64,000 nucleotides of DNA from positions 1 to 64,000 of the IMG/VR virus record IMGVR_UViG_3300042896_000714; one strand, 5' to 3'. Below, piece after piece: positions 1 through 64,000 of this stretch; the first letter of the stretch is position 1; each line of letters starts with the position of its first letter. This stretch comes from a virus. A model generated the notes under the pieces. It was not told where the DNA came from. It was given only the letters and a program-made list of their open reading frames with translations, and searched no databases. The translations under genes and the position numbers were made by a program.

Positions 1-902
1 GTATTTCAGGATACGGACAACGTGTGACTAGCACACCGGTAACAGCTGGGTCAGTAATTTCGGCGGCAAACTGGACTAGATTACGCAATGATTTAGCTAA
101 ATGCTACACTCATATTACTAATAGTCCAGTACTGAATGGTTTAGCCTCTACAAATACAAATCCTCCGTACTTGCAAGTGGTTACCTCAGGATCAACTATA
201 CTTAATGCAACCCTTTCTGCGCAATATTTGGCATTTGCAACATACTTAGACGCAAATAAATTAACAGTTAGTTCAGCGCAAGTAACTCCGAATATTCCGT
301 TAACTAGCACTATACGGACTGCTGCATGGGGAGGAGCAACTGATTCAGTTGCTCATACGGTTACTCTTACTTTTGCAGGATACACCCCAACAGGCGGCAC
401 TGCAGTTTCAGCAGCAGATCATGCCCGGGTGTTCTTCAATGCCGGTGGGTCAATTCAAATTCGTCCCACGTTGCGTGGGTATTCTGGAAGTAAGGGTACT
501 GATTGGTATAATATGCTTGCGGGTATTGGTACGCTTAATTTCAGAGGATCAGCAGTTGATATTTCTGGTACAAGAATTAATAGTCCAGGATCAGTAAACT
601 CTGATAATAATTTCAATAGTTTAACTATTGGTGGAACTGCAAAGACTATTTTAACACAAGCATCTGGTACTAGTATGTATTACGTAGAAAATCGATATAT
701 TGTGCAAGTCAGTCGGCCAACAAGTGTGACTTTATTGTTTACTGTAACTTTTCAAGATAATGATGCAGGTGATCAAAAGAACATAGGGCCTGGCGTAGAT
801 GAAGAGGTTACTGGTACGTTAACTAGCGCAGTATTGTGCACACGTCCATCAACAGCAAATATCGATGTTCCTGCACCTTCTGGAACAACAACTATTTTAT
901 AA
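1..902 (+). CDS. Virion structural/tail-fibre-associated protein (5'-partial)
   Basis: Frame is open to the window edge (ISGYGQRV before the GTG at 24); T/S/G-rich; contains an 'ARVFFNAGGSI' motif typical of tail-associated proteins of large phages. Confidence 0.55.
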   Translation, partial: ISGYGQRVTSTPVTAGSVISAANWTRLRNDLAKCYTHITNSPVLNGLASTNTNPPYLQVVTSGSTILNATLSAQYLAFATYLDANKLTVSSAQVTPNIPLTSTIRTAAWGGATDSVAHTVTLTFAGYTPTGGTAVSAADHARVFFNAGGSIQIRPTLRGYSGSKGTDWYNMLAGIGTLNFRGSAVDISGTRINSPGSVNSDNNFNSLTIGGTAKTILTQASGTSMYYVENRYIVQVSRPTSVTLLFTVTFQDNDAGDQKNIGPGVDEEVTGTLTSAVLCTRPSTANIDVPAPSGTTTIL

Positions 903-919
903 TTATTTTATTAAAATGC

Positions 920-960
920 TTGTAATCTCTTAGGGTATATAGTATAATGTACGCTAAGAG
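920..960 (+). promoter_or_regulatory. Sigma70-like promoter embedded in a hairpin that covers the downstream RBS
   Basis: TTGTAA(920)-17 nt-TATAAT(943); arms CTCTTAG(927-933)/CTAAGAG(954-960). Confidence 0.6.
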
Positions 961-966
961 GTACTA

Positions 967-1317
967 ATGAAAGATAAAATTCAAAAAGCATTTGATGCCG
1001 CACATTTAATGGCGGTTTTATCAAGTCAAAAACAAATATTAAAAGAAGAATTCACTCAAAGTTTATGTTATTTTGAGCACGGTGGATGTTTTACTGTATC
1101 AAAAGAGTTGATTAACTTTTTAAAGACACTCAAAGACTTCGATCAAGTTACTGATGTAATTTTGATTGATGATAATCAAACCCCAATTACTATTCCTAAT
1201 TTAGCTGACTTTTTTGAAAAAGTCATGGCTAGGTATTTCGAATCAGTTAATGCTTATTACACAAAGTATGCTACTTTAACAAAAAATAGAACAATTGAAG
1301 GCATTATTAATCTATGA
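967..1317 (+). CDS. Hypothetical protein
   Basis: 116-aa ORF with GAGGT SD; ATGA overlap with the next gene. Confidence 0.7.
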   Translation: MKDKIQKAFDAAHLMAVLSSQKQILKEEFTQSLCYFEHGGCFTVSKELINFLKTLKDFDQVTDVILIDDNQTPITIPNLADFFEKVMARYFESVNAYYTKYATLTKNRTIEGIINL

Positions 1318-2144
1318 AAAAGGGTGCATTACTTTTTGCGTTAAACAATTCTGAGATTGAATACACGAAATTGGCAGTATACTGTGCTAAACAGATACAT
1401 AAACATTTAAATATTCCAGTTTCATTAGTTACTGATTCAAACTCGGCAGCTCAAATTCAAGATCGATCAGTATTTGATCAAATCATTGAAATCGAAAATG
1501 AAAAATACATTCAAAAGCGATTTAATAATGGCAATGATTTACACGCAAAAACTCTGTGGAAAAATTCTCATAGAAATGACAGCTTTAAATTAACGCCATA
1601 CGATGAAACCTTAGTCGTTGACGTTGACGTAGTGATAAATTCTAATATACTGCTTCATTCGTGGGAACAGCCTCATGATTTTTTAATTTATAGAAAATCA
1701 TTTGATTTAGCACCATGGCGGGATAATTCTGAGTTTACAACTATAAGTGACTATTCAATTCCGTTTTATTGGGCCACTACTTTTTGGTTTAGAAAAACAG
1801 AAAATGTTAGTTATTTGTTTGAGTTGGTTGATCATATAAAAGAAAATTGGCAATACTACAAATTTCTTTATCAAATTCATAGTCATACGTTTAGAAACGA
1901 CTATGCCTTTAGTATTGCAATCCACATGATGAATGGATTTGTTGATGGTGATTTTGCAAAACGATTACCGGGAAAAATGTACTACACTTTGGATATTGAT
2001 TACTTTATCAAACAACAGGAAAACAGTTTATATTTTTTAATACAAAAAGAAAATTCAACTGACTATATTCCGTTAAAAATTGATAATATTGATATTCACG
2101 TTATGAACAAATATAGCTTACTAAAGGTAATTGAAAATGAGTAA
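1314..2144 (+). CDS. GT-A fold nucleotide-diphospho-sugar transferase-like protein
   Basis: N-terminal GALLFA strand; 'TPYDETLVVDVD' DxD motif; late D (RND) and H (IHVMNK) residues. Confidence 0.65.
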   Translation: MKKGALLFALNNSEIEYTKLAVYCAKQIHKHLNIPVSLVTDSNSAAQIQDRSVFDQIIEIENEKYIQKRFNNGNDLHAKTLWKNSHRNDSFKLTPYDETLVVDVDVVINSNILLHSWEQPHDFLIYRKSFDLAPWRDNSEFTTISDYSIPFYWATTFWFRKTENVSYLFELVDHIKENWQYYKFLYQIHSHTFRNDYAFSIAIHMMNGFVDGDFAKRLPGKMYYTLDIDYFIKQQENSLYFLIQKENSTDYIPLKIDNIDIHVMNKYSLLKVIENE

Positions 2145-2973
2145 GGGACATGTCTTCTTAGCACAAAATAGCAGTATAGACTACGTACGGCAAGCATACG
2201 CGTTGGCGTTAAGTATTAAACTAAACAATCCGGTGTATAATCAAACTTGTTTAATTACTAACGATGCCGTTCCTGAAGAATACAAGTATGCATTTGATTA
2301 CATTGTTCCTATTCCGTGGGAAGAATTGGCTAAAGATTCTAGTTGGAAAATTGAAAATCGTTGGAAAACGATCTATGCCAGCCCCTTTGATGAAAACTTG
2401 GTGTACGATGTTGATATGTTATTACTGCATTCTAACGATGGTTGGTGGGATAGGTTAGTTAATAAGGATTTATGTTTTACTACTAATGTACTCACGTATC
2501 GTGGAGCAACGGTTACTAACGATTTTTATAGAAAAACCTTTACAGCCAATAATTTATGCAATGTTTACACTGGGTGTTTTTATTACAAAAAATCAAAACG
2601 TGCATTTGAATTTTTTAAATGGCTAGAACTTATTGTTACTAATTATAAGCAAATTTATAAAGACCACTTAAAGAAAACCCCCCAGAAATTTTGCAGTATA
2701 GATGTAAGTGCAGCACTTGCGCTTAAATTTATGGATTACGAATCAGAAGCTAGTGATCCGGCATTAACCTTTATTCATATGAAATCAGAAATTCAAGGTT
2801 GGAAGTATTCAGTTCCAAAATGGACAAGTGTGTTGGGTAACTTTTTAGATCTGAATATTAATTTGAATGTTGGAAATTTCCAACAACACGGGTTATTTCA
2901 TTATGTTGAAGATGAATTTTTAATCAGTGACCACGTTATGTTATTAGAAAGTGCATATGCTAAATCAAGATGA
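2137..2973 (+). CDS. GT-A fold glycosyltransferase-like protein (paralog of the preceding gene)
   Basis: 'SPFDENLVYDVD' DxD motif and 'FIHMK'; same architecture as 1314..2144. Confidence 0.65.
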   Translation: MSKGHVFLAQNSSIDYVRQAYALALSIKLNNPVYNQTCLITNDAVPEEYKYAFDYIVPIPWEELAKDSSWKIENRWKTIYASPFDENLVYDVDMLLLHSNDGWWDRLVNKDLCFTTNVLTYRGATVTNDFYRKTFTANNLCNVYTGCFYYKKSKRAFEFFKWLELIVTNYKQIYKDHLKKTPQKFCSIDVSAALALKFMDYESEASDPALTFIHMKSEIQGWKYSVPKWTSVLGNFLDLNINLNVGNFQQHGLFHYVEDEFLISDHVMLLESAYAKSR

Positions 2974-3553
2974 AGATGCAGAAATTGTAGAGGTATATTC
3001 AGGACAAGTTTGCAATAATTTCTTTGTTCATTATGACGATACAGGACAGGTATATCTACTAAGTACATGCAGGGATGAAATGTTAAAAAATCTTGAAATT
3101 AGTGTGGACTTAATTCAAAGTTTTTTGGCAGGTAAAAAAAGTTGCAAAGACTATTCAATTGAATATTTTATTGAAATTAAAGATGGTACGATATTAGATA
3201 CTGACGAGACTGTAGACTTAATTAAATCTGAATTTGTATTCCTTAATGTACCAATTGACGATGCTGTTACTGAACTTACTTTTGAGTATAATGTTGCTAA
3301 ACAGTCTTGGATAATTATACCTGGAATTGGATTAACTAATAGACTACTTGCGATGCCACGCATTTCATTCTATATTTGTAAAAAGAACAACCCATATTTT
3401 TTGTATGCTTCGTATTTTTTAGATCCCGCTCAGTTAGTAAACGGTCCAATGGAAATACCATTTACAACAAAGATTGAAGAAACCCTGTCGAAAATTTCCG
3501 TAATGACATTGAAAAAATTTAGATCGTATAGCATTAGGACAAATGATGAGTAA
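2951..3553 (+). CDS. Hypothetical protein
   Basis: 200-aa ORF overlapping its neighbours in the operon; exact start uncertain. Confidence 0.6.
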   Translation: MHMLNQDEDAEIVEVYSGQVCNNFFVHYDDTGQVYLLSTCRDEMLKNLEISVDLIQSFLAGKKSCKDYSIEYFIEIKDGTILDTDETVDLIKSEFVFLNVPIDDAVTELTFEYNVAKQSWIIIPGIGLTNRLLAMPRISFYICKKNNPYFLYASYFLDPAQLVNGPMEIPFTTKIEETLSKISVMTLKKFRSYSIRTNDE

Positions 3554-4454
3554 AATAATTAAAGTAGTAGATCAAGATATTGTTTTTTTAAGTTATGATG
3601 AGCCAAACGCTGAAAAAAACTATGCCGACTTACTAAAAAAAGTGCCGTGGGCCAAACGAGTTCACGGGGTTGAGGGATCAGACGCTGCACATAAGGCATG
3701 CGCAGCAAAAAGTGATACAGAATATTTTGTTACTGTTGATGCTGATAATATTGTTGATCCTAAGTTTTTTCAAGTTGAGGTTGACTTAGATAATTTAGGA
3801 TTAACTGACGATCATGTATTCAGTTGGACTGGAAAAGTGCATGTTAACAATTTAATGTATGGCAATGGCGGTCTTAAAATGTGGACACGCAAGTTTGTTA
3901 ATGAAATGAAAACTCATGAAAATTCAGATCCTGCTGATACTAAGGGATTAGTTGAATTTTGTTTCAATAATAAGTATTACCAATTTAATAAGAGTTTTTC
4001 AACCAGCTACACTAATGCAACACCGTTTCAAGCATGGCGGGCCGGTTTCCGAGAAGGTGTAAAAATGAGTCTTAATGAGGGAGACAAAACTACAGATATT
4101 AAAAAAGTTTGGTGGCAAAATTATCAACGTCTATTAGTGTGGTGCTCGGTTGGCGCCGATGTAGAAAACGGCCTTTGGTCTATATTAGGAGCAAGGGAAG
4201 GTTGCTATAAAACAAACTGTACAGATTGGGATTATGCTAATGTTAGAGATTTTACATGGTTAACTAACTATTGGAAATCTGAACATGCAGCATATGATGC
4301 CGATATTGCCCGCACTAAATCTATAATTACTGACCTAGGTGAAGAACTACGTAGACAATTAGATTTAGAAATTGGCGAAATAGATGCTAATTCATCTAAG
4401 TTTTTTAAACAGGTATTTGTGAATACTGACCGAATGTTAAATCGAGAAAGATAA
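3543..4454 (+). CDS. GT-A (GT2-like) glycosyltransferase-like protein
   Basis: 'DIVFLSYDEP...VHGVEG..AAHKACA...FVTVDADN' with a DxD motif. Confidence 0.65.
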   Translation: MMSKIIKVVDQDIVFLSYDEPNAEKNYADLLKKVPWAKRVHGVEGSDAAHKACAAKSDTEYFVTVDADNIVDPKFFQVEVDLDNLGLTDDHVFSWTGKVHVNNLMYGNGGLKMWTRKFVNEMKTHENSDPADTKGLVEFCFNNKYYQFNKSFSTSYTNATPFQAWRAGFREGVKMSLNEGDKTTDIKKVWWQNYQRLLVWCSVGADVENGLWSILGAREGCYKTNCTDWDYANVRDFTWLTNYWKSEHAAYDADIARTKSIITDLGEELRRQLDLEIGEIDANSSKFFKQVFVNTDRMLNRER

Positions 4455-4456
4455 TA

Positions 4457-5755
4457 ATGTACGACATATTTTATATCGGAACACGAGACGATAATCTAGA
4501 ACAATTAAAAACTCGTTTTCCGTTAGTTAAACTGGCTAGTACCTTTGCTGATGCAAAGCACAGATCACTTACGAAAATGTTTTGGTTAGTATGGAATGAT
4601 GTAGTTCCTTTAGATGAGTTTACGTTTGAGTATGATGTCCCAGCTTGGGATCAACAATTTATTCACGTATTTAAAAATGGAGGACATTACGACGGTATTT
4701 GTTTAGCATCGAAGACTGCTCAAGTTTCTGATCGCGAGCTCAAATATCGATTCTTTATTAAAAAGAAAGAAGTTGAAATTCAAGCTAGCAAGCCCAGATT
4801 ATACGATATCTTTTATATTGACACTTACGAGGAATATCAAGAAGCGTTGCAAAACTCTATAACTGAAATGTTTTGGATGACTAGTTACTCACTGGTAGTA
4901 TCTCCTGATTTTAAGTTTGACCTGTATTTTAGTCATTCTGATACTGCTGATAGGGAGCAAACTCATTCGTTCATTCATCGGGGAGATAACGGGGATAGTC
5001 ACAATGGCATCTTTTTGTGCAGTAAACTTGCTCCTATGAGCAAGCGTGAAGTAGAATTTAGATTTCCAATTCATCGAAGGGAATGGGACATTGTAGCTAG
5101 TACTCCAACAAAATATTCAAAATTCTCTGGATTTGTTAGAACTTACGAAGATTATAAAAATGCGCTTACTAGTAGTTTAACTGAACTATTTTGGGTTATA
5201 CCTAATGATGTTAACTTAAATCCTGAATTTCCCTTTACTACGTATTTCTCGCACGATAACGAATTTGATCGTAAGATTAATCACGTGTTTAAAAATGGAG
5301 ATTACTATGATGGGGTAATGCTGTTAAGCAAACATAGTCCAATTTCGGAAAGAGAATTTAAATATAGGTTTCTAACCAATAAAAAGGATTGGGATATAGA
5401 AGCAAGTACACCGAAAAAATATGATATCTTTTACATTGATACATATAAAGAATATCAAGAAGCTTGTGATAAGTCATCAACTGACTTATTTTGGATGACT
5501 AGCAGAAATTTAGCAACTGCCTTTGATTTTAACTTTGATTTGTATTTTAGCCACCATAATACTTACGATCGAAACCAAAATCATGCGTTTAAACACCGTG
5601 TAAATGGTACTGATAGTTATAATGGGATTTTTTTATGCAGCAAAGCTGCTCCATTAAGTAAACGAGAAATAGAATATCGAACTTTTTTGGTACGAAAAGA
5701 ATGGGATATAGTGGCAAGTGGACCAGTAATTTATCAGCAATATGCAGCCAATTAA
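4457..5755 (+). CDS. Tandem-repeat glycosyltransferase-like protein, N-terminal part (four ~105-aa repeats)
   Basis: Repeated YDIFYI..FW..F.F..SH...H.F.NG..YDG..L.SK..RE..RF..KE units. Confidence 0.65.
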   Translation: MYDIFYIGTRDDNLEQLKTRFPLVKLASTFADAKHRSLTKMFWLVWNDVVPLDEFTFEYDVPAWDQQFIHVFKNGGHYDGICLASKTAQVSDRELKYRFFIKKKEVEIQASKPRLYDIFYIDTYEEYQEALQNSITEMFWMTSYSLVVSPDFKFDLYFSHSDTADREQTHSFIHRGDNGDSHNGIFLCSKLAPMSKREVEFRFPIHRREWDIVASTPTKYSKFSGFVRTYEDYKNALTSSLTELFWVIPNDVNLNPEFPFTTYFSHDNEFDRKINHVFKNGDYYDGVMLLSKHSPISEREFKYRFLTNKKDWDIEASTPKKYDIFYIDTYKEYQEACDKSSTDLFWMTSRNLATAFDFNFDLYFSHHNTYDRNQNHAFKHRVNGTDSYNGIFLCSKAAPLSKREIEYRTFLVRKEWDIVASGPVIYQQYAAN

Positions 5756-6701
5756 AACATACGAAGATTATGTAAGAGCTTTGAAGGAATCACCCACGGA
5801 AATGTTTTGGGTGATTCCTGATGATGTAATCGTATCTCCTGATTTTAAGTTTGACATATACTTCTCTCACGATAATGAATACGATCGTAAAATAAATCAT
5901 GTGTTCTTAAATGGGCAATATTACGATGGTCTGATGTTAATGAGTAAGCATAAGCCTGTGAGCACGCGGGAATTCAATAGCCGATTTTTAATTGAAAGAA
6001 AAGAGTGGCCGTTGCAAGTAAGCAACCCAAAACCAAAATTATACGATATCATATTCATCAGTTATAATGAGCCAACTGCAGATGCTAATTTTGCAGCTTT
6101 GCAGGGTAAGCATCCTAAAGCTAAACGGGTGCACGGAATTAAAGGAATCCATAACGCACATATTAAAGCAGCCGAATTATCGGAAACTTCATTATTTTGG
6201 GTAGTAGATGGTGATGCAATAATCCTTGATAATTTTAACTTTGATTACCACGTTCCAACTTGGGATAACGATACAGTGCATGTTTGGAGAAGCAAGAATC
6301 CAATCAATGATTTGGAATACGGATATGGTGGAGTCAAACTACTACCAAGAGAATTAACATTAAACATGGATACGACCTCCACTGATATGACAACTAGCAT
6401 TAGTAATAGTTTTAAAATCATGGATGGTGTAAGTAATGTTACAGCATTTAATACTGATCCATTCAATACATGGAAATCGGCATTTAGAGAATGTGTTAAG
6501 TTAGGTAGTGGAGCAATTGCTAGGGCAGATACTGCATCCCTAGCACGTTATAACACGTGGGCAACAGTGGGCGCTGACAGGGTATTTGGGCAGTATGCTA
6601 TACAAGGTGCTAAAGATGCACTGGTGTTTATAGATAGCAAACAAGATATTAAGTTAATTAATGACTTTGATTGGTTACACGATCAATTTAACAATCAATA
6701 A
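5742..6701 (+). CDS. Glycosyltransferase-like protein, C-terminal part (fifth repeat plus complete GT-A domain); probably a frameshifted continuation of 4457..5755
   Basis: Starts mid-repeat (IKTYEDY); the C-terminal domain is paralogous to 3543..4454 (SYNEP, VHGIKG, VDGDA). Confidence 0.65.
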   Translation: MQPIKTYEDYVRALKESPTEMFWVIPDDVIVSPDFKFDIYFSHDNEYDRKINHVFLNGQYYDGLMLMSKHKPVSTREFNSRFLIERKEWPLQVSNPKPKLYDIIFISYNEPTADANFAALQGKHPKAKRVHGIKGIHNAHIKAAELSETSLFWVVDGDAIILDNFNFDYHVPTWDNDTVHVWRSKNPINDLEYGYGGVKLLPRELTLNMDTTSTDMTTSISNSFKIMDGVSNVTAFNTDPFNTWKSAFRECVKLGSGAIARADTASLARYNTWATVGADRVFGQYAIQGAKDALVFIDSKQDIKLINDFDWLHDQFNNQ

Positions 6702-6723
6702 AAAAGCCCCGTTTGGGGCTTTT
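6700..6723. terminator. Bidirectional rho-independent terminator
   Basis: AAAAAAGCCCC-gttt-GGGGCTTTTT between convergent genes. Confidence 0.85.
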
Positions 6724-6724
6724 C

Positions 6725-8395
6725 TTATACAGCCATTACAGCTTCAATTGCTGAATGCGGGTCATATTCGTCTAGTTTAAAATCATTCATTGTATACTGA
6801 TCGAATTTTTTGTCGGTAGCCATAACTAGTGTAGGTAATGCACGTTCTTCCCTGCTTAATTGCGTATTTACAGCATCAAAGTGATTGTTGTAAATGTGGC
6901 AATCGCCACCAGTCCAAATAAAGTCACCTACTTCTAAATTGCATTCTTTAGCAATAATGTGAGTAAGCAAGCTATAACTGGCAATATTAAAGGGGACGCC
7001 CAAAAACATGTCACAGCTACGTTGATATAATTGGCAGCTTAATTTGCCATCAGTGACATCGAATTGGCTCATAACATGACACGGTGGCAAAGCCATTTGG
7101 TCCAGTTCTCCAGGATTCCAAGCAGTCATAATATGTCGACGACCGTTAGGATCCTTTTTAATACCTTCAATTAAGTTTGCAAGCTGATCAATAAAGAATT
7201 GTTGCCTCCATTTATATCCAGGCGGAGCCTCTTCTTTTTCAAACTTCCAAATTCGAGTTTCGCCGTTTTGTTTAAGGAAAGCCCGATCAACTAATCCATT
7301 AGTATTTGTGTGTTTATTAAACAGTGCCGGTGATGTAAACTTAAAAATTTCACCGGTTTGTTTGTTAGTTGCAGTGTATAGTTTTCCATTATTTGTAGAG
7401 TTAGTCAAAATATACATATTATACCAACTTGGTAAAAAAATAGTGGTACTTCTTCCGTAAAAATTATTACCGAAATAATCTTTGTCTAAATCAAACGTCG
7501 ACGGATTGTCTCTCCATTTGTCGAAACCGACTATTCCATGTATATCTCTATAAAAATTGCTGAAACACCGCCACTCAGACTCAACAAACACACCTTGCTG
7601 TTTATAATATATTGTTTTAACAGGATGATCTCCGTGGCATCGCTCCATCATATTTAACCATAGATTATATGTTTTTGTGAGGTAAGGAGATCTCTTAGTA
7701 ATAATTCCATAACACCCGTGTCCTGATGCTGCTAGCATTGCGTACGGATTTTTTACAGTGCCGGATTTAATATTAGGGCGAGAACATTCAACAATTGTTT
7801 TAATGCCAGTCAAAAACTGTACACGATAATATCCATTGCCATTTCTTGTCGACAGTTTCTTTAGAACTAATAGATCGCCGCACTGTGTTGTTGGAAATAC
7901 TTTGCCGACAAAATCATCTGTATTATCCAAAATAGGGCGTTCAGCCGGGAACTCTTTATAGAAAGGAGCATTAATGCCAACTTTACTGCCTTGTTCGATT
8001 AACGCAACTGATTCAGTCCACGTGTTGTATGCATTCCATTTACGCCATTGGTATCCGTAAACCTTTTGTAGGTCACCTTCGAACTTAGCTCGATTTTTCC
8101 AGTAATCGGCCTTAGCATTACTAGTCCAAATAGTCGTCTTTGCAGCGTCACGAGTTCCATGTAATATTTCAGAGAGTCTTCGTTCATCGCCACTTCCTTC
8201 AATAAACCAAAGTAGCTCACTAACTACGCTTTTCCAAGCAAGCCTTTTAGTTGTAGTTGCAGGAAATCCTGCTTGTAAATCAAACCGCATTTGGTAACCA
8301 AATACACTTCGTGTACCTACGCCAGTACGATCCGCTTTATCCTTTCCGTTGGCTAAAATGTGTTCAAGGGCTTGTCGGAATTGCTTCATATTCAT
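6725..8395 (-). CDS. thyA: Thymidylate synthase with a large in-frame insertion
   Basis: [24 protein letters not shown]...RRHI, catalytic [28 protein letters not shown]; 556 aa versus ~265-300 aa typical. Confidence 0.95.
7195..8030 (-). mobile_element. In-frame HNH-type homing endonuclease module inside thyA
   Basis: [11 protein letters not shown]...Y...[17 protein letters not shown]...[11 protein letters not shown]...T.FLP...N His-Me-finger signature plus a C-terminal NUMOD1-like [14 protein letters not shown] segment; boundaries approximate. Confidence 0.75.
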
Positions 8396-8858
8396 TTATC
8401 TCACAAGTTTCTAATTTTTTTAAATCAACCATTTGAAATCCAACTAAGAATTTATCAATATCAATAGCGGTATCACAATGATACTCTCCTGGTATTCGTG
8501 TAATAAATATTTTTTGTAAAATAGGAATAGTCTGCATTAGCAAGTTAGGCCCACCGATAACAAATATATCTAAATCAGGGTATGTTTCTTGGATTGACAA
8601 TAATCCATCACATACATCTCCGCGAAGTTGCAGTATATCTTCGCGATCAATAAAGTTGTTAGTTACTAGTACGTTTAGTCTATTTGGCAACGGAACTGGC
8701 ATGTCAGTGCATTCCCACGTTTTCTTACCCATTACAACTAGTTGATGTTCAGTAAGGCTTTTAAACCATTGCATGTCTTCTTTATTACGAGGCCAAGGCA
8801 TAGAACCATCAAATCCCATGCCGCCTTTTTCATCGATTGCAAATAGTGCAATTATCAT
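8364..8858 (-). CDS. folA: Dihydrofolate reductase
   Basis: [42 protein letters not shown] motifs. Confidence 0.93.
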
Positions 8859-9175
8859 CTTAGTTTTTTTTGTTTAAGAAATTTTTTAGTTTTGGACGTT
8901 ATGTCTTTTTTAATTCGATCAGTATCTAATTTAAAATCAATATTTTCAATTTCCGATTCATAAGTGGATACTATCTCTTTTAATTGCGCTTCAATAGCTT
9001 CCCAACTATCAATATTTGGAAGTTTGTTGATTGTTATTTCCCACACCTTTGTGTTTTTAAAATGCAAACTAATGGCCTGCAAGTATATTAACGGAACTAC
9101 GGTTAACGTAATTTCGCCAAATACTTCAGGCCAGAAGTCAATCATTTCTTTGGGAAGAGTTTTCCCAGATATCAC
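8855..9175 (-). CDS. Hypothetical protein
   Basis: 106-aa ORF with 4-nt overlaps on both sides. Confidence 0.7.
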   Translation of the reverse strand: MISGKTLPKEMIDFWPEVFGEITLTVVPLIYLQAISLHFKNTKVWEITINKLPNIDSWEAIEAQLKEIVSTYESEIENIDFKLDTDRIKKDITSKTKKFLKQKKLR

Positions 9176-9807
9176 GTTTCTGTCTTTTCTTTCTTTTTAA
9201 CAGTCGGGAAAAGCTCTTCTGCTTGGCGCCGCATATCTGCAGCTTGCTTACTTAATCGATCAGCATCGCTACGGAATCGTTTTGCTTGGTCTTCAGGAGT
9301 AAGATTTTCTACTACTAGTTGTACGTCTTCAGTTACTGCACTTGATGTAGTTTTAGCTGACGGATTTAGATCTTTAATTCGAGCAAGTTCAGTTACTTCG
9401 ACATTTGCCTCTTTGACTGGATTCTTAACAGCCAATTCATCAACTGCGACGCCGAGTTGCTCGGCAATCATTTGATTTAATTCACTAAGTAGTACACTTG
9501 TGCTAAAATTGGGGGTCATCTCAACTTGATCAGTTGAAACTTTTAATAGTTTACCTTGTGCATGTAATGCTGGAAGCATTGTGCTTCCGTCTGGAAACTT
9601 AGACCTTGCAAGCACTTCTGCAAATTCGTTTGCGTTTTGACTTGCAGTAGTTTCAACTGCTTGAATAATTGCGTCATGATTTAAATCTGACAGATTTTCA
9701 GTAGCAACGACTAGACAATTATATGCTTCTCCTGGCAACGTTCTAAAAACCACAAGCACTTTACGGCCAGTGGTTTTTAGACGGCCAACGTGTTTAATAT
9801 CGGCCAT
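9172..9807 (-). CDS. Hypothetical protein
   Basis: 211-aa ORF with GGAG SD and a C-terminal coiled coil. Confidence 0.75.
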   Translation of the reverse strand: MADIKHVGRLKTTGRKVLVVFRTLPGEAYNCLVVATENLSDLNHDAIIQAVETTASQNANEFAEVLARSKFPDGSTMLPALHAQGKLLKVSTDQVEMTPNFSTSVLLSELNQMIAEQLGVAVDELAVKNPVKEANVEVTELARIKDLNPSAKTTSSAVTEDVQLVVENLTPEDQAKRFRSDADRLSKQAADMRRQAEELFPTVKKKEKTET

Positions 9808-9811
9808 TGTG

Positions 9812-10078
9812 TTATTCTCCTACTGGAACAGCACTTGCTGTAGCTGCTTGTGCTTCTTGTTGCTTTTGTGCAGCTTCTAAGAATACAGTTAATTTGTCAA
9901 ATAGTGCACCAACTGACGATAGTTCATTTGCTTTAAATGCGCCACGGGTAGTTACGATATCAATAAGATTTCGCAAAGCTGCCAAGTCGGTAATTGTAAG
10001 ATTAGCTTCTGCTGGTGCAGTTGCTGGCATCACAGGTTGTGCTTGTTCCATAGTTTCGTTATTTACTTCTGTAGTCAT
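9812..10078 (-). CDS. Small helical protein (paralog of the next gene)
   Basis: LTITDL..L..LIDI...RGAFK..E...VG....KL..FL motif. Confidence 0.75.
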   Translation of the reverse strand: MTTEVNNETMEQAQPVMPATAPAEANLTITDLAALRNLIDIVTTRGAFKANELSSVGALFDKLTVFLEAAQKQQEAQAATASAVPVGE

Positions 10079-10287
10079 TATTTGGTTTCTCCTTGATTTT
10101 GTTGTTTAACTGATTCTAAAAATGCAATCAATTTGCTATATGTTTGTCCAACTACTACCATTTCGGTAGGTTTGAATGTTCCCCGTTGGCTTGCAATATC
10201 AATAATACTTTTCATTGCAACTAAGTCAGTCAATGTTAGTTGGGTTGCTTCTTGGGAAGGTGTGTCAACAGTGTTTTCTTCGCTCAT
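10078..10287 (-). CDS. Small helical protein (paralog of the previous gene)
   Basis: AAGGAG SD before ATG 10287; LTLTDL...IIDI...RGTFK..E..VG...KL..FL. Confidence 0.75.
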   Translation of the reverse strand: MSEENTVDTPSQEATQLTLTDLVAMKSIIDIASQRGTFKPTEMVVVGQTYSKLIAFLESVKQQNQGETK

Positions 10288-10328
10288 ATGTAAACTCCTT
10301 TTTATTATATATACGTTTAATGTTTTTG

Positions 10329-10607
10329 TTAGCTCAAATCCGGACATGCAAGTTTGAAGAAACTTAATTCTTTTTCTTGTTCGAATCCTATCCGAGTCGT
10401 AAATATGATTGTGTTATCTATGATATCAATATACTGCCCGATATAGTATCTTCCGTTAAGATTTTGCGATATCCAGAAATTTAGAGTATTTATAAAACTC
10501 GGCGTGTACTTTGGAATATTTGTGTATATAAAGTGGTGTGCTGGAAATTCTACTTTACGCAGTCCCAGCACATTTAACGGATTTATTTTGCCGTTTTTAA
10601 GAGCCAT
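10329..10607 (-). CDS. Hypothetical protein
   Basis: 92-aa ORF with a TAATG junction to the upstream gene. Confidence 0.65.
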   Translation of the reverse strand: MALKNGKINPLNVLGLRKVEFPAHHFIYTNIPKYTPSFINTLNFWISQNLNGRYYIGQYIDIIDNTIIFTTRIGFEQEKELSFFKLACPDLS

Positions 10608-11806
10608 TACTTGCTTTCATCGTAATAGGCAGTAATACCGAAAGGTGATACAATTGAGTTATTACCGTGAACAATAAACACTGTGTCACAGTAGTTTTCA
10701 TCACCCCAAGATCCCCATGGATAACCGTCAGTAAACATAATAAACTTTTTAGGGTTAATATCGTTATTCTTCATGTATGTCCAATTAACATCAAAATCGG
10801 TACCGCCACCACCCTTTGGTGCATATTGGGTAATATCATTACCGCCATGCGCATCAAAATCTTGCTCGTTATATACTTTAGTATCAAAGCACCACAATTT
10901 AATTTTATAATCTCGATACTCATCCATAATTCCTTTGATTTCACTAAGGAAGTCTAGTGCTTGTTTATCTGAAATAGAACCGGACATATCAATACTAATT
11001 GCAATATCAATAGTTTCATCAAATTGCATACCGGGCAAGATTGCTCCAGTATGCCAACCTTTACGTGACGGTCTTGAAAAGGAGTAATCATTACGCACTG
11101 TACTTTGAATTTGCTGACGCAGAATTTGGCGCCAGTTCATTTTAGGCTCAGTCAAATCTTTGATCATTCGTTGAATTTCACCTGGGGTGTTGCCTGCACC
11201 TGCCGCAGATGCTGCTGCAATTGTTGCTTCGCGCACCTCGTCTCGAATTTGTTTTAATTCATCTTTAGTGTATTGTGGCCGCCCGCCCCCGTTTTTATTA
11301 CCGGAACCATCACTGTCACCGTCACCACTTTCCCAATCAATATGTTCGTCAAGTAGTTGTCCTAACTGATCAAGATCTTTTCCGTCTTCTTCATCGTAGA
11401 TCTCATCATAAATTTGTTCAGAACTTTTGCCGTAATGTTTGGGATCATGATAGATTTTAATACCTTTGGGCTGGGTTCCAATGCGATCACGCACTAATAA
11501 TCCGTTAGTTGCGTAGTCAATAGCAGCGTTCCAAATCTTTGGATTACGCCCTTCTGTACGACCAATATGACCAAGAACGTTGTGCCAAATTTCGTGAGCA
11601 ACGACGAATTCAACTTCCTTGTTATCCATTTTACTAAGAAAATCGTGATTGTAAAATAGATTACGCCCATCAGTTGCAGCAGTTTTACACCAATCGGAGG
11701 CATCGACAACTTTTAATCGAGTTGCCATATTGCCAAAAAATGGATGACGAAGCAGCAGCCCAATGCGTGCTATTACAATTTTATCTACTACTGAATCAGT
11801 TGCCAT
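10607..11806 (-). CDS. Metallopeptidase + vWA domain protein (DUF2201-like)
   Basis: TAATDG, HEIWH zincin motif, acidic linker, DMSGS MIDAS, GGGGTDF, FTDGY. Confidence 0.85.
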   Translation of the reverse strand: MATDSVVDKIVIARIGLLLRHPFFGNMATRLKVVDASDWCKTAATDGRNLFYNHDFLSKMDNKEVEFVVAHEIWHNVLGHIGRTEGRNPKIWNAAIDYATNGLLVRDRIGTQPKGIKIYHDPKHYGKSSEQIYDEIYDEEDGKDLDQLGQLLDEHIDWESGDGDSDGSGNKNGGGRPQYTKDELKQIRDEVREATIAAASAAGAGNTPGEIQRMIKDLTEPKMNWRQILRQQIQSTVRNDYSFSRPSRKGWHTGAILPGMQFDETIDIAISIDMSGSISDKQALDFLSEIKGIMDEYRDYKIKLWCFDTKVYNEQDFDAHGGNDITQYAPKGGGGTDFDVNWTYMKNNDINPKKFIMFTDGYPWGSWGDENYCDTVFIVHGNNSIVSPFGITAYYDESK

Positions 11807-11837
11807 TTTAAATCCTTGCAAGTTGTGTTATGTGTAT

Positions 11838-11866
11838 ATTATAACAGGGCCCGTAGGCCCTGTCAA
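11838..11866 (-). promoter_or_regulatory. Consensus sigma70 promoter with a GC hairpin as spacer
   Basis: TTGACA-17-TATAAT; the spacer forms ACAGGGCC-cgta-GGCCCTGT. Confidence 0.8.
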
Positions 11867-11883
11867 ATGTTTTCAGCTAGTGT

Positions 11884-12975
11884 TTAGCGGCGGTCAGTAG
11901 CTGCGGCAATGTATTTGCCGTACTTGGCGTGGAAGTCATCAAAGCACTTAATTTCATCTGGATCCAACGGCAATTGATATTGAGTCAATGCAAGCTTAGT
12001 TCCCATAACAACCAACTCAGTTTCAAAATTGTCCATAATGAACTGGAAGAAGTTATTAACTTGATTGTTCCAATCCTTTGCCTTCTTATCACAAGCGTCT
12101 TTAAGTTCGTAGCACAAGCTAACAGTCAAAGAATACATTGCGCTAATTTCCTTTGTATCCATCTTTTTAACCTTGCCTGACAAGATGTCAGTTGGGTTGG
12201 GCAGCTTGGAAGCAATTCTGCGGTGTGCCATAAACTTAATAGCCAATCCTTCGCCAATTGCACCAGAGGTCAAATCAGCCAATGTGCCTTCGTCGTCTTC
12301 ATCATCAGCCAACAGTTCAGAAACAAAACACCAGCTACGTGGAGTAGCAAACGCTTTGGAACCACTGCGCGGATCAAAATCATACAAATCCTTCTTGGAG
12401 AAGGTTAAGAAACCAACAACATCTTGGTGAATGCGGTTATCAGCAGCCCAAGTAAACCAGTCATCCCAGTTAACGGCCATTTCCAAGTGAACAAAGCGAT
12501 TTGCAAGCGGAGCAGGCATCCGGTATGTAACACCTTTATCAGCTTCACGGTTACCAGCAGCAACAATCAGAACATTGTCTGGCAGTTTGTAAGTACCAAC
12601 TCGACGATTTAACACTAGCTGATAAGCAGCCGCTTGCACGGCAGGTGCAGCAGAATTCATTTCATCAAGAAACAAAATAATTTTTTCATGGTGCGATGCA
12701 AATGCTTCATCAGGCAATTCAATTGGGGGAGCCCAATTCATGCAACCTGTGTTGGAGTCAAAATATGGAATACCTTTGATGTCTGTAGGTTCCCACAATG
12801 ACAAACGGATATCAATAACATGCGCCCCAATATCTTCACCAATTTGTTTAACTACATCGGATTTGCCAATGCCTGGAGGACCCCAAACAAAGATAGGACG
12901 TTTAGCTTTGAATGCACGACGGATGGCTTTTTTAGCGGCTTTTGGACCAACGGTGCGTGAAATGATTTCGCTCAT
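11884..12975 (-). CDS. MoxR-like AAA+ ATPase
   Basis: Walker A GPPGIGKS, Walker B LFLDE, AAGN, LANRF, TPRSW; adjacent to the vWA gene. Confidence 0.88.
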   Translation of the reverse strand: MSEIISRTVGPKAAKKAIRRAFKAKRPIFVWGPPGIGKSDVVKQIGEDIGAHVIDIRLSLWEPTDIKGIPYFDSNTGCMNWAPPIELPDEAFASHHEKIILFLDEMNSAAPAVQAAAYQLVLNRRVGTYKLPDNVLIVAAGNREADKGVTYRMPAPLANRFVHLEMAVNWDDWFTWAADNRIHQDVVGFLTFSKKDLYDFDPRSGSKAFATPRSWCFVSELLADDEDDEGTLADLTSGAIGEGLAIKFMAHRRIASKLPNPTDILSGKVKKMDTKEISAMYSLTVSLCYELKDACDKKAKDWNNQVNNFFQFIMDNFETELVVMGTKLALTQYQLPLDPDEIKCFDDFHAKYGKYIAAATDRR

Positions 12976-13024
12976 ATAAAATTCTCCAAGTTTAAAAGTG
13001 TGTAATGTTTGCTGCCTAGTCTTA

Positions 13025-13053
13025 ATTATAAGGCAATTTACACACTACGTCAA
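13025..13053 (-). promoter_or_regulatory. Sigma70-like promoter
   Basis: TTGACG-17-TATAAT upstream of the AAA gene. Confidence 0.75.
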
Positions 13054-13059
13054 GGGATT

Positions 13060-13455
13060 CTATGATGGATTTTCTTTATCTAGGGCATTCATGGCTTTGA
13101 CTAACCCGTATTTCCGAATATCATCGGAAAACAGATGTAGTTCAAAAGCTCTTTTTTCAGAAAATACAGTAATACTTTTGTAAGTCAAGTAGTACGGACA
13201 GTCCATGTATCTATCAAAGAAGATAATGATCTGCGGGCTAAGATCAATAGGCTCACTAAATGGAACCTCGTGTTCTTGTAGCAAAACTTCGGATACTAGA
13301 AATTCGTACCCTTTGTCACTTAGTCGTAATCCACCATTTTGTTTGGTTCTACGGCTTTGCCAAATTGTGTCCATGTGTACTTTTAGATTGGCATCATTGA
13401 CACTACGGCCTAAATTGGTAAGAAATATTTTAGTATAAGTTTCTCTTGATATCAT
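13060..13455 (-). CDS. Hypothetical protein
   Basis: 131-aa ORF with ATGA overlap. Confidence 0.7.
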   Translation of the reverse strand: MISRETYTKIFLTNLGRSVNDANLKVHMDTIWQSRRTKQNGGLRLSDKGYEFLVSEVLLQEHEVPFSEPIDLSPQIIIFFDRYMDCPYYLTYKSITVFSEKRAFELHLFSDDIRKYGLVKAMNALDKENPS

Positions 13456-13736
13456 TTCATTATTTCACCAACTGTTAATTTAACAACTTGAAAGTGTGTA
13501 CAGTTAAACAGTTTATTGAGCTTTTTTGCTAGATTGGTTGCGTGACCCTGGTTGCTAAATGACACTTTTTTGTATTTAGGACCAGGGTAACTCATTAAAC
13601 TATTAAAGCTTTTAAGATTGAATGGTTGATTTTTATAAAAGACAGCCCAAATTGCAACGGCTTCTAAAATTTGTTCCGTTTTATAATTCTTGGTATCAGT
13701 AAATTCTAATAATATTTTTGGTTTTGGCCGACTCAT
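13452..13736 (-). CDS. Hypothetical protein
   Basis: MSRPKP start; preceded by a TAAATA late-promoter-like motif. Confidence 0.7.
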   Translation of the reverse strand: MSRPKPKILLEFTDTKNYKTEQILEAVAIWAVFYKNQPFNLKSFNSLMSYPGPKYKKVSFSNQGHATNLAKKLNKLFNCTHFQVVKLTVGEIMK

Positions 13737-13785
13737 GATATGTGGGGTCTTTCTATAACTACACATATATTTATCTTAAACCAGT

Positions 13786-14019
13786 TTAGAGAGTACCACC
13801 GTCCATTTGAACACTAATATCAGAAGCACTTTGGCTTGCTAATAATTCAGACATTAGTTTGCTGTAATCTTCCAGCAATTTGGCACTAACATCAGCCAAG
13901 CAATACACAAGGGCCTTTGCCTCTTTAATAGTCAATCTAACTTCTTTTTGTTGAGTCAAATCGGCACTTTTTACTTGCTGTATGAATGATTGAATAGGGA
14001 TTGTATTAATTGGATTCAT
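13786..14019 (-). CDS. Hypothetical protein
   Basis: 77-aa ORF in the operon. Confidence 0.65.
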   Translation of the reverse strand: MNPINTIPIQSFIQQVKSADLTQQKEVRLTIKEAKALVYCLADVSAKLLEDYSKLMSELLASQSASDISVQMDGGTL

Positions 14020-14024
14020 ACTAG

Positions 14025-14498
14025 TTAATCGGATTTAGCATTTGATAACGCCTGTTTCATTTCTAGATCTGATTTGAATGGTCCGCGATACGCATTTCGT
14101 TCAATAGTAATTAGTTTAGGGCAAAAGCTTTTGAACCACCCTTTATTGAATCGAATAATATAGTAACCAGCACAGTATACACTTTTACTTTCTGGGCTCT
14201 TTGTAAAAAGCGGGAGCTTCTTTTGCACGTTGTACATTGGATTGCACGGTACTTTACTAGTCGGATAACTGTGAACCTCCCATTTCTCTTCTTGGCTAAT
14301 ACTTGTTTTGATTTTAGAACCAAAAAAGTCTCGGCCAAATGCTTTAATTAACTCTTCTTTCTTTCCAAAGAAAGATTCACCACCTTTGGCACTCAACATA
14401 AACTTATTATTTTCTTTTTTATGTAGCGTGCCTACTTTTTCACCGTTTTGTTCAACGATCCAAAATTTATCATCAACAATTGGTTTTGCGTGTATCAT
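14025..14498 (-). CDS. Hypothetical protein
   Basis: 157-aa ORF with CAGYY and FCPK motifs. Confidence 0.7.
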   Translation of the reverse strand: MIHAKPIVDDKFWIVEQNGEKVGTLHKKENNKFMLSAKGGESFFGKKEELIKAFGRDFFGSKIKTSISQEEKWEVHSYPTSKVPCNPMYNVQKKLPLFTKSPESKSVYCAGYYIIRFNKGWFKSFCPKLITIERNAYRGPFKSDLEMKQALSNAKSD

Positions 14499-14566
14499 AT
14501 ATGTATTATTCTTTCACATTCATTAGTTTTTATTTCGCAGGTTTCAAAATACTTGTATGCCTTCAT
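14495..14566 (-). CDS. 23-aa micro-ORF coupled to both neighbours
   Basis: MKAYKYFETCEIKTNECERIIHI; ATGA overlaps at both ends. Confidence 0.35.
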   Translation of the reverse strand: MKAYKYFETCEIKTNECERIIHI

Positions 14567-15585
14567 TCAACAGTTTGTGTTAGCTTGCGCCAAGTCACAT
14601 CTTGCGTTGGAAATTTTGCCTGAAATGGATCGGCATAATGCTGGATGTTTTCAATGATACGTTTCATATCGTATAAGTTACAAAACTTCATTAGCCTAAG
14701 TCCAACTTGATCCACCGTCTTTGGTACTGCGCCTACATCGATAGTTTCATTAATTAATTTCCTAATCTCTTCAGGCTGTGCCCGGAGATCAATTAATGTT
14801 CTATTGCGTTCATAATCGTCAAGTACCCGATGCTCTTTACCCTCGTGATCAGCCCATCTCTGCAACATAAGGTTATTCCAACTATATCCTTTTGATAACC
14901 TATCTTCAAATGCATCAGCTAATCCAACTTTATTCTTAGTTCCTTTGGTGCGTACCCCTGGATACGCACTGAATACGTTATCACTAGTATCTCCACGGAT
15001 GCATTTTTCAAAAAGCAGCCACTCGGGATTTGGGACAGCTTTTGGTTCACCAGTCTTGTTATCCTTGACTATGTTTCCTTTTTTATCAAGGATGCCGTTG
15101 ATGGTATGAGTTTCTTCACTGATACCATTGTATTGCCTAACAGTTGGGGATAACAATTGATAAAAATCGCTATCGCTACTAATGATAACATGCTGGCTAC
15201 TAGGATGCATTTGTATAAACCCGCCAATAAGATCATCTGCTTCTAATTGCGGATGCTGCAACACTGTGCAGTTAGATTTTTCTGTTACGAAATCCTTAAA
15301 CGCATCGAAGGTTTCCCAAAACAGTTTATCTTCTTCTTCCTCTTTAACAGTCATGGCAGCTCGAGTTTCTGCTCGATTTGCTTTATACGGTTTATAAAAA
15401 CTTTTACGCCAAGATCTGCCCTCAAGACAGAATACGACATGCTTGCCGTCAAAATCTTGCCATGCTTTTTTAATACTATTGAACATGATATGTAATGCCA
15501 TGCCCACTTTGATATCGGCATCACCACGTACAACGTGTCGCGCCCTAAAAAACATATTAGCACTGTCAACAATAATGTATGTCAT
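14563..15585 (-). CDS. rnh: 5'-3' exonuclease / T4-type RNase H (flap endonuclease family)
   Basis: IIVD, YKANR, EADD, SSDSDFYQL, GDTSDN motifs. Confidence 0.9.
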   Translation of the reverse strand: MTYIIVDSANMFFRARHVVRGDADIKVGMALHIMFNSIKKAWQDFDGKHVVFCLEGRSWRKSFYKPYKANRAETRAAMTVKEEEEDKLFWETFDAFKDFVTEKSNCTVLQHPQLEADDLIGGFIQMHPSSQHVIISSDSDFYQLLSPTVRQYNGISEETHTINGILDKKGNIVKDNKTGEPKAVPNPEWLLFEKCIRGDTSDNVFSAYPGVRTKGTKNKVGLADAFEDRLSKGYSWNNLMLQRWADHEGKEHRVLDDYERNRTLIDLRAQPEEIRKLINETIDVGAVPKTVDQVGLRLMKFCNLYDMKRIIENIQHYADPFQAKFPTQDVTWRKLTQTVE

Positions 15586-16067
15586 GAAACTTCTGACTTT
15601 CCTTTTGAAATTGGGGTAACGTTGATATAGCCAGCTCCTCTAGAGGTATCCATTCCTTCTTCAGCTAACATATTGCGAACAATATCGCGAAACCATCTAT
15701 CTACAATGCCTTCAGGTAAATCTCCATCAAATCCATATCCAGCTTGTTTTAGTTGAATTATAAATTCTTCATTCCAATCCATTTCAAAAAATCCATTACG
15801 GATATTTTCTTTATTGACGTGCGTTTCTAAAACACTAATCCAAGGTTCACCACGGGCAGTAGCACGTTCCTTTGGAGTTAATTTAGCAGCCGCGGCATCT
15901 TTAACTGCCTTTGTAGTGGCAGCTTCTGCAACAGTCCGTAATTCGTTTGCTTCAGCAACTGCTTCATTTGCTTCTTTAGCTAGCCTAATAGACTCAGCGG
16001 CTTCTGCAATTGCAGTGGCTTTGACCTTATCAAGTCCAGTAACTTTCTCAATCCAACCTTTAATCAT
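15582..16067 (-). CDS. Hypothetical protein
   Basis: 161-aa ORF with AAGGA SD. Confidence 0.7.
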   Translation of the reverse strand: MIKGWIEKVTGLDKVKATAIAEAAESIRLAKEANEAVAEANELRTVAEAATTKAVKDAAAAKLTPKERATARGEPWISVLETHVNKENIRNGFFEMDWNEEFIIQLKQAGYGFDGDLPEGIVDRWFRDIVRNMLAEEGMDTSRGAGYINVTPISKGKSEVS

Positions 16068-16093
16068 TTTAATTCCTTTATATCATGTGTTGA

Positions 16094-16318
16094 TTACTTA
16101 CGATCCCAATCCTGATCAGTTTGCCAATAATGCTCGCAGTCCGGACATTTATGTTCAGTCCAATAACTATCTGCGGATGGATCGTAGTTACCGGTGTTCG
16201 CTTTGTTAGTATGGGTCGCGTTCGGATGGGTGCAAAGAGTCTGCAAGTCTTCGATATCTTTACACAGCTTTAGCATCCGTTTCTTAAGCGCAGCGCGTTT
16301 GGTTTTAATATCTGTCAT
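16094..16318 (-). CDS. Small Cys/His (zinc-binding?) protein
   Basis: CTH...CPDC; ATGA overlap with queE. Confidence 0.6.
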   Translation of the reverse strand: MTDIKTKRAALKKRMLKLCKDIEDLQTLCTHPNATHTNKANTGNYDPSADSYWTEHKCPDCEHYWQTDQDWDRK

Positions 16319-17187
16319 GCCAAGCTCGCAAACAAGTGCATCTGCATCTGCATTTTAAATCCGTGCTGCATACAGTATTGACCGACATATTTGTGATTAG
16401 CTTCGTTAGACGCCATGTTTAACAACCCCGGGGCCCACCATGAAATTACTTCATCTACTGTGGATCGCTCTGCCATTGTAATCACGCCCTTTTCTGCGCG
16501 AAGCAGTTTGATCTGCTGCGGCATCTCGTTGTAGATATTCATCGGACTGCAGTAGATGTCTTTGCCAGTCTTTGCTTTCCAGTCATGTGCCCATTGTGGT
16601 ACTGTGTTATATGGAGATTCAGGATCGGCGCTCATTACAAATTTCAAACAATCAGCACGGTCCAGGATAGTTTTGCTCGGCGAGAAATACTTGGTAGCAA
16701 TCCCGTTCTTTTCCATGCATTTAGGCGAGCAAACGAGCGTGACGCCTTCCGGCACTACTGTATCTGGAATACCGTTGCTTTCAACTTGTACTGCTTTGAA
16801 GTTGGATAGTTGCTTCTGCATAAAAGCAGAGATGTTTTCTTGCAGCAACGGTTCGCCACCTGTCATGACAAGTACGATGCCTGGGTGTTTGCGCTCTTTG
16901 TCGATAGCCCACAATGGAGTTACATTACCTTGATCCTTCCAATGCCCCTCGATAGTGTCGTACATCTGCTTATTAATTTGAGCAAACGTCATCCAATCAC
17001 CGTCGTCGAAGAACGTGTCGCAGAAGGAGCAATCCAAATTGCATTTTGCAAGACGAATAAACAACGCCGGCAAGCCCGCATACGGGCCTTCTCCCTGAAG
17101 CGTAAAGAACATACTTGTTACGAACAAGCTGTCTGCTGGCGCATCCCGAAAAAATTTCTTGCCGATCACCTGGTTAGTTCCGAACAT
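16315..17187 (-). CDS. queE: 7-carboxy-7-deazaguanine synthase (radical SAM)
   Basis: FFTLQGEGPYAG, FIRLAKCNLDCSFCDT (CxxxCxxC), TGGEPLLQ, VESNG, CSPK, C-terminal QMH. Confidence 0.88.
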   Translation of the reverse strand: MFGTNQVIGKKFFRDAPADSLFVTSMFFTLQGEGPYAGLPALFIRLAKCNLDCSFCDTFFDDGDWMTFAQINKQMYDTIEGHWKDQGNVTPLWAIDKERKHPGIVLVMTGGEPLLQENISAFMQKQLSNFKAVQVESNGIPDTVVPEGVTLVCSPKCMEKNGIATKYFSPSKTILDRADCLKFVMSADPESPYNTVPQWAHDWKAKTGKDIYCSPMNIYNEMPQQIKLLRAEKGVITMAERSTVDEVISWWAPGLLNMASNEANHKYVGQYCMQHGFKMQMQMHLFASLA

Positions 17188-17260
17188 GTTTATATCCTTG
17201 TTTAAAAGTTCTGCCTTTGCTCCATCCTTCTGGGATGATAGCATCTTTCTTAGTTTTCAT
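17174..17260 (-). pseudogene. Possible C-terminal remnant of a homing endonuclease (28 aa)
   Basis: MKTKKDAIIPEGWSKGRTFKQGYKHVRN; PxGWxKGR is a common tail motif of phage endonucleases. Confidence 0.35.
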
Positions 17261-17453
17261 ATTTGTTTTTCCTTTTAGGCAATCCTGCTAGCCGAACCAT
17301 TTCAGCAATCTCTGGATCTTTCATTGCCTGCTTAATACGTCTGCTGCTCTTATAATCGTAGTAGTATTGCATTGGGATATCAATCAATACACGGATCCAC
17401 AACAACGGACCTAACCACAAAATATGCCAGCCAAATTTTGGATCAGGTTTCAT
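17250..17453 (-). CDS. Hypothetical small protein
   Basis: 67 aa with a hydrophobic N-terminal segment. Confidence 0.55.
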   Translation of the reverse strand: MKPDPKFGWHILWLGPLLWIRVLIDIPMQYYYDYKSSRRIKQAMKDPEIAEMVRLAGLPKRKNKYEN

Positions 17454-17670
17454 TTCGCATCTTTTTCAATTCAGCAACAGAGTCTACTGGCGCTTTGCCG
17501 TGATAGAAGCTTGATCTTAATTTAGTCCATTCTTCATGAGTAGGTAGCGCAATCTTATCCCAACCGCAGACGACTCCTACCCACTCTGTCCAAAGCCTAG
17601 ATTCAACTTGCGGGTTTTGTTGTAGGTACTGCGCGTTCTGTTCTTCAGGGGTTAGTTCATCGTCCCACAT
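17443..17670 (-). CDS. Hypothetical protein
   Basis: 75-aa ORF overlapping its neighbours. Confidence 0.6.
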   Translation of the reverse strand: MWDDELTPEEQNAQYLQQNPQVESRLWTEWVGVVCGWDKIALPTHEEWTKLRSSFYHGKAPVDSVAELKKMRNET

Positions 17671-18004
17671 TATTTTTCTTCTTTCTAAATTCTTCTACAT
17701 CATTAATTGCACTTTTTAATGTCTCCGCGTAGTTGAATGCTTGCTGCTTAGACATAATAATACTTGCTTCGTATTCGATATATCCCTTAGTCAGCAGAGT
17801 CCAAATAGCAGCCCAACGAGTTTTACTCCACCAGTTAGTTTTTTGCGTGGTATACGTAGTGACGCTAATTCCAGTATCTTCTGCCTCAATCCATACTGTA
17901 TGACTACAATCGTCACATTGGCAATCACAGGAAATCTTGTAGGTCTTTGCATCACCGTAATCACGTTGGGATAAAATTCCTTCTGCTGGCTTTTGAGATT
18001 CCAT
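17657..18004 (-). CDS. Hypothetical protein
   Basis: 115 aa with a CDCQCDDCSH cluster. Confidence 0.65.
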   Translation of the reverse strand: MESQKPAEGILSQRDYGDAKTYKISCDCQCDDCSHTVWIEAEDTGISVTTYTTQKTNWWSKTRWAAIWTLLTKGYIEYEASIIMSKQQAFNYAETLKSAINDVEEFRKKKNNVGR

Positions 18005-18303
18005 TAGTTCTTTAAACTTTCTAATGTCGCAATCTTGCTAATTCGAGTGCCGAAATCTTCATCACCTGGGATCACATATACTGTATGATCACTACGATCA
18101 GTTCTTCGATCATACCGGCGGAATTCTACAACTTTACCTCCGACAGCGCTGTATATAGTAAACGTCATAGTAGGCTCACTATTTAAAGTGCCACCACCGA
18201 CCATTGCATTTTTTGCAATAGGACTGCCATAAGGATCGTCCCCGCCAGCCGCAGGTTCATAGTCCATAATCCATTTTCTAAATTTTCGTTTAAACCAATT
18301 CAT
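18004..18303 (-). CDS. Hypothetical protein
   Basis: 99-aa ORF with a TAATG junction. Confidence 0.65.
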   Translation of the reverse strand: MNWFKRKFRKWIMDYEPAAGGDDPYGSPIAKNAMVGGGTLNSEPTMTFTIYSAVGGKVVEFRRYDRRTDRSDHTVYVIPGDEDFGTRISKIATLESLKN

Positions 18304-18427
18304 ATTCTTCCTTGTTACTAAACACTATGTGATATTTTGACTTCGGATACGAGTGTTGCAACCATTCAATCATACCTTCTTCATAAGGCAAATTAACTGA
18401 TGCATCCCAGTTAGTGATATATTTCAA
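18290..18427 (-). CDS. 45-aa hypothetical protein (not in the ORF track)
   Basis: TTG start overlapping the folE stop; MKYITNWDASVNLPYEEGMIEWLQHSYPKSKYHIVFSNKEEYELV fills the gap. Confidence 0.5.
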   Translation of the reverse strand: MKYITNWDASVNLPYEEGMIEWLQHSYPKSKYHIVFSNKEEYELV

Positions 18428-19122
18428 CGATGTGCCCAGTCTTGCTGTAGTTGAATATTATCAAAGAATTCCTTCTTTGTACCTGGGTCGTTATTAAACG
18501 CGCCTTTAAGCACTGTGGTTTGTGTTAACGAACTGTGCGCCATGATTCCTCTGTTTTCGCAGCACCCATGGGTAGCTTGGATATAAACAGCTACATTTTC
18601 ACTGACGGTTGCTTTTTGTATTTCACGAGCAATGTCATTGCATAGTTCTTCTTGTAGAGTTCCTCGACGGGAACACCACTGTGCAATGCGAGTGTACTTA
18701 CTTAACCCAATGAGCTTTTCAGAAGCAATGACGCCAATGTACGCAACCCCAGTAACTGGCTGGTGATGATGTGAGCACATTGATTTAATCTCACTACGAA
18801 CTACTAGCATACCTTCGTATCGATCTTTGCTATCATTTGGGAATGCCGTAGCATCTGGTGGTAGATCATATCGGCCACTCATGATTTCATAAACATACAT
18901 CTTAGCGAGACGCTTTGCAGTGCCTTTGCTATTAGGATCGTTTTCAGTATCGATAATTAAACTTTGAAGTACGCCTTCAAATTTATCAGCAATCTCATCA
19001 ACTAGTTCATTTTTTTCATCATTACTAATATATTCACTAATATTATCCCCAGCCCAAAATCTACCATTATGCTGCTTGATACGATCACGAATAATTTGTG
19101 ATAAGTTTTTTCCTTCGTCCAT
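18424..19122 (-). CDS. folE: GTP cyclohydrolase I
   Basis: TAKRLAKMY, SMCSHHHQP, IGLSKYTRI, LQEEL, HGCCENRG; GGAG SD before ATG 19122. Confidence 0.92.
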   Translation of the reverse strand: MDEGKNLSQIIRDRIKQHNGRFWAGDNISEYISNDEKNELVDEIADKFEGVLQSLIIDTENDPNSKGTAKRLAKMYVYEIMSGRYDLPPDATAFPNDSKDRYEGMLVVRSEIKSMCSHHHQPVTGVAYIGVIASEKLIGLSKYTRIAQWCSRRGTLQEELCNDIAREIQKATVSENVAVYIQATHGCCENRGIMAHSSLTQTTVLKGAFNNDPGTKKEFFDNIQLQQDWAHR

Positions 19123-19143
19123 TTGTTCTCCAATGTTTCTTAT

Positions 19144-19172
19144 ATTATACACTACTATTTAGATAATTGCAA
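19144..19172 (-). promoter_or_regulatory. Sigma70-like promoter with a nested TAAATA motif, for folE
   Basis: TTGCAA-17-TATAAT; the spacer contains TAAATA. Confidence 0.55.
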
Positions 19173-19955
19173 TCTTAGCATGGTATTTTTTTTCACCGCT
19201 GACTTCAAAATATTTAAATCCACGTTTAATTGTTTAGCATAGTGTAGTAATGCACTGGTATCTTTTGGAAAACACATACCACCAAATCCATATTGGCCAT
19301 CTGGTCCTGGTACTTGTAAGTGAGTCGGCCCCATTCGATGATCCATTCTTATCATTCTCTGCATATGCGGCCAACTACAATTCAGTGAATTTGCTAGTTC
19401 TGCAATTTCATTCATAAAAATTACTTTTGTGGCAAGAAACGAATTAATGGTATACTTTACTAACGATGCTTCAGTAATCGAGCAATGTATTGCTGTAACT
19501 TGGTCTTTGGTGTACTTAATAATGCGCTCTGCTTCGTATTTGTATGCAGCTATATTTCCGCCTATAATTGCCCAGTTTTCCACTGCATAATCATTTGATG
19601 CATTAGCGGCTGTTAAAAATTCTGGAACATACACTAAATTAGGATATTTTGCACCTAGCTCGGCGTATACATCAGGAGTAGCAGTTACTTTGCTAATAAT
19701 AACACCGGTGTATCCGGCAAGATCTTCAAGTACCTTTTCGAGTATGCTACTGTCACAACTACCGTCTTGGTTTTGTGGACTAGGAACACACACAAAAATG
19801 CCATCACATGTTTTTAATTCATCATACGTGGCATTCATATCTTTTGCAGGATCTCGCAAATACAGTGTAATGTTAGCTACGTTATACCTGATAGCATCGC
19901 CAACAAATCCAACACCGATAATCCCTATTTTAGCTTTTGAATAGAAGTCGTTCAT
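19155..19955 (-). CDS. UDP-glucose/GDP-mannose dehydrogenase family protein (lacks the C-terminal domain)
   Basis: GIIGVGFVG Rossmann motif, FVCVPSP, PEFL, KY..NSFLATK, catalytic GFGGMCFPKD. Confidence 0.85.
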   Translation of the reverse strand: MNDFYSKAKIGIIGVGFVGDAIRYNVANITLYLRDPAKDMNATYDELKTCDGIFVCVPSPQNQDGSCDSSILEKVLEDLAGYTGVIISKVTATPDVYAELGAKYPNLVYVPEFLTAANASNDYAVENWAIIGGNIAAYKYEAERIIKYTKDQVTAIHCSITEASLVKYTINSFLATKVIFMNEIAELANSLNCSWPHMQRMIRMDHRMGPTHLQVPGPDGQYGFGGMCFPKDTSALLHYAKQLNVDLNILKSAVKKNTMLRLQLSK

Positions 19956-20242
19956 TTTAGTTTATCCCATGTGGTGTATTTTGCTAATTCATTAATATAT
20001 TCATCATATATTTTCTTTAATTTGGGATACTTCTCCTCCATCTCAATATTTCGAGGAGGAATCCCGAGTACCTTTTCAATTCTTTCGAGTCGTTCATCGA
20101 GGAACTCACCATTTATTCGCATACGTCCGTTAACGTCCAGCGTGGAAGTCGCGCCATTGATATTCAATACTGAATTAGAAAACGTTGACGCTGCACTAAT
20201 TGTATGGGCGTTTGTGTCCACTGTTGTATTAATAAAAGTCAT
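19952..20242 (-). CDS. Hypothetical protein
   Basis: 96-aa ORF with ATGA overlap. Confidence 0.6.
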   Translation of the reverse strand: MTFINTTVDTNAHTISAASTFSNSVLNINGATSTLDVNGRMRINGEFLDERLERIEKVLGIPPRNIEMEEKYPKLKKIYDEYINELAKYTTWDKLK

Positions 20243-20303
20243 AGTTTTAAATTTGAAGACGGCTGTGAGCCGTCTTCATTGTTAAGTATATTGATTTACT
20301 ACG

Positions 20304-21335
20304 TTATGCACCTTTAATGGATTGACGACGTATGTCAGCCAAAACCATATCTTGGCATAAAGTTTTAAGAGGTGTTTCTGGTTTCCAACCTAGTATATCA
20401 TATGCTTTTGATGGATCACCAACAAGCATATCAACTTCAGCTGGTCTATAAAACTCAGGATTGATCTTCATCACAACTTTTCCAGTAGCAGTATTCCGTG
20501 CAACTTCATCAATACCAGATCCGGAAAATTCAATATGAATATCTGCAGCTTCAAATGACATTCGAACAAACTCACGAACTGCTACAGTACGTCCAGTTGA
20601 TAATACAAACGAGTCCGGAGTATCTACTTGCAGCATACGATACATGCCGTCTACGTAATCACGAGCATGCCCCCAATCACGTTGCGCATCAATGTTTCCT
20701 AATTCAACATGCTCTTTTTTACCCAGTTTAATCTGTGCAACTGTATCGGTAATCTTACGAGTAACGAATTCAATACCACGAAGCGGGCTTTCATGATTGA
20801 ATAAAATACCGCTAGCTGCAAAAATACCATAACTTTCTCGGTAATTTACAGTTAACCAGTGTGCATATAACTTAGCAACACCATACGGGCTACGCGGATA
20901 AAATGGAGTTGATTCACGTTGCGGTGTTTCTTGAACTTTTCCAAATAACTCAGATGTGCTTGCTTGGTAATACTTGATCTTTGGATTAATAATTCGAATT
21001 GCTTCGAGTATATTAAGTGGGCCAATAGCGTTGATTTGTGAAGTTAGTACCGGTTGGTGAAAACTTGCAGCAACGAAACTTTGCGCAGCTAGATTGTAAA
21101 TCTCATCTGGTTCGACTTGGTTGATAATTCGAGCGATACTGCTAAAATCAGTAATATCATATTCAATTACTTTAAAATTTGGGTGGTTATTAACGCCCAA
21201 CTCCTCAATTCTCCAGAAGTTGGGCGTTGATACGTGGCGGCGGGCACCATACACCTCGTATCCTTTAGCGAGCAAAAGCTCTGCTAGATAGGCGCCGTCT
21301 TGACCAGTAATGCCGGTAACAATTGCACGTTTCAT
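20304..21335 (-). CDS. gmd: GDP-mannose 4,6-dehydratase
   Basis: [60 protein letters not shown]. Confidence 0.95.
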
Positions 21336-21374
21336 ATGTATTCCTAAAATATAATTTTTATAACATTAACCAGA

Positions 21375-22463
21375 TTAAGTTAAAAACTTTCGAATGTCAT
21401 TAAACATAGTTGTTCCATTAAAGAACTTTTCCTGCATTGCACTAGTTTGTTCTTCAACAGTTTGTTTAAGACTATCATAATTTTCAACAAACTCGATAAT
21501 GCGATTGGCTAATTTAGCTTTGTATAACCCAAAGTCTGTGTACAAATCATCAGATGCATCGTACTTAAACATGTCATCGTAAATTTCTTTGTAACTAAGC
21601 TTATTTGGAACAAGTGGGATGCATCCAGAAGTCATTGCTTCAAAAATACCAATGCCCAAGTTTTCATGTTTATTTGCCGAGAACACTACCTTGCATGTCT
21701 TAAGAAACGCATAGTACTGCTCCTTAGATAAATTTTGCTCTTGAGTTTTAATAAATTGAATATGTGGATGTGTTTTATGTACTTCATCACGCAATTCATC
21801 AAAAATCCATGGAGCTTTATCGTAGTTTAACCGATGTGGGAAAACTACGATATCTTGTTTTTCTGAATCATTTTTTAATTCAGAAATCCATTCGAATGGG
21901 TAGACCCCAGGACTAAAACATTTCTGGTTCTTTAATTCAGCATCATTAAGTTCCAATGTTTTAAGGAATAAATCACGGTTATGGTAAGTTCCAAAAAAGT
22001 TTTGATCCATTGCATGATATAAACTCTTTTCAAATGCTGAAGCCCATTCTCGATTTTTAATCGATGCACCTAGTATGTCTGTTGGATCATACCAACCAGC
22101 ATGCCAAATGCCACCAATATGCACTTTAATATTAAGCAGTTCACTCATATATTTAATGTAGTGAACTGTTTGGTTCCATGCATCAGTAAAGAAGAAATAG
22201 TCTCCGTCTTTAATCACATTACTGTTGAACATTTGCGCAATTTTTACTGCTTGCGAAGCTTTGTACTCGCAAGTTCCAGCAAAATTGAAAAATGCTCCTG
22301 ATTGCGGTTTATCGTATCCAGTTGCTTCACCAGCAATATTTACAATTGTAAATAAGTCTCCCAAATGCTTTTCAGTAATTTCAGGAAACCATGTGCGCCA
22401 TTGTTTTGTGTAACGGTTGTCTAGAGGCTCCGTATCCACAATGTAGAACGTATTTTTATGCAC
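21375..22463 (-). CDS. GT-B (GT4-like) glycosyltransferase
   Basis: FPHRL..DK, ENLGIGIFEAM..GCIPLVP (ExxGxxxxE) motifs; likely GTG start overlapping the stop of 22456..22650. Confidence 0.82.
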   Translation of the reverse strand: MHKNTFYIVDTEPLDNRYTKQWRTWFPEITEKHLGDLFTIVNIAGEATGYDKPQSGAFFNFAGTCEYKASQAVKIAQMFNSNVIKDGDYFFFTDAWNQTVHYIKYMSELLNIKVHIGGIWHAGWYDPTDILGASIKNREWASAFEKSLYHAMDQNFFGTYHNRDLFLKTLELNDAELKNQKCFSPGVYPFEWISELKNDSEKQDIVVFPHRLNYDKAPWIFDELRDEVHKTHPHIQFIKTQEQNLSKEQYYAFLKTCKVVFSANKHENLGIGIFEAMTSGCIPLVPNKLSYKEIYDDMFKYDASDDLYTDFGLYKAKLANRIIEFVENYDSLKQTVEEQTSAMQEKFFNGTTMFNDIRKFLT

Positions 22464-22650
22464 GGTCACTGTATTCCTTTGTTGCGTTTCTTGCATGATA
22501 GTTTGCATAACGCTCGTAAGCTTGCCAGTTAATGTCTTTGCGATTGTACAAAGCCGCCTCGTTAAAAACTTTTCCGCCAAATCTGCAAAAGTTTTGATAC
22601 TTTTCAAGATCGGTAAAAATTTGATTTACTTTAGGGTTAGTGATAGCCAT
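22456..22650 (-). CDS. Hypothetical small protein
   Basis: AAGGA SD; 64 aa. Confidence 0.65.
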   Translation of the reverse strand: MAITNPKVNQIFTDLEKYQNFCRFGGKVFNEAALYNRKDINWQAYERYANYHARNATKEYSDRA

Positions 22651-22667
22651 GTTGTTTTCCTTAGAAA

Positions 22668-23060
22668 TTAATATTTAATAAACGAACCGTTTTCTTGGTC
22701 TTCAGAGACCTCAATCCGAACTTCTCTGTTTGGATACTTTTGTGAAATCTGAGCATATAAATCATTGCTCATCATCTCGCAACTCTTATAGTCTAACACA
22801 AGTGTAGCATCTTTGTAAAGACTTTCGAGCCATCTTTTGAATTGTATAAATTCAATATCTCGATCATCGTGCTGAACGCTAATCCACACTTTAAAGTGGA
22901 ATGTATGTCGATGTGGATATCCTAAAAAACTAACATCGTATTCGTCACCTGTTGCAAGTGCTGGATCAGTAAGTGCAGCAGGATACTTATGAATGCCTTC
23001 CTTTTGAAAAGTGACCCAAATAAATTTTGCTGGTCTAATATCTTGTTTAATTGTTGTCAT
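22668..23060 (-). CDS. QueD-paralog T-fold protein, DpdL-like (predicted 7-carboxy-7-deazaguanine decarboxylase)
   Basis: EGIH, LGYPHRHTF (LxxxHRHxF instead of QueD CxxxHGH), DRDIEF, SCEMM, VSEDQENG. Confidence 0.65.
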   Translation of the reverse strand: MTTIKQDIRPAKFIWVTFQKEGIHKYPAALTDPALATGDEYDVSFLGYPHRHTFHFKVWISVQHDDRDIEFIQFKRWLESLYKDATLVLDYKSCEMMSNDLYAQISQKYPNREVRIEVSEDQENGSFIKY

Positions 23061-23304
23061 TCTTTTTATTCTCTTCGTACTTTGCCATAAGGCGCGTTAC
23101 TGGTTCCATCTTTTCCTGAAAATGCCCAGGCGCACCTTCAGCCGCCACTTTCATATCCCATTCAGTTGGATAGTGCCGCAATATACTATATGCTCTTTCT
23201 CTGATACTTTTTGGAACACGTGGAGTCAAATCTGAACGACATAACTCCTCCATGAATTTTTTAGCCATTAACACAGATCGATATCTTTCATCAGGCATTG
23301 TCAT
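23047..23304 (-). CDS. Small hypothetical protein (BPSL0761-like)
   Basis: MTMPDERYR...LRHYP motif. Confidence 0.6.
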   Translation of the reverse strand: MTMPDERYRSVLMAKKFMEELCRSDLTPRVPKSIRERAYSILRHYPTEWDMKVAAEGAPGHFQEKMEPVTRLMAKYEENKKNDNN

Positions 23305-23306
23305 TT

Positions 23307-25100
23307 TTATACGTCCGGATTAAAGTCTGGTGGTACTGTTTCACGTTCAGCATCGTCTTGTTCATCTTCAGCTTCAAAAAGTTCGTCAGCAAGCGTAGTG
23401 GCATTTAATACTTTCTTACCAATGTATCCGTGAGTACCGAGGATTTCCATCCAGTACTTCGAATAAAACTCAACAATAGCTAACGCGTCATCTTTGGACG
23501 ACACAGAAAAGATTGCCTCTACGATGTCTTTAAATTTTTCTTTATTTGGTCCTGAATATTCCATCATCGATGGATAAGATCCAGCATCGTATTGCCTATT
23601 AGCTTCTTGTACAGCATAAATGTGCAAATATACATTGTGTCCCATTTGCAATGCGTAGCTAAAGCTATCCCAACTTGTTCGACCAATTTTATCAATCTTA
23701 TTTAGGTCTGGCAGCACATGGTAATGCTCTTTATTTTTAAAATCAAAATCAACGCCACCTAGTTCTGCATCAGTTTTGCGGACACCATCTTTGTACACGC
23801 AAATATCTTTAACTTTACACAATGCTGTTATTGGACTATCTTCAAACTTTGGAAATCTTTTAGGAAAATCAGTCAGTGCAGCATCACGAAATGTTCGATT
23901 ATCAGTTGCATATTTTTTGTTATCAAGACTTTTAATCATTCGATAACTCCAAGACTTATGATCAGCACCAGTATCAGTACTTTCAAACAACGTGTCTGGT
24001 AAGCTCGAATGTTTCGTATCTTTACCTACTCTAGTTTGATAATATATTTGCCCATTTGCCGTTGCTAAGAATGGACTTGCACAATCAAAGCTAATTGTAA
24101 ATTCTGGATTAACATGTTTACGAATTGATCGTTGGATGGCAGTTAATAAAACTGCATACTCCAATTTACTGGTTCCAAGTACGTGCAGCCAATCTTGCTT
24201 GCCTTGTTCCAACAATCCGTCGAATTTCATTTCAACAAGGCGTCGTAACATCAAGTGAATATCAGTTTTAGTTTGGCCACCAAACGCCCACCCATTAAAA
24301 TGCTTATCTGGATACTGTACCGGATCGCAATACTTCTTCATCTTGCTATACCAGTCGTCAGCTTGCTTATGATTGCTACCCTGCATAACATTTAAGAAAC
24401 GCGTGCCACCATCTTTAACGCCTTTACGATTCTTCATAAAGTACTCGTTATTATATTGAGTAGCAGCAACCGCTTGATCATAAGTTCGAACCCCACACAC
24501 TTCCTTTTGTGGAGTATGTGAAACCCAAGCTGGAATATCAAGAATCATACCATAGTTAGAAACCCCATCAAGCCATTTTAAAACGCCATCGCGCTTTTTT
24601 TGCGCATCGGCAAGTAACTTATGATGTTCTTTAACTAAATCAATAGTAACATCACGAGCCTTTTTAGTTACCGGATCTGTAATAGTACGAATTTCAGTTT
24701 TACGTGCAGTTGCATCGGCTAGTTCAGCAGCAACTTCTGGGCTATTAGGATCTTTCCAATTACCGGGCCATTGTCCTTTGGCAATCTGAAATCCTCCTGA
24801 GTCACCTAAAATGACTGTATTTGGATCGCGATCACGGACCATATCTTCGCTTGGATCAGGTGTAGTTAGATCCAAATTTGCATGCCCAGCGGAATATAGA
24901 GACCATTTATACGGAAATAATCCTTTCTGATCATTTAACCAGTTAAGTTCCTCCATATCAGTAAGTCCTGCAGGAAATCTAGAAGGCTCCACGTAGTTAT
25001 TATTAACCCGCTGTCTTCCAATAAATGTGGCGTAAAATCCGCTCAATGCCGGAAGAAAGACGGCATAGTCGTTTTGATTATCTGTTAAATTAGTATTCAT
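23307..25100 (-). CDS. dpdA: tRNA-guanine-transglycosylase-like DNA base-exchange enzyme (DpdA, probably DpdA2 type)
   Basis: TGT-fold motifs GDSGGFQI, LDIP, VMQG, GWAFGG, WLHVLGTSK, SFDCASPF; neighbours folE and queE. Confidence 0.8.
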   Translation of the reverse strand: MNTNLTDNQNDYAVFLPALSGFYATFIGRQRVNNNYVEPSRFPAGLTDMEELNWLNDQKGLFPYKWSLYSAGHANLDLTTPDPSEDMVRDRDPNTVILGDSGGFQIAKGQWPGNWKDPNSPEVAAELADATARKTEIRTITDPVTKKARDVTIDLVKEHHKLLADAQKKRDGVLKWLDGVSNYGMILDIPAWVSHTPQKEVCGVRTYDQAVAATQYNNEYFMKNRKGVKDGGTRFLNVMQGSNHKQADDWYSKMKKYCDPVQYPDKHFNGWAFGGQTKTDIHLMLRRLVEMKFDGLLEQGKQDWLHVLGTSKLEYAVLLTAIQRSIRKHVNPEFTISFDCASPFLATANGQIYYQTRVGKDTKHSSLPDTLFESTDTGADHKSWSYRMIKSLDNKKYATDNRTFRDAALTDFPKRFPKFEDSPITALCKVKDICVYKDGVRKTDAELGGVDFDFKNKEHYHVLPDLNKIDKIGRTSWDSFSYALQMGHNVYLHIYAVQEANRQYDAGSYPSMMEYSGPNKEKFKDIVEAIFSVSSKDDALAIVEFYSKYWMEILGTHGYIGKKVLNATTLADELFEAEDEQDDAERETVPPDFNPDV

Positions 25101-25154
25101 TTTATTTTTTAAAATTAAACAAGGAGAATCTCCTTGTTTAAATGTTTAACTAAT

Positions 25155-25886
25155 TTATTTAGATTGAGCAGGCAAGATGTAATTATATTCAGCCAATCCG
25201 CTATCAACCGTAATTTTCATTGCACCAGCATCAGTAATACGCATGGTCTTGTCCCCATCAAGATTAAGAATGCTCAGCACTTGCGTGACCGGCCAGGACC
25301 AAGTATGTTTCAATTTACCAGTAATTCCTGCTTGAAAAGTAAAGCTACCTGCGTGGGTGCTTGCATCACCAAAGAAGAACACAAGGTTGCCATTATCTGT
25401 CTTAACTTGAAACACATTTTCTTCGCTGTGTGCGCCTGCTTGTAACTTTAATCGACCGATAGCACTAATCATGGGAACAATTTCAACATCCCAATTGGCA
25501 CCTTTAAACTTGACAGTTTTTAACTTCTCGTTAATTACCTCAGTATTCATGAATCGGTAATCGTTAACAAAGTCACCTAGTGCATTTTCAAAGTGTAGTC
25601 CTACTGGCATGTCGATGCTATTTCGAATGGCATTAACAACTTCAATTTTTGCATTGTCTTTGTATTCTGGGTTCTTTAAGTGAAGATTAAGCTTGTCCAA
25701 GTTAGGCATACCAAAGACGCCTTCAAATTCTGAAACTGGCTTTTTAGTTTGAGCGCTGAGGATTACGCTCCTATCCTCCGCCATTGACTCAATCACAGTG
25801 GATTTATCATCGCCAGTAATTTTTACTAGTGGAAGAAATCCCAAGTTATGAGTGTGGGCTACGAGGTCAGTTAACATGTTTTTCAT
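25155..25886 (-). CDS. Probable DNA polymerase sliding clamp (gp45-like)
   Basis: 243-aa beta-rich two-domain pattern ending YNYILPAQSK; directly downstream of the DNA polymerase. Confidence 0.55.
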   Translation of the reverse strand: MKNMLTDLVAHTHNLGFLPLVKITGDDKSTVIESMAEDRSVILSAQTKKPVSEFEGVFGMPNLDKLNLHLKNPEYKDNAKIEVVNAIRNSIDMPVGLHFENALGDFVNDYRFMNTEVINEKLKTVKFKGANWDVEIVPMISAIGRLKLQAGAHSEENVFQVKTDNGNLVFFFGDASTHAGSFTFQAGITGKLKHTWSWPVTQVLSILNLDGDKTMRITDAGAMKITVDSGLAEYNYILPAQSK

Positions 25887-25915
25887 TTTTATTATTTTCC
25901 TAAAAGGTTATGTAA

Positions 25916-25944
25916 ATTATACAGTGAGTTGGGTTTGTTGTCAA
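25916..25944 (-). promoter_or_regulatory. Consensus sigma70 promoter
   Basis: TTGACA-17-TATAAT. Confidence 0.8.
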
Positions 25945-25956
25945 GAGTTATTTTAA

Positions 25957-28620
25957 TTAAAAGTCAAATAGCGAGTTAAAAGTATTTTTTGTTTCAGTAC
26001 TTCTAACGTCGTAATTTAAGACTCCGATTAAATTACCAATTTTATTATCGATAATAGTAGATTCCATTTCGTCATGTGCGAAGGGCAAATCTTTGAACCA
26101 CTGCGGTAAGCGAAGTTCGTCCACAGGGTATGCAACGCTTGTAAATCCTAACGGATTGTCTTTAACCTTGCAAACGATAACTTTCATACCGTCAACAATA
26201 TTCATTGAGTATTTGTCATCAAACATTCGCTTTAATGTATTCCAGTTAATCGATGCTCGAACATGCCCTGGCATATTTGCTTTACCTGCTTTGGTTTCTT
26301 TAGCTTGATATGCTGCAATGTTGTTAGCACGCTTTGGCGAGCCCTTTTCCCATCCTGGCCTAGCTTTGAACGTTGATCTAAAGTTACTAATCATATCGAG
26401 AATTTCTGCTTCTTCATGCCCAGTTAATACTTTTTCAAGTACTTCACTTAGGAAGTTTTGCATAAATTCAGGTGTATCACTGCGCTTTAAATCTAAACCC
26501 ATTGCTTTGATCTTGCCAGGCTTGCCGTCGATGTCACATCGTTTACCATCTTTGTCATAGTACAGCACTGCATACCGTTTCTTAGTAATAAACAATGATT
26601 TGCTCGCAACGATTTCTCGACCTGCTTTAATGACCTCGCCACGGCTCTTTGGACAATGAAATGCTGTTTCCATAAACTGCGGAAACGAAGCATTAACTTC
26701 CTCACCGATTTGGTCATACAATTGCACTACTGTATCCTTATTCCAAGGAATGATGCCTTTATCAATGTCTTTTTTCAGCGTTTTATAGGCACTAAAATAA
26801 CAAGAATCAGTATCACCGTAAATAATCGCTTTACCAACGTAGTTAAACTCGCCAGTAATAATCTCATTTACCTTAGCTGCCATTTGTTTAGCAATTTGCC
26901 GTCCAACAAGCGTTGTAGACTGCCCGATGCGCTTGTCAAAGAATCGGCAACCGCTTTGAAGCAAAGCTCCATACAAGCTATTCAAGTTAATCTTCTTAAC
27001 AAGTTGCCGTTTATCCCAGTATTCCTCTTCAATCTTGTTGCCTACTTTGATACAATCACGTAGTTTAGCCTGCATTTCCTTACGTTCGCTGTACCAACGC
27101 TTCAACAAGCCAGGAATAATGCCTTCTTTTTCGTAAGTAAAGATTGTACCGTTAGCACTAAGCATGAACGGGTTATTACTGTCAAAGATTAGTCGATTAA
27201 CTTCAGCGGCACTTAATACTGTGCTAGTACCTTCTTCCCAATCAATGGTAATCTCGGTCCCAATCTCGCTAGCCATTACTGACTCGTACTCCATTGATCC
27301 AAACATACCTTCCCAAGCGCCTGCAAACGATTTTCCTTTTGCAGTCTGTTTGGCAATATATTCGTCCGTTGTAGTTTGGCGTAATTGTCCGATAATGGTT
27401 TCATTACCCATATTCAACGCACGGATGGCACTTGGGTACAATGAGTTAATGTCTAAAGAGCCAATCCAATCGTGTATACCTTCTTTAGGGTATGCAACAT
27501 ACGCACCCGCGGCTGAGGTATCTTCACTGTCGTCACGCGGCTTGCGATTGGGCACTTGGAATCCGCGTCGATGCGCTTCGTTAATAATAGCCTGCTCAGT
27601 AACTGCAACTGCGCCCATCGTCGTTGGCAAAAGCACTGTATTTTCATGTGCAAGTGTATTAGCAAGATCCAAGAATTTTAACTTTTTATCTAGCTTCTCT
27701 AATAAAGTTGTGTCTTGCCTGTTGTATATAATAAACTTACGGAAGTCGTTGTTATACAGTTGATCAAGAGTGCCTTCGTACTGGGTCTTGGTTTCACCCA
27801 CTTCCATCTCGCCAATAGCATCTAATCGATATGTGTGACGTTCTTCGTAATTGTACTTACGATACAGCTCAAGACTGTCTAAGTGTACACGCCCAATTAA
27901 GTCATAAGTGGATGCCTTTTTACCGTATTTTTCGTACTCACGCTTCTTGGGGAACTGATCCCATAAGCAAAACCGACGGGTGTCATTGCGACTCAATACC
28001 TTAATAACACGGTTGACAGTGTATGGAATATCGAACCCTTCACTATTCCATCCACTTAGTACATCTGCATCCTCAATCAAGTTGAGAAATGTGTCCAACA
28101 TGTCTGCTTCGTTATCAAACAGTATCGTATTTGGAATATCTGCAACTAATTCACGTGCTTGCTCAATGGTAAGTGTCTTTGGAGGCACTGCTAAACATAT
28201 TAAGGTATCAAGCCATTGTAGGTGAACGGAGACTGCAGTGATTGGCATAAATGCATCTTCTGGAGATGCATATCCACGTTCAGGATCAAAGTCCACCTCA
28301 ATGTCAAACCATGCTATGTTAAGTTTAGGGACATCTGCATTAAGATAATTCTCACTCAAGCATACTAGTGCTGGCTTAAAGTCTGCTTCGAATATCTTTT
28401 TATTAGAATTAATTGCTAATTCTTTTCGGAAATCCTTTGATGTTTTACAGACAATTTTCTGTAATGGATCTCCAAAAATACTCATATACTTGCCTTTTGC
28501 TTCAGGCACGTAAAATGTGTATTTTACTGGAAAGTCTTTATATATTCTCTTTCCATCTTTTGATCGCTCGACTACTTTGACAGTGTCGGCATCTCTATCG
28601 TAATAGGCATCTACATACAT
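25957..28620 (-). CDS. Family B DNA polymerase (gp43-like)
   Basis: Exo motifs FDIEV, GWNSEGFDIPY, YNRQD; pol motifs DINSLYPS, KINLNSLYG, YGDTDS, KKRY. Confidence 0.96.
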   Translation of the reverse strand: MYVDAYYDRDADTVKVVERSKDGKRIYKDFPVKYTFYVPEAKGKYMSIFGDPLQKIVCKTSKDFRKELAINSNKKIFEADFKPALVCLSENYLNADVPKLNIAWFDIEVDFDPERGYASPEDAFMPITAVSVHLQWLDTLICLAVPPKTLTIEQARELVADIPNTILFDNEADMLDTFLNLIEDADVLSGWNSEGFDIPYTVNRVIKVLSRNDTRRFCLWDQFPKKREYEKYGKKASTYDLIGRVHLDSLELYRKYNYEERHTYRLDAIGEMEVGETKTQYEGTLDQLYNNDFRKFIIYNRQDTTLLEKLDKKLKFLDLANTLAHENTVLLPTTMGAVAVTEQAIINEAHRRGFQVPNRKPRDDSEDTSAAGAYVAYPKEGIHDWIGSLDINSLYPSAIRALNMGNETIIGQLRQTTTDEYIAKQTAKGKSFAGAWEGMFGSMEYESVMASEIGTEITIDWEEGTSTVLSAAEVNRLIFDSNNPFMLSANGTIFTYEKEGIIPGLLKRWYSERKEMQAKLRDCIKVGNKIEEEYWDKRQLVKKINLNSLYGALLQSGCRFFDKRIGQSTTLVGRQIAKQMAAKVNEIITGEFNYVGKAIIYGDTDSCYFSAYKTLKKDIDKGIIPWNKDTVVQLYDQIGEEVNASFPQFMETAFHCPKSRGEVIKAGREIVASKSLFITKKRYAVLYYDKDGKRCDIDGKPGKIKAMGLDLKRSDTPEFMQNFLSEVLEKVLTGHEEAEILDMISNFRSTFKARPGWEKGSPKRANNIAAYQAKETKAGKANMPGHVRASINWNTLKRMFDDKYSMNIVDGMKVIVCKVKDNPLGFTSVAYPVDELRLPQWFKDLPFAHDEMESTIIDNKIGNLIGVLNYDVRSTETKNTFNSLFDF

Positions 28621-29291
28621 ATCATTTTCCTTTTACAGTTTTCGCCGTGCCATCTTTTGTAATTTCCAGATCCGGCATATTTTTTACAATATTGGCATTT
28701 ATATTTTACTTTACTTGGATTTGATTTTGTAAAATTAGTGATCCTTAATTTTTTTAATTCCAGTAATTCATTTGACGTTAACAAAGGATTAGAAATACAG
28801 TTTTCTCCGTGCCATCGTTTATAGTTCACATCATTTGTTATTATATGACAAAAATTACACTCGATTTTCTTTAATGATCGATTCCGATGGCCAAGTGCAA
28901 TCGCAGCCCTCCCTTCGGACGACTTTGGCATACCTTTAGTTGCATCGCTAAAATTTTTAACATATTCTGGGTTCCGCATAGGATTATTATTCCCGGTCAT
29001 ATCAGGACGTAGAATGCCTTTACGGGAAAGTGCTGATAATTTTATCATCTGCAATCTTTCTTCTTCGGGCATTTTTAATCTAAATGAAATTGCCTGACAC
29101 GCCCAATAATCTCCTTGAGCAAAGTGTATATCGTAATGTTCCTGAAGAGACACGCACTGTAAGTTTGATAATTCATTGTTTGATGAATCTCGGTCAATGT
29201 GGTGAATTTCAAAAGATATACCTTTTTCGTCCAGTGGAATTGGTCCGAAGTTTTTCTCCCACAATCGCCGATATTTTGATCGTGATTTCAT
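28611..29291 (-). mobile_element. Free-standing HNH homing endonuclease
   Basis: EIHHIDRDSSNNELSNLQCVSLQEHYDIH HNH core, NNPM linker, two CxxC...YKRWHGENC repeats; AAGGAG SD before ATG 29291. Confidence 0.85.
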
Positions 29292-29301
29292 TAATTCTCC
29301 T

Positions 29302-29349
29302 TGTGATTTGCGGCTCACATATACCAATACTAATCCATTTTTGGCTGAT
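29302..29349 (-). promoter_or_regulatory. Twin hairpins before the SD (putative translational operator)
   Basis: UGUGA-GCCGCAAA-UCACA and AUCA-GCCAAAAA-UGGAU with related 8-nt loops. Confidence 0.35.
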
Positions 29350-29377
29350 AAAACCGTTACTTGGTTGTGGTTATTAT

Positions 29378-29641
29378 TTATTCTGGCAACCGACCAGTAA
29401 TTCCCAAGATCATTTCTACATCTTGCCATGCAGATTCATGTTCTTTCCAGTTATCTTTATGGGCAATTGAGATTGCTTTGTTAATGATGCCTGGTTTAAT
29501 TTCAAGTTCTTCTGCAACTGCTTTAACAGTTTCCTTCAAGCCCTCTTTAAGATCTTCGATTTCACGAAGGACGGTAGATCCCTCATTAATCAATCGTTCC
29601 AATTTAGCTTTTTCTTCTGGGCCATACATACGTGTCGACAT
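29378..29641 (-). CDS. Small dsDNA-binding protein (T4 DsbA/GapR-like)
   Basis: 87-aa helical pattern L..IEDLKE.LKE.VK...EE...KP..INK.I. Confidence 0.6.
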   Translation of the reverse strand: MSTRMYGPEEKAKLERLINEGSTVLREIEDLKEGLKETVKAVAEELEIKPGIINKAISIAHKDNWKEHESAWQDVEMILGITGRLPE

Positions 29642-29662
29642 AATTTCTCCTAGTTAAACGTT

Positions 29663-29733
29663 ATTGTACATTACTTAGTGTTGTTTGTCTACAACATTGA
29701 CAAATTGACGTTTAATATAGATGGCATTATAAT
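29663..29733. promoter_or_regulatory. Divergent sigma70 promoters
   Basis: Minus strand TAGACA-17-TACAAT (29691-29663); plus strand TTGACG-17-TATAAT (29705-29733). Confidence 0.75.
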
Positions 29734-29739
29734 ATAGGT

Positions 29740-30051
29740 ATGAAAACACTTATTCTTTCCCTATTGCTAGTCAGTCAATCAGCTATTGCAGCATGGGACG
29801 ATGCTGAAGCACCGTTCAATGCTACAAAAAATCAGCATAAAACAATTACGTTATCGTGGGTGTACACTGATGATGTACAGACAGCGTGTAAGAACGCGTT
29901 TAAAAAGCAGGGGATTGCCCCTCTTACTTATAGCGTTGCTGCATGCAGTATTTGGCAAGGCAGTAATTGTACGATTATTACTAAACGGAATCCGACATTA
30001 GGCGATGTCGGACACGAGGTCCGACATTGTTATCAATACAGTTGGCACTAG
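29740..30051 (+). CDS. Secreted small protein with HExxH motif
   Basis: Signal peptide (MKTLILSLLLVSQSAIA), several Cys, GHEVRHC. Confidence 0.7.
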   Translation: MKTLILSLLLVSQSAIAAWDDAEAPFNATKNQHKTITLSWVYTDDVQTACKNAFKKQGIAPLTYSVAACSIWQGSNCTIITKRNPTLGDVGHEVRHCYQYSWH

Positions 30052-30065
30052 CTTACACTAGGTTA

Positions 30066-31304
30066 TTATTTATTTTCAGGATTCGCAGCACCGAATTCTT
30101 TCGCTTGGCCAACCGAAGTAGCATCAGCTGGCATTTTTGGTGCAGCAGGAGAACCAATCTTAGCCATCATTGCGGCGTATTGCTTCATCATAGCTTGCGT
30201 TGCTGGATCTTGAGACTGTCCAAATTCAGCAGCTAATGATTTTAATTCGTCCATTTCTGAAGGATCTAATGAAATCTGCATTGGCGAACTAGCACCACCC
30301 GCCCGCCCGCCAGCACCGCCAGCACGGCCACCACCACCTGTAGCTTTTGCACCTGGAGACATTAATGCTTGAGCTCCCAACGTCCCGCCCACGCCAAGAG
30401 CAGCACCAGCAGCATATGGAGCAACAGCTTTGGCGCCTTTACCTGCAGCATATGCACCTCTTTCAAGACCTGGCCTTGCAGATAGTGCTTTCTTAAACAC
30501 TTGACTTCCTTGTCCGGTCATTGCTACTTTACCGCCAGCAGTAGTTGCTCCAGTAGCTACAGGTGCTCCGGAGAAGCCAGTCTTTGCAGCTTGCCAAGCG
30601 CCTTTTGCGCCCGTAGCTAATTTGCTACCAAGCTTTGCAGCCATGTCTAACGGTCCTTCGTTGACAGGTTGACTTTCAATTTGCATTAATCTAGCTCTTA
30701 ACGCTGCGATTTTTTCCGATTCTGACATATATGTTCCTTTAATTTTGTTAATTTTACCAGCTGTTTGAATTTCTGGAAACTGTTGCATAGCTGCTTGTGT
30801 AGCTGGTCCCATGATGCCATCTGGCCTAATTCTGGCGCCTTTGGCAATTAATTGCTTTTGTAATGCTAGCACTTGTGGATTAACACCTTTAACTGCAGGA
30901 GCACCTGGAGCTCGTTGAGCAGACGCTTGGGCAACAGGTTGTTGAGCAGATTTGGCAACGGCGGCAGTTTGTTCTTCGTCACTCGGGAGATAGCTACCAG
31001 TTCTTGACTTATCTCTAAGTGCCTGGGCACCAGCAATTCCTATACTAGCAGCAGTTCCGATTCCAGGAATTAAACTAGCAATACCGCCAGCACCAGATAA
31101 TGCAGCACCGGCATAGTCACCTTTTTTAGCTCGCCCGTACGCATCATATGCGCCCAGTGCGGCTCCTACGCCTGGAATAAATCTGCCTAATCCTTTACCC
31201 GCCATCGCCGCCACTGGTGCAGCTACCGCCGGCGCCTCAGATAACTGCTCACGAGATTCGATTAATCGAATTTTATTTAAAGATTGATTGATAGAAGAAT
31301 TCAT
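30066..31304 (-). CDS. Ala/Gly-rich putative internal head/ejection protein with glycine-zipper and peptidoglycan-binding segments
   Basis: LIESR/LSEA sites, GxxxG helices, VLALQKQL...DGIMGPATQAAM PG-binding motif. Confidence 0.6.
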   Translation of the reverse strand: MNSSINQSLNKIRLIESREQLSEAPAVAAPVAAMAGKGLGRFIPGVGAALGAYDAYGRAKKGDYAGAALSGAGGIASLIPGIGTAASIGIAGAQALRDKSRTGSYLPSDEEQTAAVAKSAQQPVAQASAQRAPGAPAVKGVNPQVLALQKQLIAKGARIRPDGIMGPATQAAMQQFPEIQTAGKINKIKGTYMSESEKIAALRARLMQIESQPVNEGPLDMAAKLGSKLATGAKGAWQAAKTGFSGAPVATGATTAGGKVAMTGQGSQVFKKALSARPGLERGAYAAGKGAKAVAPYAAGAALGVGGTLGAQALMSPGAKATGGGGRAGGAGGRAGGASSPMQISLDPSEMDELKSLAAEFGQSQDPATQAMMKQYAAMMAKIGSPAAPKMPADATSVGQAKEFGAANPENK

Positions 31305-31305
31305 G

Positions 31306-32292
31306 TTATGAAGATGCTCTTAAATTCTGACCTGAAATATTTGGTGTTGGGAATGCTGGTCTACCACCACCACTGACAGCAGGTACTGCTTTTGGTGCAG
31401 TAGGCACTGCTTTTGGTGCTGCTGGTTTGCCCATTGTTCCTTGTGCTTTATCTAATAGTTCTTTAAAGCGAGCCATCTTTGGATTAGGACCAGTGCCCAT
31501 TGTATCAGCTGGCTTTTCTGCGGCAATATTAGCAGCTAAATCAGAAGCTGAAGTCGCATCACGGGCATCTCGTGATGTCCTAGTATCGTTTGGATCAGTT
31601 GCACTTGGCATTGTTGGTGCAGCAGGTGCTCCTTTGTTTGGCGCACGGTTCAATATATACGGATCAGTAGGATCAGCACCGCCTAACCATGCTTGATCTT
31701 CCGGAGTTAATGCTGACCAAGCAGCAGACTTGGCTGGATCATTAGCCCAAGGGTTAGCAGTGTCAGCTTCTTCTAAACCAAATTCTCTTAGTAATGCATT
31801 GGCGATGGAACTCTTAAAGTTAATGCCCTCGTCAACCTTCTTTGATTTTGCTTTAGCTTCTTTATCAGCTTCTTTACCAGTATACTTGTCACCTTTGACT
31901 TTAGTACCACTTTGTTCTTTACCGCTCTTGTCAGTCCAAGGTTTGTCAGTTTTTACTGCTTCCTTAACCTTTTTTTCTTTAGTGGATTTGACTAAATCAG
32001 AGATGCCTTTTTTCGCAGCTAATTCGTCGTAATTTTTACCACCTTTGAATTGGTCAGTTGTATCTTTATATTTTTCACCAGTTTCTTTAGCATGACGTTG
32101 TGCTTCGTCGACCTTCTTTTCTTTGGCTTCTTTATCTGCTTCTTTACCAGTATACTTGTCACCTTTGACTTTAGTACCTGATTGCTCTTTACCGCTTTTA
32201 TCAGTCCAAGGTTTATCAGTCTTTGTGGCTTCAGTTAAAAACTTTTTGCCTTCGATTTGATCCATTTTTGCAATGAGTGCTTTTAAGTCCAT
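31306..32292 (-). CDS. Lys/Ala-rich modular putative internal head protein
   Basis: MDLKALIAKMDQIE start; LTEA, VDEA, VKEA, VDEG, LEEA sites; internal duplication. Confidence 0.65.
   Translation of the reverse strand: MDLKALIAKMDQIEGKKFLTEATKTDKPWTDKSGKEQSGTKVKGDKYTGKEADKEAKEKKVDEAQRHAKETGEKYKDTTDQFKGGKNYDELAAKKGISDLVKSTKEKKVKEAVKTDKPWTDKSGKEQSGTKVKGDKYTGKEADKEAKAKSKKVDEGINFKSSIANALLREFGLEEADTANPWANDPAKSAAWSALTPEDQAWLGGADPTDPYILNRAPNKGAPAAPTMPSATDPNDTRTSRDARDATSASDLAANIAAEKPADTMGTGPNPKMARFKELLDKAQGTMGKPAAPKAVPTAPKAVPAVSGGGRPAFPTPNISGQNLRASS
31832..32235 (-). repeat. Two ~130-bp direct repeats encoding KTDKPWTDKSGKEQSGTKVKGDKYTGKEADKEAK
   Basis: Copies at ~31832-31970 and ~32106-32235, near-identical in DNA. 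Confidence 0.9.
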
Positions 32293-32319
32293 TTTTTAAT
32301 CCTAAAATATTATATGTAT

Positions 32320-33861
32320 TTATTTGTTTTGTAGTTTATTCGAATCTTTGGTTTGATTCAGTGACAATGTTTGTTCATCTAAGTCGTCCTCGTTAGCGTA
32401 ATCACTTAGATCAAGATCGAAGTATGTTTTAATTGCGTTTTCAGCGATTTCTGAAACACTTGCAAGTGTCATTGGCAATTCTTGGTTTTCAAGTACAGTA
32501 GCTTCCCCATCTGGGTCCACTATACCGTGACCAACTGCAACCCAGCCGTCTTGATTAATTTCGATTACTAGCATTGACCACACGTTGTAATCGTTAGGGG
32601 CACTGAACAAAAACATGTTGTCGTCGCGTTTAGACATTTTCCAATTTAAATTAGACTTATCTAAACTTGTGGAGATTTGTTGTATAAATTCAGGAAATGA
32701 TAACACTTTACCTAAAGTGTATCCTTCTGCTAGTCCACGAGTTTCGGCGATATCCTTTTCACCATAACGACTATTATCTACAGATTTTGGTTTATATTTT
32801 GGATCAAATGGACTGAGTTTTTTCTTTGCAGTTTGCCCTCTCCAGCCACGTTCCCATGCACTTGCACCAGCCGCCGCAGTCTTTCCTTGTTTAACAAAGT
32901 GGTTGATAACTTCTTGTTTGCTGTTAAAGCCTTCCGCCACACCTTCCTTTACACAATTTGGTACAGTCTTCCCAGCTTTTTTCGTTGTTCCAACAGGACT
33001 ATATCCCTTCCAACAAGGATTATCTTTTGAATCACGAAGTCCTTCTTTGACTTTTTTAGCATCATTATCAAATTGCTTATTTGTTGCTTTTACAATTCCC
33101 TTAAATCGCTTGTCACCTTTTTTAAAGTCGCCTACTTTATCAGCGGCGCTTGCTTGTTTTCCAGCGGCTTGTTTATATCGACCCAGCAGCTCAGTTGATA
33201 CTTCATCAACTGGTTCTTCACCACCAGTGGGTTGCCCATCAACAATTGTATCATAATGCGTCATCGATAACACATCGTTACTTTTGTTTAATTCTATTAA
33301 TCGTTCTGCAACATTATGCAAATCCATGTCGGTTTGTGCATCTTCTTTAGCATATTCTAATAACCGAATCAGTAACGGAACATCCATAGTTACTGTGTCC
33401 ACTGCATCACTTTCTTCACGCTGCATATTTCTATCAGCACGTTGCATTGCAATATTTTTAATTTCAGCTGACGGATCTTGCGCCCTTGCTAAATTTTTAG
33501 AATATGATGGTTTGTGACCGTACACTCCATTCAATCTGGATGTAACTCGTTCAGCTAATTGATTAGCACGAGCATTATATCGTATTTGACTTTCTTTAAA
33601 TTCAGCTTCAACTTGTTTAAAGTATTTTCCAACCATGCTAGGTTTAGCATCTTTGGGAACATTTAATGCTGGGCTAGTAATTGATGATCTAGGAGCAGGT
33701 GCGGTATAGTGGTTAACTGCAATGCTTTCTGCTGGAGTTAATCTATTTAACGAGCCTGATCCTTCTTTAATAATGGATACGAATTTCTTCATATCATTTG
33801 CATCAACTTTAGGCTTTGCGTCGGCGCTGTCTAATGCCTGCAATATTTTCTTCATATCCAT
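32320..33861 (-). CDS. Modular putative internal head polyprotein
   Basis: Modules bounded by VDEVS, VKEG, VAEG, IAET, LAEG; includes the CWKGY...VPNCV module. Confidence 0.65.
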   Translation of the reverse strand: MDMKKILQALDSADAKPKVDANDMKKFVSIIKEGSGSLNRLTPAESIAVNHYTAPAPRSSITSPALNVPKDAKPSMVGKYFKQVEAEFKESQIRYNARANQLAERVTSRLNGVYGHKPSYSKNLARAQDPSAEIKNIAMQRADRNMQREESDAVDTVTMDVPLLIRLLEYAKEDAQTDMDLHNVAERLIELNKSNDVLSMTHYDTIVDGQPTGGEEPVDEVSTELLGRYKQAAGKQASAADKVGDFKKGDKRFKGIVKATNKQFDNDAKKVKEGLRDSKDNPCWKGYSPVGTTKKAGKTVPNCVKEGVAEGFNSKQEVINHFVKQGKTAAAGASAWERGWRGQTAKKKLSPFDPKYKPKSVDNSRYGEKDIAETRGLAEGYTLGKVLSFPEFIQQISTSLDKSNLNWKMSKRDDNMFLFSAPNDYNVWSMLVIEINQDGWVAVGHGIVDPDGEATVLENQELPMTLASVSEIAENAIKTYFDLDLSDYANEDDLDEQTLSLNQTKDSNKLQNK

Positions 33862-33872
33862 TATTGTGTTCC

Positions 33873-34940
33873 TTATCGCTTTTGGGCAATTTTAGTAGTT
33901 GCTTTGGCAATATTGCCTGCACGTTTCTCAGCACGTTTTGCCAACCACATGCCCTCATCATCCCAAGCGGCCGCTTTCTTTGTATCACCATGCGCACCAG
34001 CTTCTCCTGACATATCATAAGCGCCTTTAGAATCACGCTGATCAGCACGGACATTTCGTCCTGCTTCTTTTGAATATGCTCTTAATGTACCTTTGCTTAG
34101 TTCAGTAATAGGATCATTGATTGCTTGCGGGGTTGCCATCTTAGTACCAGGTTTCTTAGTAGTCGGCACTACTGGTTTTGAAACTGGTTTTGCCACTGGA
34201 CGAGCAACAGTTTTACCAGCTGGTTCTGGAACGTCTTGTGGTGTTGCATTAACTGCTTCAATACGTGCGCGTTTAGTTGCTTTTACAAGTCCTGTTATGC
34301 GACTGCCTGCTCTGCGTGCGTTATCAGCATCATCACCAGTTACTGATTTGCCGTGTTTTGCAAATGTTGATTTTACTTTAGGGTAGCGTTGTTGAAAATC
34401 ATCAGCCGCGCCCTTTTTATAACTCTTAAGTAGATTACCGCTTAATTCATTAACAGTTGCTTCCTTAACCTTTTTTGCTTTGGTTTCTTTTTCGGCTTCT
34501 TTACCAGTGTATTTGCCACCTTTGACTTTAGTACCACTTTGTGCTTTCCCGTCTTTGGAAGTCCAAGGTTTATCGGTCTTAATTGCTTCATCAACTTCTT
34601 TGATATTCTTCTTTTTAAGTTTTTCTAACTTAACGCGGGCTTCGGTTAGTTTTAGTTTAAACTCACGACGAACGGACTCGCCGTATACGTCAGAATTTTC
34701 TAATTTATCACCGTATTCGTTGACTTTTAATTCGTATTCCATATAATGGTATACAGAAGCAATATAGTCTGCGGCTTTGGTAACTTTAGCTTGAACCCAA
34801 CCTTCAAGTTCGTCGCCGTCTTTAATCATTTTAAACAGCTTAAAACTGTAATTTGCTAATTTGTAGAGATCAGCTCGTGCCATTGCGGCTTCGTGGTCAT
34901 CTGCGGGCATAGGTGCCCCATTCATGTTCATGTCTGGCAT
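33873..34940 (-). CDS. Modular putative internal head polyprotein
   Basis: GGAG SD before ATG 34940; LEGWVQAKVT domain, then modules after VDEA, VKEA, VNELS, ITELS. Confidence 0.65.
   Translation of the reverse strand: MPDMNMNGAPMPADDHEAAMARADLYKLANYSFKLFKMIKDGDELEGWVQAKVTKAADYIASVYHYMEYELKVNEYGDKLENSDVYGESVRREFKLKLTEARVKLEKLKKKNIKEVDEAIKTDKPWTSKDGKAQSGTKVKGGKYTGKEAEKETKAKKVKEATVNELSGNLLKSYKKGAADDFQQRYPKVKSTFAKHGKSVTGDDADNARRAGSRITGLVKATKRARIEAVNATPQDVPEPAGKTVARPVAKPVSKPVVPTTKKPGTKMATPQAINDPITELSKGTLRAYSKEAGRNVRADQRDSKGAYDMSGEAGAHGDTKKAAAWDDEGMWLAKRAEKRAGNIAKATTKIAQKR
34460..34597 (-). repeat. Third copy of the KTDKPWT...GKYTGKEA module, in a different gene
   Basis: EAIKTDKPWTSKDGKAQSGTKVKGGKYTGKEAEKETKAKKVKE; DNA similar to the 31832-32235 copies. 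Confidence 0.85.
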
Positions 34941-34965
34941 GTTAAAACTCCAATTATTAAAATAT

Positions 34966-35223
34966 TTATCTTTTAGCAGCGCCACCAAATATGCTTCCAC
35001 TTTCCCAGTTCTTTGCAGTGCCATCTTTATTTTTAGGTTGCACTACTTTGGGTTGTGGTGGTGCCTTTGTTCCGCTTTTTCCACCCCATGGGTCACCTAA
35101 ATAGCTTTTTTTACCTCTAGCAGATCCTGGACTAATATGCGGATTTACAACTGTTCCAATATTAGCAGTACTGGTACCACCAGCAGTCGCACTTTCAGTT
35201 GCGATAATTTCTCGTAATTTCAT
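34966..35223 (-). CDS. Small putative internal head protein
   Basis: MKLREIIATESATAGGTS N-terminus resembles a capsid-targeting leader ending in E. Confidence 0.6.
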   Translation of the reverse strand: MKLREIIATESATAGGTSTANIGTVVNPHISPGSARGKKSYLGDPWGGKSGTKAPPQPKVVQPKNKDGTAKNWESGSIFGGAAKR

Positions 35224-35224
35224 T

Positions 35225-35854
35225 TTAATTTCCAAGTATCAATAGGGCATTTTCCCAATTCTTTGTACGTTCAGCCAATCCGATTGTACCACCGTTAATT
35301 CGTTTGGTCATAGTAACAATGTCACGATTGTCGCAAGTTTCATTTAAGTTAGTTTTGGACCAGTACCAGCAAGCACTTAGGACCGCGTACCCAGGCGTTC
35401 GAAGCAAATCAGGATCTTGGATAAACGAGTCATCTTGAAGTATCGCTTCGGAACAATTTGTATAGTTTTCACGGCCAGTAATCTGAATGATACCGCGACC
35501 ACGGAACGCCCATCCATCACCGCTCGACTCAGGACCGTTGTGCATCCTATTAGCATACACGCGGTTTGCAATTTTTTCTGGTTGGCGATGATACGGCATT
35601 GCATCAGCATCCGTTCTAAAATATTTTGGAAAAGTCTTGCGTAAACCTTGCCAACTATAATTTAAATTTTCTTGCAATACTTTAAAATCATTGCTTTCGT
35701 GTTGGCATTGTGCAATAAATCCAGCGACACGTTCAACGGTAGTGATACCATGCTGCGGTAACGCATCCTCCAAAGCAATCCACCATTCTTCAATATTAGG
35801 GTTTTCTACGCACTGCGCTAGTTTGTCTATATTAAAATCAAAATCGAAACTCAT
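35225..35854 (-). CDS. Glycoside hydrolase family 19 endolysin/lysozyme
   Basis: FIAQCQHES, ENLNYS, IANRVYANR, FRGRGIIQITGRENY, TKRINGGTIGL. Confidence 0.92.
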   Translation of the reverse strand: MSFDFDFNIDKLAQCVENPNIEEWWIALEDALPQHGITTVERVAGFIAQCQHESNDFKVLQENLNYSWQGLRKTFPKYFRTDADAMPYHRQPEKIANRVYANRMHNGPESSGDGWAFRGRGIIQITGRENYTNCSEAILQDDSFIQDPDLLRTPGYAVLSACWYWSKTNLNETCDNRDIVTMTKRINGGTIGLAERTKNWENALLILGN

Positions 35855-35855
35855 A

Positions 35856-36113
35856 TTATTTTCTCCCAAACCAGTGTTTAAACCATTCATCTGTTCCTGG
35901 TTTAATTCCTTGTTCTCTTTGTTCTTGTCCCTTTGTACTACCTGCTATCGTAGGCATTTGCAAAGAGTTATATTTTTGTAGTGCGGCGGCTGAACCTAAT
36001 CCGCCCATCGCACTAACGGCTTTTAATTCATGAATAGGATCACTTGGATCAAGGTAGCAGTCATCTGGACTATCTTGAAGTATATCTGCGGAAGTGATCT
36101 TGTACTGTTTCAT
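35856..36113 (-). CDS. Hypothetical protein
   Basis: 85 aa with an IKPGTDEWFKHWF C-terminal motif. Confidence 0.7.
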   Translation of the reverse strand: MKQYKITSADILQDSPDDCYLDPSDPIHELKAVSAMGGLGSAAALQKYNSLQMPTIAGSTKGQEQREQGIKPGTDEWFKHWFGRK

Positions 36114-36700
36114 AGTTTTATCTTTTTCGGATTAGCTCTAACGGCTGCAACTACTGTATCAAAGTAGCTTTGCTTGTTTATCATCAATGTGGGGTCTGCA
36201 CCACTCGCTTCGTAAAATGCGTTACGATCACCATCACGCGCAGCTTCACGCAACGCGGTTGCTGAACTAACTCTTGGACTTGCTACTTGTTTTATAGTAG
36301 CAAACTTATAGTAACCATGTGGGCCAGCTTTGCCGTTATACTCATTCAATAGTTTGCCAGACCATTGCCAATCTTTACTGTCAGTTATGTATGCAATAGT
36401 TGCATTTTCGTTGCATTGCAACTGTTTAAATATTTTTGATGCCACAGTAAGCACACTGGTATCTGCAATAATGTGCCCTTGAATTTTAGGGTACATTGCC
36501 TCCATAAATTGCGTCTTTTCTTCAAACACCAGTGGATCGTTTGGGCCATGCGTTGATGGATTCGTTCCAACAAACCAGTTGTTAGAAGAGTTTTCAACAG
36601 CTTTCCAAACTTCAACGTGCCCGCAATGCGCAGGATTAAACCTGCCAAAGCAAAAAGCAGCATCAACCGACGGGTTTTCAAAAAACTCGCGTAATAGCAT
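36110..36700 (-). CDS. Cytidylyltransferase-like (HIGH-motif) nucleotidyltransferase
   Basis: FGRFNPAHCGH, NDPL..EEK, RVSSATALREAA. Confidence 0.75.
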   Translation of the reverse strand: MLLREFFENPSVDAAFCFGRFNPAHCGHVEVWKAVENSSNNWFVGTNPSTHGPNDPLVFEEKTQFMEAMYPKIQGHIIADTSVLTVASKIFKQLQCNENATIAYITDSKDWQWSGKLLNEYNGKAGPHGYYKFATIKQVASPRVSSATALREAARDGDRNAFYEASGADPTLMINKQSYFDTVVAAVRANPKKIKL

Positions 36701-36701
36701 G

Positions 36702-37043
36702 TTAGTCCTCGTCGTAGAATTTATCTTCTACATTTTTAGTTTCTTGATCATGGATTGCTTTGCATATATCTTCTAACATATCTTCAGGTAATTCCTCTTT
36801 CAGCCCTTCGACTGGGAATTTATTTTGATATGTTGAATATGCTTCTTTCACCAATTTCACAAAGCCACGAGCATCAATTCTTTTACCTTCTTTAACAAAC
36901 TTATCAAACTTTAGCATTGTTGGATAGTACTTTTTTCTGTAAAATTGCGGATCGTTATTCATAAAAAAGACAAGATCATCTTTTAAATCGTAGCCTAGCT
37001 CTTTATCTTTTTGCTCTTTATCGTATAAATCAGTAATGTTCAT
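36702..37043 (-). CDS. Hypothetical protein
   Basis: 113 aa with AGGA SD. Confidence 0.7.
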   Translation of the reverse strand: MNITDLYDKEQKDKELGYDLKDDLVFFMNNDPQFYRKKYYPTMLKFDKFVKEGKRIDARGFVKLVKEAYSTYQNKFPVEGLKEELPEDMLEDICKAIHDQETKNVEDKFYDED

Positions 37044-37065
37044 AGTATTCCTGGGGTATAAAACA

Positions 37066-37104
37066 AATCCCCTATTTCGTTTATATTTATCGAAATAGAG
37101 GATT
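37066..37104 (-). terminator. Terminator hairpin with a TAAATA late-promoter-like motif in the loop
   Basis: AATCCTCTATTTCG-ataaatataaa-CGAAATAGGGGATT followed by a U-rich tract. Confidence 0.65.
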
Positions 37105-37109
37105 AAAAT

Positions 37110-37742
37110 TTATGCTTTGATTATAGTTTCAATTTTTCGTATATTTGAGCCAAGGAACATTTTTACTACTGTTAACGACTTTGCATCTTTAACATAAAAA
37201 TAATACCCTCCGTGGGTTTTAGAAATTCCTAACTTAGCTTTAGACAACTTAGTAAGCCGAATTTTGGAGTTATTTTCAGACCATAACAGGAACTCGGGAT
37301 AACTTTGGTTAGTACTTGCCATATGCACTTTAAATCCAAAATCTAGACTTTTAACAATGATTGTGTTTTTTTCCAGTACTGGGTTATCTTTATTTGGCGA
37401 ATATATTACCTTTACGACATTCGGATCAATACTAGCTATACGTTCAACATCAGATTTAATATTTGTGTATATATTAAGTAACGGTGATTCAACACGAACT
37501 GTAAAGGGATCAGTAAGGGTCGTTAATAATTTGCATAATTGCAGAGCATATTCACACTCTGCTTTATTTTTAACTGTGTGACGGGGGTGCGTAGCAATTC
37601 CTACCAATTTAGCCTTTGTGGATACAAGTTTGTTACCCCTAAATGTATCAGCGTATGGCATAACGAGTACAATTTTATATTTGTACTCGTTATAAAACAA
37701 TCCAGTAGTAGCCTTAATTGGTATTGACGGGTTCAACTTCAC
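37110..37742 (-). CDS. Hypothetical protein
   Basis: ~210-aa basic ORF overlapping the clpA end; start uncertain. Confidence 0.65.
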   Translation of the reverse strand: MKLNPSIPIKATTGLFYNEYKYKIVLVMPYADTFRGNKLVSTKAKLVGIATHPRHTVKNKAECEYALQLCKLLTTLTDPFTVRVESPLLNIYTNIKSDVERIASIDPNVVKVIYSPNKDNPVLEKNTIIVKSLDFGFKVHMASTNQSYPEFLLWSENNSKIRLTKLSKAKLGISKTHGGYYFYVKDAKSLTVVKMFLGSNIRKIETIIKA

Positions 37743-39975
37743 TTACAGCAACCTTTTTAGCTTTAGCTTTTGCAGCTAACACAATAGCATTATCTTTAGT
37801 TGATATGACCAACGCGCCGCCATTCTTTAATTCACCAAATAACATTAATCGAGCTAATGGGCGTTTGATTTCCTTATCAATAATACGCTGTAATGGACGG
37901 GCTCCCATCTTAGGGTCAAATCCCTTTTCAATCAACCAGTCAATTGCGGCATTATTAATTTTAACACGGACACCCTTGTCTTTAACTTGCACCTTAAGTT
38001 CATCAATAAACTTGCCTACGATTTTAACCATAGTTTCTTTGGACAACTTGCCAAATGTTACAACGGCATCAAGACGGTTGCGGAATTCAGGAGCAAAGAA
38101 TTTCTTCAATGCTGCATCACTATACACTTTGTCTTGTGCGCCAAAGCCAATTTGATTCTTTTCAGCATCACTTGCTCCGGCATTTGTCGTGATAATCAGG
38201 ATAATATTACGGCAATCAGCCTGTTTACCGTTGCTACCAGTAATAAAGCCATTATCCATCATTTGCAATAAAATCGTACTAACATCAGGATGAGACTTTT
38301 CAATTTCGTCGAGCAACAACACACAAGTTGGATGCTCTTGAATTTTGGTGATTAATAGTCCTGAGTTCTCTTCAAATCCAACATAGCCCGGAGGACTACC
38401 AATTAGCTTACTAACACTATGCTTTTCCTGGTATTCTGACATATCAAAACGCACTAACTTAACGCCAAGGTGTTTAGCAAGTGATTTTGCAGTTTCAGTT
38501 TTACCAGTACCAGTTGGTCCCATAAAGACAAACGATCCGATTGGGCGATTATCTGGTTTCAATCCTGCATGGCTAACAAGAATCTTATCTACGATTTCCG
38601 TAATAGCAGTATCCTGTCCGTAAACTTCTTGCTTGAGTTGGTCTTCAAGACTAATAAGGGTTGCACTTTCTTGTTCAGCAATTTGCTCTGCAGGAATGTT
38701 AACAACTTTAGCTAACTCATATTCAATTTCGCTTGCTCCTACTGTGCGTGTACCAGCGATCTTAAGATTGAACCGTGAACATGCCAAGTCAATTAAGTCA
38801 ATAGCTTTATCAGGTAACTTCTTATCTGCTTGGTATTTAACGCTCAATTTAATTGCAGCTTGCAACGCTTCGTCTTTGATCTTAACTTTGTGATGTTCTT
38901 CGTAGTACTTTTTCAAGCCTTTGAGGATCTGGAACGACATTTCTGCGGTGGGTTCATCAATTGTGATACGTTGGAACCGACGCATTAATGCACGATCCTT
39001 TTCAAAGTGCTTACGGTATTCTTCCCATGTGGTGGAAGCAATAACCTTAATGTTGCCTTTGCTCAACGCAGGCTTCATCATATTAGCAAGATCGTTTGCA
39101 CTATTGTTGGCGCTGCCCGCTCCACTAATCATATGGGCTTCATCAATAAACAAAATAGTTTTACCTTTTTTGCCTAATCCTTTTAAAACCAGCTTAAAGC
39201 GTTCTTCAAAGTCACCTCTATACTTAGATCCAGCAAGCATGGCGCTAATGTCAAGGTTAAACACTACGTACTCTTTTAAGAAGTCAGGGACCGCACCATT
39301 GACAATGTTGAATGCCAGTCCTTCAGCGATAGCAGTTTTACCTACACCAGGATCACCAACAAGGATAACATTGCTCTTATTACGTCGACCCATTGCAAGG
39401 GCAACATTTTCTAATTCATCTACGCGACCAATAACTGGATCAATCTTGTTCTTTTTAACAAGCTCGTTAAGGTTAGTAGTAAAGGCTTTGAGCGCACGCT
39501 CGCTTTGGGTGTCACGAGGTTCTTCTTCCTCGGTAACTGCCGCTTCCAATTCGTTGTTAAGGTAATCTGAAAATTTATCTTTATCAATGTTTGCTTGCTG
39601 AATGTAGTAACTTGCCCAGCATCGTTTTTCACTCATCATTGCGATAAAAACATCACTTGATTCAATCCGTTGCCGACCGTTAAATAATACTTGTGTAAAT
39701 GCTCGGTTAAGCACGCGTTCCACAGTCTGAGTTTTACGCGGTTTAACTTCGACATCACTAACGATATCATCACATTTGTTCTTGAGATAGTTCTCAAGAT
39801 TCTTTTTAATAAAATCCGGATCAGAACCGTATCCTTGGACACAGTTAGTAAAGGACTCTTCACATAGCATAGCAAACAATAGATGCTCTAGCGTAAGATA
39901 CTCATGTTTGAGTTTCTTCGCAACATCGATTGCTTTTTCAAATACTAATTGTAATTCGTTGCTTGGTTCTACCAT
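37714..39975 (-). CDS. clpA: ATP-dependent Clp protease ATP-binding subunit ClpA-like
   Basis: N-domain HEYLTLEHLL; GDPGVGKT and GPTGTGKT Walker A motifs; RFDMSEY; GSPPGYVG; IGF loop; no ClpB middle domain. Confidence 0.92.
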   Translation of the reverse strand: MVEPSNELQLVFEKAIDVAKKLKHEYLTLEHLLFAMLCEESFTNCVQGYGSDPDFIKKNLENYLKNKCDDIVSDVEVKPRKTQTVERVLNRAFTQVLFNGRQRIESSDVFIAMMSEKRCWASYYIQQANIDKDKFSDYLNNELEAAVTEEEEPRDTQSERALKAFTTNLNELVKKNKIDPVIGRVDELENVALAMGRRNKSNVILVGDPGVGKTAIAEGLAFNIVNGAVPDFLKEYVVFNLDISAMLAGSKYRGDFEERFKLVLKGLGKKGKTILFIDEAHMISGAGSANNSANDLANMMKPALSKGNIKVIASTTWEEYRKHFEKDRALMRRFQRITIDEPTAEMSFQILKGLKKYYEEHHKVKIKDEALQAAIKLSVKYQADKKLPDKAIDLIDLACSRFNLKIAGTRTVGASEIEYELAKVVNIPAEQIAEQESATLISLEDQLKQEVYGQDTAITEIVDKILVSHAGLKPDNRPIGSFVFMGPTGTGKTETAKSLAKHLGVKLVRFDMSEYQEKHSVSKLIGSPPGYVGFEENSGLLITKIQEHPTCVLLLDEIEKSHPDVSTILLQMMDNGFITGSNGKQADCRNIILIITTNAGASDAEKNQIGFGAQDKVYSDAALKKFFAPEFRNRLDAVVTFGKLSKETMVKIVGKFIDELKVQVKDKGVRVKINNAAIDWLIEKGFDPKMGARPLQRIIDKEIKRPLARLMLFGELKNGGALVISTKDNAIVLAAKAKAKKVAVSEVEPVNTN

Positions 39976-40010
39976 TTATTTTCCTTTGTTCGTTACTACT
40001 GCTAACTTAC

Positions 40011-40039
40011 ATTATATAAGTGTTTTGTATATATGTCAA
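40011..40039 (-). promoter_or_regulatory. Consensus sigma70 promoter for clpA
   Basis: TTGACA-17-TATAAT. Confidence 0.8.
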
Positions 40040-40878
40040 GAGATTTTAGAATATGCTCGTTCGAGCTCTTCTTTAATCAAGGGATCGATTATTGCAGGCA
40101 CTTTGATGCCAACAAGGATTATCAAATGCCCGCGCTGTCCTTGCATGTTCTTAAAGCCTAATCCTTGAGAAACGAATTCAGCGCCGTGTTGTACACCTGG
40201 CCGTAAATTAATTTTAATTTCATTTCCATTTAAATGGTTTACTGACTTAGTACACCCAACCATTGCCTCAATGGGATTAATGAGCAGCAATGATACCAAG
40301 TGATCACCACGCCGCTCGTAGTCTTGGCTATTCTCCACCATAATAGTAACATTCAAATCTCCGCGTGGTAAGTTGGTGTCACTATTATCTCCCATTCCTC
40401 CATATCGAATAGTTTGCCCATTTTGAATACCTTCGGGTACTGTAATGACTACGGTTTCTTTAACACCAGTTGGAAGCGGGTATGTTGCCTCGATGTTTGT
40501 TCCAGTAAAGCTTTGTGCAAACGAAATTTTACAGCGTATGCTGAGATCACGGTTCTTTCTGCGTTGCTGTGGTTGCCCGCCTTGTGCATGTCTAAAGAAT
40601 TGCGCAAACGGGCCACCACCGCCTCCAAACATCTCATCAACGTTAAACGGGTGCTCGCCGGTAAAATTGAACGGATTGCCGCCACCGCGCTGTTGCGAAT
40701 CATACGCAGCGCGTTTTTGTTCATCACCTATGGTATCATACGCTTGCGCAATCTTTTGGAATGCAGCAGTGTCTCCACCTCTATCAGGGTGATGTGTTGC
40801 AGCCAGTTTCCTGTAGGCTTTTTTGATTTCGTCTTGAGTGGCAGTTTCAGAAACGCCTAATTCAGTATAAAAGTTCAT
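40036..40878 (-). CDS. Class B J-domain co-chaperone (DnaJ/CbpA-like)
   Basis: IKKAYRKLA..HHPD, G/F-rich linker, C-terminal DnaJ domain, no Zn finger. Confidence 0.92.
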   Translation of the reverse strand: MNFYTELGVSETATQDEIKKAYRKLAATHHPDRGGDTAAFQKIAQAYDTIGDEQKRAAYDSQQRGGGNPFNFTGEHPFNVDEMFGGGGGPFAQFFRHAQGGQPQQRRKNRDLSIRCKISFAQSFTGTNIEATYPLPTGVKETVVITVPEGIQNGQTIRYGGMGDNSDTNLPRGDLNVTIMVENSQDYERRGDHLVSLLLINPIEAMVGCTKSVNHLNGNEIKINLRPGVQHGAEFVSQGLGFKNMQGQRGHLIILVGIKVPAIIDPLIKEELERAYSKIS

Positions 40879-40883
40879 ATGCT

Positions 40884-40912
40884 ATTATATAGCATTTTAT
40901 GCTATCGGTCAA
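40884..40912 (-). promoter_or_regulatory. Sigma70 promoter with palindromic spacer; probably leaderless
   Basis: TTGACC-17-TATAAT; ATAGCAT-ttt-ATGCTAT; ATG 5 nt after the -10. Confidence 0.7.
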
Positions 40913-41284
40913 CTAATCTCTTGGTGGCATGTAGTCACTATCTGCTGGTTTTGAAACTTGTGGACGTGCATTATATGGCTTATTATAAGCTGCGGATTGA
41001 TTATATGGTTGGCTAGGTGCATACCCACTATTCATGGCAGTAATTTTTTCCTGACCACGCGTCCATGCAGTAACTCCAAGTATGGCGCCCATTGCGACGT
41101 GATATAACCCAGCACCTTGCAGGGTCAATGGTTGCCACATTTCAAGTTTAGTTACACCAATATGATGCTGAAATACTGCCCAAGCAACTGGAAAAATAAT
41201 AAAGTCGGTGATGCAGGTGACCATGTACACGTACCCCATCATGGGCCGCCATTTATTGTTCATCCAATCTTTTGAATACGCCAT
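40913..41284 (-). CDS. Putative holin (3TM/GTA-holin-like)
   Basis: KWRP.MG, hydrophobic helices, LGVTAWTRGQEK; next to the spanins. Confidence 0.65.
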   Translation of the reverse strand: MAYSKDWMNNKWRPMMGYVYMVTCITDFIIFPVAWAVFQHHIGVTKLEMWQPLTLQGAGLYHVAMGAILGVTAWTRGQEKITAMNSGYAPSQPYNQSAAYNKPYNARPQVSKPADSDYMPPRD

Positions 41285-41305
41285 ACTGTTACTCCGTTAC
41301 AGTAT

Positions 41306-41566
41306 TTATTTGACGTCTTTGTAAATTTGCTTTTGAGTTTTATACCAGTCTGACCACGCTTCAACTCTTCCTTGGCATTTGATGTATTCACCGTAATTTG
41401 TAGTAATTACTTTGAGAGTTTCACTTAATTTTTCAGTGCCATCAGCAACTAATGCGAGATCAGGGCAAGATTTAACATCAGGGGCATTAGGCCAATCTGG
41501 GGTTGCTGGGATTGTCAACCAACATCCTGATAATAAGGCTGTGCATAGTAATAAAAATATTTTCAT
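41306..41566 (-). CDS. Putative o-spanin lipoprotein
   Basis: Lipobox LLSGC, Pro-rich, ATGA overlap with the i-spanin. Confidence 0.75.
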   Translation of the reverse strand: MKIFLLLCTALLSGCWLTIPATPDWPNAPDVKSCPDLALVADGTEKLSETLKVITTNYGEYIKCQGRVEAWSDWYKTQKQIYKDVK

Positions 41567-42012
41567 TTTTTTACAACTACTTTATTACGTGCAGCTTCGT
41601 TTAAAATATCAATAGTTTCTTTTGTAATTTTGCACTGGCTATCGATTAGAACACTAACGTCCCTAATCTTTTCCTGGATAATTATTTGTACTTCTTTGAC
41701 AACTTTAACTTTATCTTGGAAGACATATTCAATTTTAGCTGTTGCTATTTTGGCTTTTTCTTCAGCTATATTGGCGCGGATCTCAGCAGCTTCGACTTTT
41801 GAACGCCATTCTTTTTCGATGTTAATGCCACCGTACCAGTAGACTCCCAAGACTAAACTTAATACTGATATTACTTGCAGAGCCCCCTTTTGCAAACCCA
41901 TCAAAGGATTTTTTATAAAGTATGAGCCAATGAATCCCACGCTCCCTGCTATTAAAACAAGGTTAACAAATGCCGTTAATACAACTGTGGGTAATAAGCT
42001 CAAAACCCACAT
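41563..42012 (-). CDS. Putative i-spanin
   Basis: N-terminal TM helices, coiled coil, C-terminal Cys. Confidence 0.7.
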   Translation of the reverse strand: MWVLSLLPTVVLTAFVNLVLIAGSVGFIGSYFIKNPLMGLQKGALQVISVLSLVLGVYWYGGINIEKEWRSKVEAAEIRANIAEEKAKIATAKIEYVFQDKVKVVKEVQIIIQEKIRDVSVLIDSQCKITKETIDILNEAARNKVVVKK

Positions 42013-42746
42013 TATAGTCTTTCTAGCGACACGGCATATTTTCCGTGTTCAAATACAAACGCACCGCCTACTTTAGTAATGTTGTAATTACCCAAGTATT
42101 TTGAAAGAAAAATTACTTCTGATACATCTTGACTTTCAAGCATAATCCTTCCAGGAAGGCTCTCATACACTTCTTGGGTGGTTCCAAAATCTTTAATACG
42201 TAACCGCAAGCTATCAGCGTACAACTTTTTAAAAATAATATCTTCATTATCTACTGAGATATTTTCAACATAGCTACGATTAAAAAAGTTGCTAAAGTTG
42301 TTAAGTACATTTTCTTTGATTGTTACTTCGTAATCTTCTTTACTTGTTGGAATAGTGTCAATTAATGTTTGCTTATCAGCAGGGAGTGACTTAAAACTTT
42401 TGTAGTATCTAAACTTAAAGTCAGTAATTCCGGTAAGATTTTCTAAACCGTTAAGAATTTCTAAAATATGTTCAGGAACATGCCGGTCACGTTCAAGTTC
42501 AACAAACACTTTGTAGCGACCGTCTTTTAGTTCGCCAGGTGTAGAATCAGCATCTAAAACAAACTCGTAGCCGCGTTCAATAAAATTGACTAAATCTTCA
42601 GCAGGCTCACGGTCTTCTACATTGAAACTAAGAACGACAATATCTTTATCGGTTCCCATTTTACTAGCGTAGCTATCGACTTCAAATCCACTATCAACTA
42701 AATTTTTTAAATCATGTGAGTGTAATGCTTCGTTTACATTAGACAT
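42012..42746 (-). CDS. Hypothetical protein
   Basis: GGAGG SD before ATG 42746 (MSNVNEAL). Confidence 0.7.
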   Translation of the reverse strand: MSNVNEALHSHDLKNLVDSGFEVDSYASKMGTDKDIVVLSFNVEDREPAEDLVNFIERGYEFVLDADSTPGELKDGRYKVFVELERDRHVPEHILEILNGLENLTGITDFKFRYYKSFKSLPADKQTLIDTIPTSKEDYEVTIKENVLNNFSNFFNRSYVENISVDNEDIIFKKLYADSLRLRIKDFGTTQEVYESLPGRIMLESQDVSEVIFLSKYLGNYNITKVGGAFVFEHGKYAVSLERL

Positions 42747-43314
42747 TTGGCATTCCTCCTGCAGTTGGTTGTCCACCCGCTCCTGGTACAACTGCTGCGC
42801 CACCTTGTGCTGGTGCTTGCTGGGCGGCATCCGCTGCTTCAGCTGGTGCAGGTTGAGCACCTTCAGTACTACCAATGCCCATGTTTTCTTTCATCTTACT
42901 CATGTACCCGTCGTAAATATCCGCTGCGAGTTTCTTTGGCATTGTAATTTCAACGATCCAAACTGGCTTACGGTCCAGCTTTCCTTTTTTAGTTCCTGGG
43001 CGAATATCTTCTGGTTTTTTAACTTGCCTCGGTTGCAGCAAAAATGTTTTTTCGTAACGCACTTGACATCCGTAATCCAATAACCGTTTTCCACCCATTG
43101 GATCTGGCATCTTGTCTTTTGGCCACATAAAGCTAGCTTTGATCCAATGCCGTTCGACATGCGGCCCGCTTACAAGTTCGCCATCTTCCCAGTTTTTGTA
43201 CACATACAAATCAAGTTCGTCAATAACTCTTTCAAAGTCTTTGAGAACTGATAAATTTGTATTAGTATTGTAGATTGATTCTACGTTTTTAATAATTTCT
43301 AAAATATCGAGCAT
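42739..43314 (-). CDS. Hypothetical protein
   Basis: 191 aa with MPDPMGG motif and an Ala/Gln-rich tail; TAAATA upstream. Confidence 0.7.
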   Translation of the reverse strand: MLDILEIIKNVESIYNTNTNLSVLKDFERVIDELDLYVYKNWEDGELVSGPHVERHWIKASFMWPKDKMPDPMGGKRLLDYGCQVRYEKTFLLQPRQVKKPEDIRPGTKKGKLDRKPVWIVEITMPKKLAADIYDGYMSKMKENMGIGSTEGAQPAPAEAADAAQQAPAQGGAAVVPGAGGQPTAGGMPNV

Positions 43315-43467
43315 GTTTATTCCGCAATTGTTAATCTTATTTAGTCTGGTTTATTCTATATAGTAATGTATCGCTTTTGTCGTAAACAGTTAAATACATC
43401 GTGGGGCTATTGTAGTTATCATTGGCGGTTGCTGCATTGTCCTGCTTTACTTAAAGTGGAGAACTGA

Positions 43468-44190
43468 ATGAGTAGTAAACAAAGAGTTAAAAAACGTTTT
43501 ACGTCTGATGTAAATGTGATTGATTTTCAAACTTATGCCCCTCAAAAGAAGCATAAAGTAGCACTGTTGCCACGCAACAAAAATCAAGAAGCTTACCTCA
43601 GTAAACTGCAAGACCCAAAGAAAAACATTGTTTTTGCAATTGGCCCTGCAGGTACAGGTAAAACTATAATGGCTGTAATGCATGGTATTAAACTTATGCA
43701 AGACGGCGTTGTTGAAAAAATTATTGTTACAAGACCAGCTGTTTCAGTTGACGAAGATTTAGGGTTCCTACCAGGTACATTAAATGAGAAAATGGCTCCA
43801 TGGACACGCCCAATTTTTGACGTTTTGTCAGAATACTACCAAGCAAAAGAAATTGAAGGAATGCTACTTGAGGGGATTATTGAAATAAGTCCACTAGCAT
43901 ATATGCGCGGCCGTACATTTAAAAACGCATATATTATTGCAGATGAAATGCAGAATGCTACTCAAAATCAAATGAAAATGCTATTAACTCGGATAGGCGA
44001 AAATAGCAAAATGGTTGTTACTGGGGACTTAAATCAAGCAGACAGATTACGTGATAACGGTCTTATCGACTTTGTAGCCAGAATTGAAGGACATAAGTTG
44101 CAACACATTGATGCAATCCGATTTGATCACAAAGACATTGAACGTCACGATGCAGTTAGGGAAGTACTAAACGTTTACGGAGACGATTAA
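43468..44190 (+). CDS. phoH: PhoH-family ATPase
   Basis: GPAGTGKT, TRPAV, LGFLPG, AYMRGRTF, DEMQN, GDLNQAD. Confidence 0.93.
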   Translation: MSSKQRVKKRFTSDVNVIDFQTYAPQKKHKVALLPRNKNQEAYLSKLQDPKKNIVFAIGPAGTGKTIMAVMHGIKLMQDGVVEKIIVTRPAVSVDEDLGFLPGTLNEKMAPWTRPIFDVLSEYYQAKEIEGMLLEGIIEISPLAYMRGRTFKNAYIIADEMQNATQNQMKMLLTRIGENSKMVVTGDLNQADRLRDNGLIDFVARIEGHKLQHIDAIRFDHKDIERHDAVREVLNVYGDD

Positions 44191-44214
44191 AAAAGGGCCC
44201 AATGGGCCCTTTTT
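44189..44214. terminator. Bidirectional rho-independent terminator
   Basis: AAAAAGGGCCC-aat-GGGCCCTTTTT between convergent genes. Confidence 0.85.
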
Positions 44215-44215
44215 A

Positions 44216-44734
44216 CTAGCATTGCACAACAGCAACCCCAGATTTTTTTAGGAATTCTACTCCTGCTGTATCACGATATGCGCTGCGGAAGTACACACTA
44301 TTGATACCGCTTTGATATATGAGTTTCGCGCAGTCGATACACGGAGCATGAGTAATAAAAATAGCAGCTTTATCGCCACTGTTGACTGACTTAGCCAACT
44401 TTGAAAGGGCGTTTGATTCAGCATGCAGTACTTCAGGTTTTGTCTTTAAGTGATAACGGCCTTGCATTGGATTATCATCCGCATCTTTGTAATGTCCTTC
44501 AAATGGCCATCGTTCTTCAATTTCTTCTGGACTAAGCCAACCGCCTGCTCCGCTATCCATCCATACGCTATCTTCACAGTTGTTATCCCATCCTGACGGC
44601 ATACCATTGTACCCATAGCTAATAACAGTATCATCTTTTACAATGACTGCTCCCACTTTCAGCCGTACTGCATGACTTAACTGTGATGCTCGTTCAGCCC
44701 AGTCCATGTACAAGTTTACATACTTTTCTTTCAT
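44216..44734 (-). CDS. dCMP deaminase
   Basis: KVGAVIV, GYNGMP, HAESNA, PCIDC. Confidence 0.92.
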   Translation of the reverse strand: MKEKYVNLYMDWAERASQLSHAVRLKVGAVIVKDDTVISYGYNGMPSGWDNNCEDSVWMDSGAGGWLSPEEIEERWPFEGHYKDADDNPMQGRYHLKTKPEVLHAESNALSKLAKSVNSGDKAAIFITHAPCIDCAKLIYQSGINSVYFRSAYRDTAGVEFLKKSGVAVVQC

Positions 44735-45099
44735 GCAAATAACCGGTCAAAGTGTGTAGTATTAACTTGATATATTTCCGGCACATCTTCATAGGTTACT
44801 TCAACAACGTTTCCGCCCCACCGTATAATAAACCAGTGCGCGTCCTTCATATGTTTGAAGGCTACATCGAAAGTACCATCTGCAGATCTAGTGTAATTAC
44901 TGGTAATATACCACCGCCAACCTTCTTCGTGTTCATTACTAACCTCTTGAGGCGATGGCTTGTAGTCATAAGCAGCTGGCGGCTGGGCATCACTACGGTC
45001 ATAAACTTCTCGAAACGCAGTGGTGCACCATTCAGCAACGTCTGTTCTTACAGAATTGTTTAGTTCAGGATGCACTGTGATAGATTTGATAGGTTTCAT
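44731..45099 (-). CDS. Hypothetical protein
   Basis: 122 aa with ATGA overlaps on both sides. Confidence 0.65.
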   Translation of the reverse strand: MKPIKSITVHPELNNSVRTDVAEWCTTAFREVYDRSDAQPPAAYDYKPSPQEVSNEHEEGWRWYITSNYTRSADGTFDVAFKHMKDAHWFIIRWGGNVVEVTYEDVPEIYQVNTTHFDRLFA

Positions 45100-46013
45100 A
45101 GACGAGCCAACCGTATAAGAGTGGCCGCTAAGTTGATTTCAGAATCTATGACAATAACATGGTCAAGTAGTCCTTGTTTAATAATCATAATTGCTTTCTC
45201 TTGCTTGTCTTCGTCGCCAAACAGTTCAACATTTTCATATAGCCACCTGAAAATGCCTTCAATTTCTTCTGGACGGGCTTGGGCACATACCAATTTACGA
45301 GCTTCAGCAATCTTACCCTTCTTAAATAGCTCAACCATTTCAATTTTGTAATCGGAAGTGCTAGTATCGCCTTTCTCTGGTGTAACCAATACCCCTGATT
45401 GGCAATTCATTTGTACAGTGTTGATGCACTTGCGCAAATCTGGGTATGTTGCTTTAACAAACGTATCAATAGTGTCAAGATCAAACTGAATGTTTTCCGA
45501 AAGTAGAATAGTTGCAATTCTGGCCGTAAACTCAGTTTGATCTGGCTTATCAATGGCAAACATTTGGCATCGGCTGTGTAATGCTGGGATAATACGATTG
45601 GGATAGTTACATGTTAAGATAAATCTAGCAGTGTTATGATACTCCTCCATAACACCACGCAAACTTGCTTGGGCATTTAATGTCAAAAAATCAGCTTCGT
45701 CTAGTAACACAATTTTGAAATCGCCAAACGGGATCATTTGAACAAAGTTGGTGATCTTTTCACGTAAGTTGCCAACACCGTTGTCTCGGCTAGCATTGAC
45801 CTCCATAATATCAAGTGGATTAATATCAAGCTCATTAAACAGAATTTTTGCAAGTGTGGTCTTACCAATACCTGCGCTGCCGCTTAGTAACAAGTGTGGA
45901 ATACTCTTATCGTCAATCCAGCCCTTTACTTGATTATGCTGGTGCGCATTTCTAAAAACGTACCCATCTAACGTACTTGGTCTAAATTTTTCTACCCAAA
46001 GTTCTGTTGCCAT
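45096..46013 (-). CDS. Clamp loader AAA+ subunit (gp44/RFC-small-like)
   Basis: LWVEKFRP, GSAGIGKTT, NASRDNG, LDEAD, SRC motif. Confidence 0.93.
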   Translation of the reverse strand: MATELWVEKFRPSTLDGYVFRNAHQHNQVKGWIDDKSIPHLLLSGSAGIGKTTLAKILFNELDINPLDIMEVNASRDNGVGNLREKITNFVQMIPFGDFKIVLLDEADFLTLNAQASLRGVMEEYHNTARFILTCNYPNRIIPALHSRCQMFAIDKPDQTEFTARIATILLSENIQFDLDTIDTFVKATYPDLRKCINTVQMNCQSGVLVTPEKGDTSTSDYKIEMVELFKKGKIAEARKLVCAQARPEEIEGIFRWLYENVELFGDEDKQEKAIMIIKQGLLDHVIVIDSEINLAATLIRLARL

Positions 46014-46030
46014 GTAATTTCCTTAATTTA

Positions 46031-46195
46031 TTAAACAATTTCTTCGATAATGCCTAGCATTTCTGCTAAAGCAAACAATCCGCCAGCAGTAATCAATGCA
46101 CCATAACATAGCGCACCAGCAGCCAATATTCGAACGAGGCTTTTAGCAAGGCTAACATAAAAATGCCCCTTACTTGTGTCTTTTGGTTGAATCAT
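46031..46195 (-). CDS. 54-aa membrane protein (not in the ORF track)
   Basis: MIQPKDTSKGHFYVSLAKSLVRILAAGALCYGALITAGGLFALAEMLGIIEEIV. Confidence 0.6.
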   Translation of the reverse strand: MIQPKDTSKGHFYVSLAKSLVRILAAGALCYGALITAGGLFALAEMLGIIEEIV

Positions 46196-46332
46196 TTTAA
46201 TTGTTCTTTCATTTGTATTTTCCAGTTAAGTGCATCTTCTTCGTAGTCAAAGCGTGGGCTTAATTCATTATCTTCGTCAAAATCATCGATCCAAACATAC
46301 ACTTGGTTATAATCGTCAAGCACTAGTTTCAT
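46192..46332 (-). CDS. 46-aa acidic protein (not in the ORF track)
   Basis: MKLVLDDYNQVYVWIDDFDEDNELSPRFDYEEDALNWKIQMKEQLK; GGAG SD and ATGA overlap. Confidence 0.6.
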   Translation of the reverse strand: MKLVLDDYNQVYVWIDDFDEDNELSPRFDYEEDALNWKIQMKEQLK

Positions 46333-46516
46333 TTTTAAACTCCATGTAGGGAGAAATATCGTTATCAAATAGTTGAGCCATTCTTGACCACAGCATTTCT
46401 CGATCAGATAGTGTCATTCCGGCAACAAATGAGAAGTCACTGTATTCCTTAGTGAGCCCGTAATCGTGTCGTGTAGTATAGCACATTCCTGTTATAATCT
46501 GTTCACGAGTCTTCAT
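46316..46516 (-). CDS. Hypothetical protein
   Basis: 66-aa ORF in the operon. Confidence 0.6.
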   Translation of the reverse strand: MKTREQIITGMCYTTRHDYGLTKEYSDFSFVAGMTLSDREMLWSRMAQLFDNDISPYMEFKNETSA

Positions 46517-46793
46517 CTACTTCCTGTATTTCTGGATTATCGAAAACCCCATAAGTTACATCATACCGTTTCTCTCCGATACGAAATTCTTCAGTCCAAG
46601 TTCGTTGGTTATTACTTTGCCTTGACGGCTCGAGCAATTGTAATAGCGTCCAAATTTTGTCATACTCTTCGCCCACTAGTTCTCTACGCGGTGGCCCCAT
46701 TACTCTACGAAGAAGCTGTTTGGCATACCCTGGCTCTTCTTTTATTCTTTTTAAAAACGCTTTATGCTGCGCATCAGATATATGTGTAGTCAT
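46503..46793 (-). CDS. Hypothetical protein, probably leaderless
   Basis: ATG 46793 lies 6 nt after TATAAT. Confidence 0.6.
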   Translation of the reverse strand: MTTHISDAQHKAFLKRIKEEPGYAKQLLRRVMGPPRRELVGEEYDKIWTLLQLLEPSRQSNNQRTWTEEFRIGEKRYDVTYGVFDNPEIQEVDEDS

Positions 46794-46799
46794 GTATGT

Positions 46800-46837
46800 A
46801 TTATACAGATTAAAAAAGGGCCTGTCAAGGCCCTTTT
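46800..46837 (-). promoter_or_regulatory. Terminator whose loop is the -35 box of a consensus promoter
   Basis: AAAAGGGCC-TTGACA-GGCCCTTTTTT, then TATAAT 17 nt after TTGACA. Confidence 0.8.
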
Positions 46838-46840
46838 GTG

Positions 46841-47209
46841 TTATTGCAATACGTATGGAGCAAGCTCCGGCGCTTTCCACCCCAACGGTTTAAGAACTTT
46901 TCCATCTTCACGCTTGCGAACTTTGCCAGTATCTTTGTCGATCTTAGCAAAGTTGGTTGACATCACTTCCTTCCAAGCACCTTCTCCATCAGCGCCCATT
47001 GAGTGGATAGCCCCAATGGTGACAACAAGGATGTCAATTAATGCATCTAGTTGCTCAATTTTATCATTTTGAGTAATTGCTTCAAGCAATTCTGCATGTT
47101 CTTCATCGATTAAGCTTACATACATATCGTATTGAGATGTTGTGGAACCATCAACTTGCTGATCGCAAGCTTGCATAAATTTCTCTTGATCCCTAAATGG
47201 ATTAGTCAT
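46841..47209 (-). CDS. MazG-like (all-alpha) NTP pyrophosphohydrolase
   Basis: EEHAEL...EQLDALID, EVMSTNFAK, REDGKVLKP. Confidence 0.8.
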   Translation of the reverse strand: MTNPFRDQEKFMQACDQQVDGSTTSQYDMYVSLIDEEHAELLEAITQNDKIEQLDALIDILVVTIGAIHSMGADGEGAWKEVMSTNFAKIDKDTGKVRKREDGKVLKPLGWKAPELAPYVLQ

Positions 47210-47210
47210 A

Positions 47211-47585
47211 TTAAATTCTGTATGCCTCGTTTGGTGCATTGGTGCTGGTATCTGCGCCGAAATACGTATCGGACGGTTCAGTATCGGATTGGAGTAAGAT
47301 TGCGGTAGTATCAATCCGTCGGATAACAATTTCACGGCCATCTTCCCTTACAGTTATTCCGCGAGTCCATCTCGCATGCTCTACATAAATCCATTCGCCA
47401 ACTTTGACGTCAGTTTGTTTTGGGCCTACTGCCCATACCTTGCACCAACGAGGTTTCACCCCTTCTGATTTACCGTTATCACTACGGAGAACAATTCCAG
47501 AAGCTGTTTTTTGCTCCTCGAAGTTCATATCACAAGCTAACACGTTATCATTTAATGGCACTAATGTACCTTCTACTACATTCAT
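47211..47585 (-). CDS. groES: GroES-like co-chaperonin
   Basis: LVPLNDNVL, EQKTASGIVL mobile loop, VWAVGP, VKVGEWI. Confidence 0.85.
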   Translation of the reverse strand: MNVVEGTLVPLNDNVLACDMNFEEQKTASGIVLRSDNGKSEGVKPRWCKVWAVGPKQTDVKVGEWIYVEHARWTRGITVREDGREIVIRRIDTTAILLQSDTEPSDTYFGADTSTNAPNEAYRI

Positions 47586-47594
47586 TTAATTCCT

Positions 47595-47807
47595 TTATTG
47601 TTGTGGTTTGCCAGTGTAGTATTCGTTTGCAATATCTTCTTGCTTACGAATGATCTTACCACCGGGCCCAATTTGGTCACCTCGGGCATTAACTTTAGCG
47701 TTACCCACTGCTAATACCATTTCGTTGCGTTGTCGAAGCTTGTCGACATCAACCTCTTTACCTTGCATCGATCTGTGAATGATTTTTGCTTCTGGTTTCA
47801 TTGCCAT
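47595..47807 (-). CDS. Hypothetical protein
   Basis: 70 aa with AVGNAKVNARGD motif and AAGGA SD. Confidence 0.7.
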   Translation of the reverse strand: MAMKPEAKIIHRSMQGKEVDVDKLRQRNEMVLAVGNAKVNARGDQIGPGGKIIRKQEDIANEYYTGKPQQ

Positions 47808-47824
47808 AATATATTTCCTTTTGG

Positions 47825-48331
47825 TTATCTTAAAAACTCATGCCAATCTAAGTCATACTTTAGACTATCTATGCGATGTATTTCTAATAAAAATAGAACG
47901 TAACTTGCTACTGAACTACCACGGCCAACACCCCATAGTACCCCATGTTCTCGAAGTGTATCTACAAGATATTTAAGCGTTCTTAATAACGGCATCATTT
48001 TTCTCTCTTCAAATGCCTCTATTTCTTCTAAAACCCTAGTTGACTCCGCTTGGGCGTTGCATTTGTCTAAACAAAACTTAGTAATGTTAAACTTTTGATA
48101 TTCTTGCGGAATGAACCAATCTCCTTGACAAATTGTATCAAACGTATTAATACTAATATCATACATTGCAGGATCAACTGAGTGTAACAGTGTGCCAGCG
48201 ACTCCGTTAAACTTAGTTATTTCTGCAGAAGGCTCAACAAGTAGTTGCTCAAACTCAAGTATCTCTTGATATATTAGCTTAGTAAGATCTTGTAGTTGAT
48301 GTAATGGATTACCGAATTTATCATGAAGCAT
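47825..48331 (-). CDS. Stand-alone fragment of DNA polymerase III alpha subunit (mini-DnaE)
   Basis: RVLEEI...YLVD..R..GVLWGVGRGSSVASYVLFLLEIHRIDSLKYDL..EFL matches the DnaE GRGS...DP..Y.L.FERF region. Confidence 0.8.
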   Translation of the reverse strand: MLHDKFGNPLHQLQDLTKLIYQEILEFEQLLVEPSAEITKFNGVAGTLLHSVDPAMYDISINTFDTICQGDWFIPQEYQKFNITKFCLDKCNAQAESTRVLEEIEAFEERKMMPLLRTLKYLVDTLREHGVLWGVGRGSSVASYVLFLLEIHRIDSLKYDLDWHEFLR

Positions 48332-48336
48332 GCGCT

Positions 48337-48365
48337 ATTTTAGCTTACATTAATAAGCTTGTCAA
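48337..48365 (-). promoter_or_regulatory. Sigma70 promoter for mini-DnaE; palindromic spacer, probably leaderless
   Basis: TTGACA-17-TAAAAT; AGCTTA-N6-TAAGCT; ATG 5 nt after the -10. Confidence 0.65.
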
Positions 48366-48573
48366 GCCCTTTGTCGCGCTTTTGAAATTGCTGTTCCCAT
48401 TGTTTCGCCTGTCTTGTTCGCAATTCAGTTTTGTAGATATCGAGAAATAGTGAAATTTGCTGTTTAACTGATGGATTTTGCGTTTGAAAATACTTTCGGC
48501 TGAGATCTTGAATTCGCTCCTCAACCTCAGCATCTTTAAGTGATCCATAATCTTCAGCTAATGGGTGTATCAT
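48340..48573 (-). CDS. Hypothetical protein
   Basis: 77-aa helical ORF with ATGA overlap. Confidence 0.7.
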   Translation of the reverse strand: MIHPLAEDYGSLKDAEVEERIQDLSRKYFQTQNPSVKQQISLFLDIYKTELRTRQAKQWEQQFQKRDKGLDKLINVS

Positions 48574-49142
48574 GCTGCAAATGTTCCTAGATATGTTAGC
48601 ATTACGGTTTTTCCATTATCAGCAGTCCAAGCTTCAATCACTTGAACTGCACTGTCTCCAGCAGGCACATCAAACGACACCGGAAATGCTAAATCTTTTT
48701 TAAGAACATCAGCACCCAATGCAACAAATGAAATTCCAGTATGCGCGTATGCATCGCTTTTTATCTCGAGGCGAATCTTAGAAAACACATTATCAACAGG
48801 GGCAGGCCAACCTTGGAATTGAATCGTATGGCTTCCGGTCATAGTGATTACTTGGTATTCGCCGTCGTTAAAATTTACAGTAGTTGGTGCAGAACTAGTT
48901 GTAGGATAAACTGTTCCGTATAGTCGATTTGTTTGGGCGTTTGATATTACAGTGCCGTTAAAGTCATTATCTTCATCTAATTTTGCAGTTGACGTACTTA
49001 ATACAGTAATTTCACTGGCTGCAGTGGCCAATCCAGTTTTAATGACATTAAAGTTGTCTCTAAATCCTTGGCTATCGTTGTCTTGCCCTGCTACTGGAAA
49101 AAGCTCGTCAATTGTAGCTGATGTTATTTGGCTAGGTGTCAT
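48570..49142 (-). CDS. Virion structural protein (baseplate/fibre-associated)
   Basis: IDELFPVAGQDNDSQGFRDNF N-terminal motif, short coiled coil, beta-rich C-terminus. Confidence 0.6.
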   Translation of the reverse strand: MTPSQITSATIDELFPVAGQDNDSQGFRDNFNVIKTGLATAASEITVLSTSTAKLDEDNDFNGTVISNAQTNRLYGTVYPTTSSAPTTVNFNDGEYQVITMTGSHTIQFQGWPAPVDNVFSKIRLEIKSDAYAHTGISFVALGADVLKKDLAFPVSFDVPAGDSAVQVIEAWTADNGKTVMLTYLGTFAA

Positions 49143-52100
49143 GTTATGGTAGTCCGATCATTTCTAAATATGAGATATTTATCTTCATAATATCCCTCCA
49201 CAGAATCTATTACATATCTATCTATCGTAAAATCAAATAACTTAAAATCAAATCCGGTAGACTCAATGTGATTTTTAATATTTAACAGCATGTTGTCTCC
49301 TGATCCAGGCTTACAGTAACATAACACGACTGCTGGAACGTAATCTAATTCTTCCACACTCAAATCTTGGATACTACGCATCCACAGTGGTAAATAGTTA
49401 CGCTCACGTTGAGCAGTTTCAATGCCGCGTAAAAGTTTCCGCCAAATACTAATACTCGACGGAAACTTAACGTCTTGCCCTGAATCACCAGCAAGTACAT
49501 CAGTGCGATCCACTGATGCATAAAACGGATTTGGCCTTTTCCAATATGGGTTATCAGAATTAGAAGACCTTAAATAAAACTCATTAGTGTTATCTACAGT
49601 TACTTGGGTACCACGTACCTGTTGATAAGTGTTATCAGTTGATCTATACGATATTCTAGAAGGCAACTGTTTGTTATTTGGCTCTAACGGATCTATTAAA
49701 TCAACATAGATAACCTCGTATACCACAGTATTAGTACCAGGTTCTTTAGCCACAGCTTTTTTAATAGTTCCAAGATTAAACCGTTTGGGCCGGTGATTAA
49801 CCCCCATTGCACTGATATACGCGGCGGCGTCTACAGTTTCGATTCCAGCATAAATTAACGTGCTCATCTCACGCTGCACACCAAAATTTGAATCGGTAAG
49901 CCTATATACTAATTGTGGATCGAAGATATTAAAGTCGTTAATAAACTGCTTAAATATATCACGCTGCTCCAATTTTAAGAATGGTCGAGCTGTAATATTA
50001 CTATAGTACGCCTGGTTGGGAGTATCTACCCTAATACTAAAGGTTTTACTAATTGCACTATATCCTAAATGATCCCTGGCATTAACAGTAAACGTATAAC
50101 CTCGATCAATAGTTGCTTGAAAACTATCAAATGTTGTTAAATTTCGATCAATTGTAGTCAATATAGAATCTGCTTCAGTAAATGCATACGATTTCCACTT
50201 ATTAGTAGATTGATCTTGAATAAATGTGCTGCTTACATGCGATATAAGTGCTTGATAAAACCTTGGTGAGCCAGTAGCAGTTCCAACAGTTCGAAGCATT
50301 ATAGAATTCTTACCTGAATTATTGTAGTTAAAATAATTTAATGGAGTAAGGTGTGTCTGAGCTTCATAAAATCCACCATCGATGGTCTCACTAATAAGAC
50401 CAGTACCAAAATCACCTGGATTTGATCCCGTAAATCCTAGTGTAATAGTTGATGCTGTGCTATCGATAGCAAAAAATCGACCATTATAATTTGCATTACT
50501 GTTACCATTTATTTTAAACCAAAATTCGAATCCATTTTCAGTTGTAAAGTTTAAATCATTTATACCGTCAATACCAGCACTGCCTGGTAACTCTCCTGGT
50601 AGCTGACTGCCAAGGATGGTAATAGTGTCACCAGGTAAATATCCCGTTCCTGGATTTATTAAAATAACAGTAATTAATCCATTATAGTTATACGTATTGT
50701 TTGAGCCTTTATTGATCAGGAATCTAGCACCATGCCCGATACCAGAACTGGAAGACGCTGTGACCTCCACTGGGGTCAAGTAATAGTTTTTTCTAGCAGA
50801 CGTGCCATTTATCTTTGTAACTATAGGGGCTAACGGTGGCAATTTCTGTGTAGGAATTGAAAATTTAATTCGTAACGGATTTACACTAGTTATACTTAAC
50901 ACGCTATTGATTTTTATTTTATCTACACTTATTTTTATACCAGTATAGTCATTATAAAAAAGTTGCGTGGAAGCTATCTTGACAATCTCATTATTTGCGA
51001 AGGCATGATCAGTACTAGTCACTAATGTTGCAATATTCTTTCTGCGTATTATTGATTTAATAGTTTGAATTTTATCAGTTTTAATGATATCTTTTTTGCT
51101 GTATCTATTATTTGATTTCCAATAACTCTTGTATGTGTTTTGATTACGTATTTGATTTACCTTACCTACAATTTCACCGTCTAAGTTTAATGATAGTCCT
51201 GGGGGTAGCTTGCCTGAAGTTAGGGTATAAAGAATGGAAGCATTGCTAAATGTAGTAGTGGCACTAACAAATAACGCACTAGGATAACCAGCATTAATAT
51301 TATCAAGACTGCTTGGACTAGTCCAATTCATTACGCTTTCCACCTCGCCCAATATATCAACTGTAAACAGCCGTCTGCTTGTCGAAAATTCAAATTCACG
51401 GCCGAATCTGATTGCTTTAACTGTAAACGTGTATCTTTCAGTGATTGCTGGTTGATATGGAATAGTGCCAAACACCTCGCCTGATGTTGAATCAAATGCC
51501 ATTCCTGGCGGAATCGTACTTGCCGTGCCAAGAAAGATAGCAGTATTATTAGGAATTTCTATTTGTAATGGTAAATCTATAGTTAATCTATAAATGTTTC
51601 CGCCAAGCATTTCAACATCGATAACTGTATACGTTATTGGTGTAGCTCCAGGAAATTCTCCGTTAAAATTTACCTTATACCCAATTGCGGGAATTCCAGA
51701 TGAGTTAACATACCGTATTGATGTTGATAACATCCTATTATCAGTGTGTAACTCACGCAGGCATAATCCAGAAATTGATGCATTTGCTGTTGATAATTCG
51801 TAAGTTACTGGTCCAAGTTCGCTAAACCCTTCGTAGATATCAATCTTAAACGTTTGGTAATTATTAGCTCTGCATAATCCTAAATAACTCGGAGTTGTAA
51901 ATATTGGAGCTCGTACATACGTTACGTCGGCAGTATATGTTCCTTCTCCAGCCTGCATGATAACATCATCAGCTCGAAAGAAATCATCACCGACGACATA
52001 TATTCTAAACTTACGCTTAGTAACAGTATCACCATCTGTAATAGTGACATAAAATTCGTAATTACGATTTAGTTTTCTTGCAGTTAGTGTGTTTACACTA

Positions 52101-52732
52101 AAATCATAAGTTACAAAATCATAAACAAAACTATCGTATCCGTTTGTTGGACGGTATCCGAAATCGTATGCAGTTGCATCATATAATCCAACGTCGTAAA
52201 AGCCATTGTCGCCATTTTGGGGTACTGCGAGTAACGGTTGAATGAATCCAGTTATTCGGCCGTTTGGTACTAGTATCAATCCAGGAGGTAACTCTCCGTC
52301 ACCACTTGCAATGAAAAAATTAAGTGATTGCCCAGCTGCGGTATCAGTATCAGATGCACTTAAATTAAAATCAATGAAACTACTATCAATTATATAGTAC
52401 GCATTATTTGAACCAATTGGCAACAACCCAGCAGGGGTAAGCCAATTTGGGGCATTTGGACCTTGAACGTTTACTATAAATGTTCTATCAGAAATTTCAT
52501 AGCCGTTAGTTGCCCGAACAACGAATTTATATTCTGTTGTTCTAGTAACCTCAAAGGGTGTGCCAGTAATACTGCTTCCGATAATCTCAAGACCAGGCGG
52601 TAAATAACCAGCAATTATCTTAAACCTAATGCCGGGTATTGTTGTTGCCGGTAAGGGAAGGTATATCGTTTCTCTTTCGTTATACGTTCCTAAATTATAT
52701 CCAGAAGATACCGTCCATACATCTAATGCCAT
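49139..52732 (-). CDS. Baseplate wedge-like structural protein with Ig-like repeats
   Basis: Repeated G.LPPGL.L...G.I.G..P He_PIG-type units; C-terminal LPLWMRS...FTIDRY. Confidence 0.65.
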   Translation of the reverse strand: MALDVWTVSSGYNLGTYNERETIYLPLPATTIPGIRFKIIAGYLPPGLEIIGSSITGTPFEVTRTTEYKFVVRATNGYEISDRTFIVNVQGPNAPNWLTPAGLLPIGSNNAYYIIDSSFIDFNLSASDTDTAAGQSLNFFIASGDGELPPGLILVPNGRITGFIQPLLAVPQNGDNGFYDVGLYDATAYDFGYRPTNGYDSFVYDFVTYDFSVNTLTARKLNRNYEFYVTITDGDTVTKRKFRIYVVGDDFFRADDVIMQAGEGTYTADVTYVRAPIFTTPSYLGLCRANNYQTFKIDIYEGFSELGPVTYELSTANASISGLCLRELHTDNRMLSTSIRYVNSSGIPAIGYKVNFNGEFPGATPITYTVIDVEMLGGNIYRLTIDLPLQIEIPNNTAIFLGTASTIPPGMAFDSTSGEVFGTIPYQPAITERYTFTVKAIRFGREFEFSTSRRLFTVDILGEVESVMNWTSPSSLDNINAGYPSALFVSATTTFSNASILYTLTSGKLPPGLSLNLDGEIVGKVNQIRNQNTYKSYWKSNNRYSKKDIIKTDKIQTIKSIIRRKNIATLVTSTDHAFANNEIVKIASTQLFYNDYTGIKISVDKIKINSVLSITSVNPLRIKFSIPTQKLPPLAPIVTKINGTSARKNYYLTPVEVTASSSSGIGHGARFLINKGSNNTYNYNGLITVILINPGTGYLPGDTITILGSQLPGELPGSAGIDGINDLNFTTENGFEFWFKINGNSNANYNGRFFAIDSTASTITLGFTGSNPGDFGTGLISETIDGGFYEAQTHLTPLNYFNYNNSGKNSIMLRTVGTATGSPRFYQALISHVSSTFIQDQSTNKWKSYAFTEADSILTTIDRNLTTFDSFQATIDRGYTFTVNARDHLGYSAISKTFSIRVDTPNQAYYSNITARPFLKLEQRDIFKQFINDFNIFDPQLVYRLTDSNFGVQREMSTLIYAGIETVDAAAYISAMGVNHRPKRFNLGTIKKAVAKEPGTNTVVYEVIYVDLIDPLEPNNKQLPSRISYRSTDNTYQQVRGTQVTVDNTNEFYLRSSNSDNPYWKRPNPFYASVDRTDVLAGDSGQDVKFPSSISIWRKLLRGIETAQRERNYLPLWMRSIQDLSVEELDYVPAVVLCYCKPGSGDNMLLNIKNHIESTGFDFKLFDFTIDRYVIDSVEGYYEDKYLIFRNDRTTIT

Positions 52733-52832
52733 GTTAACTCCATTTACCATATTTACCGAAAAACAGAGCAATACTGACTAGCGTACTCTGTAATGTTTAG
52801 GGGATTGTGTATTACTCTTTGTCAATTAAATA

Positions 52833-53600
52833 TTATTGAAGATCCAATGCATATTCATTATTGAAATCAATAGTCATTGCTTGCAATAATAACTCCGTTG
52901 GATTAGTAATGTTTTGTCCCAATACTCCAAAATCAAAATTTTGAATGTTATCAACTGGTGGAGTTACTACAGTGGCATTAACCCAATTACTGCCATTATA
53001 TTGCAATACTTGGGTAGCAATCGGATTACTAATCTGAACATTAGTTAAGTTGTTTAGTTCCAGGTTACCTGGCGCCCAAAATACACCAGTCCAATGCAAC
53101 GCTTGGCCAACAGTTGGAAGCTCTGCACTTACATCTGATAGTCCGCTAATGACATGATTGCCAATATCACTAACTGTACCCGTTACATCGCCATTTAAGT
53201 TGCCAGTAAACAACGGAGATTTAATAGTACCATTTATGTTAATGTTACCAAATCCGATAATATCATGATTATTTAGATTTAAAATTCCTCCTAATATAGG
53301 ATTAGGATCTTCAAAAACTGCATTAATTGAATCGACAACATTAAGACTAATTTTATTTGAATCATAATTAATGCTCAAGTTGTCATTAAATGATTCCAAA
53401 CTACGAAATTGTAAATTATTTCCTAGCTTGTTACTAAACACTGGAGCGCCATTACCTAATGATGCCCCATCTAACACAACGCTAGCATCTATAGATGTAA
53501 AATTTGTATTGGTTTTAAAAAACGCAGTTCGTAAATCGTCGCCAGTGCTGTCATTAGCATAAATGCCTAAGTTAACTGTTTGAATGTCTAATATACTCAT
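52833..53600 (-). CDS. Fibre/baseplate protein with a T4 gp9/gp10-like N-terminus
   Basis: VNLGIYANDSTGDDLRTAFFKTNTNF; LSDV...GQAL.W.G..W fibre repeats. Confidence 0.7.
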   Translation of the reverse strand: MSILDIQTVNLGIYANDSTGDDLRTAFFKTNTNFTSIDASVVLDGASLGNGAPVFSNKLGNNLQFRSLESFNDNLSINYDSNKISLNVVDSINAVFEDPNPILGGILNLNNHDIIGFGNININGTIKSPLFTGNLNGDVTGTVSDIGNHVISGLSDVSAELPTVGQALHWTGVFWAPGNLELNNLTNVQISNPIATQVLQYNGSNWVNATVVTPPVDNIQNFDFGVLGQNITNPTELLLQAMTIDFNNEYALDLQ

Positions 53601-53656
53601 TGCTTATCTCGGTTATAGTTATATTTATGTGTCATTTTATATAATTCCTCTGCAAA

Positions 53657-56600
53657 TTATGCATATGTTGCATTCAGCGTGTACCATTGCGTAGCAGATG
53701 CACAGAAAAATTCTAAAGCAATCCCAGTATCCATTGGGAAAGCTTCATTTAATGCCAAATCATTAATTGTTACGCCAGTAGCTGGGTATATGTTTATGGT
53801 ATTAGCCGACGAGTTCCGTACGATTATTCGGACACCGAGTGTGGAAGTATCTTGTACTGGTCCTACTACTTCCCCAATCAGTAAGCTACTGCGCATATCT
53901 GGAAATCTGACACCTGATCCCACTGTTGAAGTAATAACAATATTGATGTTCTTCAATAATTCCACTGCAGTGGACTGGCTATTTCCGATAGCAACGATAG
54001 CAGCATTAACCCCGTGTTGAATAAATCCACTGACATTCAACTTGGATAAAGTTCCTACTGTGGTTAATGACGCAGTAGTTATTGCCGAGTTTAATACTGT
54101 ACCAATAATATTAAGCCCACTTACGCTTCCTGCAGAACCATCAATACTGATGCCAGTCAACGCCAACGGTTCACTGGCGCGATTAACGGTTATAAGGGTT
54201 TTGCCCAAGTAAAAGCTACTACCTGTGTAAAACCCATTAGTAACGGTTTTAGCATTACCATCTAAGTCTCCAGTAAATACCGCGGTAGTTGCTGAAGTAT
54301 CAACTACAGTATTACTGGTATTACTTGAAATTATATTGCCAGTTAAATTACCAATAAGTGATGTTGAATAAATTTTATTAAATGCATGTGCTGCATCACC
54401 TAAATTTTTGTCTGCATCTGCTAATACAATTGCACTTGCAGCGGCTAATGATGATACTGAGAGTTCCGTAGGGGTAGCAGCAGCACCTGAAATATTCCCA
54501 ATTACTTTATAGTCTGCGATATTTGCAAGGTCAGATAGCGCAATGCTGCTAGATTTGAATGTGGCCCATCCGTTAGTAAGTGTAAATTTAGCTGAGTCGA
54601 AGCTTACCAATCCACGATCTGCTTGAAGTATACCAGTGGCATTTGCTCTAGTACTGGCAATTGCCATTTCCAGTTTGCTTTGTGCAATAGCGGCATCTGA
54701 TTTTACATCAGAATTAATGATAGTATCACTATTAATTTGCAGATTAAGTAATGCGTTATTCAAGCTGCTAACTACTGCTCCAATAACATGGGTAGTTGCA
54801 GTAGTTAAATCAACTGTTAGTGCCAGTGCTGGGTCAGTATCTACACTTGGATTACTACTAATAATTGCCCTAGTAACATTGTCAAATCTCTTTGCTGCAA
54901 GTGTAGTGCTTGTGTATTTGAACACTTCATTGCCAATTTGTAAATACCCACTAGTTGGCCAAGCACTAATACTTTCACTAACAATAATACCTGCACTAAC
55001 ATCAAGCTGTGATGTTCCTGTAATCGCAGTTGCTAACGTTCCTAGATTGGCGCTAGTCAATACTGCAGCCAAATCACCACCAACTGTTGAACTTGTTGCA
55101 ATGTTATTAACACCAATAAACGTGGATATTTTGCCTGCAGCAGGATTGCTAATAATAACACCTTTTAGTTTATTAAAGCTATCGTGAATCTTAGTTGCAT
55201 AATTTACATAACCAATATTTGACACGTCTGTATCGCTACTTGTATTTGGTGTTACGTTAATGATTCGATGTGAACCCTCACCTCCACCCATATCTAAGTT
55301 ACCGGTCATAGCTATAGCACCATTTGCAGCAACAAACCCTCCACTTACTGGAATACGTTGCGCAGCTGGAACTGGTAAGCCGTTATGGGTTAATCCTAAT
55401 CGCTTATCAATATATCCTCTAATTGCACTCTCTACTGGTACAGTATCATCAGCATTGTCGGTCATTGAGCTATCTGTAGAAAACTCTTTTGCAACAGTTC
55501 CACGCTTAAAGCCAATACCGTCTAAATTACTTAATGCAATACTTGCACTGAAAGTAACAGTACCAGTACCTTGATCAACAGTAAAGAATCGACCAACTCG
55601 GAAAATACCATCTTGGTCAGTGCTCATGTAGAAAACTCGTCCCTGGGTTTCTTCTCGCACTTCATTTGATGGATTAGCTGGCTGGGCTGGAATACCTAAT
55701 AAGTTATTTGGATAATTAGTAGTGCTAAACCCACCAGTACCGACATCTAAAAAGTCATGACCTGTGGCTCGGCATGTACTAATATTAACAGTAATTTCTG
55801 CTGTAGAATCCTTCATAATGCCAGCACGCAAGGTTATCTTTTCTACCGTTGGGAATGCTTCTGCAATTCCCGATGCTGGGGTATTTACAAGTGATCCAGC
55901 ATAATCAATTGAGTCTAATACGACATATGCTGAATTAGTATTAATTGGAACGACATAATCGGTAACTCTATGAATTTTTCCTGCATGCGCCAGTAGCAAG
56001 TTGCCTGAACGTAATCTAGCTTTTGTAAGATCACTTTGAATTTCAGTTACGGCAATTCTAGTATCTCCTAATTGTGATCCCATAGTTTTTAAACCACCAA
56101 CTACGTAATCAGTATTACTAATTTGCAACTCATTAGTTTCAATAATTGCATAGTTATAACTTGAATCAAAAGTTATAACAGCGACATCACCGTATGTAGC
56201 AAACCCACTTGCAGCGGTTCCAGCGGTCACTGCTGTTCCTATATTATTGTAACTAAAAGAATTTTCGCTTACGTCAAGTACAGTGGCATATGTAACATTA
56301 AATGTTGCATTAGTTGTGCATACAATTGACACTAAATCACCTGCAGAAATTGTATGGGCGGTTGTTGTGCTAATAGTCGAAACCCCAGCTTGTCTACTTG
56401 CAGCAACTATTTCTTGGATAGTTTGCAACGATTCACCAACTGGACTTCTTAAATTATACGATAATGTTCTATAAATTTGTCCGACTTCACCTGGTGCGGT
56501 AAATTCCACCGCAGTGCTTGGGCGTACTGGTTTAATTTCTTGAACACCGTTAAACTTAAAGTTTTGCAAACTTCTAATTATAACTAGTTGATTATCAACC

Positions 56601-59600
56601 AACGGTGCCGCTAATCCAGCACCACTTGCTCCAGCATTAATATTTAATTTTAAAACTGACTGCCCAGAGACTGAACCATCGACAGTAGTAGTAGTCCTTT
56701 CAACATTGCTTACTTCATACCTAGTAACTGTACCTCGATAAACACCTATAAAACTCGCGCCAAATCCTGCACCACCAAATCCGGGCGCAGTTACGGTAGT
56801 TAATTCATTGCTGGATCCAGTAGAAGGGGCAACTGAATAAGTACCAACTTCTGTAACTTCAAAAGTGGCAATTGGCCCAGTAGTGCCACCACCTGAGACT
56901 GTTTTAACTCGCAACCGTGTAGCTAAACTGCTAGGATAGATAGTACCACCAACTATATCGATAAATTCATTTACCGCATATCCAGTCCCAGGATTAAACA
57001 CTGTTACATTGGAAGCATTACTTTGAGTATTTGGTACTAAGCTTGATTTAGTGTTAGTATGATCGATTTCAATTTCCGACACATTGTATGGAATATAACT
57101 ATAGTTGGCGATATAAACACTACTATCTGCCTCTATATTTTTTCCTGTAAATGTTTCTCTCTTGAAAATTCTAGAAACTTGTTGAATGTCATCGGCCAAA
57201 GATACTGGATCGGCAACTTCATTAGGATCTCGGCCATTTGCTCGCATACCGTATTCACCATATGAGCTATTACCTTGAGCAGATCTAATTTGGCCTCCTG
57301 TTAGCGCGTAGTAAGAGGTCCAGCAGTAATAAGTAAATACACTCACTAATTCAGTAATACCATTATTAATTGCAACTGCGCCATATCCCAAATCATTAAC
57401 TTGTGTGTAATCGTTTGCAAGCATGGATCGATTACCAGGAGTTTCAATAATAGTATCGATTCCTGATACTGCAAAAATTATATTACCAGTTGCAATATGT
57501 GCAACATTAACAATGATCCCTGTAGGGCTAACTTGGGTAATAATTGCGCCAATTCCCAATGCGCCAGATCCAGAAGTTCGTACAAGCTTCATGCCACTTA
57601 CTAATCCAGCAGTTGACAACATAGCAATATTAAACTGCCCAATAGTAATATTACCGTTTGATGCTAATCCACTTGCTGTTGGGTTTATACTACGTGAATT
57701 TTTATCAGTAAACGGAGTTGATGAATCCAATATTATTGTAGCAGTTCCAGTGTTTATACTGTAATTTGCCACATTGTTAATTTGATATCTAATGCCATCA
57801 ATATAAAAACTGTTAGGAACTCCTGGTTTTCTCACTGTGAGATTATTAAAAATTAATTCGGTGTCACTTATTTTTGTAGCAATGCTTGCTGGTAAGTTGC
57901 CACTAAATCCGTCAATATATAATCCACCACGGAATGCCTTTTTATTAATACTTCCACTTAGCGATGTAGCTGTTTGAACATATGGAGATTTAGTTTGTAT
58001 TTGACCTTCTGGATCAAGAACACACATAAATCCTCCTTGGCCTTGTACAGTAATATTTCTTAAAATAGTACTATCGTTCATCAAGAATACATCCATGTCC
58101 TTATTATCTTTAGCAGGATTATTTGCGCCAATTATGATATTTTGAATACCATTAATTAAATCCGATACAATATTGCGTTCAGTATTATATGCTACTAAGA
58201 TTTGGTTAGCAATAATGCTAATATACGCTATACCAGCTAATGTTTCTTTTAATTGAGTTGTAACGGCAATTCTAGCACTTGCATTACGTCTGTAGGAGTT
58301 GCCTACAGTAATACTTCTAGTGGTGCCACCGTCAATTAGATCATTAGCCAATTCATCAACAATTATTCCTACATCCCTAGAACACGTATCTTGGTTGTAA
58401 GCTAAATTGGGATATGTTGTGTTTATATGAGCAATAACATCACTTTGAATTGCTGCTTTATTGTTAGTTAATAAAGCAGCAGCCGCAACAAATCCACCTG
58501 GTTTTGCAATAGTTTTATCAAAAATTCCAGATTCACTTGCTGGATCTGACAAGTAATGATATCCAAAATTAATACCAGTTGGTGCAATCCCTGATCTATC
58601 AAGGCCCCTAACTGTTGCATTCACTAAGGCAACTAATGGTGCTTTATCAATAGCAAATGATGTTGGATTAATTATCCGAGCAACTTTAGTAGCAGGGGCA
58701 AATAGCCCGGTACCACTAGTTACATTTAAATACATGTCTTGAACAATACCAACAGTACTAGCAGTAGTTATAACCCAGTAATTTTCATATCCATCGATAC
58801 CAGAAATTACAAAACTTGAGTTAGCATCTGCAGCACTTAAATAAGTTCTGGTTAATTCGTCAAATATATCATCTCTATAAAAATATAAATTTGCCCATGG
58901 GCTTGTGCTTATGCCTGGCGCTGGTCGTATAATTACACGTCTAAATTCATCACCTTTAATAGATACGTTTACTGGAACTCTAATTGGAAATTGCTCATAG
59001 TAAACTCCAGACTCAACCCTAATGGTAATTTGATACTCAGGAACTGGTTGCCCAAATTCTAAAAGCTCACCATCTAGAAATTCTAGTAACACAGGCGCAC
59101 TAGGGTCAATAATTTGTAGTATTGTTGTTACTAAGCGCTGCGCAAGAGCTACAGAACCAGATTCACCACGTGTTCCTGTAATATCTTGAACTTCTGAGCT
59201 TCTTTTACCAAAGCTCGTCGTACTAGAAGCTAACGGAATAGTAATATTATCCAATACTTTTTCAGCCAGTAATGAAATATAGGCTATGCCGTCTAATGTT
59301 TCAGTTAATTGATCAATTGGTAAGACACTCGAAACACCTCTCCAATAAGTTTTTCCAACATTGACTGTTTGTTTATTACCTCCAAATTTTAAGTCAAACA
59401 ATATTGCATCTAAAATTAACCCAACATCACGGCTGCACGATTGTTCGTTATAGTTTAAAAACGGATATGCTGCGTTAATATAAGCTATAGTTTCCGATAC
59501 AATAAAGGCTTTATTTGAAACCAATTTGGCGGCAGCAGAAACAAAATTGGTTTCAAAGGTCGTTACATCAGTAGTTAAGTGCATTAGCTCAATATTAAAC

Positions 59601-61336
59601 TTGTCGTTAATACCAACAACTCCATCATAAGAAATTACCTTACCAGTTGCTCCAGACTGTAGTCCTTTAATAATACTACCTTCTCTAAGGTCTCTGTTTT
59701 TAATAATTTTACTTTGATCAACTCCTTGACCGTTAGAATATATATACAAAGATCTTGCAGATCCGGTATTATTTGATGTACTATTAACAAATGCAGCACT
59801 TACATTGTCCCCAAAAGTTATAGGTTGGCGATAAGGTCCAGGTTCCGCACGGGCATCGGACATTAATACTTCTGCACGTTGGCAAGCTGCATTTAGGGTT
59901 GAGTATGCATAAGCAAATGCTCTGCCTTCTTTTCCTGGAGGTGTATTCTTTTGAGTATCATCGCCGGATGTTGCAACAAATAGGTTTGTGCTGCTGGCAA
60001 AACTTGAGTTATCAACATAATATTTTGTTGCAGCTTGCAAGTCATCTGGACCATTTGGTGATCCACCGGATGCAAGCGATCCTGGATGATCATTAAGATA
60101 CAACGTGCCATCCATATGATCACCTTGTCTACGAACTACTGCAACTCTAGGCAGTGCTTCATTACTTAACCAATTTCCGTCTAACTTAGAATCATAATAT
60201 GCATCAACAAGAGCTTCAACACCACGATACTGTAAGACTAATGTAAAAGTTAAGTCATTAGTGCCATCAGCGCCACCTAAATAACTACCTAATACCTTAA
60301 GTTGAGCACCTGGTGTATATGTGTGCGATCCTGTAGTGGTTATTGTAACAACAGTATTGCTTGGCGCATATGTCCCAGAATCATCTAGCTTTTGTACTTT
60401 GGCCAAAGTTCCATAATCATCACCGGTAATTGTTACAACCGGTCTATTAGTGTACTCAAATACACTAGTGATACTAGATCCACCAATGGTATCAGAATTA
60501 ACAGTAGTAATTGAAGCGGCAACTTCTGGACTAATATTAACAATGAGTCGATCAGATTCGATACCAGCAAGCGCCTTACTTTGTGTTGCATAAATTGCCA
60601 AGGTATCTGGAGTTGCATAACGTAAAAAATATGTATTTCCGGAAATTAATTCAGTTGCAGGCGTATTTCCGTAATTTATATATACAAACGGGGAACCATT
60701 TATTCCAGCATTAAATCCATGATTAACTTTTACAGCGTATCCATCTTGCCAATGCGTAATTAAATTTGTGTATTCTTCAGCACTGCTTGGTTCTGGACGA
60801 ATACGCACTTGTGCACTATACCCTCCACCGCTTCCGCTCGATGCTTGAATGTATCGTTGATCCGCAAACCCTTTACTAATAACTAAGTCGTTATTAGTAA
60901 TTGCGGTACCGTATGTATTATTGAATGAATTAATTAATGAATCTACGCCCAATCCATTAGGGGTTGCCGTATTTGCAATAATAAACCCTTGCGCATTTAA
61001 ATGTCCACCTAGACTTGGTGTAGGATCTGCTGAGACTTGGCCACCAGTTGAGTTGATAGTAACTTGATTTTGATCATCTAATACAATTTGAATGCTATTA
61101 CCAGCAACTAGCGTTTTAGCTGTTAATGCAGTGCCATCAGTATTGGATATAATAATTTGGTTTGCTGCGTAGCTTGCTGGGGTGTCGTCTAAGTCGGTAA
61201 ATGCAATGGTATCACCTTGCCCGAATATTGCAAATAACTGTGTAAAATTTTCATTTACTTTTCGGAAACTTTCACGAATGCTATCCCCAGTTCCGTCGTT
61301 ACCTTGTATTCCGATATCAATTGTCTGTCTTGCCAT
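53657..61336 (-). CDS. Giant (2559-aa) tail fibre/baseplate appendage protein
   Basis: IDIGIQGNDGTGDSIRESFRKVNENF N-terminus, AATKYYVD motif, beta-helix-like segments, two CSRDVG modules. Confidence 0.75.
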   Translation of the reverse strand: MARQTIDIGIQGNDGTGDSIRESFRKVNENFTQLFAIFGQGDTIAFTDLDDTPASYAANQIIISNTDGTALTAKTLVAGNSIQIVLDDQNQVTINSTGGQVSADPTPSLGGHLNAQGFIIANTATPNGLGVDSLINSFNNTYGTAITNNDLVISKGFADQRYIQASSGSGGGYSAQVRIRPEPSSAEEYTNLITHWQDGYAVKVNHGFNAGINGSPFVYINYGNTPATELISGNTYFLRYATPDTLAIYATQSKALAGIESDRLIVNISPEVAASITTVNSDTIGGSSITSVFEYTNRPVVTITGDDYGTLAKVQKLDDSGTYAPSNTVVTITTTGSHTYTPGAQLKVLGSYLGGADGTNDLTFTLVLQYRGVEALVDAYYDSKLDGNWLSNEALPRVAVVRRQGDHMDGTLYLNDHPGSLASGGSPNGPDDLQAATKYYVDNSSFASSTNLFVATSGDDTQKNTPPGKEGRAFAYAYSTLNAACQRAEVLMSDARAEPGPYRQPITFGDNVSAAFVNSTSNNTGSARSLYIYSNGQGVDQSKIIKNRDLREGSIIKGLQSGATGKVISYDGVVGINDKFNIELMHLTTDVTTFETNFVSAAAKLVSNKAFIVSETIAYINAAYPFLNYNEQSCSRDVGLILDAILFDLKFGGNKQTVNVGKTYWRGVSSVLPIDQLTETLDGIAYISLLAEKVLDNITIPLASSTTSFGKRSSEVQDITGTRGESGSVALAQRLVTTILQIIDPSAPVLLEFLDGELLEFGQPVPEYQITIRVESGVYYEQFPIRVPVNVSIKGDEFRRVIIRPAPGISTSPWANLYFYRDDIFDELTRTYLSAADANSSFVISGIDGYENYWVITTASTVGIVQDMYLNVTSGTGLFAPATKVARIINPTSFAIDKAPLVALVNATVRGLDRSGIAPTGINFGYHYLSDPASESGIFDKTIAKPGGFVAAAALLTNNKAAIQSDVIAHINTTYPNLAYNQDTCSRDVGIIVDELANDLIDGGTTRSITVGNSYRRNASARIAVTTQLKETLAGIAYISIIANQILVAYNTERNIVSDLINGIQNIIIGANNPAKDNKDMDVFLMNDSTILRNITVQGQGGFMCVLDPEGQIQTKSPYVQTATSLSGSINKKAFRGGLYIDGFSGNLPASIATKISDTELIFNNLTVRKPGVPNSFYIDGIRYQINNVANYSINTGTATIILDSSTPFTDKNSRSINPTASGLASNGNITIGQFNIAMLSTAGLVSGMKLVRTSGSGALGIGAIITQVSPTGIIVNVAHIATGNIIFAVSGIDTIIETPGNRSMLANDYTQVNDLGYGAVAINNGITELVSVFTYYCWTSYYALTGGQIRSAQGNSSYGEYGMRANGRDPNEVADPVSLADDIQQVSRIFKRETFTGKNIEADSSVYIANYSYIPYNVSEIEIDHTNTKSSLVPNTQSNASNVTVFNPGTGYAVNEFIDIVGGTIYPSSLATRLRVKTVSGGGTTGPIATFEVTEVGTYSVAPSTGSSNELTTVTAPGFGGAGFGASFIGVYRGTVTRYEVSNVERTTTTVDGSVSGQSVLKLNINAGASGAGLAAPLVDNQLVIIRSLQNFKFNGVQEIKPVRPSTAVEFTAPGEVGQIYRTLSYNLRSPVGESLQTIQEIVAASRQAGVSTISTTTAHTISAGDLVSIVCTTNATFNVTYATVLDVSENSFSYNNIGTAVTAGTAASGFATYGDVAVITFDSSYNYAIIETNELQISNTDYVVGGLKTMGSQLGDTRIAVTEIQSDLTKARLRSGNLLLAHAGKIHRVTDYVVPINTNSAYVVLDSIDYAGSLVNTPASGIAEAFPTVEKITLRAGIMKDSTAEITVNISTCRATGHDFLDVGTGGFSTTNYPNNLLGIPAQPANPSNEVREETQGRVFYMSTDQDGIFRVGRFFTVDQGTGTVTFSASIALSNLDGIGFKRGTVAKEFSTDSSMTDNADDTVPVESAIRGYIDKRLGLTHNGLPVPAAQRIPVSGGFVAANGAIAMTGNLDMGGGEGSHRIINVTPNTSSDTDVSNIGYVNYATKIHDSFNKLKGVIISNPAAGKISTFIGVNNIATSSTVGGDLAAVLTSANLGTLATAITGTSQLDVSAGIIVSESISAWPTSGYLQIGNEVFKYTSTTLAAKRFDNVTRAIISSNPSVDTDPALALTVDLTTATTHVIGAVVSSLNNALLNLQINSDTIINSDVKSDAAIAQSKLEMAIASTRANATGILQADRGLVSFDSAKFTLTNGWATFKSSSIALSDLANIADYKVIGNISGAAATPTELSVSSLAAASAIVLADADKNLGDAAHAFNKIYSTSLIGNLTGNIISSNTSNTVVDTSATTAVFTGDLDGNAKTVTNGFYTGSSFYLGKTLITVNRASEPLALTGISIDGSAGSVSGLNIIGTVLNSAITTASLTTVGTLSKLNVSGFIQHGVNAAIVAIGNSQSTAVELLKNINIVITSTVGSGVRFPDMRSSLLIGEVVGPVQDTSTLGVRIIVRNSSANTINIYPATGVTINDLALNEAFPMDTGIALEFFCASATQWYTLNATYA

Positions 61337-61356
61337 AATTACTCCATGTTCTTTAT

Positions 61357-61393
61357 GTATTTACCTAAAGGTTCTATAAACTTAATGTAAATA
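61357..61393. promoter_or_regulatory. Divergent TAAATA late-promoter-like motifs
   Basis: GTAAATAC on both strands between divergent genes; TAAATA also precedes genes at ~13770, 32320, 34965, 37087, 43340, 43392, 52752 and 53623. Confidence 0.55.
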
Positions 61394-61397
61394 CTCG

Positions 61398-61685
61398 ATG
61401 TACATTGCAGAAGAAACTAACAATACAATTTATGTTAGGACTAGTAAATTGGGAAATGAACACCCATTCACACGCATTAAACGTGTTATTGTTTTTAGAT
61501 GCGACAACTGCAGTGAGATATTTCGAAGAGATAGAAGTAATATGAGCCCAAAAAGGCTAAGTAATAATTACTTTCATTGTTGTGGAAACTGTGATGCAAA
61601 ACGGTTTGCTCAACATAAAGGTGTTGATCGTAGGACGATATGGGATCGCCCAGCTAGCAGCTTAGACGATATAAGTAAGCTATAG
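61398..61685 (+). CDS. Small Cys-rich (zinc-binding) protein
   Basis: CDNC...HCCGNC. Confidence 0.7.
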   Translation: MYIAEETNNTIYVRTSKLGNEHPFTRIKRVIVFRCDNCSEIFRRDRSNMSPKRLSNNYFHCCGNCDAKRFAQHKGVDRRTIWDRPASSLDDISKL

Positions 61686-61695
61686 GAGAAATAAT

Positions 61696-61908
61696 ATGTT
61701 TAAATTTTTAAAATCGTTACTCGGATTTAACAAAGAAGATTTGAAGGATGCCGGGGTTCAACTTGAGCAAGCGCCATACAAAGTAGAACCAGCAAGTGTA
61801 CCATTAACTGCAAATGAAGGAAAGCAAGTACCGATAAACCCAACAGTACTTGCTAAAACTGTGATGCGCAAGCCAAGAAAGCCACGTACTCCTAAAGCAG
61901 TAGACTAA
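61696..61908 (+). CDS. Hypothetical small protein
   Basis: AGGAG SD; MFKFLKSLLG amphipathic start and a basic tail. Confidence 0.65.
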   Translation: MFKFLKSLLGFNKEDLKDAGVQLEQAPYKVEPASVPLTANEGKQVPINPTVLAKTVMRKPRKPRTPKAVD

Positions 61909-62261
61909 GCTACTTTGCCCCAACCGCCTTTGGCGCGGATTGCGAACGCTAACTCACGCATACGTCCATACTCAGGACTACCTTTATGATGCGGGCCAGT
62001 TTGCTTGAGAGAGTTGTATCGATGAAGTAATTCTGCTTTGGATTTGCCTTCATACTTGCCCTTTTCACCAGGGCTAACAACTGTCGGTTCACCCCATTTT
62101 TCATCTACTTTACCGCCAATAACAGAACGACGATGTTTTAAATATCTATCACTACGGTCAACATCACCGTCGTTATCAATGTCGTCGTCTTCTCGACCAA
62201 CTGGATCTAGAGACTCACTAATAATATCAATGTATTTTCGTAGTATATCAGACATAAGCAT
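61905..62261 (-). CDS. Small modular putative internal head protein
   Basis: LRKYIDIISE leader; DIDNDGDVDRSD EF-hand-like module; second module after VDE. Confidence 0.6.
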   Translation of the reverse strand: MLMSDILRKYIDIISESLDPVGREDDDIDNDGDVDRSDRYLKHRRSVIGGKVDEKWGEPTVVSPGEKGKYEGKSKAELLHRYNSLKQTGPHHKGSPEYGRMRELAFAIRAKGGWGKVA

Positions 62262-62297
62262 AGAGTTCCTTTAAAATTACTTATAAAGGATCTCTAT
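62260..62297 (-). promoter_or_regulatory. RBS-sequestering hairpin with a late-promoter-like motif at the loop
   Basis: ATAGAGATCCTTTA-taagtaattt-TAAAGGAACTCTAT(G); the SD and start lie in the 3' arm. Confidence 0.6.
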
Positions 62298-62333
62298 TGC
62301 GTTTCATATACTAACGTAGTGCATAGGCGTTAG

Positions 62334-62855
62334 TTACATCTCCAACCCAAGTAGATCAAGCCCTGCGCTATGCAGCAGTCTGGTCGTTTCAATCGCATCT
62401 GCAGTGCTCATCGATGCAAATGCTTTTGAGTGCATTTCTTCATCGGGTAGGATCTTGGCAAACACATTTCTGATATCTTCATCAATATCAATATCAGAAG
62501 CTAGTGCTTTAATCCGAACAAGCCGCATCGCTTCTGCATGATGACCAGCACCAGCAATTTCACTAAAGGTGTGCAAGTTCTGGAGGATAGGTTCCCAGTA
62601 GCGCATGCCCTCGTAAGTTGCAACTGGCAATTTGATACCACGTGCAGTCAACAGTTCAGCTACCCATTCACAGTGCTTCACTTCATCATGTGCGATACGT
62701 TCAAGCAGGTGTTTGTTTCTATTATTAGTTACATCTGCTAGTGACTGAATTCGTTCAGCGGCTAATGCCTCACCAATATACTGGCGCTGCAACCAGTGGG
62801 TTAACTTATCAGGACTTGCTTTAACTTCTGATAGCCATTGTTGCGTAGTTTTCAT
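62334..62855 (-). CDS. Ferritin-like di-iron protein
   Basis: E..AA, DEVKH, E.MR, DEEMH four-helix metal-ligand pattern. Confidence 0.75.
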   Translation of the reverse strand: MKTTQQWLSEVKASPDKLTHWLQRQYIGEALAAERIQSLADVTNNRNKHLLERIAHDEVKHCEWVAELLTARGIKLPVATYEGMRYWEPILQNLHTFSEIAGAGHHAEAMRLVRIKALASDIDIDEDIRNVFAKILPDEEMHSKAFASMSTADAIETTRLLHSAGLDLLGLEM

Positions 62856-62902
62856 TTTGCTTCCTTGTAAATGTTTCATGAACTTCGTCGTTTGTAGTAA
62901 AT

Positions 62903-63490
62903 CTACAGTTGTCTTACCCCATTGACAAATGTAACGGTATCATGTTCATATGTAGAGCGTGATTTTGGAGTCTCCCACCAATCGACTTTAGATACAGCTA
63001 CATTTAGTTCTTTCATCTTAAAATCAGCAAAATCAGCTAACCATTTACTTAGATTTTCTGATGTGGGCACAAAATCTACAACCAGAACACCTTCATCTAA
63101 TTCGTATCGTGGGCTAGTAGGATCTAGCCCACTTAGGTCGATACAATATCCCACGACATAATTGTCTCTTCCTGGTAACGTAACAGGTATTAATTTTTTA
63201 TTCGCACCGATCAAATCGTCTAATGCCGGATCATTTTTGTCAACAATGAACCTATGATCAATATAAGTGTTTATAAACTTTTTTAACCATTCCAGATGTC
63301 TAAAATCAGTGATCATTCCAGTGTTGTCAAGTTTTTCACCCGTCATAAACACTTGCACTTTCCCTTCGTGTCCATGCCTGTGCCGGCATGCACATTTTAG
63401 ATTATCAGCATACTCACCATTCAGCGTTTGAGTCCATACTCTATGGCCGTAGCAAAATTCAAATGTTTTATCAATTACCCATTTACTCAT
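62903..63490 (-). CDS. queD: 6-carboxy-5,6,7,8-tetrahydropterin synthase
   Basis: FCYGHR, CRHRHGH (CxxxHGH), GMITDF, IDHRF, PTSENL, WWET. Confidence 0.88.
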   Translation of the reverse strand: MSKWVIDKTFEFCYGHRVWTQTLNGEYADNLKCACRHRHGHEGKVQVFMTGEKLDNTGMITDFRHLEWLKKFINTYIDHRFIVDKNDPALDDLIGANKKLIPVTLPGRDNYVVGYCIDLSGLDPTSPRYELDEGVLVVDFVPTSENLSKWLADFADFKMKELNVAVSKVDWWETPKSRSTYEHDTVTFVNGVRQL

Positions 63491-63563
63491 ATTATTTCCT
63501 AGTTTATTTAATGTTTCTTTTACATATCGTCATACGATATATTCTACTGGTTGGTATGCCACG

Positions 63564-63965
63564 TTAATCTTTATATAAATGTGGTTTTTGTGAAATACGA
63601 AAGTCAATACGCTCTTGGACAATAGTGTCATCAGCAGGCGTAGAATTCCAACTATTGTAAAATTCGCTATCGAATCCAGAAAATGCTACGCCGCGCATGT
63701 GATCAAACTTGTAACCTCTACGGTCCATTTCAATGCACAATCTCATGAATCTAGTTTTAAGAAATAATTGCTTATCATAAAAAAACTTTACATGTCCTTC
63801 ATTTAGGGTAAACTTTTGCGGAATACTGTTAAGTACATCATCTTTGGATTTTGTGCGCAAGCTTCTGCGCAGTGCTGCGGGAACCATCGTAATTTCACGA
63901 TATTCAGCAATCAAATGTGCGCGTTTAAGAGTCTTTGGATCGATGTCAGAGTTTATGCGTGTCAT
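63564..63965 (-). CDS. denV: Pyrimidine dimer DNA glycosylase (endonuclease V)
   Basis: MTRIN N-terminus, HLIAEYREI, FTLNEGHVKFFYDK, EMDRRG. Confidence 0.93.
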   Translation of the reverse strand: MTRINSDIDPKTLKRAHLIAEYREITMVPAALRRSLRTKSKDDVLNSIPQKFTLNEGHVKFFYDKQLFLKTRFMRLCIEMDRRGYKFDHMRGVAFSGFDSEFYNSWNSTPADDTIVQERIDFRISQKPHLYKD

Positions 63966-64000
63966 AGATTTCCTGTATATTATTTATATTATACTACTCT

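Follow-up and report, generated by a model that had tools for sequence, protein, structure and literature searches.

A predicted endonuclease module carried in frame within the thymidylate synthase of a freshwater phage

The thyA locus and its in-frame insert

The window analysed here is a stretch of 64,000 nucleotides (positions 1-64,000) of the IMG/VR virus record IMGVR_UViG_3300042896_000714, which comes from a large uncultured freshwater phage. It includes a thymidylate synthase gene (thyA) that follows a dihydrofolate reductase gene, ends at a terminator-like hairpin and carries a long in-frame insert (Table 1). The complete reading frame matches the Pfam profile Thymidylat_synt (PF00303; E 8.9e-102) in two stretches: in a genome profile search, residues 4-123 correspond to profile positions 1-104 and residues 393-556 to positions 95-266. 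The insert is located between the ThyA sequences YGYQWRKW and IDQL. The original prediction, made from the DNA letters, had announced about 280 extra codons without a stop at this place, between positions 7195 and 8030. A stop-free segment of 272 codons is indeed present; the announced limits fall within the true boundary ambiguity but are a few codons off those derived from the profile (7220-8035). A G-Y-x-W-R motif occurs on both sides of the insert (YGYQWRKW and GYKWRQQF), both copies corresponding to Pfam positions 95-104. This echo exists at the protein level only, and no direct DNA repeats flanking the insert were found. Nor does the insert contain an ORF of 60 aa or more in another frame.

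The catalytic motifs of ThyA are intact, as had been claimed: R23, E60, W117, R118, W120, R419, R420, C439, H440, R459, S460, D462, N470, D498, H500 and Y502 are all invariant in 26 fusion proteins. The fusion is not an assembly artefact, since both junctions are covered without differences by contigs from two further lake/freshwater studies and at least 34 protein clusters (defined at 90% identity) share the ThyA-insert architecture. A megablast search of the locus against phage records gave no match.

Table 1. Features of the thyA locus (positions in the window; residues numbered along the fusion protein)
Feature	Position	Strand	Basis or remark
thyA ORF with in-frame insert	6725..8395	-	556 aa; coordinates include the stop codon
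ThyA N-terminal part, residues 1-120, last residues YGYQWRKW	8036..8395	-	Pfam profile positions 1-104; invariant R23, E60, W117, R118, W120
In-frame insert, residues 121-392, 272 stop-free codons	7220..8035	-	Profile limits and alignment to relatives
N-side linker with stalk strand, unique to the ThyA-borne form (free-standing relatives lack it)	7916..8035	-	Alignment; predicted strand 130-134
Small SH3/Tudor-like beta-barrel, residues about 157-213	7757..7927	-	VIA-align Z 6.1, rmsd 3.0, 56 aligned
Core domain: W..M..RC helices, then predicted beta-beta-alpha unit with LDKDY and Asn326	7391..7750	-	Invariant residues; ICP1 gp59 match; hhalign
LDKDY motif, aligned on HKD of the I-HmuI HNH motif	7475..7489	-	hhalign
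I-HmuI-type NUMOD-like DNA-binding tail (predicted), residues 326-391	7223..7420	-	VIA-align; PF22083 in free-standing relatives; hhalign
C-side stalk and second G-Y-x-W-R copy	7190..7255	-	Predicted strands 383-388, 394-398
ThyA C-terminal part, residues 393-556, catalytic Cys439	6728..7219	-	Pfam profile positions 95-266
Dihydrofolate reductase gene directly upstream of thyA, 32-nt overlap with thyA start	8364..8858	-	PF00186, E 2.5e-24
Terminator-like hairpin	6700..6725	-	Overlaps the stop codon of thyA

Domain composition and predicted fold of the insert

The motifs from which an endonuclease had been recognised (W..M.ERC, W..F.NF, LDKD and a NUMOD-like tail) are all present. Modelling with AlphaFold, which had been suggested as a check, gives a confident prediction for the fusion (AlphaFold2, pLDDT 90.6, pTM 0.86), with insert and ThyA packed into a single model. 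The insertion site is a variable loop between predicted strands, in agreement with the permissive surface loop of the original prediction.

Fold comparisons with VIA-align, in a wide search and a second look, match the barrel and the tail only. The barrel gives many further rows (Z 4-5, on model residues 39-95) and the tail aligns with residues 112-174 of the I-HmuI structure 1u3e (Z 5.5, rmsd 2.9, 60 aligned). The core domain, modelled as strands 301-304 and 319-322 followed by helix 323-330, finds no solved-structure match, and no solved His-Me finger aligned there in the fold searches; a new fold is not implied. Foldseek comparison of the model with the PDB gave no row with E ≤0.001, the best being I-HmuI (E 0.15), and searches of PDB chains with the insert sequence and the family profile returned chance-level rows only. 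The insert has no C-terminal AP2 DNA-binding domain, its tail being of the I-HmuI NUMOD type. By eye, AP2-like tails were seen only in relatives with tandem modules, such as P0207.

Relationship to HNH endonucleases

The insert has no match in Pfam and NCBIfam. It matches phrog_2081, annotated 'HNH endonuclease', with E 5e-25 over its residues 44-266, and from residue 42 to its end it can be aligned with free-standing phage proteins of 233-266 aa that are annotated as HNH endonucleases. The neighbours of these free-standing relatives are PRPP synthetase/NAMPT, DNA polymerase I/clamp loader, or RNR beta/thioredoxin. W246, M249, R252, D304, K305, D306, Y313 and N326 are invariant in free-standing and embedded members alike. 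Moreover, insert residues 85-217 match gp59 (ORF59) of phage ICP1 (E 4.3e-6 in a genome search, 9e-8 pairwise), the founder, with gp115-116 and gp209, of the IPA-HNH family (Barth, Dunham and Seed 2023, PMC10448857).

A 29-member profile of the insert family can be aligned by hhalign with the I-HmuI family (97.2% probability, E 3.8e-11). The alignment spans 99 columns that include the HNH region, and the shared tail contributes part of the score. Such a clear result is obtained only from two 29-row profiles; an 8-row profile compared by hhalign with a single I-HmuI sequence gives 1.6% probability. In the profile alignment, His75, invariant in the I-HmuI family, is aligned with Asp304 of the insert. 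Indeed, the catalytic HNH histidine is absent in every member of the insert family and is replaced by an invariant D-K-D motif. Its place is taken by Asp304 according to hhalign, or by Lys305 if spacing equal to that of I-HmuI is assumed. The invariant Asn326 aligns with the metal-binding Asn96 of I-HmuI.

Remote homology, and it only, suggests that the core of the insert is of the HNH type. The insert as a whole would be a divergent HNH-superfamily core with an I-HmuI-type NUMOD tail, of an IPA-HNH-like kind. Because the defining catalytic histidine is replaced in every member, nuclease activity is something that we infer; a literature search found no published nuclease activity for this endonuclease family, and Barth et al. 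(PMC10448857) describe homing by the ICP1 genes as unverified. Of the earlier claim of a complete HNH-type endonuclease, it stands that the insert is a full homologue of free-standing phage genes, whereas the HNH assignment is one of remote homology (hhalign 97%) and the catalytic histidine is absent.

Search for splicing signatures

The original prediction had seen neither an intein nor an intron, and this is borne out by comparison of the fusions. In 26 of them the first insert column is E, N, D, G, I or P, and the adjoining columns hold no conserved nucleophile. At the other end, columns 400-402 are F, Y/F and V/I, with no Asn, no conserved nucleophile and no His-Asn pair. No Pfam intein or Hint match was found in the fusion or the insert at E up to 10, and no intein appears among the listed fold-search rows, unlisted folds staying possible. 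The same Pfam library does detect Intein_splicing in P0297, a ThyA that is interrupted at its catalytic Cys by a true intein and carries this insert as well. On the RNA side, a cmscan of positions 6000-9500 against Rfam at E up to 10 gave no match inside 7190-8060, which agrees with the claimed lack of a group I ribozyme. The linkers (residues 121-160 and 381-399), which would be candidates for a non-coding flank, show coding-type substitution, with pS 0.71-0.87 in comparisons with L011, L013 and L014. The reading frame is open through both junctions in all 34 clusters.

It seems highly improbable that the insert is removed by splicing of an unrecognised type, at the protein or the RNA level, or skipped through translational bypass. 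Phage splicing elements can escape recognition, as in the case of the ICP1 tape-measure introns, which were found only through RNA data (PMC10448857). However, the missing junction residues, the lack of Hint, group I or other Rfam matches, the coding-type substitution with saturated synonymous sites in every part of the insert, the maintenance of a frame that splicing does not require, and the single confident model of insert and ThyA all argue against it. A few contig joints that skip 1029-1822 nt (run X4) have sides of only 20-31 letters at 85% likeness, so that they probably represent the thyA of other organisms; they are not used as evidence.

The endonuclease might also act as a separate protein, released by proteolysis or translated from an internal start, the fusion being a route of expression only. 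In favour of this, the free-standing relatives start exactly at the onset of the conserved part of the insert, and two proteins (P0210 and P0302) begin inside the insert and run on into the C-terminal half of ThyA. These two may be truncated gene calls, however, and no conserved Met or start codon is found near the module start in 26 aligned fusions. Moreover, an internal start would leave the endonuclease fused to the C-terminal half of ThyA. We consider such a separate protein very unlikely.

Selection on the insert

The insert core of the window is 33-80% identical to that of the other fusions in a set of 26 proteins. Since synonymous sites are saturated, selection was assessed by pN and codon-position patterns and not by dN/dS ratios. 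pN is 0.19-0.23 for the insert versus 0.23-0.24 for ThyA. The third codon position is the most variable and the second the least in almost every region and comparison. The N-side linker is the least constrained part (pN 0.43), and there too the third position is the most variable. Throughout its length the insert evolves as a coding sequence does, and it is constrained as strongly as ThyA. Constraint of this degree would also fit a domesticated domain.

Distribution and mobility

In addition to the clusters mentioned above, many more fusion-sized proteins are found among clusters at 50% identity, and fusions also occur in cultured phages, namely the Escherichia phages UE-S1 and ph0011, the Klebsiella phage KP13-7 and the Bacillus phages 015DV002 and Kioshi. 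Comparison with insert-free relatives, proposed earlier as a way to reveal a patchy distribution, does reveal one. The thyA alleles closest to that of the window are without insert: the insert-free P0041-P0043, P0048 and P0075 are 76-83% identical to its ThyA parts, and for the other insert-bearers identity is 36-76% over the N-distal part and 37-63% over the C-distal one.

The insert is absent from phages 121Q and GAP32 and present in UE-S1 and ph0011. UE-S1 and 121Q are 94.6% identical up to nucleotide 274 of thyA and 90% identical again past a replaced block with sharp limits, of 1029 nt in UE-S1 versus an unrelated 405 nt in 121Q. UE-S1 and ph0011 belong to one genus and carry different inserts at the same site. 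A flanking stretch of 12 ThyA residues travels with the insert, and empty alleles have LGRVYGVQWRHW there.

The histories of insert and host gene differ: in reciprocal AU tests of the insert and host alignments, each alignment rejects the tree of the other (delta lnL 334, p-AU 4.5e-4; delta lnL 312, p-AU 2.8e-14). On the ThyA tree, an AU test did not reject a single clade of insert-bearing genes (p-AU 0.465), so that part of the distribution could represent loss and not gain, and this tree alone is no proof of independent gain in the lineage of the window.

That a single origin is not rejected is one of several points that would suit a domesticated domain, derived from a homing endonuclease but no longer cutting DNA and serving ThyA, for instance as a tether that keeps dTMP synthesis at the DNA or the replisome, or in regulation. 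Its scatter would then result from ordinary homologous recombination and occasional precise loss. The missing catalytic histidine, purifying selection equal to that on ThyA and the great size and age of the fusion family, with insert identity down to 35%, point in the same direction. However, the His-less D-K-D...N arrangement is also invariant in the free-standing relatives, which are set between essential genes as homing-endonuclease genes are; the missing histidine therefore does not mark the embedded copies as decaying. The strong clash between insert and host histories, the two different inserts at one site within one phage genus and the closest ThyA alleles, which do without the domain, also argue against domestication, and we regard it as rather unlikely.

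Proposed explanation

We consider it likely that a mobile homing-endonuclease gene has become a permanent, unspliced internal domain of ThyA that spreads by gene conversion; this would suppose DNA cleavage by the module, retention in the protein and thymidylate synthase activity of the fusion. An IPA-HNH-like homing-endonuclease gene would reside in frame inside phage thyA, in the surface loop that links the WRxW motif to IDQ. The module would be transcribed and translated together with ThyA and retained in the mature protein, a short two-stranded stalk keeping it away from the enzyme. During co-infection, gene conversion may carry it from the thyA of one phage to that of another, together with flanking thyA sequence, in a process presumably begun when the module cuts or nicks an insertion-free thyA. 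A selfish gene would in this way persist within an enzyme that tolerates it, with no need to be spliced out.

ThyA is an obligate homodimer. A more far-reaching and tentative proposal, possible yet somewhat doubtful, is that the module is an active permanent domain, and that this represents a third, splicing-free lifestyle besides introns and inteins. The fusion would combine thymidylate synthase and homing enzyme in one protein, the ThyA homodimer uniting two monomeric, I-HmuI-like modules on the target.

Comparison with known systems

A literature search found no paper describing such an arrangement in ThyA. The closest published case is the ShiLan domain which, with a 'lone LAGLIDADG' insertion, was described in DNA methylase genes of actinophages (Arsenault, Gosselin and Gogarten 2025, PMC11855218; earlier work PMC9957025). 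In both cases an enzyme gene of a phage carries a disjunctly distributed insertion that leaves the host frame open. No intein or intron is detectable in it, and it is predicted to remain in the protein as an outlying structure; both cases are computational only. However, the HNH endonuclease of ShiLan is encoded in another frame, and its in-frame product is a poorly predicted loop. In the ThyA fusion, the endonuclease-like protein itself is in the host frame, is confidently folded and strongly selected, and both the host gene and the endonuclease family are different.

The IPA-HNH genes of ICP1-like phages (PMC10448857) resemble the insert in the motifs W..M..RC, EW.C..NF and LDKD...N, common to the insert core and ICP1 gp59. 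Both have atypical HNH domains that are detectable by profile-profile comparison only, and both lie near or inside essential genes of nucleotide metabolism and replication. In contrast, IPA-HNH genes are free-standing and have a C-terminal AP2 domain, whereas the ThyA insert has a NUMOD tail and lacks its own start and stop codons. I-HmuI (encoded in the SPO1 DNA polymerase intron; PDB 1u3e) shares the modular monomeric build, the NUMOD-like C-terminal tail and the asparagine (Asn96, equivalent to Asn326). Unlike the insert, I-HmuI is encoded in a group I intron, carries NUMOD4 and has its His75 within a canonical HNH_3 domain. In the insert, an SH3-like barrel is combined with a helical domain, and the position of His75 lacks a histidine.

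Inteins with an HNH or LAGLIDADG endonuclease are likewise in-frame, endonuclease-bearing insertions in conserved enzymes, and the ThyA of P0297 has one. The ThyA insert differs from them in that no Hint domain, junction nucleophiles or terminal Asn were detected and in that it interrupts a variable loop on the surface rather than a conserved motif of the active site. Finally, mobE splits nrdA in phage Aeh1 (Friedrich et al. 2007, as cited in PMC10448857). As far as this second-hand account goes, a normally free-standing homing-endonuclease gene there lies inside an essential gene of nucleotide metabolism, without a splicing element and with host function kept, as may also hold for the ThyA fusion. 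According to the same account, the Aeh1 host gene yields two polypeptides and there is a separate endonuclease ORF, whereas the ThyA fusion is one polypeptide.

Significance

Cultured E. coli, Klebsiella and Bacillus phages carry the fusion, so that splicing, His-less cleavage and self-driven inheritance are directly testable. Should the module prove active, it would also define the chemistry by which the uncharacterised IPA-HNH-like family works. The fusion would also be a natural domain insertion into ThyA, which is among the best-studied enzymes. The general view is that homing-endonuclease genes reach the inside of an essential gene in two ways only, together with a splicing element (an intron or intein) or by splitting that gene. 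A whole endonuclease module kept within an active enzyme would, if true, represent a further lifestyle for homing elements.

The insert within thyA

The IMG/VR record, of which the window forms the first 64 kb, measures 102 kb, and CheckV puts its completeness at 27%, which points to a jumbo phage. The metagenome runs with the window's DNA are from lake and freshwater, none of them an RNA run, and contigs from two further studies have the same allele unaltered over both junctions. No second thyA and no thyX occurs in the 102-kb record. Two adjoining ORFs without Pfam matches consist mostly of repeats of about 105 aa (pattern YDIFYI.TYEEYQ.A....TE.FW...F.F..YFSH......H.F..G..YDG..L.SK...S.RE...RF), with four copies in the first and at least one in the second.

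In the genome search with the Pfam ThyA model, residues 4-123 of the fusion correspond to profile positions 1-104 and residues 393-556 to positions 95-266; the insert was delimited by this break of the profile match into two stretches. Because a G-Y-x-W-R motif stands at both ends (YGYQWRKW and GYKWRQQF), the boundary is ambiguous. The extra segment of the original prediction, placed at 7195-8030, is indeed present, with limits that differ by a few codons and fall inside this real ambiguity. All 26 aligned fusions conserve the C-side copy of the motif (G393, R397), and no direct repeat matching the echo around the insert was found at the DNA level. The echo could be a relic of the insert's origin or reflect a structural need of the stalk.

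Features of the thyA locus and genomic settings of free-standing relatives of the insert
Feature	Position	Strand	Match or remark
thyA fusion ORF, 556 aa	6725-8395	-	Pfam thymidylate synthase model, two stretches, E 8.9e-102
Dihydrofolate reductase gene	8364-8858	-	PF00186, E 2.5e-24; overlaps thyA start
Terminator-like hairpin	at end of thyA ORF	-	
Insert, residues 121-392, 272 stop-free codons	7220-8035	-	limits of the two Pfam stretches
G-Y-x-W-R copies	8027-8059 and 7190-7219	-	Pfam positions 95-104
Repeat-rich ORF, 432 aa	4457-5755	+	
Repeat-rich ORF, 319 aa	5742-6701	+	
Free-standing relative, Bacillus phage DIGNKC	between PRPP synthetase and NAMPT		
Free-standing relative, Rhizobium phage RHph_N46	between DNA polymerase I and clamp loader		
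Free-standing relative, Bacillus phage SPG24	between RNR beta and thioredoxin		

Probable retention of the insert in the ThyA product

The segment had been described as neither an intein nor a group I intron, and the sequence searches agree with both statements: Pfam gave no Hint or intein match in the fusion or the insert, the junction residues are not of intein type (first insert column E, N, D, G, I or P, last two columns F and Y/F, next residue V/I), and Rfam families, screened up to E 10, gave no match within the insert. In contrast, P0297, a 909-aa ThyA with the same WRxW/IDQ-loop insert, also has a canonical intein at the catalytic Cys (Intein_splicing and LAGLIDADG; junctions ...A/C...SN/C...), which Pfam detects at once. 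In each of the 34 clusters retrieved by an insert query, the frame runs open across both junctions, and this counts against cryptic splicing, which would not need it and is unlikely. In comparison with the relative L011, synonymous sites are saturated (pS about 0.75), pN being 0.19-0.23 for the barrel and core and 0.23-0.24 for ThyA. Codon position 3 is the most variable and position 2 the least in nearly all regions, the linkers among them, and in nearly all comparisons.

Separate expression of the endonuclease is also improbable. Unlike the ShiLan domain of actinophage methylases, whose endonuclease is read in another frame, the endonuclease-like protein of the window lies in the ThyA frame, and no other-frame ORF of at least 60 aa is hidden within the insert. 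No means of removal was found, and we infer from the sequence that the insert stays in the product.

Domain architecture and relationship to HNH endonucleases

Residues 44-266 of the insert match PHROG 2081 'HNH endonuclease' (E 5e-25), with no match among Pfam, NCBIfam or PDB sequences. Relatives of the insert occur in 520 phage records (tblastn). The free-standing forms (233-266 aa, with ends overlapping neighbouring genes) can be aligned from insert residue 42 through its end, the first 41 residues being a linker seen in this alignment only in the ThyA-borne form. F74, W126, R132, D184, K185, D186, Y193 and N206 (insert numbering) are invariant in 29 free-standing and embedded members and include W246, R252, D304, K305, D306, Y313 and N326 of the fusion.

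AlphaFold2 modelling, suggested with the original prediction and run on a 26-row alignment, gave confident models of the insert (pLDDT 90.6, pTM 0.83) and of the whole fusion (pLDDT 90.6, pTM 0.86). The first modelled domain is a small barrel of SH3/Tudor-like type, matched by VIA-align at Z 6.1 (rmsd 3.0 over 56 aligned residues) and in many further rows at Z 4-5. The second is helical and closes in a strand-strand-helix unit with LDKDY and Asn326, and the tail can be superposed on residues 112-174 of I-HmuI (Z 5.5, rmsd 2.9, 60 aligned). PF22083 (I-HmuI NUMOD-like) is detected in free-standing relatives, and BFVD contains a comparable ThyA fusion alongside numerous free-standing phage proteins of this fold, some named homing endonucleases. 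In the free-standing proteins P0197, P0207 and P0215 (430-600 aa), the barrel-plus-core module is duplicated in tandem, and LDKD has been lost from the first copy; an AP2-like segment, read by eye, ends some of the tandem-duplicated relatives.

The insert matches ORF59 of Vibrio phage ICP1 (E 4.3e-6 in the genome search, 9e-8 pairwise), whose gene adjoins that of DNA polymerase, and shares with it W..M..RC, EW.C..NF and LDKD...N. ORF59 is one of the IPA-HNH genes, which have atypical HNH domains detectable by HHsearch only and for which homing was not verified (Barth et al., PMC10448857). A 29-row profile of the insert family, compared by hhalign with a 29-row profile of SPO1 I-HmuI and its relatives, matched with 97.2% probability (E 3.8e-11) over 99 columns across the HNH region and tail. 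This alignment places D-K-D on H75-K76-D77 and Asn326 on Asn96; alternatively, equal spacing places Lys305 on His75. We take the active-site residues of I-HmuI to be His75, Asp74 and Asn96 (PDB 1u3e). The histidine is invariant in the I-HmuI family but absent in every insert-family member under either alignment. Given the profile match and the missing catalytic-position histidine, the module is, by sequence, a remote HNH-superfamily relative and a putative nuclease.

The main rival explanation is that the domain has been domesticated, is catalytically dead and is shuffled by ordinary recombination. Strong constraint on the insert and the lack of the histidine would suit this rival, but the same D-K-D motif is conserved in free-standing relatives, and we consider the rival rather unlikely.

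Distribution and probable mobility

With clustering at 50% identity and E up to 0.001, an exhaustive, profile-free search with the insert returned 2344 clusters. The best include many of 480-680 aa in which roughly residues 120-400 are matched, and all scanned fusion-sized cluster proteins having a Pfam hit are ThyA; the remainder include free-standing proteins and tandem duplications of the module. P0210 and P0302 start inside the endonuclease module and continue into the C-terminal half of ThyA, P0302 with LDREY in place of LDKDY; both may represent split genes or else truncated calls. In P0014, P0020, P0028 and P0038, a second insertion, likewise in frame and about 30-50 aa long (alignment A1 of the fusions, columns 501-550), follows the QF.V strand, directly past the catalytic Cys.

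Several lines of sequence evidence suggest that the insert is mobile, with one caveat. The proposed alignment with insertion-free thyA reveals a patchy distribution: the ThyAs nearest to that of the window in the protein collection have no insert. These proteins, P0041-P0043, P0048 and P0075, are 275-298 aa long, share 76-83% identity with the ThyA parts of the fusion and have WRNFNG-VDQL, or about 20 other residues, at the site. Other insert-bearing ThyAs are 36-76% (N-distal) and 37-63% (C-distal) identical to the window's, and 33-80% in the insert core. That the nearest alleles do without the insert argues against domestication. The distal ThyA parts of P0022 are 37-39% identical and its insert core 67%; the values for P0039 are 53-65% and 40%. 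For one set of 26 proteins, the ML tree of the insert core and that of the ThyA parts conflict in the AU test, the host tree being rejected by the insert data (delta lnL 334, p-AU 4.5e-4) and the insert tree by the host data (delta lnL 312, p-AU 2.8e-14). A 12-residue stretch travels with the insert; empty alleles there read LGRVYGVQWRHW.

The cultured Escherichia jumbo phages UE-S1 and 121Q share 94.6% identity through thyA nucleotide 274, where 1029 nt in the former face an unrelated 405 nt in the latter, and identity is back at 90% beyond this block. UE-S1 and ph0011, of the same genus, have unrelated inserts at one site, which also speaks against a domesticated domain.

The ThyA tree (66 rows) joins the window's protein and P0041, which has no insert, as sisters (SH-aLRT 96). 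Keeping all insert-bearers together on this tree was not rejected by the AU test (p 0.465), and the ThyA tree alone therefore cannot tell gain in the window's lineage from loss in relatives. The insert-free ThyAs of 121Q (locus L006), P0041 and P0048 have about 20-37 extra loop residues relative to the shortest forms (P0043, WRNFNG-VDQL), which may be remnants of decayed inserts.

ThyA as a probable host of mobile elements

No description of an endonuclease insert in ThyA was found in the literature searched, and the arrangement is apparently unpublished. The closest published cases, the ShiLan domain and a lone LAGLIDADG insertion, are in actinophage methylases and are both computational (PMC11855218; PMC9957025). 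The explanation that we favour, and hold to be probable, is that a homing-endonuclease gene has settled permanently within thyA, its product being an internal domain of the enzyme, and that gene conversion would carry it from one thyA allele to another. With its loop insert and its intein, P0297 marks ThyA as a hot spot for elements of both types.
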